64,000 bases of DNA from NCBI GenBank assembly GCA_964016885.1, contig OZ024741.1:113026001-113090000 (forward strand), read 5' to 3'. Positions 1-64,000 of this stretch are shown in pieces. The DNA is from Eledone cirrhosa. Taxonomy: Eukaryota. A program made the translations under genes and the position numbers. The notes under the pieces were generated by a model, which worked only from the letters and a program-made list of their open reading frames with translations, did no database searches and had not been told where the DNA came from. Each line of letters starts with the position of its first letter. The stretch's first letter is position 1.

Positions 1-829
1 TTAGCATTTTTTCTATTACTGGATATCCTTCCTAATAGCAACCATTTTATAGAATATACTGGGCACTTTTTATTGTGGCACCATCACTAGAAAGGTTTGG
101 CAATACTAAAGTATCCTCTCTACGCTCCATCGTCTCCATTTGATCAGCAACCATTTTACAAAATGTATTGAGTGCATTTATCATGGAACCAGCACTCGAG
201 AAGTTCTCCTACCCCTTGCAAATCTAAAAAGCCCTACATTTTATATATTCTATTCTTTTTTATTTTTTGAATGTCATAAACAAACGTCATTACTTGCTTT
301 TTTAAATGATATTGTTATGAAAATGCTTATGTTTGGAGAAAATAACACACACATTCACGCACACACCCATAGACATGCACACATATGCATTATATATACA
401 ATATATATATATACACTACAACGTTGATGCTAAACTCTGCCAGTTGCAGACTACGCATCAACATGAGATATTTTTCTTCACAAAGTTTGATCACCAACAG
501 AGTTTAAAGAATAAAGATCAAGTCCATATAATATATAATATAATATATATATAAAATATATATAATATATATAGGATGACTCCCTTATTGTTTCCCGACC
601 AAATTCATTCACAAGGTATTGGTAGACATGCAGCTATACTTGAAGTCTTTCGAGCAGCTTGCAACATAGCAGGGCTGAACACAAAACCATGTGATTTAAG
701 AAAACCTCCAAAAACTCTTAACCATACAGCCAAGTAGGGACCTGTAAAATAGAAATAATGACAATAAGAACAATAGTAGTATTAGTATTAATTGCTATTA
801 TTATTAATATTTTCTAAAAAGGTTGGTAC

Positions 830-1035
830 TAGCTGTAGGGTGTTGGACAATATGCTTTTTGGCATATAGTTACAGCCCATTACATTCTGAGTTCAAATCC
901 CACTGAGGTTAGTTTTGCCTTTCATCCTTACAAGGTTGATAAAATAATATACCAGCAATACACTGGGGTTGATTTAATTGACTTACCTCTTCCATTTAAA
1001 TTGCTGGCCTTGTGCCAAAAGTAGAAAAAAAAATT
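830..1035 (+). mobile_element. SINE family B, degenerate copy
   Basis: B-box gagttcaaatcc, core ttttgcctttcatcc...gataaaata..tacc and tail attgctggccttgtgccaaaagtagaa match younger copies at 19856 and 22144. Confidence 0.75.
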
Positions 1036-1047
1036 ATTATATATATT

Positions 1048-1423
1048 GGAGGCACATGGCTTAGTGGTTAGAGCATTGGCCTTGCATTCGAAAGGTTGTG
1101 AGTTCAATTCTCAGATCGCCTGATGTGTTGTTTCCTTGAACAAGACACTTTATTTCACATTGCTCCAGTTTACTCAGCTGTAGAAATGAGATGATAGGGA
1201 CCCCTGCAAAGTGGTCGTGGAGGTGCCACGGCAAAAAAGCACCCAGCCCACACTGTAAAGTGGACGTGTAGGCACCACAGAAAAAAAGCACCCAGCACTC
1301 ACTGTAAATGAGGTTGGTGTTAGGAAGAGCATCCAGCTGTAGGAATCAAGCCAGAATCAGTTCCCGTCCCACCCTTGCAAGCAGGGAAAAGCAGACGTAA
1401 AATGATGATGATTATGATGATGA
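1048..1423 (+). mobile_element. SINE family A (tRNA head + core + RTE-related 3' tail)
   Basis: A-box tggcttagtgg, B-box gagttcaattc; tail near-identical to the RTE 3'UTR at 14020-14170; ends in (TGA)n; four near-identical copies in window. Confidence 0.9.
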
Positions 1424-2135
1424 AGATTGGTACATGACCACTATTGTGGGGATGGGTCGTAGTTGGGTATATTAAATCAACTACAGTACTTCACAAATCT
1501 TGTAATTTATTCAGAATATTAAAATGGTTATAACTCAACACGCCAAACCATTCTACCCACAATTCTACCAATTCTGCTACTTCATTGCCTTACAGGTAGA
1601 TAACATTTTTATTATAATTTTTTTAACTTTCAAATTCATTGTAATTATCTCATTACTATATTTCAAATGAAAGACACTGTCTATCATTTTCAAAGGGAAT
1701 AGAAAGTCTATTTGTGAGCCATACAATCTAGTTTTGTTCCAGTATGATGGATCCTTCATTGGTTTTGACAATGAGCATTCAGTTGTTTGATAAACATGAA
1801 TAAATATGTAAGTGGCTGAGTATTCTACAGTCATGTGAAGCCTTCACAAACAGAATCAGCATGACATAATATGTCTAAAGGCTGAACATTTGAATTAAAA
1901 GAACAATCAATCTGATGAGCTTCCACACAGTTTTCATCTTGCCTCTAGCAAATTTCATTCTCAAGGCTTATGTCAACTTGAGGATGTGGTAAAAAGAATA
2001 CTTTCTTCAAAGTACCACACAGTGAGCTCAAACATATAACCTCATGATTACAACGCAAACATCTTAACTACACAACTTTGCTCATTCCTACCTCCACTAT
2101 CGAAATGTAAGTTGACTAGAATAGGTTATAATGAA

Positions 2136-2420
2136 GGTGTTTGGCTTAGTGGTTAGAGGGTTTGGTAAATGATTGCAAGGTCAGGTGTTTGGTTCCTGTT
2201 GTATCATTGAGCATGACACTTTATTCCCTGTTACTCCAGTCCACTCAGCTGGCAAACATGAGTCGTACCTGAAATTTAAAAGACCAGCCTTGTCTCACAC
2301 TGTCACATGCCGAATCTCCCTGAGAACTACATTAAGGGTACATATGCCTAAGGAACACTCAGACACTTCTGATGTTAATTTCAGGAGCAGGCTGTTCTGT
2401 TGATTGAATAAACTAGTAAC
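2136..2420 (+). mobile_element. Older tRNA-derived SINE sharing the family A core but with a different tail
   Basis: tggcttagtggttaga A-box; acactttattcc..ttactccagtccactcagctgg core similar to family A. Confidence 0.65.
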
Positions 2421-2439
2421 AGAACTGACAAAGGTCCAA

Positions 2440-2539
2440 CACATGCATGCACACATACACACACTCTCTCTCACACACATACACACACACTCAAACACAC
2501 TTACATACACTGACACACACTCACGCACACAAATACACT

Positions 2540-2571
<32 letters not shown>

Positions 2572-3480
2572 CATGTGCACGCACACACACATACACACAC
2601 ACACACACACACATACTCATACACACACTCAAACACACATACACACGTACACTCGAATACACGCCCGCGCACACTCACACACATTTGGCCATATTAGTGT
2701 CCTATAAGAAACACTGAAGATGGTGTAAAAATATATAGTTTTAGGTGAGAACTGACTCGGTAGATATCAATATATTACTTCTTAATATATTTAGTGACTC
2801 TGATTGCGATTTTCACACCTCCAGCTTGCTGAGATAATGAGAAATAATTACAATTATCAGTGGATTAATTATTCTTTACTCTAGGTTTTAAAGATGCATA
2901 TGGTGAATAATGTTATCATCAATAACTGGCATTTTTACCTCTCTTTCTTCTTCACCAGCTATCATTGTTTTCTCACTTTCTTCTACTTCGTCCTTCACTA
3001 CACTACACTACACACATTCATTCACACACATTCATTTCCCTCATTCACACACAGACACACACACACACACACATACACACAGATATATATACACAAAAAC
3101 ACACTCGTGCATCCTTTCACACACATCCATTTCCTCCATTCACACACTCACACACACATTCTTACACATACACACTCACATACACACATTAACTCATTAA
3201 CAAATACACACATTCATTCATACACATCCATTCACCCATTCACACACACACACACATTCACACATTCATTCACACACATCCATTCACCCATCCACACACA
3301 AATACCCACTCACACATACATGGTCACACAGACATACATTTACATTCACACTCACACATAATCTCCCTTTCATACATACACACACAAACAACTACACACT
3401 ACACACCACACATATATAAATATGAACGCACATACACACACACAGGCAAACACATACATTTACACACACACACAAACACT
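2440..3480. repeat. Degenerate (CA)n-rich microsatellite tracts
   Basis: Directly visible; source of the spurious His/Thr ORFs. Confidence 0.9.
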
Positions 3481-3667
3481 ATATGCCTCACTCACTCTCT
3501 CTCTCCTCTATATTTTATCACTCAACTCATTCTTTCTCTATTACTATTCCCTACCGTACCTGTTATTCACTTGTATTTCTACCGAGTTTTGTTAGGGAGC
3601 AACCACAATTAAAACAGTTACTCAATGCATTGGTAGTGAATAGGCATTTTTATTTATTTATTATAGA

Positions 3668-3767
3668 AATGACTTCTACATGACTAGAACTGTTTCATTC
3701 ATATGAAATCATCAGGAATTCCTGATAATTTCAAATGAAGGAACCAGTTCTCGTCTTGTAGAAGTCA
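3668..3767. repeat. Palindrome of ~50-bp arms with a hammerhead core, probable inverted Penelope-like pLTR remnant
   Basis: gacttctacatgactagaac...atcaggaa|ttcctgat...gttctcgtcttgtagaagtc; minus strand reads CTGATGA-tttcatatgaat-GAAAC-agttcta-GTC. Confidence 0.6.
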
Positions 3768-4305
3768 TCTCTCTATATATAAAATGGAAGATGTCTGTCT
3801 GCCTGTGTGTATGATTTTTATGCATTTCCAATTTTCTCTACCTATTTTGATGATTTTTTTTCCAATGTGCTCCAAATTTACCAGGGCAGGTCAAGGCATA
3901 ATAATTTTTGCCAAAAATTTCCTGCTTCTATGAAAAAAAAATCGATAAAACTAAATACATGCTGTAACCCTTTCTCTTACACGCTTCATTCCTCTCACTA
4001 CTACCATCAAAAGTCTATGAAACTACATACATGTTGCAACTCTCTCTCTCTATATATATATCACACACACACACATATACATATAAAGAGAGAAAGGGAA
4101 ATGTAGAGAGAGAGAGTGAGATAGGTCGTTATACAGAGAGAGGTACAAGATAATCAGATAGAGAGAGAGAGAGAATGGCGACGAACGCTGGTTCACACAC
4201 ACACAAACACATATATATATATATAAAGACAGAGAGAGAGAGATCTGCACGTTCTTTATTGTTCTCCATTCTGTAGAGGAAGAGAGAGAGGGAGAGGGTA
4301 TGAGT

Positions 4306-4361
<56 letters not shown>

Positions 4362-5792
4362 GAGAAAAAAGGGAAAGCGGTTGAGAAAGAAAAAAAGTTT
4401 AAGCAAAGAATCGCTGCTTTCAACATTAACGGGATCTTCTTAAACTAAAAAATTCAATCTGTCAACGCAGAATTAAATATTTCGAAAAACGTTGCAACCG
4501 AAGGAAAACAGGAAGACGATATTTTGGTTCGTGAAGACGTTCCCTGACAATAAACGGAAAATAAGCGAGGATAATACGTCGTTATGTGGACTGAGAAGAA
4601 CAATTTCATGTAAAGACGAGACCAAGTTTATAGTATAAATTGTGTCGTTAGAGTAATATTCTATTTAAAATAACCGAATGATTTCCAGCCCCGGAGTTTA
4701 AGAATGATGTAAATAAAATTGTAAATGAAAATGACAGGTTATTAAAATAGTTGTTTCTAATTTTGGCACATGACCATCAATTAACCAGTACATTACTGGT
4801 ACGTTATGTTATCGATCCCGTAAGGATGAAAGGCAAAGTTAACCTCGACGGGATTTTAACTTTGCCTTAAAATAGTAAAAGTAAATAGTAAAGATTTAGG
4901 CCAGTACATATGTATGCGCCGACGGACATACACATACATATACATACGCACACACAAATACACACACGCGCGTGTGTGTGCTAACCTTATGCATTTCTAC
5001 TGTATTTTCACCAAACTTAAGACATAGGTTACTTATGTACTCCGGATGGTCACGGGCACTTTCATTTTTCCAGATATTGATTATAGGGCCTCCCGGCAGA
5101 TAACACCCTTTAACCACTTCCTTGGAGCCGACTGGAAGCACTGCAGAGCAATGCAACAAAACGTCATAACTTCTGGAGTTCGCAACCGATTTTCACAAAG
5201 TTGACACATGGGCTATGTTTGTTCTACAGATGAATGCGAAAGGAACTTAACATTGTAACTTTAACACAGCAACTGAGCAGCCCCGAGCAACACCGGGCTG
5301 TACTGTTATAGGCGATAAAGTTGTGCAGACAGACAGTCGGGCTGATAGATGATGGAGGCATGCAGACAGACAGTCGTTCAGAGAGGTGATATAGGCGATA
5401 AAGTTGTGCAGACAGACAGTCGTGCAGAGAGGTGATAGGCGATAAAATTGCATTTTTTTTAAATTTTCATGTCCATCCAATTTCTTTGTTTCAAAATAAC
5501 TGATAGTTTGGTTACGCTGATGTTTTTCTCTGAGACAAGTGTTGCAGTGTTTACATTTTCGATTTTTGTTAATAGATTACCAGTGCAGTTTTTATCCCCA
5601 GCATCCTCTTTTGTTTTAACATTCGAGTTATGGTTATGTTTTCTTAACTTCTTCTTGGTTGAGGGAATATTAATCAAAAGTACCACATGAAAGTCTACAC
5701 TGTAGACTCTATAGTTTTTAAGCCAAGAAAGGAACTTGACATTGTAACTTTGCTACTGAGCAGTCGTGAGCAACGCCGGGGTTTACTGCTAG
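3768..5792 (+). mobile_element. Non-autonomous Helitron-like element, composite, with a duplicated 3' end
   Basis: Starts A|TCtctctatatataaaatgg followed by gtctgtctg; ends gagcaacgccggggtttactgCTAG|T; second subterminal GC hairpin at 5275-5303. Confidence 0.7.
4750..4865 (-). mobile_element. SINE family B fragment inside the Helitron
   Basis: aaggatgaaaggcaaagttaacctcg is the reverse complement of the family B core. Confidence 0.75.
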
Positions 5793-5912
5793 TTTTTATA
5801 TAAATTTAAAAACATATATGCATGTGTATGTGTGTATGGTACTTATTTTATCAATCTCTATTTGTTGAAGTCTTAAGTTACATTGTGTAAACATAAACAC
5901 AAATGTAAACAC

Positions 5913-5943
<31 letters not shown>

Positions 5944-6101
5944 AATTTTTTATTTTAATTATTGTACAATTCTCTTGTAATCTATTAATCTATGTCGCAT
6001 CCATTCCACCCTGTAAATACGAAACTGTTGTTGTCAACATTAATATCCATGTATCTATATTATTGTTCGGTTGAATAGGAGGTTAATTATATGTACAAAC
6101 A

Positions 6102-6156
6102 TTGCTACTGCTCCGATGATTCCAAACGATAGTTTGGAAGAAACGATTGTCAGCAA
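6102..6156 (+). ncRNA. Minimal type I hammerhead ribozyme (CCGAUGA variant), Penelope pLTR-like
   Basis: tgct-CCGATGA-ttccaaac gata gtttggaa-GAAA-c gatt g-TC-agca; 8-bp stem II; followed by aataaa. Confidence 0.65.
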
Positions 6157-6792
6157 TAAAATGATTTGAACATAGCTTTGATTATTGTGTAATTTATATA
6201 TATATATATACACATACATTCATATATATCTAGTTGACATAAAAGGCATTGGAAAAACATGAAATTTAAAAAGTATTTGTCCCAACACAAATGTCAATAA
6301 TAATGATCTATCACTTCTAGCTTCAGATTTAAAATCTTCTAAAAGATGGTAATTGGTGATCAGGGACTTCTTAGCCTAATGGTTAATTCACTTTCTCAAC
6401 CACTGAGAGAGGGGGGTTCAATTCCTCACTGGTGCTTCTGTACACTTTTTTCATCTCCATGGATAGTGAACTCAAATGTATCTATTATTTATAGTGATAG
6501 TATATTATTGTCATCTGCTTTGAATATCCTGCATTTCAAATAATCTTGGGTCTCAAACAATCGTCCCCACCCACACACTTTTTACGTTTTCAGACCCACA
6601 TATTTTTAGACATTAAAGAATATTACATATGACAAAATATGTACATTACTGTAAATCCCATACGTTATGAAAAAAATATAGGATGAGTTGCGGTCTCAAT
6701 ATGTAAACTAATTGACTAATTTTTGTTTTTAAAAGATCAACGGAGGCAACCTAAAAAAATTACTTATTCCCCACCCCGTTATTTGGGACCCA

Positions 6793-6830
<38 letters not shown>

Positions 6831-6835
6831 CAATT

Positions 6836-7169
6836 GGAGGCACATGGCTTAGTGGTTAGAGCATTGACCTTGCAATCGAAAGGTTGTGAGTTCAATTCTC
6901 AGACCAGGTGATGTGTTGAGCAAAACACTATATTTCACATTGCTCCAGTTTACTCAGCTATAGAAATGAGATGATAGGGACTGGGGTCCCTATCATTCCA
7001 CTGTAAAGTGGACGTGTAGGCGCCACAGAAAAAAAGCACCCAGCACTCACTGTAAATGAGGTTGGTGTTAGGAAGGGCATCCAGATGTAGAAATCAAGCC
7101 AGAATCAGTTCCCGTCCCACCCTTGCAAGCAGAGAAAAGCGGACGTAAAATGATGATGATGATGATGAT
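6836..7169 (+). mobile_element. SINE family A
   Basis: Near-identical to 1048-1423; follows (TA)n; (TGA)n tail. Confidence 0.9.
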
Positions 7170-7265
7170 TACTTAAAATACCTCTACATTTACATATTGA
7201 ACGGTCCTTCTTTTGTAATTACAATTCATACTCAGATAATGGTATATATATATATATATATATAT

Positions 7266-7837
7266 GCGCATGAAAGTCGATAGCTGTATAACAAAGTGCA
7301 GGGCAATAAAGATAGACGGTAGCCACGGAATAGGCAGACCTAGAAAAACCTGAGACGAGCTGATAAACTCCGACCTCACACACTTACACCTCTCCAAGAC
7401 AATGTCACTGGACCAAGACCTTTGGCGGTACTCAGTAATAGAGAACACCCGCCTTACCTAAATACATAGTAAAACCTACTACAGTCAGTAGGCATCTCCA
7501 ACAAATACACCCCCCCACCCCCACCCCATCCACACAGCCCCCTTCTATGTAAAGTTATGTTGGTGCCACTCCATCCAGGCCGAAACAAATGAGATCGTGT
7601 AGGTGTAACGACAAAAAAACACACAGTCCACGCTGTAATGTGGCCGTGTAGGCAACACGGTAAAAACCTCCCAGACCCACACTGTAAATGTGGTTGGTGT
7701 TAGGAAGGGCATCCAACTGTAGAAAACCTGCCAGACAGTCCTATGCGAGCAAGACAATCACTCTTGCCTCAAGTGGGAAAACCCCCATCCAAACCCATGC
7801 AAGCGTGGAACACGGACGTTAAACGTTGATGATGATG

Positions 7838-7839
<2 letters not shown>
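7266..7839 (+). mobile_element. RTE LINE 3' fragment (family of the 20046-22143 element)
   Basis: Encodes ..CITKCRAIKIDGSHGIGRPRK..; 3'UTR matches the reverse complement of 20050-20750; flanked by (TA)n. Confidence 0.9.
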
Positions 7840-7874
<35 letters not shown>

Positions 7875-8959
7875 CGTGTGCGTGTGCGTGTGCGTGTGTG
7901 TGTGTGTGTGATTGATTTCCTTACAGTTTCCCTCTACTAAATCACAAGGCATTGCGCAATCCGAGGATGTAGCATAAAACACTTGCCGATACCACACTGT
8001 GGAACAGAACCGAGGACCACATCTTAACCACACACCCATATCTGTACCTACCTGTATGTACAAACATCTTAATCACTCACCCATATCTGTACCTACCTGT
8101 ACGTAGTGAGATAATATTATGAGTAGGAATCTATAACAATAAACAGATGGAGATGTATCCTTTGTGTAGATCGTAAACAAGATTTAATAAGTAAATTATC
8201 ATCATGAGATAGCAGTGAGATGATCAGATGTTAAAACAGTTATAGCAAGATTTATTTATGTTTATTATATATACATATATCATATATGCCTTTATATACA
8301 CCTCCATTATCATTATACAATACTTATTTACATGAAATGTATCATCACTAATTAGCTAATTAGATAATTAAATTATTTGCTTAAAAACACTATGGTTAGG
8401 TGTTTGTGGAAATGTTCTAAATATTTTTATCTTGATATCTTAGTGAAATATTTGACATGTAGTTATCAGATAAAGTTGTTTCTTTTGGTTTGATACAAAT
8501 GAATTCATTTTCTTTCTCTATTTCTTTATCCCCACACTCTATATATATATATCACTATATCCACCCCTCTCTCTCTTTATTTCTCACACCCTGACTTTCT
8601 ATTATATCCTTGTATCGGAGGGAAGAGAAAACACATAAAAATGTAAAGATGCAGGAAAAAGCAAAGAGGGAGTAAATGATGATAAAAAGAGGGAAACAGA
8701 GTATTATTAAGTTGGTATTTGGAACATAACTTAACATTAGGAGGAGAGTTTTTAGATAAATACAAACACTTTAAAAGAATGAGTTTTGTATCATAAAACC
8801 AGGAGCGGTTTCAGGCACTTTTGTATCGAAAGCTTTAAGAAGCATTAGGGAAATTTTTAATTTGATATGTATGTATTCCAATGCAAACGACTATAATAAT
8901 AGATGAGAAAATCAGATAATGTACCTCTAGAGATGGAAAAAGGTGAATGAGAGAGGTTC

Positions 8960-9225
8960 TTACTGGTCTCTATGTGGGCATGTATAGTATATGGTTAAAC
9001 ATAGGTCTGCCTTGCATTCTACCTTACTACTCCATGGCTTATGCACAAGAAAGGCCTGCACTGGTCTCTTTACTGATTTGCATAGTATGTGGTTGGACAT
9101 AGTTCTGCCTTGTATTCATAGGTCTGCATTGTATTCTAGCTCACTACCTCATAATTTACACTCAAGAGAAGATCACACTTATCTCTTTGTGGGCATGCAT
9201 AGTACATGGTTAAACATCTTTCGCT
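8960..9225. repeat. Degenerate tandem repeat, about three units
   Basis: Recurrent tctct(a/t)tgtgggcatg.atagta.atggttaaacat and cataggtctgc.ttg.attct. Confidence 0.6.
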
Positions 9226-10856
9226 GTCTTACAGTAATGATATACTATAAGTTATTCAGATTTGCCATTGCATAATGGAGACAAACCAACACAAAACTTG
9301 TGAAAGGGGGTGAGGTGGTGTCCACATGAAATGAGTGGAAATATCTTCATTGACTCTGCATTAAATCTGACATCACTAGAATTATCAAAGTGAAAAGGGG
9401 ACATGTGGATAGCTATTTCAGTGACAATGAAACATTCCAAACCATGAGTCACCTACTGCTTTGTTCATTATTGATGTCCTATGGTTGTTTGAATAATTTG
9501 AGAAATAACACATAAGAATATGCTAACCTGCATGAAAATGTAAGAAGATTTGATATAGATACAAAATAATAAATATATGTACATACATACAAAGACAACA
9601 GCAGAGTAGTGAGGGACATCAGATGAAAACAGCATTAAAATGTTTAAAAAATTGATATAGACATGAAATAATAAATATTTGTACACACATACAAAGATTG
9701 CAAATTGGCAGAGTTGTTATTGACATTTGATTATAACTGCTTTATATCTATTCAGACTCACTACACTCTGTGTTCAAATACTGCTGAAGTCAATTTTGCC
9801 TTTCATTCTTTCAAGGGTGATGAATAGAATACTAGTCCAATACTAGGGTTGGTTCTTCCTTTGTCTCTCTTTATCAATTTCTTTTACTCTATATTTTTCT
9901 GGAAGAAATCAGCTGTTTCACTCACATTGGAAAGGGATGGACATTGCCAAAAATAAAATTCTGAATTCAAGGCAACATGGTCCCTATTCCACACTTCTAT
10001 ATTCACCATTGCCAGCGTTAGTTCCTCCTGAATTGTGTGACATGACGTCCACCACACTTCTGTCCAACATTGCTATCTTCAGTACCTGGATAGATTTCAG
10101 GCTGGTAAGCTGCTCCAGGTTGTCAGTATATGTGAAATGACATCCATCACACTTTTTCATTCTATGCCATGGATCACATATGCTTCCACTTTAGGATGTT
10201 GTACACAATCTATTATATTCTCAGTTAGTTTTGGAACTATATAACCTCCATTCAAATATATGGTACATTATAAATGTTTTATATAACTTATCTACCAGTG
10301 CAACATATTGAAGAGACAGGACACTTTTCCCTTATCTGCTAAAATGTATCATTAGAGTTGATTTCAATTTGTTCCAGCCATCCATCCATACTAATCTTCG
10401 AAGGTATTTTAGTCTATATATTGTTGTTAATATTAATGCTGTTTTCCTGCTGTATTATCGATAAATTTCCGAAGGTTTCTTAGTAGTTTTCATGACGTTA
10501 TTATTGTTAATTTTACTGGTGTATTAACTTGGATATTTACCATGCGGTCTTCTAATTCTATTGTATCTCTCTCGTCGGTTATTTACCATGCGACCCTCAG
10601 TGCCTACCTCACAATTTCCCTCCCGCACACCACCATAGCCGATTCGACCAATCAAACCTCAGCATGCCATTTCCACTGCTGCTGCTGCTGCTGCTGCTGC
10701 TACTACCTACCTAACTAACTCTCTCCTCCTCTGGCGCAGCCCAACACACCCTGCCATTACCCCACTACCACTGTTCTTCTAGCCCTCAATTTTCCCACCG
10801 TTATGGATGGATGAGCTGAGAATACATTTGAGCAACTCTGAATCAATAGATGAAAT

Positions 10857-13800
10857 ATGAATCTGCGAGCTACCAAGCACCCACGTGAAGCGCCAATCCA
10901 GAGACCCTCCCCTACGAGTGTCGACAAATGCCCAAAACTCCGAGTTGGTACCATCAATGTAGGCTCAATGAAAGGAAGAGCAAGAGAAATCGTAGACATG
11001 CTAGAGCGAAAGGAAGTTGATGTATGCTGTGTGCAAGAGACTAGATGGAGAGGAGAGTCTGCTAGAGTCCTTGTAGGAAAAAGCCAGTGCTACAAATTTT
11101 TCTGGGTGGGAAATGACGATGGGATGGGTGGTGTAGGTATACTACTAGCTGACAAGTGGGTAGATAAAGTAATCTCAGTGTACAGGGTAAATGCAAGAAT
11201 CATTAAACTCAGACTAGTCCTGAAGAAGACAATTACCACAATAATATCAGCTTACGCACCCAAATCGGGGCTGCCAGATGAACTTAAGGATAGGTTTTAC
11301 GAGTCCCTAATACACACTACTGCTCTAACAGACGACAAGGACTTCCTAATCATCGCAGGAGATTTTAACGGACACGTAGGTAAACACAGCAACGGCTTCA
11401 ATAGAGTACATGGAGGCCATGGAGTTGGCACAAGGAATGAGGAAGGATTCAGACTCCTAGAATTCTGCAACGCCAATGACATGTCGATATGTAACACAAA
11501 CTTTAAAAAACCCGACAACCACCTGATCACCTATAGATCAGGGTAGCACTCTAGTCAGTTAGATTTTATCCTCATCAGAGGACGTGACAGATGGACGGTC
11601 GTAAACACAAAAGCCTTCCCTAGTGAGGAATGTACATCCCAACATAGCTTAGTTGTCAGCGACCTCACGGTCAGAACTAGACGAACCCGGAAACAGAGGC
11701 CAACCTGGAGAAGAAAGATCTGGAAGCTGAAAGTCCCCTCAACCAGTAACAGATTTAAAGATATTTTACTCAACGCCTACGACAGTAAAGAGGAACAGAT
11801 AGAGACATTTAAGGTAGAAGAGAACTGGGAGTTCCTAAAAAATAATTTACTAGAGGCGACGGATGAGGTCTGTGGCTGGAGTAAGACCTCAAGCAGGAGG
11901 AGAGTGACTTGGTGGTGGAACAATAAGGTAGATGAAGCAGTTAAGGCCAAGAGACAGGCATGGAAAGAATGGAAGAACGGGGGAAGCAGGGTACATTACA
12001 TAGAGACCAAGAGGGAAGCTAGGCGACAAGTATACTTAGCTAGGAGGGAAGCAGAGGATAGAAAATTCAAGTATGTTTTACAACGTGAGGACCAGACACA
12101 GGAGGTATTCAAGATTGCGAGGCAGTGTGTCAGAGATAGTTGTGATGTCATTGGAGAGAAGTGTATCCGGAATGATAAAGGTGAGCTTGCCCTCACAAGT
12201 GCTGAGAAGAAAGATGCATGGAAGAGTCATTATGATAGATTACTAAATGAGGAGAATGCATGGGAAGAAGAGACCCTACCCCAAGTAGACCCTATAGAGA
12301 GACCAGCAGTACAAGTCAGCAGCAGCGTAGTAAGTAAGGCAATCAAAGATATGAAGATGGGGAAGGCAACCGGTCCATCGGGTATAGCTGCCGAGATGCT
12401 GAAGGCATCTGGGTCTGTAGGTCACACTATAACCACACGTATCGTTAACCAGGTAATACTAGAAGGGGCCATACCAAAAGATTGGTGCAGTAGCATCATT
12501 GTCAACTGCTACAAAGGTAAAGGCGATGCACTAGATAGAGGAAACTATAGAGGTATAAAGTTGATGGACCAGGTCATGAAAGTAACAGAAAGAGTTATAG
12601 CATAGCTGATTAGGGACCGGGTGAATATAGACGAGATGCAATTTGGGTTTGTACCAGGAAGAAGCACCACTGATGCCCTCTTCCCTGTGAGGCAATTACA
12701 GGAAAAGTACCTAGCTAAAAGTAAGCCACTCTACTTGGCATTTGTCGACCTTGAGAAAGCCTTTGACAGAGTTCCACGTGCTGTAATCTGGTGGGCTCTT
12801 AGAAAACTAGGAGTAGATGAATGGCTTGTGAAAGCGGTACAAGCCATGTATAGGGGAGCAGTCAGCAAAGTTAGGATTAGCAATGAGTATAGCGAGGAAT
12901 TTAGCGTACAGGTTGGGGTCCACCAGGGCTCTGTTCTTAGCCCTCTCCTGTTCATCATAGTCCTGCAGGCAATAACGGAGGAGTTTAAGACCGGATGCCC
13001 ATGGGAACTCCTGTATGCTGATGACCTCGCACTCATAGCTGAATCTATGGTAGAACTAGAGAATAAATTCCAAACCTGGAAGCAGGGACTAGAGAGAAAG
13101 GGTCTCAAAGTCAACATGACCAAGACTAAGGTCCTTGTAAGTAGACGAGAAAACAGAACCCAGATCCCCTCGGGGAAATGGCCTTGCTCAGTATGTAGGA
13201 AAGGTGTAGGTAGGAACTCCATTCTCTGCCCCAAATGCAAACAATGGGTACACAAGAGATGTAGCGGGATCTCAGGAAGCTTAATTAAGAATGTAGGATT
13301 CACATGCAGCAGCTGTGCTGAAACAGCAAGCAGCAAACAGCCACAGGAAACAAGTACCACCAATCTCTGGGAGGGCCCTGTAGAAACAGTAGACAGCTTC
13401 TGCTACCTAGGTGACCGAATTAGCAACGGAGGTGGGTGTTCAGAAAGTACAATAACTAGGGTAAGAACGGGATGGAAGAAGTTTAGGGAACTACTACCAC
13501 TGCTAGCTGCAAAAGGCTTCTCCCTCAGAATGAAAGGCAGACTGTATGATGCGTGTATCCGAACAGGGATGTTGCATGGTAGTGAGACCTGGGCGCTGAA
13601 GGTGGAAGACTTACATAGATTAGAGAGAAACGAAGCCTGCATGCTCCGATGGATGTGTAACAGTAATATACGTGAACGACAAAGCATAAATGAATTGAGA
13701 GAGAGACTGAGCATAAGAGGAATCAAATGCTGTGTGCAGGAGAGGCGGTTGCGCTGGTATGGACATGTGATGCGTATGAAGGATGACAGCTGCATAAAAA

Positions 13801-13979
13801 GGTGCAGAGCACTAGAAGTTGATGGAAACCGCGGAGTGGGGAGACCCAAGATGACCTGGGATGAGGTGATAAAAGCCGACCTTACCCAATTACACCTCTC
13901 AAAGACAATGACACACGACCATGACTTCTGGCGTCACGCAGTAATACAGAGTACCCGACCTCCCATGGGTACATGCTGA
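10857..13979 (+). pseudogene. RTE polyprotein (APE endonuclease + reverse transcriptase), ~1040 codons with two in-frame TAG stops
   Basis: Track ORFs at 10857, 11904 and 12621 share one frame; motifs GTINV, VQETRW, GDFNGH, DLEKAFD, QGSVLSP, YADD; stops at 11544-11546 and 12603-12605; no frameshift seen. Confidence 0.93.
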
Positions 13980-14290
13980 AGCATATAAACAATATGCCCC
14001 CACACACCCCCACCGCAAGGTGGTCGTGGAGGTGCCACGGCAAAAAACCACCCAGCCCACACTGTAAAGTGGACGTGTAGGCGCCACGAAAAAGCACCCA
14101 GCACTCACTGTAAATGAGGTTGGTGTTAGGAAGGGCATCCAGCTGTAGAAATCAAGCCAGATCAGTTCCTCTATGAACAAGGCATGGTCAGCCGACCAGA
14201 CACTGCACACAACAGGACAACCCGTCTAACCTATGCTAGCGTGGAAGAACGGACGTAAAATGGTGATGATGATGATGATGATGATGATAT
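10857..14290 (+). mobile_element. Near full-length RTE-clade LINE (RTE family A)
   Basis: Single APE-RT reading frame, 3'UTR with internal cacactgtaaa repeats, terminal hairpin and (GAT)n tail; 5' boundary uncertain and may extend to ~10400. Confidence 0.92.
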
Positions 14291-14296
14291 ATATAT

Positions 14297-14605
14297 AAAG
14301 CATGACGCAGACTTCAGGCACCAATACATCCATATATATACAATTGTAGAACCCCCCCCCCTCCCACATACATAAGTAGAAGCTCTCAGACATCGCAGTC
14401 ACAGAAGAATATACTATATATATATATATATATATATAATCATTGTTTTTACATCCGCTATATATATATATATATAGTATATTCTTCTGTGACTGCGATG
14501 TCTGAGAGCTTCTACTTATATATGTGTATGTATGTATGTGTGTGTGTGGGGGGGTCTTCAATTGTATATATGGATGTATTGGTGCCTGAAGTCTGCGTCA
14601 TGCTT
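14297..14605. repeat. Fold-back/MITE-like inverted repeat (~130-bp arms around a TA-rich spacer)
   Basis: aaagcatgacgcagacttcaggcaccaatacatcc...cacagaagaatatac vs gtatattcttctgtg...ggatgtattggtgcctgaagtctgcgtcatgcttt. Confidence 0.85.
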
Positions 14606-16271
14606 TTTAGTCTCTCTCAATTTGTTATCAATGAATGATGGAAATAAATCCAGTGATGAATGTTGGGAAAAACAAAGAATGAGATGGCTGAGTTATAGTG
14701 TTGATGAAGAATGAAAGTGACTGGATAACATATGTGTTGGAAATGAAATATGGAAGAAAATATATGAAGCTGAAGATCAAGAAAGCCGGATGAAGGGTGG
14801 AATAAAAACCTGGGAATTAATGGGGGGCATGCTGACAATGGGGCAAAACAAAGAAAATTGTCAAGGGGTCTGCAAGATTGACATCTGCTTTAGCAGGGGA
14901 AATTGCTTTAAAATGCTTGTACTGATGATGTTTTTACTATTATGTTGCTGTCTCACTCATATTTCTTCTAATATCACAGATTATTATGTTTATTGTATTC
15001 CATTTTATACCAATTGTTTATATATTGCACTTTATATCCAGACACAACCATCTTAAGAACCTACACATCTACACACATACACAAACTTTGGCTTTTTAGC
15101 TTTCATAAAATATAATTATCATTAATAAGATGCTTATTACATAGCTGATGATGAGAATGACGTTAGGGCTGTTTTAAGTCTGTTATTTACTTAAGATCCC
15201 AAAGTTCACTTTGATTTAAGAACGGTAGATTAGGTTTTGATTTATACATAAATTGGGTATATTACTTAAATGTCAACACAAACATGCATATACACACATA
15301 TGTACATGTATATATATATGTGTGTGTATGTATATATATGTAATATATGAATATATCTATGCATGTGTATGTATGTATGTGTGTGTGTATATATATATAT
15401 ATGCATGTGTATGTATGTATATATATATATGCATGTGTGTGTATGTATGTTTTTTGTATATATATATATGTGTGTGTGTATGTGTGTATGTATGTATGTT
15501 TGTATGTATGTACATATGTATGAACTTTTATATGCATGTATTTATATGCTAGATTCATGATCATAATCGTCAATGAATATCCTTGCAGAATTTAGGTATA
15601 ACATAAGGTAAATTGTGCTTAATGCTAAAATAAGAATAATGAATTGATGACAACCAAATGTGATTTAGTTAAGCCGATAAAACAGATTAAATATAAGTCT
15701 GTATGAATTACCATTATCAGCATCTGTTTATATTTTGTAAGAATACATCTTGAATTAGTTTCACTGTATCTTTGTGTATCATAAGAGATGAGTAAAATGG
15801 TTTGTGCCAGATAGGGTATCTTGTCTAAAAGAAAATACTATGCTGAACTGCATCAATCCATGACAAGGCCCTTAGGTTTTCAAGTATTTCAGGCACTTTA
15901 ATCATCCCCTTTACTAGTAACAGTGGTTAATACTGTGTGAAAAAAGAAAGAAAAAGTCTCCATGGGACTGCAGGTTTTCAACCTAGTGAATGTCATGAAT
16001 AATATGGTCTTGGCTAACTTCTACTTGAGCTAGGAAAGTGGCCTCAAAGCACTTGCTGTTGTTGCTGGTGTCATTCTTGTGTTCATTCTCTGTACCCAGT
16101 TTAAAATATATTCATATTACCCCAGGTTCCATAGGAAGCAACTAAGTTGGTTAGGGCCAAGAAAAGCATCAGACTGTAAAATATTGCCTCAAAACAAATG
16201 CCATGATAAGTATAAAACTTGGTAAAAATATATATATATATACAGTATATACATATATTTAAACATTATGC

Positions 16272-16720
16272 GATTAGAAGACAGCTGTGGAATTTGAAAT
16301 TGAATTGAATTAGTAACTTTCACCATATTTTTGACAAGAGAAAATAACCTAAAATAAGGAAATAAGCATCAACATGTATGAGAAAAGTACCCACACCTCT
16401 TAATTTCATAACTGTCCTAGCTGATCACATCAGATTGCCCATCAGTTTTCGTCTGTTAAATTTAGAAGCTATAATTTTAATAATAAATTAATAGAAATCA
16501 TAGGCAGAATATTTCATTAGGAATATTGTAACAAAAGGATTACAGATACTTTAGCAAAAGGATTAAAGATAATCTATGTAAATATCATTGGATTAGAAGA
16601 TGGCAGTAGAATTTGAAAATTGAATTGAATTAGTAACTTTCACAATATTTTTGACTACAGGAAATAATCTAATAACAACAAGGTGTATAAGCCCCCAGAA
16701 TGGAAACAAATGAGTATCAG
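16272..16720. repeat. Diverged direct duplication of ~100 bp, spaced ~320 bp
   Basis: gattagaaga...gaatttgaaa(a)ttgaattgaattagtaactttca..atatttttgac at ~16272 and ~16591. Confidence 0.75.
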
Positions 16721-16939
16721 CAGGTGGGGGAAGATCCACGGCTTAGTTGCTGAGAACCTGACCATGTAACAAATTGTACTGGGTTACATGTTACCAGTAG
16801 TGTTTAAGAGTGACCTGAAAAAGAGGGCATGTATATATATATATATATATATAAACGATAATAAAGGGAGGAGCGCGGGACTGTGTACGGCTTATAATTT
16901 GTTATTCCGTTAGTAAAATAAGTTGGATTATTTTGAATA

Positions 16940-17126
16940 ATTAATTGTTTCTACTGTTGGCACAAGGCCAGCAATTATCCCAGTGTATTACTGGTACTTT
17001 ATTTTATCGACCCCTGTAAGGATGAAAGGCAAAGTCAACCTCGGCGGGATTTGAACTCAGATCGTAAAGGGACGTAACTATGCTGGAAAGCATGACGTCC
17101 GACCCTCTACCGATACTGCCAATCCA
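16940..17126 (-). mobile_element. SINE family B (tRNA-derived head, Deu/Nin-like core)
   Basis: Reverse complement reads ggattggcagtatcggtagagggtcggacg...gagttcaaatcccgccgaggttgactttgcctttcatcc...gtcgataaaataaaagtacc...gctggccttgtgcc. Confidence 0.88.
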
Positions 17127-17750
17127 AATAATGAATGAATATTACATAATTTATCTACTAAATTTCGTGGCTGTTGATTAAATCTATTTTGTTTATTTAA
17201 AGATTCACTTCTTTAAAATTTCTGAAATGTCAACACTTCCGGTTGGCGATCGCTTGAACAAACATACTAATTTTCTGTCACTAAATTTTTCCTAATGCAG
17301 TTTATATATAATATCGTCTTTTTTTAATGTATCAGGGATTACTTTACTGATTACATAAAACAGTGTAACACAGTCTTCGTTCAATTTCTGTGTATATTGT
17401 CAATTACGATTTTATTTGATGTATCATATCTACATGTATATATACTTGCGTATAATATCAATATACACACTACACGTGCTAGCAGAAAACCACCTGAAGG
17501 GTGGTTTTTCTGCTAGTATTTATAATAAAGAGGGGTGCACAGGACAAAGGGAACAGAAAAAAAAAACAATGGAAAATGGACAGTGCTTTCTCTTCAGTCA
17601 ACCATTAGAAAGGATATCCAGCTATAGAAACGAAGCCAAAATCACTTCTGCATGAGCAAGACTTGGTCACCTGACCTGCATTGCTCACTATAGGATAACT
17701 CGTCTAACCCATGGTAGTGTGGAATAATGGACGTTAAACAGAGATGATGA

Positions 17751-17800
<50 letters not shown>

Positions 17801-17814
17801 GAATTTTATATATC

Positions 17815-17969
17815 TAGGGCTGATGGATAGCGCCATCTAGCGGATTTCACCAGAATTAGCAAGGATAACTATCAATGCATATCTGGCTTTGGCTCTGGCC
17901 ACCATCAGGGCAGTGCTTCCCCCTGCTAATTCTGCTGAAATCCACTAGATGGTGCTAGCTGTCAGTCTT
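17815..17969. mobile_element. Small MITE-like inverted repeat with CTCF-like motifs in both arms
   Basis: ctgatggatagcgccatctagcggatttcaccagaattagca vs tgctaattctgctgaaatccactagatggtgctagctgtcag. Confidence 0.65.
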
Positions 17970-18216
17970 TCAATATTCATTGCGAGAAGGCTTTCCAAAC
18001 ATACCGGACGTAATTAAATATATAAAATTCACGTACTGATATGTATACAGCTATATCAGAGCAAAACTTTAATTTTATATATATATATATAAAATATATA
18101 TATATATCCAGAATTAGCCATCAAAACGGCTTGAGCTCAGCCATCGGGGTCCTACTCGTTCCTATATATATATATATATATGAAAAGTCTAATTTTCTAC
18201 ACAAAACGAAGGTTAT

Positions 18217-18796
18217 AGAGAAAATTGAAGTTGGTAATGGCACATGGAATATATAAGAGACAGAATACTTTTTTGTGAAAAAACATATAATTTTATAAGG
18301 TAAGGAAATAATAAAGGGTATAAAAAATGACCGGTTTCGAAGCACTAAATCCCTTTCTATCACGCTCCCCTCTCCTACCGACCACAGGAAGATATATGTA
18401 TGTATATTGCTTCCACCCCCTCACTGACCAACAGCTGGCCAGCTGGCCATTGCTAAATCTGACCTTTATAAAATAACCCACACCGCCAAATAACTTCTCA
18501 TTCACTACCAGAAAGGTACACAGCAGTCAACTTGTTGCTACCAAGATGAAAACTACTATGAAATCCCACAATGAATTTTATACTTGAATTTTCAAATCTC
18601 AAATTTTAACTCTTCTTATTATTAATTTTTCTTAATATTAATCAACATTTGAAAAGATGGCTTTTGCAGACCCATCGAAACCGGTCATTTTTTATACCCT
18701 TTATTATTTCCTTACCTTATAAAATTATGTTTTTTCACAAAAAAGTATTCTGTCTCTTATATATTCCATGTGCCATTACCAACCTCAATTTTCTCT
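18217..18796. mobile_element. Non-autonomous DNA transposon with ~125-bp TIRs (MULE-like length)
   Basis: agagaaaattga.gttggtaatggcac...ccggtttcga (18217-18340) vs tcgaaaccgg...accaacctcaattttctct (18675-18796); superfamily is inferred. Confidence 0.75.
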
Positions 18797-18805
18797 CTCT
18801 CTCTC

Positions 18806-18880
<75 letters not shown>

Positions 18881-19384
18881 CCCATGCTAGCATGGAAGTT
18901 GGATGTTAAATGATGAAACTATAGTAAAAGACACTTACTTTTTTAATCCCAAGCCATATGAGGAGGACATGGTTTAACTACTTAACTACTAGTATGCCTA
19001 CGCCTAGAAAAGTTGAATGCTGTTTGTGAAATATTACATTAGCTGCTGGTAACATAGCAAATGGAAGGAGGCTGAAACATCTGACATGAAGCTGCAAACT
19101 AATTATTGCTGAAGATTACAGAAACATTTATTTTAATATAAACAATCAGACAATTTGTCTTTACTTGTGTCAAAATGATAAAGATACTGAAACTGAGCTA
19201 ATGGATTTCTAAATGTGTTCCCATTGGACAGCAAATAGCAATGGCAAGCAGATTATTTCTTGTCTCTGTTTGCATGCTACTGTAATGAACCAGTTTCAAA
19301 TCAGTCTCTAATGAGTTAATAATTGCAAATTCTAATGATCAGACTAGAGCATAATGGTCACATTGCTGGTTACTATTTACATTT

Positions 19385-19840
19385 ATAGGGTGGAGGACAT
19401 CCAACAGATGCTTAGTAATATTTGTTCTGGCTCTATATGTTTTGAGTTCAAGTTTGCCAAGGCTTACTTTGCCTTTAATCCTTTTGAGGTCAATAAAATA
19501 AAGTACCAGTCAAGTACTGGGGTCAATATAATCCAGTTTGCCTTCCCCCAAATATAAGACTTTGTGCCAAAATTAGATAACAATGTTAGAAAACAATATT
19601 AGAAAACAAAATTAGAAAACAATAATAATAAAAGGATGGTGGATTGGCAGAATTGGTACAGCATTAAAGTATTTATTGTGGCTCTTAACATTCTGAGTTC
19701 AAATCCCATCGAAATCAACTTTGGCTTTCATTCTTTCAAGGTTGCTAAATAAAGTACCACCCAAATACTCAATATATTCAATATTGCCCCCTCCCCCTCC
19801 AACAAAAAGAAACCTGGCTTGTGCCCAAATTAGGATTCAT
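19385..19840 (+). mobile_element. Two degenerate SINE family B copies
   Basis: gagttcaa..., ctttgcctttaatcc / ctttggctttcattc, aaataaagtacc and cttgtgcc motifs each occur twice. Confidence 0.7.
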
Positions 19841-19855
19841 TATTTATTCTAACTA

Positions 19856-20045
19856 AGGCATGGATTGGCAGTATCTGTAGAGGGTCGGACGCCATGCTTT
19901 GACGGATAGAGTTACGGCCCTTGCCATTCTGAGTTCAAATCCCGCCGAGGTTAACTTTGCCTTTCATCCTTACGGGGTCGATAAAATAAAGTACCAGTAA
20001 TGCACTGGGATAATTACTGGCCTTGTGCCAAATGTAGAAACAATT
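19856..20045 (+). mobile_element. SINE family B, young copy
   Basis: Full head, core and tail; close match to 22144-22334. Confidence 0.9.
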
Positions 20046-22143
20046 CATCATCATCATCATCATCATCGTTTAACGTCCATGTTCCACGCTTGCATGGGTT
20101 TGGACGGGAATTTTCCCACTTGAGGCAAGAGTGGTTGCCATTGCTCGCATAGGACTGTCTGGCGGGTTTTCTACAGTTGGATGCCCTTCTTAACACCAAC
20201 CACATTTACAGTGAGGGACTGGGACGCTTTTACCGTGTTGCCTACACGGCCACATTACAGCGTGGACTGTCTGGCGGGTTTTCTACAGCTGGATGCCCTT
20301 CCTAACACCAACCACATTTACAGTGTGGGACTGTGAGATTTTTACCGTGTTGCCTACACGGCCACATTACAGCGTGGACTGTGTGTTATTTTGTCATGAC
20401 ACCTACACGATCACATTTGTTTCGGCCTGGATGTTGTGGCACCAACATAACTTTACATAGAAGGGGGCGGTGTGGATGGGGGTGGGAGAGGTGGGACGGG
20501 GTGTATTTTGTTAGAGATGCCTACTGACTGTAGTAGGTTTTACTATGTATTTAGGTAAGGCGGGTCTTCTCTATTACTGAGTACCACCAAAGGTCTCGGT
20601 CCAGTGACATTGTCTTGGAGAGGTGTAAGTGTGTGAGGTCGGAATTTATCAGCTCGTCCCGGGTTTTTCTGGGTCTGCCTACTCCGTGGCTACCGTCTAT
20701 CTTTATTGCCCTGCACTTTGTTATACAGCTGTCGTCTTTCATGCGCATCACGTGACCATACCAACGTAGCCTTCTCTCGAGTAAACAACATCTGATCCCT
20801 CTTATTTCTAATTTTTTCCTTAGTTCGTTTATGCTTTGCCGTTCACATATATTACTATTACACATCCAGCGGAGCATGCAAGCTTCGTTCCTCTCTAGTC
20901 TGCATATATCCTCGGCACACAATGCCCAGGTCTCACTGCCATGCAACATTGCTGTTCGTATGCAGGCATCATACAACCTGCCTTTCATTTTTAGGGAGAA
21001 CCCTTTAGCGGCTAATAGTGGTATAAGCTCTCTGAACTTTTTCCATCCAGTTCTGACTCTAGCTACTGTACGTTCAGAGCACCCTCCCCCACTGCTAATT
21101 TTGTCACCCAGGTAACGGAAGCTGTTCACTATTTCTATAGAACCCTCTGCGCAATTGAAAGAGCTAGTATTTAGTGGGCACTTGCTGCTACTTATTGCAC
21201 CAGAGCACCGGCCACATGTAAAATCTATGTTCTTAGTTAGCTTACCTGTGATCCCACTACATCTTTTATGCACCCATACTTTGCATTTGGGACATAAAAT
21301 GGAGTTTCTACCTACGCCTTTCCTACACACTGAGCATGGCCACTTCCCAGAAGGGACCGCCGCCTTATTTTCTTTCCTACAAACTAGAACTTTAGTCTTA
21401 GCCAGGTTAATTTTAAGGCCTTTTGATTCTAGGCCATGCTTCCATTTTTGGAATTTCTTCTCTAGCTCGGCCATTGATTCAGCTATGAGCGTTAGATCAT
21501 CTGCGTATAGGAGTTCCCATGGGCAGCCGGTCTTGAACTCCTCTGTTATAGCCTGAAGGGCAATAATAAATAGTAGGGGGCTAAGAACAGAGCCCTGATG
21601 GACACCAACTTTTACGCTAATCTCTTCACTATATTCGTTGTTAATTCTAACCTTGCTGACTGTTTCTTTATACATGGCTTGTATAGCTCTCACAAGCCAT
21701 TCGTCAACACCTAGTTTTCTAAGAGCCCACCAGATAATGGAATGGGGGACTCTGTCGAAGGCTTTCTCCAAGTCGACAAAAGCTAAGTATAGGGGTTTAC
21801 TTTTAGCTAGGTACTTCTCCTGTAGTTGTCGTACAATGAAAAGAGCGTCTGTGGTACTTTTGCCTGACACAAACCCGAACTGCATTTCATCTAGATCAAT
21901 TATCTCTCTGATTAGTTGCGCTATTACTTTTTCCGTGACCTTCATGACCTGATCGATTAATTTAATGCCTCTATAGTTACTCCTATCTAGGGCATCTCCT
22001 TTACCCTTATAACAGTTAATGATGATGCTGCTATGCCAGTCCTTCGGAACAAACCCATTCTGTACGACTTGGTTTACTATCCGGGTGACCATGGTGTGTC
22101 CCACCGTTCCAGATGCCTTCAGCATCTCAGCAACTATTTCCGA
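20046..22143 (-). mobile_element. 5'-truncated RTE LINE (RTE family B) with an open 524-aa RT/C-terminal ORF (20551-22125)
   Basis: DLEKAFD, QGSVLSP, YADD and the Cys/His insert; 3'UTR has a ~112-bp internal duplication; (GAT)n tail at 20046-20067. Confidence 0.93.
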
Positions 22144-22334
22144 AGGCGGAGGATTGGCAGTATCGGTAGAGGGTCGGACGCCATGCTTTGATGCATAGAG
22201 TTACGGCCTTTGCCATTCTGAGTTCAAATCCCGCCGAGGTTAACTTTGCCTTTCGTCCTTACGGGGTCGATAAAATAAAGTACCAGAAATGCACTGGGTA
22301 ATTGCTGGCCTTGTGCCTAAAAGTAGAAACAATT
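22144..22334 (+). mobile_element. SINE family B, young copy
   Basis: Abuts the RTE truncation point; shares the gagttacggcc.ttgccattc variant with the 19856 copy. Confidence 0.9.
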
Positions 22335-22490
22335 ATTTAGTCTAACTATCCTGACTTTGTTATGAATCTTTTCTAATCCATCTTTCCATTTGCCAATATC
22401 CTGTAAGATGTTTTCTAATTTCTTGAGAAAAAATATAGCAATAAAAGAATGTTTTAATGTTTTAAAATTAATTATTATTATTATTATTAT

Positions 22491-22786
22491 TACAGTTGCA
22501 CTTATCTTGCTTTATGTTCATACGAGTTATCACCAAGTCACAACCAGTGACCTCAAGAGACAACAAGGTCCGCCATGTTCAGGAAAGAACATACATACTC
22601 ACACATGCATCTTCAGTGTTTAGACTTGTGATGTACTTATATTGACAGAATCTTCCTTAGTATATGGGCAGTTCCCATTAGTACTATCTTTTGTATTTCT
22701 CCTATACGCGGGTTTCCTGGGATTTGCGATAAGTAATCATTAGACCCCTTTAGGTATCATTCCCAGAGCGCCTACAACGACTGGTA

Positions 22787-22790
<4 letters not shown>
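22491..22790 (-). mobile_element. R4/Dong-like family B, 5'-truncated 3' fragment
   Basis: Nearly identical to 27813-28110; bounded by (TTA)n on both sides. Confidence 0.9.
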
Positions 22791-22839
<49 letters not shown>

Positions 22840-22845
22840 ATTATT

Positions 22846-23290
22846 GTTCTTTGAGTCTCAGTCATTGATGTTATTTAACTGGAAAGTTTGTTGAAATGAA
22901 TATCAAGCCGTTACCTGCAGCCTAAGATATTCAGGACGTATCGGAGGGTTCTTGCTGTTCCCAGAAAGCATGCCTTTTGAAGTGTTCCAAAAAGCGTGGC
23001 TGGACTAATTTTCTTTAACCATCCTTGGAAACTTTTTGAGATAGTACCTAGTGCGCCTATGACAATTGGGGCCACTTTGACTTCATGGCAGTTCCAAATC
23101 CTTTTTACCTCCCACTTTAAGTCCTGGTATCGGTTAATTTTCTCCCTCTCCTTTTCTTGCACTCTTGTGTCAAATGGGAAGGCTACATCTACAATCAGGC
23201 ACAATCTTTTTTCCTTGTCCAAAACCACCAGGTCAGGCCTATTGTGTTCCAGTTTCTTGTCCTTCTGTATCCTAAAATCCCATAGCACAC
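22846..23290 (-). mobile_element. R4/Dong-like family A, 5'-truncated 3' fragment
   Basis: LWDFRIQ..NRPDLVVLD..EKINRY..GALG RLE domain; near-identical to 23320-23765; bounded by (TTA)n. Confidence 0.92.
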
Positions 23291-23319
23291 ATATTATTAT
23301 TATTATTATTATTATTATT

Positions 23320-26300
23320 GTTCTTTGAGTCTCAGTCATTGATGTTAGTTAACTGGAAAGTTTGTTGAAATGAATATCAAGCCACTACCTGCAGCCTCAG
23401 ATATTCAGGACGTATCGGAGGGTTCTTGCTGTTCCCAGCAAGCATGCCTTTTGAAGCATTCCAAAAAGCATGGCGGGGCCAATTTTCTTTAACCATCCCT
23501 GGAAACATTTTTGAGATAGTACCTATTGCGCCTATGACAATCGGGGCCACTTTGATTTCATGGCAGTTCCAAATCCTTTTTACCTCCCACTTTAAGTCCT
23601 GGTATCGGTTAATTTTCTCCCTCTCCTTCTCTTGCACTCTTGTGTCGAATGGGCAGGCCACATCCACAATCAGGCAGAATCTTTTTTTTTTGTCCAAAAC
23701 CACCAGGTCAGGTCTATTGTGTTCCAGTTTCTTGTCCGTCTGTATCCTAAAATCCCACAGCACCTTCACCTGATCGTTTTCTATCACCGACTCTGGCTTA
23801 TGCTCATACCACTTCTCAGAATGTGGTAAATTGTTTACTTTGCATAGGTGCCAGTGGATCACACTGCCCATCAAATCATGTCTCCAGCCCTTATAGTGAG
23901 TCTGGGCTAGGTGTATACACTCAGATACAATGTGAGCCACAGTCTCCTCTCTCTCTCCACAGATCCTGCACAGTGGGCTAGGCTCCTCCTTGTAAATATG
24001 GTGTTTCAGCCACTTCATTTTGAGGGCCTGCTCTTGCGCAGCCATTAACATTCCTTCTGTAGCCTTTTTAAGGTCAACCAGTTGCATGTTTGTGGATATC
24101 TGAATTCAGTTTTCTCAAAGAAGGTACTATGAAGGGATTTTTCATGTAGGCTGCTCTTTCTCCTTGTTGTTATTTCCTCCTTGGACATCCCCTGGTCTAT
24201 TGTCCTCTCCTTCAGTACAGTTCTGAGCATTGGTTCCTTACTATCAGTCACGTATTTGTGTAGGTTGTTTTTCTCCATCTGAACACAGTACTCTATGCTG
24301 ATAAGACCTCTTCCACCTTCAGATCTCCTTAAGTAGAGTCTATCGACATCACTCCTCTTGTGGAACATGCTGTAGATAGTCAATAGCTTCCTAGTCTTCC
24401 TATCCATTTCTTTTTGTTCAGCAACATTCCATCTCAGAATTCCTGCACTGTACCTAATAATAGACACAGCTCGGGAATTTACTACACTTATGGCATTCCT
24501 ACTGTTCAGATGTGACTTTAATACGCTCCTTACTCTCCAAATGTATTCAGATCTTATCAATTCCTTCATTTTTTTGTTCTTGATGTCATCAGCCTCCAGA
24601 ACACCCAAATACTTGTATCCTTCTTCAATGTCAATTTCCTTTATCATCTCACCTGTTGGTACCTGGATTCCATTGCTTCTGCTCAATTTACCCCTCTTCA
24701 TCACAAGGACTCCACACTTACTAATACCAAATTGCATACATATATCATTGCTGAAAATACGGACAGTGTCAACAAGCACATCCAACTCCTTCTCACTCTT
24801 CCCGAAGAGCTTAAGATCGTCCATGAAGAGGAGGTGATTGATGGAAAGCTCTCCCTTTCCCAACTTGCATCCTGCTCTCACTTTTCGCAGTATAATGGTC
24901 AGGGGCATCAGGGCAAGGACAAACAACAGAGGGGACAGACTATCTCCCTGGAAGATACCTCTCTTGATCTTCACGCCTCCCAAGGATTCTCCAGCTGATG
25001 TTAACTCTGTTTTCCAGGACTTCATACTTTTGCCCAACAACTGTCTGATGTTATCTGCCACCTTGAAGATCTCTAGGCTTTTGGTGATCCAAGAATGAAG
25101 CACCATGACAAATGCCTTTTTGTAGTCTAACCATCCCATGGCAAGACCAGTGTGTCTCCTCTTGCTATTCCTCATTACCATCTTATCAATAAGTAACTGG
25201 TTCTTTGTACCACGGGACTTCTTTCGGCATCCTTTCTGTTCGTCCGGTAACAAGTTGTTTGTGTGGAGGTGATGGTAGAATTCCTCAGGCATAATGCTTG
25301 TCAACAGTTTCCACATTACGGACAGACATGTGATAGGTCTATATTTGTTAACATCATTACCCTTGATTCGGTCTTTCATTACCAGAACTGTGGTACCTTT
25401 TGTCAACCACTCTGGTACCTCACCTGACATCAAGCAGTCATTGAACATGGTTGTCATTTTCGGGTGGAGGGATGTTATATTTTTAATCCAATACCCCTGC
25501 ACACCATCTGGGCCTGGTGATTTCCAGTTGGTTAGTTTTTTGGCCTGCCCCTTAAGAGTTTCAACTGTGATACTCAAATCAGTTTGTTGGTGTGCCTGTT
25601 CACTAATCTCCTTTTGTACTGTCTCAATCCACACTGCCTGGTCATTATGTTTAACATCCTGCTCCCATATTCCTCTCCAGAATGTCTTAGTTTGTTCCGC
25701 CTCAGGGATCAAGTCGTTGCCTATTTCTTTCCCTTCAAGCTGTCCAAACAGCATCTTCTGGTTGTTGTCAAACATGCGGTTCTGTTTATACTGACTGACT
25801 CTGCTCTCGTATCGCCTAATGTTTGCACTCTTTGCTACAATGCGTTGCTTCAGTTCCTTTATGATAATATTTAGCTTTTTCCTCCTAGTTTTGTACTTTA
25901 TTTCCAGTCTATTTTTAATGTCTATGTTTTTTAATGTCCCATTCAGTAGGGACTCAAGCTTTCCAATGTCATTTCTCATTTCCCTGATTTGGCCATTCAG
26001 TCGTTTCTTCCACCAAGGCTCAGATCTTTCTTGTTTGTTGTTTCCTCTCGCTTTTATTCCAAGTAATTTCCTCACCACATTTGCTGTTGCTTTGAGGATA
26101 TTGTTGCACTGGTGAAGGCTCCTCGCCTCAAGGTATGGGATGACTTTGTTTACCTTAGCTGTTGTTTCTTTTAACTTTTTTCTGTCTACAAATCTTAGGT
26201 TCATAGGTTTCCCACTATCATTGTTCAATTCATCTACCACTAAGTTTAGGATATCAACCAAATCTTGTCCTAGCCCGTCAGCATTCATCTCCTCAATGGC

Positions 26301-27730
26301 CGTATCTTTGTTCCAGGTATTATTTATTTCAGCATTCAGATCATTGTCTGCTTCGGATGGTTCCTCCATTCTCTCAACCTCTTCACCTTCATTTCCCACT
26401 GGCTCGTTTGCCTGGCATACACCACTCTCCATTTCCAACCTAATCTCTCTGCTCAGTTCCTCCAGTTCCAGCTCGCTTATCCACCCATTAGTTCTTATTA
26501 CCCGAGCCTGCCCGACCAATTTTTGTTCATCTAATTTAAGTAGACCAATCTCGTTCCAGATGTTATGCATCCATTTCCTATAGCCTTTCTCCTTGGGGTT
26601 ACTCTACAGGTAACATTGCATAACAGTTCTATTCAATTCTTTCGTCCAGTTGGTTCTGGTCCCTTTCCTTCTTCTTCTTCCTCCAACACCAGCACTATTT
26701 GGTTGACAGCCAGGTCCCTGCTGCTGAGCCAGGGAGTACCTGCTGGGTGAGAGTCTGTCACATGACATTCCAGTCTCCACTTCACCGTTATTCGAACTGC
26801 TTAGGTTCGACATTTAAACACTCTTATCGAGGATTGGTGAATGTATGGTTACATAACCACCGGTGATTTTTGTGTGGCACTATCACGCTGTAGACGAACA
26901 TAAATAAACAAAAAAACAAGCAGGTAAAAAAAAAAAAAAAAAAAAGAATAAGCATAAGTTTCCTTGTAATGTAATGTTTGAATGTCTGACTTAGTTTTTC
27001 CCTTCCCTTCTCTGTCTGTCTGTTTGTTTTTCTTTTCATTTTTCTTTTCTTTACGTTTTTCGTTGTTGCTGTGCTGCTTTGATTTTGATTTTTGGTTTTC
27101 TGATTTTTTGACCGGGTCATCAAATCAGTCTATTTATATCTTTTGATGCCTTCCTCTTTTAGTGGGGACACTACGATGCATGTCTTAGCAGGAGGTAGTG
27201 GGAGAGAATAACGGCGGTAGTGATAATGAGGCAGTGGTGGTGGTGGTGGTGGTGGTGGTGCTGTGCTAGTAGTACTTAGCAGGAGGTAGTGGGAGAGAAT
27301 AGCGGCGGTAGCGATAATGAGGCAGTGGTGGTGGTGATGTGATCGTAGTACTGTAGTGATGGTGTTGAAGTTGAAGTAGAAATAGAAGTTGAGGTAACTT
27401 GACTAGAGTTTTTGGCGTGGTAGTGGTGATGGTGGCGGTGGTGGTGTTGGTGGTGAAATTATTTTTCTGTCTGTCCACTTAGCCATTTAGCTATTTAAGC
27501 ATTTTGCCATTTTCCTCTTTTTCGACTATAACATTTCTGATCCAATATTAAATATTGGGGCCCTATGCCGTAAAGTGATGCATTATGGCTTGCTGAGCAT
27601 GAAAACTGTAATCTTATTGTTCATTTGTAATAAGAATTATTCTATCACAGTTGTTTTAAAGAACTAAAAATCAAAAACTTACGGGAGCGATTCCATAACG
27701 ATATATATCCACCATGTGCGTTTTCTTCTT

Positions 27731-27745
<15 letters not shown>
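23320..27745 (-). mobile_element. Full-length R4/Dong-clade non-LTR retrotransposon, family A
   Basis: N-terminal NWTKELN..VMQCY (myb-like), RT (YRPITCL, QGDSLSP, FMDD), CCHC knuckle CRICG..H...C, RHD, PD-D..K RLE; ~900-nt 5' leader; in (TAA)n. Confidence 0.92.
23377..26813 (-). pseudogene. R4/Dong family A polyprotein (RT + zinc knuckle + restriction-like endonuclease), disrupted
   Basis: ORFs starting at 26813 and 26570 are in frame across one TAG at ~26605; frameshifts near 24090 and 23510. Confidence 0.88.
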
Positions 27746-27812
<67 letters not shown>

Positions 27813-27813
<1 letters not shown>

Positions 27814-30800
27814 AGTTGCATTTATCTTGCTTTAAGTTCATACGAGTTATCACCAAGTCACAACCAGTGACCTCAAGAGACAACAAGGTCCGCCATGTTC
27901 AAGAAAGAACATACATACTCACACATGCATCTTTAGTGTTTAGACTTGTGATGTACTTATATTGACAGAATCTTCCTTAGTATATGGGCAGTTCCCATTA
28001 GTACTATCTTTTGTATTTCTCCTATACGCGGGTTTCCTGGGATTTGCGATAAGTAATCATTATACCCCTTAGGTATCATTCCCAGAGCGCCTACAACCAC
28101 TGGTATTGTTTTAGTTCTCAATTTCCACATTTTTCCAATTTCTATCTCCAGGTCCTTATACTTGCTCAATTTTTCAAATGTTTTTATAGATACATTCTTC
28201 TCTATTGGAACAGACATATCAATTAGCAGGCATACCCTCTTTTTAAAGTCCTTCAATATTATATCAGGTCTATTTGCATCTATTCTTCGGTCTGTTTGGA
28301 TGCTAAAGTTCCACAAGATTGAGATGTGATGGAGCAGGTCAAAATGCTTACACATTATCCAATGTATGTATTGTGCAGCTCTGTCATGCCTGTTTAGGTA
28401 TTCGGTTGGAGCTATAGGACTGCACATTGAAATTATATGGTCAATGGTCTCTGGTTGTTTTTTACATACACGGCATAATGGGCTGCATCCATTTTTTATT
28501 ATGTTGGCTTGGTAATTTTTCGTTGGCAGACACTGATCTTGTGCTGATATAATCAGTCCTTCAGTCTCCGATTTCAGTCCAGAGGATGCCAACCACTGAT
28601 GGGTTAAAGTTTTGTCAACATCAGGATTGTTAGCTCGCTCTGGGTATTTTCCATACAGAGGCTTTTCTTGCCATTTCTTAGCCAGTTTCTGTAGCAGTTC
28701 TTTCTTTGCAGTTACTTTTACCTGCTTTGCTTTTTCTGTGTTTTCCATTTCAGCAGTAAATGGGACTTCTGAAATTTGTAGTCCATTACTGTATCTTTGT
28801 GCATCTTTTGTAATGGAATATGATCTTTTGATGCTTTCGTGTTTCAAAACGAGTTTGATCATCCAATCATGTGATTCCCTTAGATATGTAGATAATCCAA
28901 TTGTTGCAGTTTTCAACGTAATGTCTAACTGGCTTAACCCACATCCTCCTTCTTTCCTAGGGAGATATATTCTATCGATATCTGCCTTAGGGTGATGCAT
29001 TCTGTGCATGGTTAAGAATTTTCGAATTTTTGTATCGAGCCTACGGATCTCTGTGCTTGACCAGTTGATGACATTGTAACTGTAGGTTACTACTGGTATG
29101 GCAAGCGTGTTTATGGCATCGATCCTATTCCTTGCATTCAATTCCGTTCTTAAGATTGCTCTTACTCTGCGGTAACATTCCTTCCTTATCCTTTCCCTCA
29201 TTGTCGAGTGCTTGATTCCGTCTCCTTCACAAACACCTAGATATTTGTAAGTTTTTTTCTTGATCAAGTTCTCTTATCACGTTCCCCCGATCAAGATTAA
29301 TGCCTGAACTCTTCAGCAGCTTTCCTCTGGTGAACGTTGCTTTGGCGCATTTATCTAGTCCAAACTCCATTTTAATGTCATCACTGAACTGCTCCACAGT
29401 GGATAATAGCCCTTGCAATTCTTCATCATTTTTTTGCAAATAGTTTCAGGTCATCCATGTAGAACAGGTGATTAATGATTTTGTCATAGACTTTATATCC
29501 ATGTTTTGTTTCATTGAGCATTTTACTTAATGGTATAAGTGCGATGCAGAATAAAAGCGGTGATAAAGAGTCACCCTGAAAAATTCCACAATTAATATTA
29601 ACTTCTCCAGCTTCCAGTGATTTTGTTTCACTATTCAAAAGGAGTGTCGTTTTCCATGTGTTCATACTGAATGACAAAAACCTCCTGACAACGGGGGATA
29701 TTTTGAAAATCTCTAAACATTTTTCAATCCAACTGTGTGGCAAACTATCGAATGCTTTTTTATAATCTATCCAAGCAATCGATAGATTTTTGTGTCTATT
29801 ATGACAATCTTCCAATATCATTTTGTTAACCAGAAGCTGATCCTTACAGCCATATGAGCCTCGTTTACACCCTTTCTGCTCAATGGGAAATAGGTCATTT
29901 GTTATCAGGTGGTCATATGTGTATTCAGTTAGGACTGATGTTAAAATTTTATACATTGTGGTCAAGCAAGTTATCGGTCTGGAATTTTTGGGATTGTTTG
30001 TCTCATCATTCTTCGGAAGCAGGAATGTAATGCCGTTAACTAGCCATGATGGTATCTTTTCTAGCTCCTTAACTATTTCATTGTAAAGTTGGGCTAACAG
30101 CTCATGAGACTCTCTGAAGGCATTTATCCAAAAGTTTTGTATTTTGTCTTTTCCTGGGGATTTCCATTTGCTGGTTTTTCTTAGAGCCAAGTGCAACTGT
30201 TCAACTGTTATATTTTCCCATATTTGTTCCTCAAGGTGAGCTGTATCTTTCATTTGTCTGTCTATCCATGGGGCATGTATGTTATGAACTTTTTCTTCGG
30301 CCCAGATCTTTTCCCAGAATTCTTGCACTTCCTCCTTGGGTGGTATTGATTTAGCAGTTATTGTTGACTTACCAATTTTTCTGTAGAAGTTTCTTTGGTT
30401 GTTTTTGAACATATTATTGTCCTTATAGAATCTAGATCATTTTTCAAAGCGCCTTATACAAGCAGCTTTGGCCGACACTTTTTGCTTGATTATTTCTATC
30501 AGCATGTCTATGTCACTTGTTGATTTTATACTGTACTTTTTTTTCAATTTTCTAAGTTTAGTTTGTTTAACATGTCCACCTACTTTATAGTTTGTTAAAA
30601 TTTCTATGTCAGATCGGAGAAGGTTTATTTGGCGATTGATGTTCTCTTGCCAGTAGATTTCTTGTGGGAATTCCTTTGTTTTTTCATCTTCACTCCACAT
30701 AAATGAGTGGTGACTTTAGCCGATGCATAATAGAGATGATTTAAATCAGTAATGTTTAGTTTGTTTGTGATGATAATGTTTTTGAGAATTATGTTAGTCT

Positions 30801-32716
30801 TGTGTATTATCTTTTGGTTCTGTTTGGAGTTCTGGATCTTAGGGAGGGTGTCTCGTTGCCCCATGTCAGATTCTTTCATTTTCATCCATTCGATCATAAT
30901 TTCATCCTTCAAGTTGGCAAGTTCATTCTCATTCATTTCTTTATCATTTACGATCTCATTATTTTCATTTGGAGTTTCATCTTGAGCATGCACTCCCTCC
31001 ACTTTTTCGATCCTTTCTTTAATTTGTTCTGTGCCAGTGATTCTGCCCCCACCCTGGGATTCGAAGTGTTACAATTTACCTCGTTTTCACTGACACATGT
31101 TTCATTTTCCCTTCGCTGACTTTGTGCTAATAGCTTGATCTGATCAATTTCTATATCAGTTAGTAACTTTTTTCTTACAATATTTCTTCGTATATTGGCT
31201 AGTTTGTTACTGTCAATATAGCCTCTGTTTTCGGGATGTTTCTTTTTCCAGTTGATATATGTCTGTTCTGTATTCGATGTATTTGATGGGTAGTACATGG
31301 CAGTGTAGAAAGCCTCAAGGACTTCTTTATTATCTTCCCTTGACCATTTTTCTCTCTTTTTCTTTGGATTTCTTGGTGGTGAGCATGGAGGGCCAACAGT
31401 AGGAGTATTCCGGTTATGGGAGGTCTCCAGCTCCGAAGTGATGGGAAGGTTTGAACCATTAGCTGATTTTTCGACCCCAGTCTGGTTCCTCTCTGAGGGA
31501 CGCGGCCCTTTTTTACCCGGGTGACGGCCGATCCGGTATGAGATTTTATCATTAGACATTTACTTTATTTTGTCGCGTTTTATCCTTATCCGCCAAGGGG
31601 TAATCATTTCGTGTTACCACTTCTAGAACGAGTGTCAACCAAGACTAGAGGGGTCGTTCTCCCCTAGAGACACGGCTATTCCCCGCCGGCCGCCATCCCG
31701 GTATTTCTTGGTCACGGGGTTTTCTTTTTGTTGTTTTTTTAAATTGTTATTATCATGAGTGGTTCCTTAATGTGAGCATTGCGTGGCTTAAGAATGAAAT
31801 TATTAATAATTGTCTCCACTCCAGGCACAAGGCCAGCAATCACCCAGTGCATTACAATAATATAATATACTTTTTGCTGAAGTTGCCTGTTATTGTTGTT
31901 GGCTATGTCGGTGGTGGTGCCGGGGCTTTTTATATTGTTGGTGAGGAAGGGGTGAGCCAGCAGTGCCATAGTTGTTGATGTTGACGTTTGGCCGGGGTGG
32001 CCAGGTCACTAAGTCAATCTATTTATATCTTTTGCTAGCCTCTCCCTTGTCTAGTGATACCGCCACCTTCCCCTTTCTCTCTCAAGTTAACAGGGGAATA
32101 GTGGTGGTAGCAATGCAGGAGTGGTGGCGGCGGTGATGGGATAGTGGTAGCAATGATGGATGGAGTGGTGGCGGCGGTGGCGTTGTCGTTACTGAGTTTT
32201 GTGATATGTAGTATCTATGAGTTTGTGTCGCGTATATTTAATATATATTGTGTTGACATATTCCCGTAAAATTGGAATTAAACATTTTGTTAAAACTTGA
32301 GACAATAATAATAGTAATTATTATTATGATGCTGGGATTGGTGGTGGTGGTGGTGAAATTGCCGTTATCTGGCTGTTATATTTAGTGTGATGGGGTAGGT
32401 GGTGTATCAAGTTTCTGGTGTTGGTGAAATTGCTGTTATTTGGCTGTTCTATATAGTGTAGACAGAGGGTGTTTTCTTCCATTTATAACCATTTTCTTTT
32501 TTTGAATACAAAATATATAATACAAAATTGAATATTTGAGCGATATAACAATATAATATGGATCCGAAATTTTATGGGACTTGATTCGGTGGTTTATGCA
32601 ACATTTGTACTAAGAATTGTTATTTCACAATTGATTTAAATATGTTAAAAATCAAAAACTTACAGGAGCGATTTCATGACCTTCTACCACCTCGTGCGTC
32701 TTCTTCCCTTCTTCTT

Positions 32717-32745
<29 letters not shown>
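27813..32745 (-). mobile_element. Full-length R4/Dong-clade non-LTR retrotransposon, family B
   Basis: KWSREDNK..LEAFY N-terminus, RT (RPITCL, QGDSLSP, YMDD), CRVC..H...C, RHD, NRPDII..D..K; ~1.1-kb 5' leader; flanked by (TTA)n and (TTC)n(TTA)n. Confidence 0.92.
27957..31559 (-). pseudogene. R4/Dong family B polyprotein with several frameshifts and stops
   Basis: Collinear ORF pieces starting at 31559, 31002, 30700, 30412, 29439 and 29267; small deletion near 28325 relative to family A. Confidence 0.88.
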
Positions 32746-32785
<40 letters not shown>

Positions 32786-33351
32786 CATTATTATTATTAT
32801 TATTAATAATATTTGGATCAGAGAGGAGTGTTGGATTGGCAATATCAGTAGAATGTTAGACAAAATGCTTTTTAATATTTAGTTAAACTTTTCATATTCT
32901 GAGTTCAAATCCTGTTGAGGTCAACTATGCTTTTAATCCTTATAGGGAAGGTTATTCAATTTCACATATTGCTCTACTTATCAGCCCTATTGTTACCTTA
33001 TTTCTAATGAAAGACACTGCATAGTTTCAAATCATTTTGAAAATAATAAAAAATTTGGAGGAATTTAGTAATATAACTAACTTTCTCATTATTAAGATGT
33101 TTTTGTAGCATAATATAAAGGTTCTTACATGAAATTAGGCTTTGAAGGTTTTTAGAAAAATGTAAACAATTTACAACAAACAGTTTCATATTGTGATTTT
33201 GATATGACTAGGTAATTGGAGATATAATTTTGTACTATAAACGTTTCAGTACTATATATCAAATGAAAGTAAATGATTACATGTATCAATTAAGTATGAA
33301 AGTAACCCCAAATTTGGAAAAATGAAATAAAATAATTAATTAGTAAGCATG

Positions 33352-33570
33352 AAGGCTATGGATTGGCAGAATCATTAAAATTTCAGACTAAATACTTTGC
33401 AGCATTTAGTTACGTCCTTTTACATTCTGAGTTTAAATCCTGATTAGGTCAACTTTGCCTTTCATCCTTCCATGCTTAATAAAATAAAGAACCACTAAAG
33501 AACTGGAGTTGATATAATCAACTTCCCCCGGTCCACAAACTGTTGGATTTAAGTCAAAATTAGAAATAAT
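33352..33570 (+). mobile_element. SINE family B, degenerate copy
   Basis: ggattggcagaatc...gagtttaaatcc...ggtcaactttgcctttcatcc. Confidence 0.7.
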
Positions 33571-33670
33571 TGCTTAACAAAAATTTCTAAAATAAAATTA
33601 TGATAGAAGATTTTAATATAAATATTAACATTTTAAAATGAGCAGTTTTGTATCATAAATCTGGGGTGGC

Positions 33671-33900
33671 TTAACCCTGTAGCATTTAAATTACTCTATA
33701 TATACTATTGTATTTTCATGGTAAAGCCTTTGCCTCAGATAATTATCTCACATAATATCGAATCTATGAGATTTTGATATCATTTATTTTGAGAAAAATA
33801 CCTTAACATCAGTATGAGTGGTTGGTTACAGTTGGTTTGAGTGGAAAGAGGTGAAATAATTCTTGCTTGGATATTGCCGGTTTAAATGCTAAAGGGTTAA
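33671..33900. mobile_element. piggyBac-type MITE nested in a related MITE
   Basis: TTAA-ccctgtagcatttaaa ... tttaaatgctaaaggg-TTAA; host element resumes ggtggcttggtatcaaacgggtt (uninterrupted relative at 56060-56099). Confidence 0.8.
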
Positions 33901-34160
33901 GGTGGCTTGGTATCAAACGGGTTTGAGAAATTGGATTATACTCTGCCATGGATGTTTCTCTGTCATCAGCAGAACAAATGGATGGTGATGGTAATCTAAT
34001 GGATGGTAGCATAATGAGACTTTTGCTTGTAAACAAATCGCATATTATTAATATTTGATATAAAACTCACCAATATATATATAAATATACATATAAATAT
34101 AAAGGTATATATGTACATATATGAGTGTGTCTATATATATATACATATATATATATATAC

Positions 34161-34249
<89 letters not shown>

Positions 34250-34252
<3 letters not shown>

Positions 34253-35141
34253 GGTGCGGACGATATTTGTTTGCAAGATTACTGTCTAGGAAAAAATAAC
34301 ACAGTAGTTTTATTTTTTAAGATATATTTATCAAACTTGGGTCAGTTTGTCTTCTTGGCTTGTTCTTTTGATCTCACTTGATAAACCCGCCATTAGCCTT
34401 GATGATGGCCTCAAGTTGGCCTAGGAACCGGCTACAGGCTTTCGTCACTGTCCCCCGACTTAGGCCCCTAAAGGCACTTGTGATCCTGGCCTTCAGATCG
34501 TCTTTCATATTGCAGCTAGATCTGTTCATGTCTCATTCCACTGCGCCCCACACAAAGAAGTCGAGGGGGTTGCAGCCAGGCGAGCTGGGAGGCCAGATGT
34601 CAGGTGAAGTGTGGTCGACGAAGTTCTCTGGCAGCCAGGCTTGGGTCTTTCGGCTGGTGTGGCAGGGCACTGAGCCTTGCTGCCACACATACGGCCTACC
34701 TGCAGCTATCTGGTCGATCCAGGGCTTTACTACCTTGCTCAGAATGCGGATGTAGCCATCGGTGTTCAGCTTGAGGCCATCAGGGAAGAAGTGAGGTGGT
34801 ATGATGTCATCTTGACTGCTGACGACACCTAAGACCAATGTTGTCTCTGGAAACTTTGTCTGCTTGACTCTGGGCACGTCTTTGGATGAGACAGCGAGCC
34901 ACCTGTTGTTCTGGGAGTTGATCTTCTGGTTTTATTTGTCCTCCTGGCGCGGATTCCAAGAAGAACTCCGTGTCTCTTCCACAAATTTGGAGGTTCAAAA
35001 TTATTCATAATCAATTATTCTGAAAATAAATAATGGAAATATAGTCACTGTTTTTATGAAGACAAGAGTGACAACGGAAGTTAAAAAAATTTGCATAAAA
35101 TTAGCAGTTGAAAATTGCGAACAAATATCGTCCGCACCCTG
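34250..35141 (-). mobile_element. Internally deleted Tc1/mariner-superfamily transposon (maT/DD37D-like)
   Basis: 27-bp TIR cagggtgcggacgatatttgtt.gcaa in TA context; remnant VWQQGSVPCH...WPPSSPGCNPLDFFVWG with catalytic Asp positions decayed. Confidence 0.88.
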
Positions 35142-35143
35142 TA

Positions 35144-35174
<31 letters not shown>

Positions 35175-35862
35175 ATGGAAAATTTGAACAGGAACAGGAC
35201 AGAGAGGCAGTACAACGAATGTTTATTAATTTCACGCTCTTGAGAGTGGGGTGGTGGTGGGGAACGACGTTTCGGGCATAAGCCCTTCTTCAGGTGAAAA
35301 GTGTGTGGGAAGAGAGTTCAAAGGGTGTGTAGGGGAGTGGTGGAGAGACATATAGGAAAAAGGGGGTGGGAGGAAACGGTGCAAATGAAATTAAAAATAA
35401 AAGCATGATCAAATTAAAATTAAAATGGGGTAAAACAGGTGGTGGAAGGATGTGGGGCGTGTAGGGGTGGTGGCTGGTGGAGTGGGGAGAGGGAGACGGG
35501 GTGTCCGAGCGGGGAGGGCTGTGTGTGTAGGTGTACGTGTGTGTGTGTGTATGTGAAAGCAAGGGTTGGGGAAAGAACGGGGTTGCATGTTCAGGAAGAG
35601 GTGTGTGTGCGTGTGTGGATAGAGGGGTGGGGGGAGAGGAATCCGGAGGCTGAATGTGTAAATATGTGGTGGAACGCACGTGTGTGGTGTTTAAGCGTGT
35701 TGTGGGTGTGGGTGTAGGTGGCGTGTGGGAAAAAATGTTTTGGGGTGTGTGTGTGGGTGAGTCATAAAGGTGATTCTGTAAGAAGATGTGGTGGAATGGT
35801 TAGTAAAATCCTAGGATAGTGGTTGATTCCACGGTCAAGGTCCACATACGTGTAATCCGTGA

Positions 35863-35899
<37 letters not shown>

Positions 35900-35909
35900 T
35901 ATGTGTATA

Positions 35910-36262
35910 TACGATATTAAACAAATGGAAACTATATTTATAAAACCATATTTATTTCATTATATATATTTCAGGGATACCATATTAAAAATATGGTATG
36001 CCATCCTCAGACAAAATACAATATATAAACCGTTTTATAAATAAATTTGACATACCTAGAACAGTGCAACTTCCATTTAAAAATCAACTTTTTAAATGGA
36101 AGTTGCACTGTTCTAGGTATGTCAAATTTATTTATAAAACGATTTATATATTGTATTTTGTCTGAGGATGGCATACCATATTTTTAATATGGTATCCCTG
36201 AAATATATATAATGAAATAAATATGGTTTTATAAATATAGTTTCCATTTGTTTAATATCGTA
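35910..36262. repeat. Near-perfect palindrome (~174-bp arms, 5-nt spacer), each arm with a hammerhead; inverted Penelope-like pLTR pair
   Basis: Centre tttaaaaa-tcaac-tttttaaa; right arm tattttgt-CTGAGGA-tggcataccata..tatggtatccct-GAAA-tatata-TA-atgaaata. Confidence 0.85.
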
Positions 36263-36475
36263 AACCTACTCCAAAATCTGTTGAGTGCTTTTATATCAGT
36301 TATAAAATATTTACTCGTTGTAACCCTACAATTTTAAATAAAACTTTTGCATATGTGTATATGCATATAGCCCATGCTAGCGTGGAAGATAGATGTTAAA
36401 TGATGATGATGATGAAATAAATTATATATCATCATCATCATCGTTTAACGTCCATGCTTGCATGGGTTTGAACTG

Positions 36476-36506
<31 letters not shown>

Positions 36507-37779
36507 GGACTCTTCAGAAAGACTTGACACCCTCACCTCTGAACTCCGTAGAATGTCAGATTGTATGTAAGCATGATGCAGACCACCCACCGAGCATGTC
36601 TGTAGCCTTGCTTCAGTACTGACATGGTTTTGATAGACCCATTCATCTCTTGCTAGTAGGGAGCACAGACATTAAACAATGATGTTAATGATGATGATAT
36701 AGGTTTAGCTGTGCAAATGGTAGAAACAAATTCCAATACATGTCTAGAGTGATGTGTATATATACATGTATTCACTTATACACTTATACACATATATATT
36801 TATATATTATTCAAGCGATACAGACGAGGTAATATGATGAAAGAAATATTTGAGTAAAATGAAAGAGAATATTTCATTACAAATGTCACCTCTCCAGATA
36901 ACTAAGTTCTCACAAAACTTGGCACTCTGATGGTAGCTGATTGAAAAGTAACTGCAAACATGATACCACCATTTCAATGAATGTAAAAAATTCCCTGTGA
37001 AGAATATATAATATTTTGTGTAGGATAATAATGTAATGGTAAAAAAAATATTTCTTTTCAATCTATAATTAGTATTTAGTTTTCCAAGCTGATTTCTGCA
37101 ATCTTTGGTTTTTGTTTGGAATATTTGCCAACTATATTATAACATTCTTTAACCAGTTACCATATTTTGGTAGCAATAGTACTCATCATCATCATCATCA
37201 TCATCACTGTTTAACATCTATTTTCCATGCTAGCATAGGTTAGATGATCTGTCCATTGTGAGACAAGCCAGATCGGATGACTGTGTATTGCTCATACAGA
37301 ACTGATTTCAGCTTGGTTTCTATGGCTGGATGCCCTTATTAATTCCAACCACACTTACAGTGTGTATTGGGTGCTTTTTATCATGATACTTACATGAACA
37401 CTTTACAGTGTGGACTGGGTGATTTGTCGTGACACTTACATGACCAATTAACAGTGTGGACTGGATGCTTTTTAGTGTGACATCTACATGACCACTTTTC
37501 ATTGTGAGCTGGGAACTTTTGGGAAGTGGTAATTACATAGATATTGTTCTATCTGGGAAGGGTCATGTTTTCCTAATACAGCTAAACAATAGTAAAACAC
37601 ACTGGTTTGATTTTCATTTCAGTATGTTTGTATAAATAATTTAGCTTGCAATCAATGTTTATCCTTGATTGACCAGCAGTTAAAAATATAAGTATAATTT
37701 ATCAAAGTTCTTTTGTCACACATTTCTGTGAAATCTTCAGTGATTATCATATATATATATATATATGGCAAAAACTGTT

Positions 37780-38250
37780 AACATCAAAAGGTTTCTTTCT
37801 ACACACAGAAGGATGACAGTATGATGTCTGTGTGCAAAGTGCAATACTGCATGGTAGTAGAATATGGGAAGTGACAGCAGAAGACATGTATAGACTGGAG
37901 AGAAATGATGCAGCCATGCTTCATTGGATGTGCTATGTAAATAAATGCAAGAGAAAAGCAGAACTTAGATAAACTAGAGGAGATGCTGGGTTTAAGTGGA
38001 ATCCAAAATGGTGTGCAGGAGAGAAGATTACATTGGTATGGACATGTGATGCACATAGAAGATGATCGATGGATGAATAAGTGCCAGGAAATGCCAGTGG
38101 AAGGAAGCCGCAGTAGAGGTAGACCAAGAAAGACCTGGGCAGAGTGATGAGTGCTGACATCGAATCACTGAGACTCACATAGGAAATGACAAAGAATCAT
38201 GTGCTGTAAAGAAACCATCCACCCCATACAATCATGGAAAAACAGGAATA
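37780..38250 (+). mobile_element. Degenerate RTE 3' fragment
   Basis: LERNDAAML.WM, VQERRLHWYGHVM and RGRPRKTW motifs. Confidence 0.8.
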
Positions 38251-39292
38251 AAAAGGAACATGATGGTCATCAAATTGTGATAATTAGGTAGAAAGAGCAG
38301 ATTTGAGAATGTTTCTTATCAATGATGAAATAGTATCGTTCCAGCCAGTGAAATACATGACTAGTGTAGCAGATTTATGGATACAATTAAGTGAGAATTT
38401 GTCCACATAAAAATGTTTGTTAGTAGCTTTTTGAAAAATATTTAAGGCTGTGTTAATGAATGTTTTATAATATATGTTATGTTATATTATATTCAATTTG
38501 AAGACAGCTTTTGTACTAAGTCAAAATTATCTCCTACTTCATTTCTCCCTATCATTTGCATATCCTCTGTATTTCCTACCCGTGTTTCTCTTTAATGCAC
38601 AAAGTTATCATAAAGTAGGCCTTTTATTCATACAGAGAAACATTTTGTCATCAACAGAGGTAGTAGCTCCTTGAACTTTTTTTTATCCTCTTCTTATTCT
38701 AGCTGCTATGTTATCACAGCCACCTCTGCCACTGTTAATTAGACCATCTAGGTAGCAGAAGATATCAAGCACTTCTATGGATCCTTCGTTGGATAGGACA
38801 ATGATAGTCATATGCTGGTTGTTGATGAGAGCATGGTTAAGTATTTAAATCTTCAGTTTAATTCTAGGTCAGATTTGTCTCTCAATTCTAGAACAACACA
38901 CAGATTAAATCAATATCATACTTATTCTCTTGCTTCACTCTTGTATTAGAAGTCTCATTTAAATTTGGGAAGTAACATTCATCCTTAGACATTTATTAAG
39001 AAAAGCTCGTGCACAGGCATGCATCTTTTTATAAATACATAAAAATATTTATGCAGCGATTCAATAGCTGAATGGATTACATTCTAGAATCTAGGATCAT
39101 ATTACAAATATCGAACATATAGAATTAGTAATTCCCATTCTACTACAAGTGGTTTATTGGCATTAAAATAAGGCAATTAAGTCTCCTCAATTTTGTTTAT
39201 TTAGCTGATAAGTTAATCTGTCCTGTGGTAACATTTGTTTATCATCCATTTAACATCGCAAAAATACTTTGTTATTTGAGAAAGGATTAAAG

Positions 39293-39373
<81 letters not shown>

Positions 39374-39391
39374 ATATATATATATTTCTTT

Positions 39392-39430
<39 letters not shown>

Positions 39431-39443
39431 TAGATAGATACGT

Positions 39444-39499
<56 letters not shown>

Positions 39500-40961
39500 G
39501 ATTCACACTTATATCAATACTTAATGCATAACATTGAGAAATAGTATTTTAAATCTAATTTATAACATAAATCTGTAGCACACATTTATATGAATAAATA
39601 GTTCACACGTATACACAAATACCCAATATTCTATAGTGAAAAACAAGATATTTTAAACCTCTTTTACAATCATATTACATTGTTTGAAATTTCTCAAACA
39701 ACATATAAATTGGGGAGGCAAATATTTACATATGTCACAACTATAGCTACTGAAATATAGAGCAAAGAGAGAAAGATTGTTAAAAGGAATACAATTTGAT
39801 GTTTGCTGTAATATAAAATATAACAGCTGTATTATACGTTCTGAGTGTATTTGCAAATTCAGTTCATTTCCATGTATTTACAAAGATTAACAAGCATAAG
39901 AATGTAGTGTAATGGTGAGACAGATATATATATCCTGTTTTATGCAACATAATTCTGAGTTCAATTCTTGTTACAGTTGACTTTACTTTTCATATTTTGG
40001 GGGCAATCAATTTCTTTGGTATATTGCTTTCCTCTTTACAAATGGACACCGGCCAATAACAACAACAACAAAAATGAAATAAAATAAAGGAGTGAACCTA
40101 AATTCAGATTGGAGAAGGAAATTATGTTTCTACTGGTCTTTCCATTGCTGATATTATCTCTTGGCTGCAACTTCTGACTGGCAGAAGTATCACCATTTTT
40201 TCTTTTACAGGAGGGAGAATTTGAACTCAGAACACAGTCAGGAAAGATACAACAAATCATCCTCTCTAAGACTTTAACAATTCTGCCAGCCCAATGCCTC
40301 CTGAGTGGTCTCTTGAATGGATAAAAGGTAGAGAGTTGATTTTGGCAGAATTTAAACCCAGTGCATGAAGAGTTAAAACAAATCCTGAGGCATTTAATCT
40401 GCTGTTCTAAAGACTGCCAATTTTGCACCCCAACAAAGATTTAAAAAAAATGAAAAACGATAAAGGAAAATAGAACTATGTTAGAAGATGAGAGTTTTCT
40501 ATACTTAGAAAATATTATCCATCCTTTCATCATTGTTGATAACTTTACTTTTTGTTTTCAATTCTTTTCAATATCTACATTTGATCTTATTCTCTTTAAG
40601 AACATTTTTTACTGCACTACTATTACTATAAAGAAGACGTTAAAAACATATTGTACAGAAGTAAAGATATGCTTTGCTGTTTTCTTTTAACACAGACAAA
40701 ATAGTCAATGATCATTATATAGTTTTAACTTTCTAGTCAAAGTTAACATGTTAACAACTGTTGGAAGAATACATCAAATGAGCTAAAATTGCTGATTCCT
40801 TAGTGACCTTCATGTTTCCATTTCTTCAAATTGTTTTAACTCTTTCTTTTTTTCTTTCTCTCTTCCTCTCTTTTTCTTTATATATATATATGTATGATAG
40901 TGTGTATGTATGCGTATATATCTATATATCTATCTATCTATCTATATATATATATATATAT

Positions 40962-41679
40962 CATCATCATCATCATCATCTTCGTTTAACATCCACCTTC
41001 CACGCTAGCATGGGTTAGACGAGAGTTGTCCCATTTGAGGCAAGGTTGGTCGGGTGACCTTGTCTTGCTCATATAGGACTATCTGGCAGGTTTTCTACGG
41101 CTGGATTCCCTTCCTAACACCAACCACATTTACAGAGTGGCACTGGGAACTTTTTACCGTATTACCTACACGCCTACATTACAGCGTGGACTGTGTGTTT
41201 TTTTTTTGTCATGACACCTACACGATCTCGATCTCATTATCTTATTTATTTGGACTGGATGTTGTAGTACCAACTTTACAGAGAGAGGGTTGTGTTAGTG
41301 GGAGGGTAGAGTAGGGGTAGTGGATTGGGGTGTATATTTGGTTAAGAGGTGCCTACCGACTGTAGGTTTCACTTTGTACATAGGCAAGGCGGGTCTTCTG
41401 TATTACTGCATAGCTCCAAAGATCTCGGTCCAGTGACATTGTCTTAGAGAGATGCAAGTGTGTAAAGTCGGAATTTATCAAATCTTCCCAGGTTTTTCTG
41501 AAACTACCATCAATTTTGATCGCCCTGCACTTTTTTATACAGCTGTCGTCTTTCATGCGCATCACGTGACTATACCAACGTAGTCTTCTCTCAAGTAAAC
41601 AGCATCTGATCCCTCTTATTCCTAATTTCTCACTTAGACATTTATGCTTTGCCGTTCACGTATACTATTACACATCCAA
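40962..41679 (-). mobile_element. RTE 3' fragment related to family B
   Basis: MRMKDDSCIKKCRAIKIDG...; 3'UTR and (GAT)n tail next to (TA)n. Confidence 0.88.
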
Positions 41680-41849
41680 TAATAATAAAATAATAAAAAG
41701 GACGATTTGTTATGTCTTCATTACATTTATTGTGTAGTGACGCGCTTTTCACTATAAGGTTCAATCTGTATCAACTCTGGAATCAAAAGCTCCTCAGAAT
41801 TCTGTTTAGTACCACATCTGTATACTTACTGGAAACTACACATCGACTA

Positions 41850-43375
41850 TCAAGCTCTCCTACAGCACCACACCTAACTTCGCACAAAACATCGTCTCCT
41901 CAAACAACAAAAAACTCAGCGCCTATGGAAGAACCAGCCTAGACATTAGTGGAGAGCCGACCATGAGGTGTAACTGCCCTGATAGATCTACGTGCCTCCT
42001 CAACAACAAATGCCGAGAACGTAACATGATCTACCAGTGCAATATAAGGACGGACACCTCCAACAAAGCTTATATAGGATTAACCGCTTGTGACTTTAAG
42101 ACCCGGCTCTACCAACACCGACATATGTTCTGAAACCCGGTCCGGCGACATGCCACCACACTTTCGGGCCACATCTGGGACCTCCAAGATAATAATATAA
42201 CTTACAATCTTACTTGGAGCTTACTGTCCAGAGCTAACTCTTACACGGGAGGACGCCGTCCGTGTAACTTATGCTCGGAGGAAACATTACAAATGCTGTT
42301 TACGAAGGATCAACTCCTAAAAAAAAAGACGAACTGGTAACTGCATGCAAACACAGATTGCGTAAGACTTACCTCGCCCTCAAACCCCCTAACGATCCGG
42401 GTGGGTAGACAAGGGCTGAAACACCCCACTTGCCGAATAAGATAGGGGAACTCCAGCTTACATAGGTAGATGTACCTCTTTTTTTTCCCTCTATGTTTTC
42501 TTCTTCCCTTTGTCTCCTCCTATCACCTCCTTCCACTACCGATCTTCTTCCTCGCTCTTTTTTTCCCCTTTCGCCTACCCCAAAGCAGCCCATCGGGCCT
42601 CTGTAGCCTCAGTACCTCCACCCCAGTAACTTAAAGATAGCATTGGCCGAATACGCTATACTAACTAATCATAGCAGCTGTGTTAGACCCCAGAGATTTT
42701 GTATTACTTTTTACTACCCAATTCTACAATTACTACCCAATTCTACAAATTCTTATTTATTCTATTCTCATCTCATTCTATAGCATTGGTCGAAAAAGCA
42801 ACACCAACTAAATATAGCTGCTGTTTTAGACTCTATAGTTTTTGTTTTTTATCACTTCTCACTATCCAATTTTATATTTTTATATATCTTTCTTTTATTT
42901 TTGTTTCATTTTTTTATTGTCTCCTAATCTCAATTGATTTACCTATTCTATAACGTCCCTCCTCTATTTTCTCCAGAAACCTTTTTTAGCCTACATCCTC
43001 TGGCCTACTTTCATACACAATCTTTAGAATTTGCGGTATAGATTTCACTTTCAACGCTTGACCGGCTCCATCAACTCCCTCATTGTTCTACAGGCAAGTT
43101 CAGTCACCCCCACCGCGTACCCACTGCCATGATAGACTTATTTGTGTTTACAACACATTTTGACTAATAATCTTGACAACTACAATCTTCCCATATAAGG
43201 AAGTACCTCTTGAAAAGTTCGGCTATTTATTTACCAGACTAAAAATTCTAATTTAGTCCAGAAATAGCCGTCGAAACGGCTTGAGCTCTGCTGTTGGGGT
43301 CATACTTTTTCCTATTACCCACTCTACTACCCTAAGTATTGAGTACTCTGGTTCCTTACCACAACTCCTTCGCTA
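41850..43375 (+). mobile_element. Penelope-like element remnant: GIY-YIG endonuclease plus pLTR with a degenerate hammerhead
   Basis: 41965-42320 reads RCNCPDRSTCLLNNKCRERNMIYQC..AYIGLT..DFKTRLYQH...TLSGHIW...CNLC.EE; hammerhead fold at 43205-43300. Confidence 0.8.
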
Positions 43376-43424
43376 TATATATATATATATATTTATATAT
43401 GTTGATTGTCTGTTCAAAACAAAG

Positions 43425-43900
43425 TTTGACCACTCCTGTGTACATGATGCTCAGTTGTGGTATGAGATTGTATGTGGCCTTTTAGACCAGACATTTTTTA
43501 AAAAGCCGTCCACATAAATTGCATTTTAGTTTTGGTGCAGCTTGGACTGACTGTGAATCATGATGACCTCTCTGAGATTTGTAAATCTTGTGGCATATGT
43601 GGCATTGATAAGGGTGAACTGGTTTGTATGTTCTATAGTCAGTAGGGAGTGATCTGTTGTGTTCTCTTATGTGAGATTGAAGTTCAGCAGATTCTGCCAC
43701 AAATTGTACAAGTAGAGAAAATTCCATTAATTGTATGTTCCCCCTCGTGGGTGTTTTTGTTTTTTTCGTATATTCATCTTAATATTTACTTTCATTAGCC
43801 TGTTTTCACCAGATTTCATTTTCCAGATTTCTGGAGCCAATTCCTATATTTTTTAAGTTCCCCTTCAATGCCTCTTTGAACCTCTTCTTTGACTTACTAT
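43425..43900 (-). mobile_element. LINE C-terminal remnant (RTE/BovB-like) with C2H2 zinc fingers
   Basis: KSKKRFKEALKGNLK then YQCHICHKIYKSQRGH and LKCNLCGRLFKK/SGLKGHIQSH across a frameshift. Confidence 0.6.
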
Positions 43901-43940
43901 GATTTATTTTTCTCCAAGTAAGTTGAATGCATATGTATGG

Positions 43941-43996
<56 letters not shown>

Positions 43997-44434
43997 ATGT
44001 ATGTATATATACATATTTATGTTTCTATATATTTCTCATACGACGATCTCTCTCCCTCCTTCTCATGTTTCTGCCTATCTACCTGTCATTCTACGGTTTG
44101 CCTCTCATTTAATCTTCCCTTGCTTGCCTCCAAAGTGAGTCGGTTTTATATGCTATGGACTCATTTAATTGTTAAATCAGTTCACAGCCATTTATAGATT
44201 CAATTTTCACACTTTGGGCTCATCATCATCATCATCATCATCATCATCGTTTAACGTCTATCTTCCACGCTAGCATGGGTTTAGCCGGGAATTGTCCCAT
44301 GTGAGGCAAGATTGCAAATCCTTAATTCTAATACAGAAAGCATACACACACACCCCCTCATCTGCAAAAATCCACCTTCTCCCACCAAAATTCCGAATTA
44401 GCACCATTAGCATGAGCACAATGAAAGGCAACGA

Positions 44435-44740
44435 AAAAGTTTGTGTTGTCTGGTATTTATTCATTTATTTTCTTCTCATCATTTTGGGACTTAAAATTCC
44501 CTTCCTCAGATTATGGAGATCTCTCAGAGCAAAACATTCTGGTCTTATCATATTGAAGTTTGATTTGAATTTAAAATTGAAAAACTGCTTTGTAAATTTT
44601 AAATTTTAAACGAACTTCAAAGCGATAAAACACTTTGCTCTAAGAGTTCCCCATAATCCGAGGAAGGGATTTTGAAGTCCGAAAATATTAGGATGAAAGA
44701 ATAAAAAAAAGAAAAAGAAATACCAGGTGACAAACTTTTT
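44435..44740. repeat. Diverged long inverted repeat (old MITE or fold-back)
   Basis: ggacttaaaattcccttcctcagattatgg..ctc.cagagcaaa vs tttgctctaagag..ccataatccgaggaagggattttgaagtcc; centre ~44587. Confidence 0.8.
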
Positions 44741-44858
44741 TGGTGACTTCATTTTACCATCAATTTTGCATTGTCTTTGCCTTCTTAAACATATCATTTT
44801 TACATTATATACAATGCTTCCAGCAAACTACAACACTTCATCATCATATATATATATA

Positions 44859-44960
<102 letters not shown>

Positions 44961-45614
44961 ATATATGTATATATATTTATGTATATGCAGGAATTTGCTA
45001 TTGAAACAGTAAGAGATCAGCTATCAGGCACCGACTCTCTAATATATTTACACTATATTATTTCAAGTATCGAGTACTCTGCTAAAGCTCTTACTAGTTT
45101 AAAACTGGTATAATTATAATCTCTCTCTATATATATATATAGGAGGATCCTTTAGTTATGTGGAGGACATAACATCTTCCCTAGTGCTGGTGGTTTAGAC
45201 TATAGAAGCACCCATTACATCCTGGGTTGGGGTTAGGAAGCACATTAACCATAGAAAGCTTGCCATACAAGGGGTTAGAAGACTCCTTTAGTTCATGTCA
45301 AAAGAAACGACAATTTCTCCTATTATGAGTATATAACTATAATTGCGCAAACACAAACTTATAAAAATACACCCTTACGGATATTCACGCAAATACACAT
45401 ACATTCACACATACTTTCACACAACATACATACATTCACGCATATACATTTACACAAACACACACATACAGTCATGATAGTGTCCGGGGAATTGGAAATG
45501 GGAGGGTAAAACAAGTATAACGTTTTATTTATTTATTAACTCTTTATTTATTCATTAACTCTTTTTTTTTAAACTCATTTAATATAATGTTTACAGAACG
45601 AAAACACTAACAAA

Positions 45615-45797
45615 TATAATTGTTTCTACTTTTGGCACAAGGCCAGCAATTATCCCAGTGTATTACTGGTACTTTATTTTTTTGACCCCGTAAGGATGAA
45701 AGGCAAAGTTAACCTCGACAGGATTTGAACGCAGACCGTAATGGGACGTAACTATACTGGGAAGCATGGCATCCGACCCTCTACCATTACTGCCAAT
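45615..45797 (-). mobile_element. SINE family B
   Basis: Matches 16940-17126. Confidence 0.87.
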
Positions 45798-45970
45798 TCA
45801 ATATAATATATACAAAGGAAAGGAAAAGGTAAAAAAAAGAGAAAAAATACACAAGCACGTAATAAACACATCTTAGACCACATAGAACAAAATGCAGATG
45901 AAAAAGTGGAAAAATGAGCCGCTACGAGAGCAAAAGATAGAAATATAGCGAGGAGCACTGGGAAACCTCT

Positions 45971-46420
45971 CTAATAATTTTTGAGGCAGGTCAGCACGCT
46001 CGCAGTGTTACCTAGGGTGATGGCGACGCTGAGGTGCTGGAACAACCAAGTGCCCTTACGATCATCACCAGTTACCTCTGTTTGACAAACCGCCAGTGAA
46101 GATAAGAATCTTGCTGTCAGTAGCCCGACTCCCCCAAACGTCTCAAATGCCACAGGCTGGATAATGTAGTTAGCTGACAGAACATGGTATTTTAGGATTT
46201 TGTTCAGCTGTGGATGCTGTAGCTCTTGCCCTTACCACTGCATCCAGAATGTGGGAAGAAGCAAAAGAGTCACTAACTGTGACGTCCCAGGTAAGGCACC
46301 TGCCTCTTGACCAGGAGCACAGAGTAAGACCGTCAAGTCTTTTCCCAACGATTCAGGACAACCCAGATGATTCCAAAATTGAGGTGATGTTTGCCCGGGC
46401 CAAAGCTCTTAAGTGGTAAT
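45971..46420 (-). mobile_element. CRE-clade-like non-LTR retrotransposon RLE fragment
   Basis: VGKRLDGLTLCSWSRGRCLTWDVTV...PVAFETFGGVG...FL...TGD...LFQHLSVAITLGN resembles the CRE C-terminal pattern RPDG..W..G..WDVT..ETLG..QRLS.A.QRGN. Confidence 0.7.
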
Positions 46421-46679
46421 AGGACAGTGTGTGTATGTGAGTTTGTCGGCGTTCTTAAATTAGAGACACCTGTGTGTGTGTCACTGTTTTTAAGTTAGAC
46501 ATATATGTATGTATCCTTTTCCTTCCTTTTACACATACATACATTCACACAAACACATACACATTGTGTGGTGGTTGGGTAGACAGAAGTCCCTCAAATT
46601 TATATACATGTGAATGGAGTTCTACTGAAGCAGTTAGAGAAATTCAAGTAACTTGGAGCCATGTTCATGAGTCATGGAA

Positions 46680-47243
46680 TGCAGGAGGCTGAATTAAGTG
46701 CAAGAATTGCAAAAGCTGATGCAGTAATGCGCCAGCCTCAGCATTCAGCAATCAGATCTTCCTGGTATTCCTGCTGTCTTCCTGGTATTCCTGCCAACTC
46801 TTATCGAGGATCATGAATCTTGAGTAATGACCAAAAGAATACAATTGCAAATAAAAGTGGCAGAAATGGGATTCCTCCGAAGGGTCTTTGGAGTAACATT
46901 ACTTGATAAAGTGCATAACTCAGAGACCAGAGAGTCACTCCTGGTAGAACCGCTACTTCTCCGAATTGAGAGATCACAACTCCGATATTATGAACATGTG
47001 GTTAGAATGTCTCAGTAAAGAATCGCTGGACACATTTTACAGGCAAAACCAACCGGCAAGAGACCCAGAGGTAGACCCTGGGCAAGATAGTTGGATAACA
47101 TCCATGAGCTTGGCTGGTCACACTTTGGGATCCAGCTGGATCAGTTAGAGATGTTTGCTTCTGACAGACTCACTGGAAAGAGTGTTTGAGAAAGACTCTG
47201 CCCCCACGACCCTCTCAGAAATAAGTGGGTGAAGAAGAAGATA
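46680..47243 (+). mobile_element. RTE (Expander/Rex3-like) 3' fragment
   Basis: AEMGFLRRVFGVTLLDKV..LLLRIERSQLRYY.HVVRM..RPRGRP; (GAA)n tail; shorter relative at 56410-56592. Confidence 0.8.
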
Positions 47244-47601
47244 ATAACAATTTACTTTTCAATTTACATATATCTATAAGCATATATATTGGCATATAAT
47301 ACCAATATGCACACTACATATGCGCCTGAAGGGCGGTTTTTCTGCTAGTGACCATAATGATTAATGTTTAAGCAAAGAATTTCTGCTTTTACCCAAAGGT
47401 GGATCTTCTGAAACTGAGAAAAATTAATCTGTACATGAAGAAATAAATATCTAAAAATGAATATATATATATACAAAGAGAGAGAGGGATATGTATATGT
47501 GTATAGAACAATAAAAAGAGAAGTCAGGTGTAGGTAGATAGTTCATTGTTTTACAATCAATATATATATATATGTATATATATATGTAAATGTATATATA
47601 A

Positions 47602-47707
<106 letters not shown>

Positions 47708-47887
47708 GCATATATATATATGTATATGTATATATATATATGTATATGTATATATATACATATGGGGGTGGCTGGCATCTTTTTGACTTGAAGCCTACTG
47801 GACCACTGTATATATATATGTATATATATATATATAAATATATATATATATGTATATGTATATATATGTATATATATGTATATTAAT

Positions 47888-48229
47888 GGAGGCACATGGC
47901 TTAGTGGTTAGAGCATTGGCTTTGCAATCGAAAGGTTGTGAGTTCAATTCTCAGACCGGGTGATGTGTTGTTTCCTTGAGCAAGACACTTTATTTCACAT
48001 TGCTCCAGTTTACTCAGCTGTAGAAATGAGATGCTCGGAGCTGAGGTCTCTATCATTCCACTGCAAAGTGGTAGTGGAGGTGCCACGGCAAAAAAGCACC
48101 CAGTACTCACTGTAAATGAGGTTGGTGTTAGGAAGGGCATCCAGCTGTAGAAATCAAGCCAGAATCAGTTGCCGTCCCACCCTTGCAAGCAGGGAAAAAG
48201 CGGACGTAAAATGAAATGATGATGATGAT
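47888..48229 (+). mobile_element. SINE family A
   Basis: Matches 1048-1423; in (TA)n. Confidence 0.9.
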
Positions 48230-49634
48230 ATATATATATGGGGGTGGCTGGGAGATTTTTGACGTGAAACCTACAGGACCACTGTACAATGTGGACTGGG
48301 CGTGTTTTGTCATAACACCAAAACAACCAGATTATAGTGTGGACTGTCAACATTGGTGGGGGGGGGGTGCATGGGGATTGGAGAGGTATATATCATGGCA
48401 TAGGGGAGGGGTGGGGTGTTAGGACGTGGGAGGTGTATGGATGGGTTGATGGAGGGGAAGGGAATTTGTACTAGATGTATACATACATATGTTTTTTTCT
48501 CTTTTTTCTTTTAATGTCATCTTTTTTTTTAAATGTGTATTATTGACATACTAGTATGTGTTAGTACTTTACTGACGTAAGTCTTAGTATCTAAATAAAA
48601 TAAATAACTGGAGATAGATAAATGGCCCAGATGAAAATAGATGTAGAATCTAACCACAAGAAAAGAATGACAATACAAAAAACTAAAATTCAAATATAAT
48701 ATTATGAAGATTCCTTTTACAATGTCAGTGCAAATGTCTCTTTTTTAAAAAAAAAAGTTATTTTGACATGACTTTAGATTTTCCTTTTCATTCACAAACT
48801 TCTAGACGAAGAGCAGTTTTAACACCTTCCTACAGCAACACCACCTTCAACAACAACTATAGTCACTCTTTCAATCTAGTAGTTCTCATTTCACAACTTG
48901 ATAGCTGGTGCTCAGTTTATTATGTTTTATATGTACACATACACATTCACATAGTATCCCTCCCATTCATACACACATGCTCCCATGCAAACATTCAGAT
49001 TGCAAACTACATATACTCAGACACACACACACATACAAACATACTCACTAAGATTTACCACAACATACGCTCATACACATTTAGATTAATACATACACTC
49101 AAAGAGACTGACACACTAACAGACATATATACCCACACATATATAATCTGCCACATGCATAGCCTGACATGCAAACATACACACACAGTCAGATTGACAT
49201 GCACACAAAGATTGATAAACACATACACTCAGACTAACTCTCTCTCTCTCACACACATACACACACTCTTATATTGATATGCATACATAACTTAAATTCT
49301 TTCACTCATACACACACCAACAAATTACCATAACTGTTTTATGTCAATTTTCCACACTTACATGTGTTTGACTGGTTGTTACACTCTAGGGTAAGACTAG
49401 TGAACCGACTGGATCTTGTTCATATGTCCCATTTTGGGATGGTTTTTACAGTTGGGCACCTTTCTTAATGCCATCTAACTCATTGCATATACCAGGTGTG
49501 TTTTCTCATGGTACCACCACTACTACAACATGACAGAGTTGACTGAGGTTTTTTCATGGCAACAGCACTACTATATTATAGTGTTTACTGGTGCATTTTA
49601 TCATGGCACCAGCACTACCACTTTACAGAGTGTA

Positions 49635-49676
<42 letters not shown>

Positions 49677-49778
49677 AACCAGTAAGACCCCGACAGCTGA
49701 GCTCAAGCCGTTTCGACGGCTAATTCTGGACCTATGGTCCACCTGGTTCCTACCACATTTCCTTCGTTATATATATAT

Positions 49779-49844
<66 letters not shown>

Positions 49845-49845
<1 letters not shown>

Positions 49846-51197
49846 TCATCATCACCGTTTTACGTCCGTTCTTCCACGCTAACATGGGTTAGACGGGTTG
49901 TCCTGTTGTGGGCAGTATCTGGTCGGCTGACCATGCCTTGCTCATACAGGAACTGATTTGGCTTGATTTCTACAGCTGGATGCCCTTCGTAACACCAACC
50001 TCATTTACAGTGAGTGCTGGGTGCTTTTTCATGGCGCCTACACATCCACTTTACAGTGTGGGCTGGGTGCTTTTTTTTTGCCGTGGCACCTCCATGACCA
50101 CCTTGCAGTGGGGGTGTGGGGGCATATTGTCTATATGCTTCAGCTTGTACCCATGGGAGGTCGGGTACTCTGTATTACTGCATGACGCCAGAGGTCACGG
50201 TCGTGTGTCATCGCCTTTGAGAGGTGTAATTGGGTAAGGTCGGCTTTTATCACCTCATCCCAGGTCATCTTGGGTCTCCCCACTCCGCGGTTTCCATCGA
50301 CTTCTAGTGCTCTGCACCTTTTTATGCAGCTGTCATCCTTCATATGCATTACATGTCCATACCAACGCAACCGCATCTCCTGCACACAGCATTTGATTCC
50401 TCTTATGCTCAGTCTCTCTCTCAATTCATTTATGCTTTGTCGTTCTCGTATATTACTATTACACATCCATCGGAGTATGCAGGCTTCGTTTCTCTCTAAT
50501 CTACGTAAGTCTTCCACCTTCAGTGCCCAGGTCTCACTACCATGCAACATCGCTGTTCGGATACACGCATCATACAGTCTGCCTTTCATTTTGAGGGAGA
50601 AGCCTTTTGCAGCTAGCAGTGGTAGTAGTTCCCTAAACTTCTTCCATCCCGTTCTTACCCTAGTTATTGTACTTTCTGAACACCCACCTCCGCTGCTAAT
50701 TCGGTCACCTAGGTAGCAGAAGCTGTCTACTGTTTCTACAGAGCCCTCCCAGAGATTGGTGGTACTTGTTTCCTGTGGCTGTTTGCTGCTTGCTATCCCA
50801 GCATAGCTGCTGCATGTGAAGCCTACATTCTTAATTAAGCTTCCTGAGATCCCGCTACATCTCTTGTGTACCCATTGTTAGCATTTGGGGCAGAGAATGG
50901 AGTTCCTACCTACACCTTTCCTACATACTGAGCAAGGCCATTTCCCTGAGGGGATCTGGGTTCTGTCTTCTCGTCTACTTACAAGGACCTTAGTCTTTGT
51001 CATGTTGACTTTGAGACCCTTTCTTTCTAGTCCCTGCTTCCAAGTTTGGAATTTCTTCTCTAGTTCTACCATCGATTCAGCTATAAGTGCGAGGTCATCA
51101 GCATACAGGATTTCCCATGGGCATCCGGTCTTAAACTCCTCTGTTATTGCCTGCAGGACTATGATGAACAGGAGGGGGCTAAGAACAGAGCCCTGGT
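49845..51197 (-). mobile_element. 5'-truncated RTE family A copy
   Basis: Highly similar to the reverse complement of 12922-14285; begins at QGSVLSP; flanked by (TA)n on both sides; stop near 50878. Confidence 0.93.
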
Positions 51198-51222
51198 ATA
51201 TATATATATATATATTATATAT

Positions 51223-51559
51223 GGAGGCACATGGCTTAGTGGTTAGAGCATTAGCCTTGCAATCTAAAGGTTGTGAGTTCAATTCTCAGATCGGGTGATG
51301 CGTTGTTTCCTTGAGCAAGACACTTTATTTCACATTGCTCCAGTTTACTCAGCTGTAGAAATGAGATGATAGGGACTGGGATCCATATCATTCCACTGCA
51401 AAGTGGTCATGGAGGTGCCATGGCAAAAAAGCCCCCACCACTCACTGTAAATGAGGTTGGTGTTAGGAAGGGCATCCAGCTGTAGAAATCAAGCCAAAAT
51501 CAGTTCCCGTCCCACCCTAGCAAGCAAGGAAAAAGCAGACGTAAAATGAAATGATGATG

Positions 51560-51561
<2 letters not shown>
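51223..51561 (+). mobile_element. SINE family A
   Basis: Matches 1048-1423; flanked by (TA)n. Confidence 0.9.
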
Positions 51562-51600
<39 letters not shown>

Positions 51601-51610
51601 AAGTTTTATA

Positions 51611-51649
<39 letters not shown>

Positions 51650-51839
51650 ACAGGGAGAAAGAGACGATTATGAGGAACAAAAATTTTTTTTTTCCTTTTT
51701 TTGTCTCTCTCTCTCTCTTTTTTTCTGGGTTAGAAAATAATTAAAACGAAATGTTTTACTTTGTGTGAAGTGTTAAGGTATTAATTGATTTATTTTTTTA
51801 TTTACAATGGCATTTATTTATCTATTTATATATTTAATC

Positions 51840-51872
<33 letters not shown>

Positions 51873-52315
51873 TGACCTCTTAATATGCTCCCCACTAAAA
51901 AATAAATATACGTTCACCACCACTAATTGTAGCTTCGGCAGAATATATGTATATAAACATTGCTATGTCCTGTAATATAGCAGTTCAACATAAAGTGATT
52001 AATAGAATATGTACCTGATTGTGAAAGATATGTACCAATCCTCTAGCATAGCTGTAGTCTAATGATTGAAATACATAAAAGAATAAAAAATATGCTTAAG
52101 TCCACAATGGTCTAGAATCAAGATTTGGGTTTCTTTTTAGCATACTGCATATTTCTTTTTATATCAAAGATGAAAATAAAAATGTTATTCAAATTCAACT
52201 CACAAAGTTGGTTTAAAAAACATTGATAATTGCATAGATATGAAAAAAAAGTTAGAAACAGAATTAAGAAATGAGAAAAAAAATGCATATTTTAGTTTTT
52301 TTATATATATTTTAC

Positions 52316-52441
52316 CATCCCTTTTTAAAAAATCTTCTCCAAAGATTTCTTCTATATTGCTTTTAAGATTTGACAGCTGTTGGTATGGCAACCTACTATC
52401 TGAAGGGCTGTTGATATCGTTTAACACATTTATTGCAGTGT
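52316..52441 (-). CDS. Candidate internal host exon, unknown product
   Basis: cctttacAG|ac...gatg|GTaaaa; 126 nt, phase 1-1, open frame TAINVLNDINSPSDSRLPYQQLSNLKSNIEEIFGEDFLKRD; non-repetitive; no homology recognised. Confidence 0.3.
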
Positions 52442-54960
52442 CTGTAAAGGGGTTACTTAAATCACAGTTCCACTAAATTTTAGAGAGCTGTCATTCAATA
52501 CTGTAAGCAAAAGAGTGGTGACAAATACTTTAAAGTTTTACACATCTAAGCAAGTTCTACACAAGTTAAAAACCTGAGAAAAAATAGCAATTCTTTTTAG
52601 CATCATTAAAACTAAGAGGAGATCCAACATGTAACACATCTTGTTAACACCTATGCAGAAAAAAGTATTTGTTTTATTTCAGCTTATCTAAGTGTAAAAA
52701 GTATGTTTAATGTAAAATTCAAGTTTTCTGACATACTATCTGTGGGTATGCACACTATCATCATTTATCCATACATTTTTCTATGCCTGTATTGATTTGA
52801 TGAGTCTTGTGATTTTTTGTGGTCACTAGTCATTTCCTTTATGAGGTTCATCATTCTGAGATCAGCTTTCATTACTTCCCTGTCATCCTCTTCACATGTT
52901 CCTTCCACTTGGATCACTTAGGACACTTACAGAACTATCACTCTTTATATGCATCATATGTCTATTCTAGTACAGTATTATCTCTTGTACACTACAGCTG
53001 TTTCCTGGAAAAATCCAGTTATCTCTTAACTCATTCCTGCTCCGTTGTTTAGGCACACTAACTAACATTACAAAACTGACTGAACATGCTCACCTCATCT
53101 CATTGTAGCTTTCACACATACATTCTATTTAATGCCAATTATTTGCTAATAAGCAATATCACACTTTGTATACAATTATCATCCAACCTGCTTTTCTCTT
53201 AGAGAATTCCTTTGTTTGACAGCAGTAGTGATATCTCCCTGAACAATTTCCATACTGTTCCTACTCTGGCTTCTATGTTTTCAAAGTAAACAAGCCTCCA
53301 CTGTTGATTAGATCACCTCAGTAACAGAAGCTGTCAACCACTGATATAGAGATTTCCTAGAATTTGAAAGAATTCATTTCGAGAGTGTTCTTACTTGTAA
53401 CTACTCCTATAGATCTGCTACACACAGAATCCTTTCCTACACATAAACTAGTTAAATGTCAATTCTGTGACAACAACCAGATATTAGAATTTCTGGCATG
53501 TAATAATGTTGCTCAAATGTGGAGAAAGCTTAAGAGTTGGTCCAAGCTTTCAATCATTTTCTTCCCATAAGAGCATAGTATTTGAAGCATCAAGGATATT
53601 AACAATGGGTATTATAGGGTTAAATGTTGGCAAATAAAAGAAACCATCCATTTTTAAATTATGCTAACTTCCCATTGAGGTGAACAGAATACTTATGGTA
53701 AAAGGCTGATAGTGTGATAGATAAAAACTAAAAACAATAACCTTACTGAAAAATTTTAACCTTTAAATATTTCCAGATGAATAATAAATCTAACCCTTGC
53801 TTTATCAGGAAAATGGCTTTAAACGTATGTTGTAATATGTATTTAGAATACATTTTGTGTATCTAGGCAACAGTTCTATTATGTGAAAGGGCATACTTGA
53901 GAGGATACATTCTTACATAGATACATGATTCTGTGAATGCATACAAGTGCATTTTCTTGTATTTACATATGTATTAGTACTGGCATTTTGCAATCCTCTT
54001 TGTTTTACATGCATTCTTTTTCCAAAAATAGAATATATCTTAGTGAGATGTGATTCCTCAGCCTATCTAGTAGAATGGAATCTCCAATTAAGAATTGGTT
54101 AGATCTGTAAAAATCTGTTAGTATGGAAATACAAATGTAAAATCAGGATGATGATTCTTGATTATTATGAACTTCTGAGTTGCAAAACTTTTGTATATGT
54201 GGTACTTAAACAAACATCAACTCCAGAAGTGTCATTAGTATAGCGAAGACACAAAGACAAATACACTCATCTACACAGACACATATAATCACAGATTATC
54301 TATGATGGGCTGCTCATAATACCATGCAGTGAGATAGAGTCTGAAACTATGTGGCTGCAAATCAAACGTCTTAATCACACAGCCATATATATTCCTATAG
54401 TATATATTGATTAATTTTAGTAATGCATACCACCACCAATTTCTTCAGCTTTTAGGATGAATTTCCAGCATACAGTTCTATATGTTTTTAGCACACCAAT
54501 ACAATATGAAATGTTTAAGATTTGCTAAACTAAAGTTTCTAAAATTTTACATGAAACTAGATAGATGGCAGCATGGCCATGTTCTTAAGACATTTTCTAT
54601 ACAACCACATGGTTCAATGTTACCGAATACCTTGTAAATTAAATTCTGATGAAAAATGTGCGGAAGCAGACCTATTATCAAAGGCAATTTGGGCATAATA
54701 ATCCCAAAATTTTTTTTCAAGAATAGTGTATCCCAGACTATATAATATAATGTGCTCTTCCAAGATGGAAGGATGTTATTTGAGGGTGATTTGACTGCTA
54801 TTTCTAGCAGTTTGAATAACCACATAAATGCACTTTTGCTAATTCATCTGAAGACAGTGCTAGTAGGATTGGAAAAGATAAAGAACACCAATACAGATGG
54901 GAAATGATTTGCAAAAGCATCAACTGAAAATACATTCTTCAAAATTCCCTTTAAGTTAGC

Positions 54961-56756
54961 TTAATCCTTTTGATACGAAACTCCCTGAAACTGCCTCTGA
55001 GCCTATGATATAAAACTTTTTGTTTTAAACTGTTTATATTTACTAAAAGCCTTTCATTATAGTTTTGTGTAAGAACCTCTTTTAAGTTATACCCTAAACA
55101 CCAATTTAATAACGAGAAAATTAATTATATTACTAAATCCCTTCAGATTCTTCATTAATTTTAAAATTATTTTAAAATCATTGGCTATATATTTCTTGAT
55201 GGTAATAAAAGGGTTACCTTAACATTGCTACATGGACAGTTTGAAGCTGATTGCTTTGCTTCCCATTCAGTGAAAGGTCAGGGTACAAATTCATTACAAA
55301 AATGCCAGCTCATATTTTGAATTGCATACATAAAACCACAAATAAAGGTGTTATACATATGTATGTATGTGCATGTGCATGTGTGTGTTTTCATCATTTT
55401 ACATCCTATTTTCTTTCTGAAATGGGTTGGACAGTGTGTGTGTACAACAAGATTTAAAAAGACGAAAAATAAAAAACACAATTGACATTTCAAAACCCAA
55501 TTTATAAGTTTTTTCTTGTGATGAATGGAAATCTGGAAACGACTCAATAGGCTTTTATTGCCTGTTTATTCTTTATAAGTCAGGGAGTTTTGAAGCCAGA
55601 AAAAAGGTAGAAATGTCAGTATAAAGGTCACCAAAAGAAATGCGATATGTTTCATTAAAGTAAATATATAAACCTTTGTACAGATAATAATTTGAAATAG
55701 AAAAGTATAAGAATATATATGAAAGCTGTTTTCCATTCAATATGGCTTTTATATTTTGCCAAAATGGCACTTGTGATAGAAAACAATTTATTTTGAGTTA
55801 CTCAAAGAAAGGTTCTTTCTAATCTTCTGAAATGGTTCTTACTGTTAATCCAATAGTTGTTACTGAACCCTTTTGATACCCAATTACAATGAAATAGACT
55901 GCTAATATCATTTTTAAACAAACAAAATTTTAAGGGTTTTAGTAATATAACTTTCTCATTAGTATGCTGGTGTTTGGCGCATAATGTAACAAAGGTTCTT
56001 ACAGGAATGTTTTGAGATAAATAGAAACACTTTAAAACAAACAGTTTTTTATTGCAGAACCAGGGGTGGTTTCATGTGGTTTGGTATCAAAAGAGTTAAG
56101 GTCATTTAAAAAAAAATATTTTTCCTTAAGATAACTCTATATACCACTGCACATATGATAATTTTACATAGAAATATATTAAAAACAGTATAGATGTTCC
56201 ACCATATTCAGTAAGACTTCTTATAGTTTGGCAAAATGGTTTTAGCAAGGTTAAATGTTAAAGAAAACATGATTCATTTCTGGTTAATCAAAGAAATGCT
56301 CTTTTTATTCTCGTCAAATGGTTCTTTCAGTTTATCCTCTAGTTACTATTTAACCCTCATGTTAATATTTGTAATGAAATACACTGCCAATAAGTTTTTA
56401 CACTAAACAACATTTTAATTGGGAGAGATGGTTGGATAACATCCATGAGCTTGGTGGTTTTACTTTGGGATCCAGCTGGATCAGTTGGAGAGGGTTGCTT
56501 CTGACAGGACCTGCTGGAAGGAGTGTTTGAGAACTCTTCCCCCACAACCCTCTCAGGAATAAGTGGGAGGAGGAGGAGAAGAACAAGAAGAAATTTAGGG
56601 ATATAAATAACTTTCTCATTATTAAGCTGGTGTTTTGAGTATAACTTGAAAACAGTTCTAATGTAAAGTTATGATGAAGGATTTTTAGATAAATATAAGC
56701 AGTTTTGTATCATAGATAAAGAGGCAGTTTCAAGCAGTTTCGTATCAAAAGGGTTA
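54961..56756. mobile_element. Cluster of degenerate piggyBac-like MITEs (~54961-55216, 55865-56099, 56350-56756)
   Basis: Ends resembling ttaacccttttgatac / gtatcaaaagggtta; shared internal taactttctcatta.taagctggtgttt. Confidence 0.6.
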
Positions 56757-57763
56757 TATTTTGTTTAAAAGTTTTTATACCAAACCACATTGAACCACCC
56801 CTGATTATACAATACAAAACTCTTTATTGAAAGTATTTATATTTACCTGAAACTCTCCACTATGGTTTTATTGAAGAACATTTGTTATGTTCCCCACAAA
56901 AGGAAAGGATCACAGTGTCAAATGGGACCAAAGAAACAATGCTTCTATTGGTCTTACCTTTGCTGATACTATCAGCTAGTCATATCTCCAGATGGAGCAA
57001 TAAAGTATTTTGCTTAGAAATGCAATGTACTGCCCAGTCCAGGAATCAAAATAATGACTTTATGAACACCTTAACCACTAAGCCAGTGTGCCTAATAGTT
57101 ATACAGTAACATATTCTATTTTACCCTCATCTATGTAAAATCAGGGTCATGGGGTTAAGAAGCCTGTTTAACATCTACATGGTTTTGGAGTTGATCCATC
57201 TGCAGAAGAACAATCGGCAAGTGTCTCCAGGCCTACCATCAGATCAATCTAAGAATTGTGGAAGACATTTGATTGGCATAGTTCATCTGCTTTTAATGAA
57301 TGTACAGTATAGCATAGTTACACATGTATGTGTGTATACATGTTTGTATGTATGAATGTATATGAATGCATGTATTTGTATGCATGTATACGCATGCAAT
57401 TAAACATATGCATTATATTTATGAATATCATACAGTAATATATAAACACACTGGCCTTCAATCTTTGTTTCGCACTGGGAAATTATTCATTTAACATTTA
57501 TTTAACATATTACACATCCTATCCTATCCTCTCCCACTCTCTTTCTTACAGTCCATATCCACATGAATGAAGGACTTTCTTCAATAAATTGATGCAACAG
57601 ATGTTTTACAGTTGGATGCCCTGCTCTGGAGATGGAATGTGCAGACTATTGAGCTGCATGATTTATTCATGGCATGCACTGCACATCCATAAACAATAGA
57701 AATGTGCAGTGGTGTTGCTATTTTGCTGATGTACACTATTTATCTTTTCGTATATCCCTAATG

Positions 57764-57797
<34 letters not shown>

Positions 57798-57927
57798 ATA
57801 CTTACTAATAGAATGGAAAACGTCACATCCGTGTATAGAATTTTAAACAATTTGCCAATTTTTCTCTCTTGTCTTTCTCATTTGTGCACACCTCCTTCTC
57901 TTTTTATATCTAAACATTATATATATA

Positions 57928-58003
<76 letters not shown>

Positions 58004-59173
58004 CATGTGTGTGTGTATTTATGTATATATAAAGTATGTGTCTATAGATATAGATATATAAATTATATATATACATATATAACTGTCTAACCATGCTAGC
58101 GTGGAAGATGGACGTTAAAAGATGATGATATATACATTATATATTTATATTAGATATATATATATATAGGAAAAGAGTCCGTTCGGATCTAGCTGTCGAA
58201 ATGGCTGGAGCTCAGCCATCGGGGTCCTGACTCTTTCCTATTTTCCACTGTACTACCCTGAGTATTGAGTACTGGTGCATTATGGTCCAACTGGTATCTT
58301 ACCACTGCCTCTTAGTTATATATATATATATATTTACATTATATATTTATATATATCTATATATCATCATCATCATCATCATCATCATAATTTTATGTCC
58401 GCTTATCCCTGCTCGCATGGATATAGTCCCCGGCCCCCCACTCTCAAGCGTGAAACTAATACAAATATCATTTGTACTGCCTCTCTGTTTTTGTTCTCTG
58501 TTCATTTATTAAACTATATATATATATAGAAATGAAAAATGGTGTGCTGCGTTGTTGCAAATGGGATACATATGAATAAAATTAGAGCGAGAAGACAGGG
58601 CGTCCATCATCAATGATCTGCCTTCGTCATTGGTATTACTTCGCATTAAAGATCATATTGGCTGGTGCGAGCAATAACTAAAAAATGTTATTGGGATACT
58701 AGAATAGGGTGAAGCGAGCAATACATGTAAACAAACAGAGATGGTAATGCAACGGAAAGAAAGGAAGAGGGGGAAGAAGTCTGTGATATCTGTGAACTTA
58801 AGTTCGATCAAATCATGGACGAGGAGAGACACTGACACATCCAGACCATGTGAAATGTGAGCGAGAAAAGGATTTCACACAGGTCAGACGGACATATATA
58901 TATATATATATACATTACATATATATATATTTTTTTGTTGTTGTTCCTATATACTTGCTGTGCTTATAATCGTTTTGGCATTGATACACTGGTTGGATTC
59001 CCTTCCTAACATCAACGCCATTCTACAGCATGGACTGGGTGCTTTTATTTGTGCCACCAGCACTAAAGAGGATGTCTTACTGGACTCATGGGCCCTCTCT
59101 ACCCCTCCATTTTACAGCATGGTAAAAAAATTAAAAAAACACCACTTATTGACACTCACGGCACACACACACT

Positions 59174-59485
59174 CACTGACACACCAACACCCATGCATAC
59201 AAACACACACACCACTGACACACCAACACCCATGCATACAAACACACACACCACTGACACACCAACACCCATGCATACAAACACACACACCACTGACACA
59301 CCAACACCCATGCATACAAACACACACACCACTGACACACCAACACCCATGCATTCAAACACACACACCACTGACACACCAACACTCATGCATTCAAACA
59401 CACACACCACTGACACACCAACACTCATGCATTCAAACACACACACCACTGACACACCAACACTCATGCATTCAAACACACACAC
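59174..59485. repeat. 39-bp minisatellite, ~8 units
   Basis: Unit cactgacacaccaacac(c/t)catgcat(a/t)caaacacacacac with polarised variants. Confidence 0.92.
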
Positions 59486-59974
59486 GCCACTCACACACAC
59501 ACACATACATATATATATATTACCGTCAGTACTGTTACAAAATCATGTCAACTCTTGACTTTTCCAGTTCAGTTTTTATATAATAATAATAATTGTTTGC
59601 TTTACAGCAAAGAGCAACGGCCCTCCACACTTCGGGCCCAAAAAATGGGCACCAGAAATGCGCTGGGACAATCGCTGCCCCGTGCCAAGAATAGAATAGT
59701 TATTTAGTATTATAGTTGTTTTTAAGGCCTGATCGCTGGTGATGGTGGTGGCAGTTGTTGTTGTTGTCGATGTTGTCGTTGTTGTTGTTGCAGCCGCTGC
59801 TGCCGTTGTTGTTGTTCATTTCACTGATGCTGCTGCTGTAGTGTTGCTGTTGTTGTTGTTGTTGTAGTCGCTGAGTTGAACTTTTGAAATTTGTTCGTTT
59901 CGCGTGTGTGAAATATACACATACATATATATACATACACATATATATATACATACATATACACACATTCAGCA

Positions 59975-60556
59975 CAGACAATGGTGTTGTTTCCGAGGCC
60001 ATAGTATCTAGAATAAGGACGGGTTGGAAGTAGTTTAGGGAGCTGCTTCCTCTGCTGATGAAGAAGGGTTTCTCCCTGCATACGAAAGGCCGGTTATATG
60101 ATGCCTGTGTGAGGAGCACGATGCTGCATGGTAGTGAGACATAGGCAGCGACTGCAGAGTATGCGATGGCTGGAGAGAAATGAGGAAAGCATGCTCCATT
60201 GGATGTGCAATGTCAATGTGCGTGAACGACCCAGCATGAATGTGTGAGAGAGAAACTGTGTCTGAGAGGGATAGAATGTAGTGTGCGAGAGAGGAGACTG
60301 AGGTGGTATGGACATGTGATGCGCATGGAGGATGACCGATGAGTGAAGAAGTGCCAGGAAATGCCAGTTGAAGGAAGACGTGGTAGAGGTAGACCACAAA
60401 AAAGATGGGCTGAGGTGCTGAGAACAGACCTCAGATCGCTAAAGCTCACGGTGGAGATGACGAAGGACCGTGATAAGTGGAGAGATGCTGTGCTGAATAA
60501 GACCCGTCCCACCCTTGCAAAGAGGGAAAAGCGGACGAAAAATGATGATGATGATA
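59975..60556 (+). mobile_element. RTE 3' fragment (family C, very short 3'UTR)
   Basis: RIRTGWK.FRELLPLL..KGRLYDACVRS.MLHGSET..ERRLRWYGHVMRM..GRGRPQKRW..TRPT then hairpin and (TGA)n. Confidence 0.88.
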
Positions 60557-60721
60557 TATATATATACAGCCTCCGTCTAAACCATGCTAACGTGGAAGAT
60601 GGACGTTAAGTGATGATGATGATAATGATATTATATATCATTTTATGTCCGCTTTTCCCCGCTTGCATATCCTAAACCGACGGTAGTCGGTTTAGTAATA
60701 TTGTTGTCTTAGTGATTTCGT

Positions 60722-60800
<79 letters not shown>

Positions 60801-60899
60801 ATACTTGGGGAGGGTCATATTTGTGTAATATTGCCAGAATTAATAACAGAACACACTCACTGTTTGGTTGGTTTTCGCTTCTCGCTGTCTTTTATATCG

Positions 60900-61630
60900 G
60901 TAATCTAACTTAGCTAACCAGTGTAGAAAGGCCCTGAGAAAGACCCACTTAAAAATAAAGGTGGTTGAAAAGCCAGGAACCACCATAAAATCCCGGATCA
61001 GCAAAACCTACCCTTTTAAGAAAACCCACTGTACCAATAGGAAATGTACCATATGTAAGGTGAACCCCCGGATAAACTGTAAAACTAGAAACGTAGTCTA
61101 TAGCATAAGATGTACAGAGGCTACTTGCAGAAACATGACAACAACATACATAGGTGAGACAGCTCGTAGCATAGGTGAAAGGATAGACCAACACTGGGGG
61201 GAACTAAAAGGACGAAAAAACGCCTGGACACTCATACACTAAGATCCAGGCGTTTTTATGCGCGCGACTTTATTTTCTTATTTTTACGAAGTAACCGTTT
61301 CCGTCTGTATAATACATTTGCCCTAAACTTTTATAATTACGCACACTTTCTAACCATACATTTACACGTGCACATATACATATATGCACATCTATGAGCG
61401 TATATACATACACATACACACACCTAACTATTTTTCTTGATAGATTTTTATATATTTCAATTTCTATTTCATTTATCTATATATTTTTTTTGATTTTCTT
61501 GATGTGTTTTTCTAAGTATTTGCCCATGTTTTATATTGCCTCGTCTGACGAACGAATGAAGTCGTTTATTTCGTATTCGCCTCATTCGGGAAACCTCTGG
61601 TAATGAGGTAATTATATTGTATTGATTTTA
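60900..61630 (+). mobile_element. Penelope-like element remnant (GIY-YIG fragment + pLTR)
   Basis: C..C..C..NCKTRNVVYSIRC...YIGETARSIGERIDQH (60961-61242); downstream hammerhead. Confidence 0.85.
61535..61612 (+). ncRNA. Type I hammerhead ribozyme
   Basis: attgcctcgt-CTGACGA-a-cgaatga...tcattcg-g-GAAA-cc tct gg-TA-atgaggtaat: 10-bp stem I (two G-U), 7-bp stem II, GUA site. Confidence 0.8.
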
Positions 61631-61749
61631 TACATTATATATATATATTAGATATGTTTATATATATATACATTATATATGTATATATATACTATATATA
61701 TATATATTATCTATGTATATATATATACACATTATGTATGTATATATAA

Positions 61750-61908
61750 GGGCGGTGGATTGGCAGTATCGGTAGAGGGTCGGACGCCATGCTTTCCAGC
61801 ATAATTACGTCCCTTTACGATCCCGCCGAGGTTGACTTTGCCTTTCATCCTTACGAGGTCGATAATGCACTGGGTAATTGCTGGCCTTGTGCCTAAAGTA
61901 GAAATAAT
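61750..61908 (+). mobile_element. SINE family B with internal deletions
   Basis: ggcggtggattggcagtatcggtagagggtcggacg...gctggccttgtgcc. Confidence 0.87.
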
Positions 61909-61946
61909 TATGTATGTATATATGTATATATATACGTATATATATG

Positions 61947-62749
<803 letters not shown>

Positions 62750-62980
62750 ATATGTGTATATATAAACATATATATATATGCATTATATATGTATATATAT
62801 ATGCATTATATGTATATATATATGCATTACATATATACATATATGTATATACATTATATATATATCCGTCTAAACCAATGCTAGCGTGGAAGATATGTTA
62901 AACGATGATGATGATGACGATGATATATATATATCATCATCATCATCATTTTATGTCCTCTTTTCCCTGCTTGCAATATG

Positions 62981-63076
<96 letters not shown>

Positions 63077-63079
63077 ATA

Positions 63080-63845
63080 TATATAAATGAAAGGTATAGA
63101 AAACATTGTAGCAAAAAGCCAACAGTATTCCATAATATATAAGTGACTATAGCGTCAAAATGGGAAAAATAGTTAACGTAAGATGTGGGAAAAATAATTC
63201 AAACTCAACTCAAAGAGAATCAGGATATAGATTCATCCACAGAATTTAGTGAAATCCAAGGAAAAAAATCAATAGAGCCTTAACTCATGATAAAATAAAG
63301 TTTAAAAACTCATCCTTCAATTTGGAAAAACTTCAAATGCTCTGTATAGACTTAAAGACTATTTCACGAAAACTTTCAGTGGAGATGGTCACGGTTGGAA
63401 TCCGATCTTCAGCAGAGCTCAACTCGATAACCAAAATTCTCACAAATTAATATGCCAAAAGGGAATTTAAAACAGGCTAGTTCACCATCATGCGTGATTA
63501 TGAAAAATGAAACGCACATGTGGAAAGACGGGCTGGTGACGTCAGAATGAGACGAATGTTTGTCTACAAGAAACAACAGTCAAAAAACATTCCGAAAAAA
63601 ACTCTACAATAAGGAGTTCAGCAAAAAGCAATATTATCGCGGTTTTTCATAAAAAAATACCGGCATTAGTCACAAATAATTTAAGCACTCTAGGAAAGAA
63701 ATCCGAGTATAAATATATAAATGTAAAGTATAGAAAACATTGTAGCAAAAAGCCAACAGTATTCCATAATATATAAGTGACTATAGCGTCAAAATGGGAA
63801 AAATAGTTAATGTAAGATGTGGGAAAAATAATTCAAACTCAACTC

Positions 63846-63848
<3 letters not shown>
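63080..63848 (-). mobile_element. Non-coding partial tandem repeat (~634-nt unit, ~135-nt direct repeats) with a hammerhead; retrozyme/pLTR-like
   Basis: 63080-63213 is repeated at 63713-63847; flanked by (TA)n; no substantial ORF. Confidence 0.7.
63339..63418 (-). ncRNA. Type I hammerhead ribozyme
   Basis: gctctg-CTGAAGA-tcgga...ttcgt-GAAA-tagtctttaagtcta-TA-cagagc: perfect 6-bp stem I, near-palindromic stem III. Confidence 0.72.
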
Positions 63849-63940
<92 letters not shown>

Positions 63941-64000
63941 TATAGATATGTATATATATGTATGTATATATGTATATGTATATATATAAAGTGTTAAAAC

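What the first reader, a model, noticed from the sequence alone, without database searches (positions are those of the whole stretch)
26813..27745. R4/Dong family A leader appears to contain a retained spliceosomal intron
Seen on the minus strand: about 40 nt inside the 5' end is GTAAGT (GT at 27682-27681). About 75 nt upstream of the ORF ATG (26813) is a strong acceptor: a ~20-T run, then acctgcttgtttttttgtttatttatgttcgtctaCAG (AG at 26889-26888). The ~795-nt interval holds the low-complexity leader and a 99-codon uORF start. GTAAGT sits at the same position in the divergent family B (32663-32658). Established: TPRT retrotransposons normally lose introns; retention is best known in Penelope-like elements. 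Inference: spliced RNA could serve as mRNA while unspliced RNA is the transposition template, a splice-controlled switch in an RLE element. Family B has only a weak acceptor candidate (~31623, cactcgttctAG).
Basis: partly seen in the sequence, partly recalled or inferred. Interest (0 to 1): 0.75.

Follow-up and report, generated by a model that had tools for sequence, protein, structure and literature searches.

The report
Leaky splice donor in Dong retrotransposon
A jumping gene carries a splice-start signal 45 bases from its front end, and four genomic copies are joined exactly there to a splice-end signal, so the signal likely works now and then; but the long intron first proposed is missing from none of the copies searched, so the signal likely serves transcription rather than an on/off splicing switch.

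Summary
Of 2,034 genomic matches to the sequence just before the donor, 7 loci (6 events) break exactly at the GT. Four are canonical GT-AG joins: two independent full-length family-B copies lack a 167/168-nt intron, and two join to a SINE's acceptor. A control anchor showed no long deletion in 33 of 61 loci viewed. The donor in family B is not independent evidence, because A and B share one ~110-nt head (80% identical) on proteins 34-40% identical. A similar motif heads L1/Tx1-type LINEs, where no join was found among 2,541 copies. Best reading: a donor inside a likely promoter module, with rare cryptic splicing leaving spliced retrocopies, as human L1 SpIREs do. A splice switch is not excluded without RNA data. 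The scan reached nearly this result before on other DNA of this genome (e1-9807130).

The parts
27723..27812 (-). (TAA)n then (AAG)n run: target/junction between the 3' end of the family-B element and the 5' end of the family-A element
27683..27727 (-). First 45 nt of the element; the piece kept upstream of the join in spliced copies
27677..27682 (-). Splice-donor motif GTAAGT; 7 genomic loci break exactly here, 4 with canonical GT-AG joins
27622..27727 (-). Shared head module, 80% identical between families A and B, extending about 60 nt past the donor; likely internal promoter (inferred)
27508..27510 (-). ATG at about +215, kept in 116 of 127 leaders and opening only short frames; same position as the ORF1 start of L1/Tx1-type heads (likely relic)
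27130..27138 (-). TATA-like block shared with family B (32019-32027); role untested
26824..27120 (-). 98-aa uORF crossing the AG; frame and length not conserved among copies
26888..26945 (-).
26814..26887 (-). 74-nt spacer before the ORF, with a palindromic 19-nt unit in variable copy number among copies; TAA directly precedes the ATG
23377..26813 (-). Family-A ORF (RT, CCHC knuckle, PD..D endonuclease motif), broken into 69-, 841- and 236-aa frames in this copy
   Evidence: open 1,141-aa frame in subfamily C copies
32496..32663 (-). 168-nt GT-AG interval in the family-B leader; the homologous interval is precisely missing in two independent genomic copies (L181, L187)
31623..31624 (-).

Best explanation
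The element's front end holds a splice donor at +45, at which four genomic copies are joined precisely to a downstream AG, and which likely acts mainly as part of the element's promoter or early-transcription signal, with splicing a rare side-effect. Shown: the element is a (TAA)n-flanked RT/RLE LINE. Its ~110-nt head is shared by families whose proteins are 34-40% identical. Two independent full-length family-B copies lack exactly a 167/168-nt GT-AG segment, two further copies join the donor to a SINE's AG, and no copy searched lacks the 795-nt segment. Inferred: Pol II starts at the 5' end. The donor is kept because it lies in a promoter element and/or recruits U1 to protect the A-rich transcript from early termination. 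The full-length unspliced RNA is the usual template and probably also the mRNA. A small share of RNA (about 0.2% of inserted full-length copies) is spliced to a nearby AG and retrotransposed once as a dead-end copy. The head was probably captured from an L1/Tx1-type LINE, so the 'intron' is that 5' UTR plus a decayed ORF1 start plus the older Dong leader.
For: Donor side: 2,005 matches continue with N-T and 29 do not. Of the 29, 16 are point changes, 6 are unrelated DNA and 7 break exactly at the donor. L181 and L187 resume right after the AG found in 78 of 99 and 79 of 100 aligned relatives. They run to the element's 3' end and sit in different sublineages (94.8% to each other, 97.7% and 97.0% to unspliced copies). 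P(at least 4 of 6 ends directly after AG) = 2.4e-4. Control anchor about 50 nt downstream: 0 long deletions and 1 short one in 33 of 61 loci viewed. Conservation of GTAAGT (97-100%) equals that of intron-side blocks in 96 leaders. L1/Tx1-type heads (two ORFs; APE+RT+zf-RVT) carry donor-like motifs at +30 to +45 and an ATG near +215, with 0 joins in the 5 variants among 2,541 copies. Precedent: human L1 keeps a donor inside a RUNX3 site, and mutating it cuts RNA to about 18% (PMC5860796). 5' splice sites protect transcripts from Restrictor (PMC12211998 abstract).
Against: Only 4 canonical events, none of them a plain intra-leader splice in an A or C copy. Two other breaks at the donor are non-canonical (L177/L178 end 5 nt before the AG; L194 looks like a microhomology deletion). 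In L169 and L176 the SINE piece is 3'-truncated, so these are chimeras, and their join has a 1-nt ambiguity. The distal acceptor looks better than chance and keeps a ~90-nt AG-free zone in both A and C, which this reading does not explain. The unspliced leader has 7-12 upstream ATGs, awkward for an mRNA. The promoter and U1 roles are untested. The Tx1 likeness rests on modest alignment z-scores (at best 3-5.5 among 60 comparisons).
Confidence: 0.65

Rival explanations
1. One reading: the 795-nt intron is spliced efficiently to give the mRNA, but that RNA cannot be inserted, because it has lost a protein-binding segment just upstream of the AG; only unspliced or proximally spliced RNA is copied.
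For: The donor is likely functional. The acceptor has a strong tract and a long AG-free zone in A and C. Splicing would cut upstream ATGs from 15 to 3 in this copy. All 7 joined loci keep the leader part just upstream of the ORF. Subfamily C lost the first ATG and gained one 11 codons on, suggesting AUG-dependent initiation.
Against: 0 spliced copies at this junction (95% bound about 0.2% of A/C full-length copies) while weaker AGs were used. AG positions are not protected among copies: -1 changed in 32, -3 in 17, -4 in 15, -2 in 5, though dead copies say little about selection. Family B, which has the same donor, lacks such an acceptor. It needs trans-mobilisation, against L1-type cis-preference.
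Confidence: 0.14
2. The real intron is the short 167/168-nt one in the head, a regular 5'-UTR intron inherited with the captured leader, regularly spliced and mostly excluded from insertion.
For: Two independent exact removals. The AG is present in 37 of 37 B leaders aligned and lies 4 nt before the relic ATG.
Against: The AG follows an A-run with only 50% pyrimidines. It was found in only 6 of 20 A/C leaders of the sample. Only 2 spliced copies were found even with a relaxed pattern.
Confidence: 0.1
3. No splicing: the joins are deletions or template switches at a fragile position, and GTAAGT is a chance motif in a promoter.
For: 2 of 6 events are non-canonical and 2 are chimeras. GTAAGT occurs 29 times in the window's two strands.
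Against: The same AG was reached twice independently without microhomology. The control anchor shows no such breaks. P = 2.4e-4.
Confidence: 0.08
4. The pyrimidine tract is the 3' arm of an RNA hairpin with the upstream purine tract, which masks it or is its real function.
For: Predicted in the MFE and centroid structures of both A and C and in the alignment fold.
Against: z = 0.38 and -0.98; 0 of 17 pairs with two-sided change; duplex z about -1 and absent in the 4 oldest copies. This is compatible with the best explanation rather than exclusive of it.
Confidence: 0.03

Closest known systems
Human L1 SpIREs (Larson et al. 2018, PMC5860796; seen: abstract, Results sections 7 and 10, first part of Discussion)
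   Same: One conserved donor near the 5' end of a LINE leader; several acceptors; rare spliced RNAs retrotransposed as full-length copies; donor lying in a conserved regulatory block
   Different: RLE (Dong/R4) clade in an invertebrate; about 0.2% (4 of 2,034) against about 2% (131 of 6,609); no recurrent SpIRE subfamily; promoter role of the donor untested here; two joins go to a SINE
R4/Dong clade non-LTR retrotransposons (PMC7998251 passages; Dong-R4 in octopus, PMC13282606 and PMC9115989 passages)
   Same: Single ORF with RT and C-terminal CCHC/PD..D endonuclease motifs, no APE, no N-terminal zinc fingers, (TAA)n target
   Different: 0.6-1.4-kb leader with a head shared between families only 34-40% identical in protein; the passages read mention no splicing
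Intron-retaining Penelope-like elements (recalled; only a search listing seen)
   Same: Splice signals within a retroelement's leader
   Different: Here no regularly spliced intron is shown, and the spliced forms found in the genome use other acceptors
NeSL-1 of C. elegans (recalled; paper not held)
   Same: RLE element in which splice signals near the 5' end may serve expression
   Different: NeSL-1 inserts into spliced-leader genes; this element targets (TAA)n and carries its own donor

Membership tests
R4/Dong clade | Single ORF with RT domain | tested here: met
   RVT_1; 1,141-aa open frame in several C copies; best PDB hits are R2 proteins
R4/Dong clade | C-terminal CCHC knuckle and restriction-like endonuclease; no APE | tested here: met
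   C-X2-C-X8-H-X4-C and R-P-D-X12-D seen by eye (motif recalled); no Exo_endo_phos hit
R4/Dong clade | (TAA)n target | tested here: met
   5' and 3' junctions in TAA runs; target as stated in PMC7998251
R4/Dong clade | N-terminal Myb/SANT-like domain without zinc fingers | tested here: inconclusive
   No zinc finger seen; Pfam gave no Myb hit for the N-terminal 104 aa; no profile-profile test run
R4/Dong clade | RT phylogeny groups with named R4/Dong elements | not tested
   No homolog named as R4/Dong among the 120 listed
SpIRE (spliced integrated retrotransposed element) | Precise loss of a GT-AG segment relative to parent copies | tested here: met
   L181, L187; L169, L176 canonical but chimeric
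SpIRE (spliced integrated retrotransposed element) | Retrotransposition hallmarks (intact 5' end, body to the 3' end, dispersed) | tested here: met
   Both start after a TAA/AAG run, extend to the B 3' end, and lie on different contigs; target duplications cannot be read inside microsatellites
SpIRE (spliced integrated retrotransposed element) | Junction seen in RNA; reduced promoter activity | not testable with these tools
   Needs RNA reads and a reporter assay
   GTAAGT in 101 of 127 leaders (set includes loci fetched for donor variants); AG in 72 of 76 A/C leaders
   Donor equals flanking blocks; acceptor -1 is changed as often as or more often than -3 and -4
   0, 57/60
   Needs RNA reads

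The most novel reading that the evidence does not exclude
A Dong/R4 LINE uses a captured Tx1-type head and its own strong acceptor to make a spliced mRNA that is excluded from insertion, so that splicing separates message from template in a TPRT element; the few spliced retrocopies are mis-splices that kept the segment needed for insertion.
Probability: 0.14. Interest if true: 0.78.

Novelty: new member of a known kind. Interest (0 to 1): 0.38.

Why it matters
Spliced retrocopies appear in the papers listed only for human L1 (searches listed none for RLE or Dong elements, judged by titles and abstract starts). Finding them in an RLE element argues that its RNA is a Pol II transcript starting at its own 5' end and seen by the spliceosome in the germline, unlike R2-type co-transcription (recalled). 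It also suggests that a donor kept near the 5' end without productive splicing may be general among LINE promoters, since the L1/Tx1-type families here have one too. The more striking switch model remains open only through a special assumption.

Tried and rejected
Sequencing runs: no RNA holder listed. Contigs of X1-X4, kind not on record, were laid on the A leader, and X4 alone on a B+C locus. No GT-AG joint appeared and one X4 contig crosses the C acceptor unspliced, but this is used neither for nor against. The depth drop at 26894-27058 came from the tool's repeat skipping, and summed contig depths were not interpreted.

Rfam found no ribozyme or snRNA match reaching a gathering score in 22000-34000 (4 chance-level hits). 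Folding of the head and of the B pre-ORF region was unremarkable (z 0.82 and 0.99). Hairpin masking of the acceptor was inconclusive. The uORF was rejected as a conserved protein.

An HMM of the head found no distant heads in the loci held, so the Tx1 likeness is below that sensitivity. Relaxed junction patterns found no further spliced copies.

Limits of the counts: they need exact anchors. Joins whose next bases read N-T-A are hidden among the 1,981 such matches, of which about 30 were viewed; all 24 N-T-not-A matches were viewed and none is joined. 28 of 61 control loci and 2 of 32 loci were not viewed. 31 loci fetched for donor variants were left out.

The NeSL-1 and Dong papers were not held. 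PMC8226300 and PMC4640811 passages held nothing on introns in RLE elements. No supplements were read; octopus repeat libraries there may describe these leaders.

Full report
Setting. The window lies in a 3.0-Gb animal genome, probably an octopus; that label comes from recall and an earlier scan note, not from a call of mine. Positions 23377-32710 hold two non-LTR elements head to tail on the minus strand, separated by TAA/AAG runs. Both encode RT. An open 1,141-aa frame in a young A-lineage subfamily ('C', 967 exact 20-mer matches) shows RT, a CCHC knuckle and a PD..D motif, no APE, and best PDB hits to R2 proteins. With the (TAA)n target this fits Dong/R4 as described in PMC7998251 (passages); no RT tree was made. 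The window's A copy is broken.

Observation. All coordinates are right. The acceptor is unusually strong in this copy (22 of 3,499 YAG sites by 40-nt pyrimidine fraction), partly through a 20-T run whose median is 8.5 in 36 A copies and 5 in 40 C copies. The AG is kept in 33 of 36 A and 39 of 40 C leaders, with AG-free zones of about 90 nt. Donor-to-AG distance ranges from 502 to 1,308 nt. The uORF is not conserved.

Family B is not an independent witness. A and B leaders are 80% identical over 108 nt, about 60 of them past the donor, while the proteins are 34-40% identical over the long alignments. Heads and ORFs occur in mixed combinations. In 96 leaders GTAAGT is 97-100% conserved, the same as blocks 25-60 nt inside the 'intron'.

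Is the donor used? A 14-mer ending at the donor matches 2,034 places: 2,005 continue with N-T and 29 do not. All 29 were read: 16 point changes, 6 unrelated, 7 breaking exactly before the GT. L181 and L187 resume directly after an AG 167/168 nt downstream in the B leader (window 32497-32496). They are full length and belong to different sublineages. L169 and L176 resume directly after the AG at the front of a SINE. L177/L178 (one duplicated event) end 5 nt before the AG, and L194 is non-canonical. Four of six ends after AG has P = 2.4e-4 at an AG rate of 0.065. A control anchor about 50 nt downstream gave 61 variants; 33 were viewed, with 0 long deletions and 1 short one. I infer rare splicing followed by retrotransposition, about 4 in 2,000 full-length copies.

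The junction pattern gave 0, and none of the 29 donor-side variants continues with CG. From the other side, 2,140 copies carry the intact flank. Variants at -2 (10 matches), -3 (17), -4 (15) and -1 (32) were fetched, and 72 of 74 were read. None is joined to the 5' head; they are point changes, small indels, truncations or parsing duplicates. The 95% bound is about 0.2% of A/C full-length copies (taking 20 of 30 sampled donors as A/C). It is not proof, because an RNA that lost an insertion signal would leave no copies, and all 7 joined loci do keep the leader part next to the ORF.

Where the head comes from. Earlier scan notes suggested a Tx1 origin, which I tested in part. Two-ORF APE/RT/zf-RVT elements share the TAA arrays. 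Their ~215-nt heads have donor-like motifs at +30 to +45, two of them nearly matching the Dong motif, and an ATG near +215, where 116 of 127 Dong leaders keep an ATG with only a short frame. Alignment z-scores reach 3-5.5 at best and an HMM missed these heads, so homology is likely but not shown. In one such family, 5 of 2,541 copies deviate at the motif and none is a join.

Mechanism. Shown: the anatomy, the shared head, four canonical joins, and no distal join found. Inferred: the head is an internal Pol II promoter; the donor is retained for transcription, as a factor site or through U1 protection; unspliced RNA is the template and probably the message; occasional splicing yields dead-end copies. 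This parallels human L1, where a common donor in a RUNX3 site gives SpIREs at about 2% and mutating it lowers RNA to about 18% (PMC5860796: abstract, sections 7, 10 and first part of 17). It is also consistent with 5' splice sites blocking Restrictor (PMC12211998, abstract only). Unexplained: why a good-looking distal acceptor is kept, and how an ORF behind 7-12 upstream ATGs is translated. A masking hairpin was predicted but not supported above chance.

Novelty. Ten paper searches listed no report of splicing or spliced retrocopies in Dong/R4 elements, judged by titles and abstract starts. Passages of the two octopus TE papers showed no match for 'splic'; their supplements were not read. This is a new member of a known phenomenon. 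The scan had already reached nearly the same conclusion on another copy (e1-9807130); I saw that note, and it is not independent support. Interest 0.38; the switch model keeps a probability of about 0.14.

Noticed in passing
window 27622-27727 and 32600-32710; loci L027-L029, L202, L204, L215: Leaders are mosaic: the same head sits on ORFs only 34-40% identical, and B/C-type heads occur on 7 of 39 A-type ORFs, suggesting repeated leader exchange within TAA arrays.
   Followed up: partly
window 31789-31855 (minus strand): The family-B leader carries a fixed ~67-nt antisense fragment of the TAA-associated SINE also seen near 22140-22335.
   Followed up: partly
window about 22316-22335 (minus strand); L100, L115: The SINE begins with a pyrimidine tract plus AG in about a third of aligned copies (TG in about half) and served as the acceptor in two joins; it often follows element 3' ends.
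   Followed up: partly
window 26811-26816 and 31557-31562: In both families TAA directly precedes the ORF's first codon; in B it ends an in-frame 15-aa uORF in most copies, a possible stop-start coupling.
   Followed up: no
L121-L150: Subfamily C lost the first ATG (ATA in 44 of 44) and has ATG at codon 12 in 43 of 44, where A mostly has GTG; most C copies keep a 75-76-aa uORF ending 35 nt before the ORF.
   Followed up: partly
L177, L178: The join at the donor ends at AA, 5 nt before the usual AG; a mutated or RNA-edited acceptor is possible but untested.
   Followed up: no
L157:5600-6000, L221, L373: L1/Tx1-type LINEs lie head to head with Dong elements across the same TAA run, in opposite orientation.
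   Followed up: partly
window 22818-23763: The family-A 3' end is tandemly duplicated (475-nt period) after a TAA run.
   Followed up: no
window 10857-13979 (+) and 20551-22125 (-): Other LINE copies with APE and/or RT and a PHD-finger match inside the RT ORF.
   Followed up: no
L306: An inverted element head abuts a copy truncated at the distal AG.
   Followed up: no
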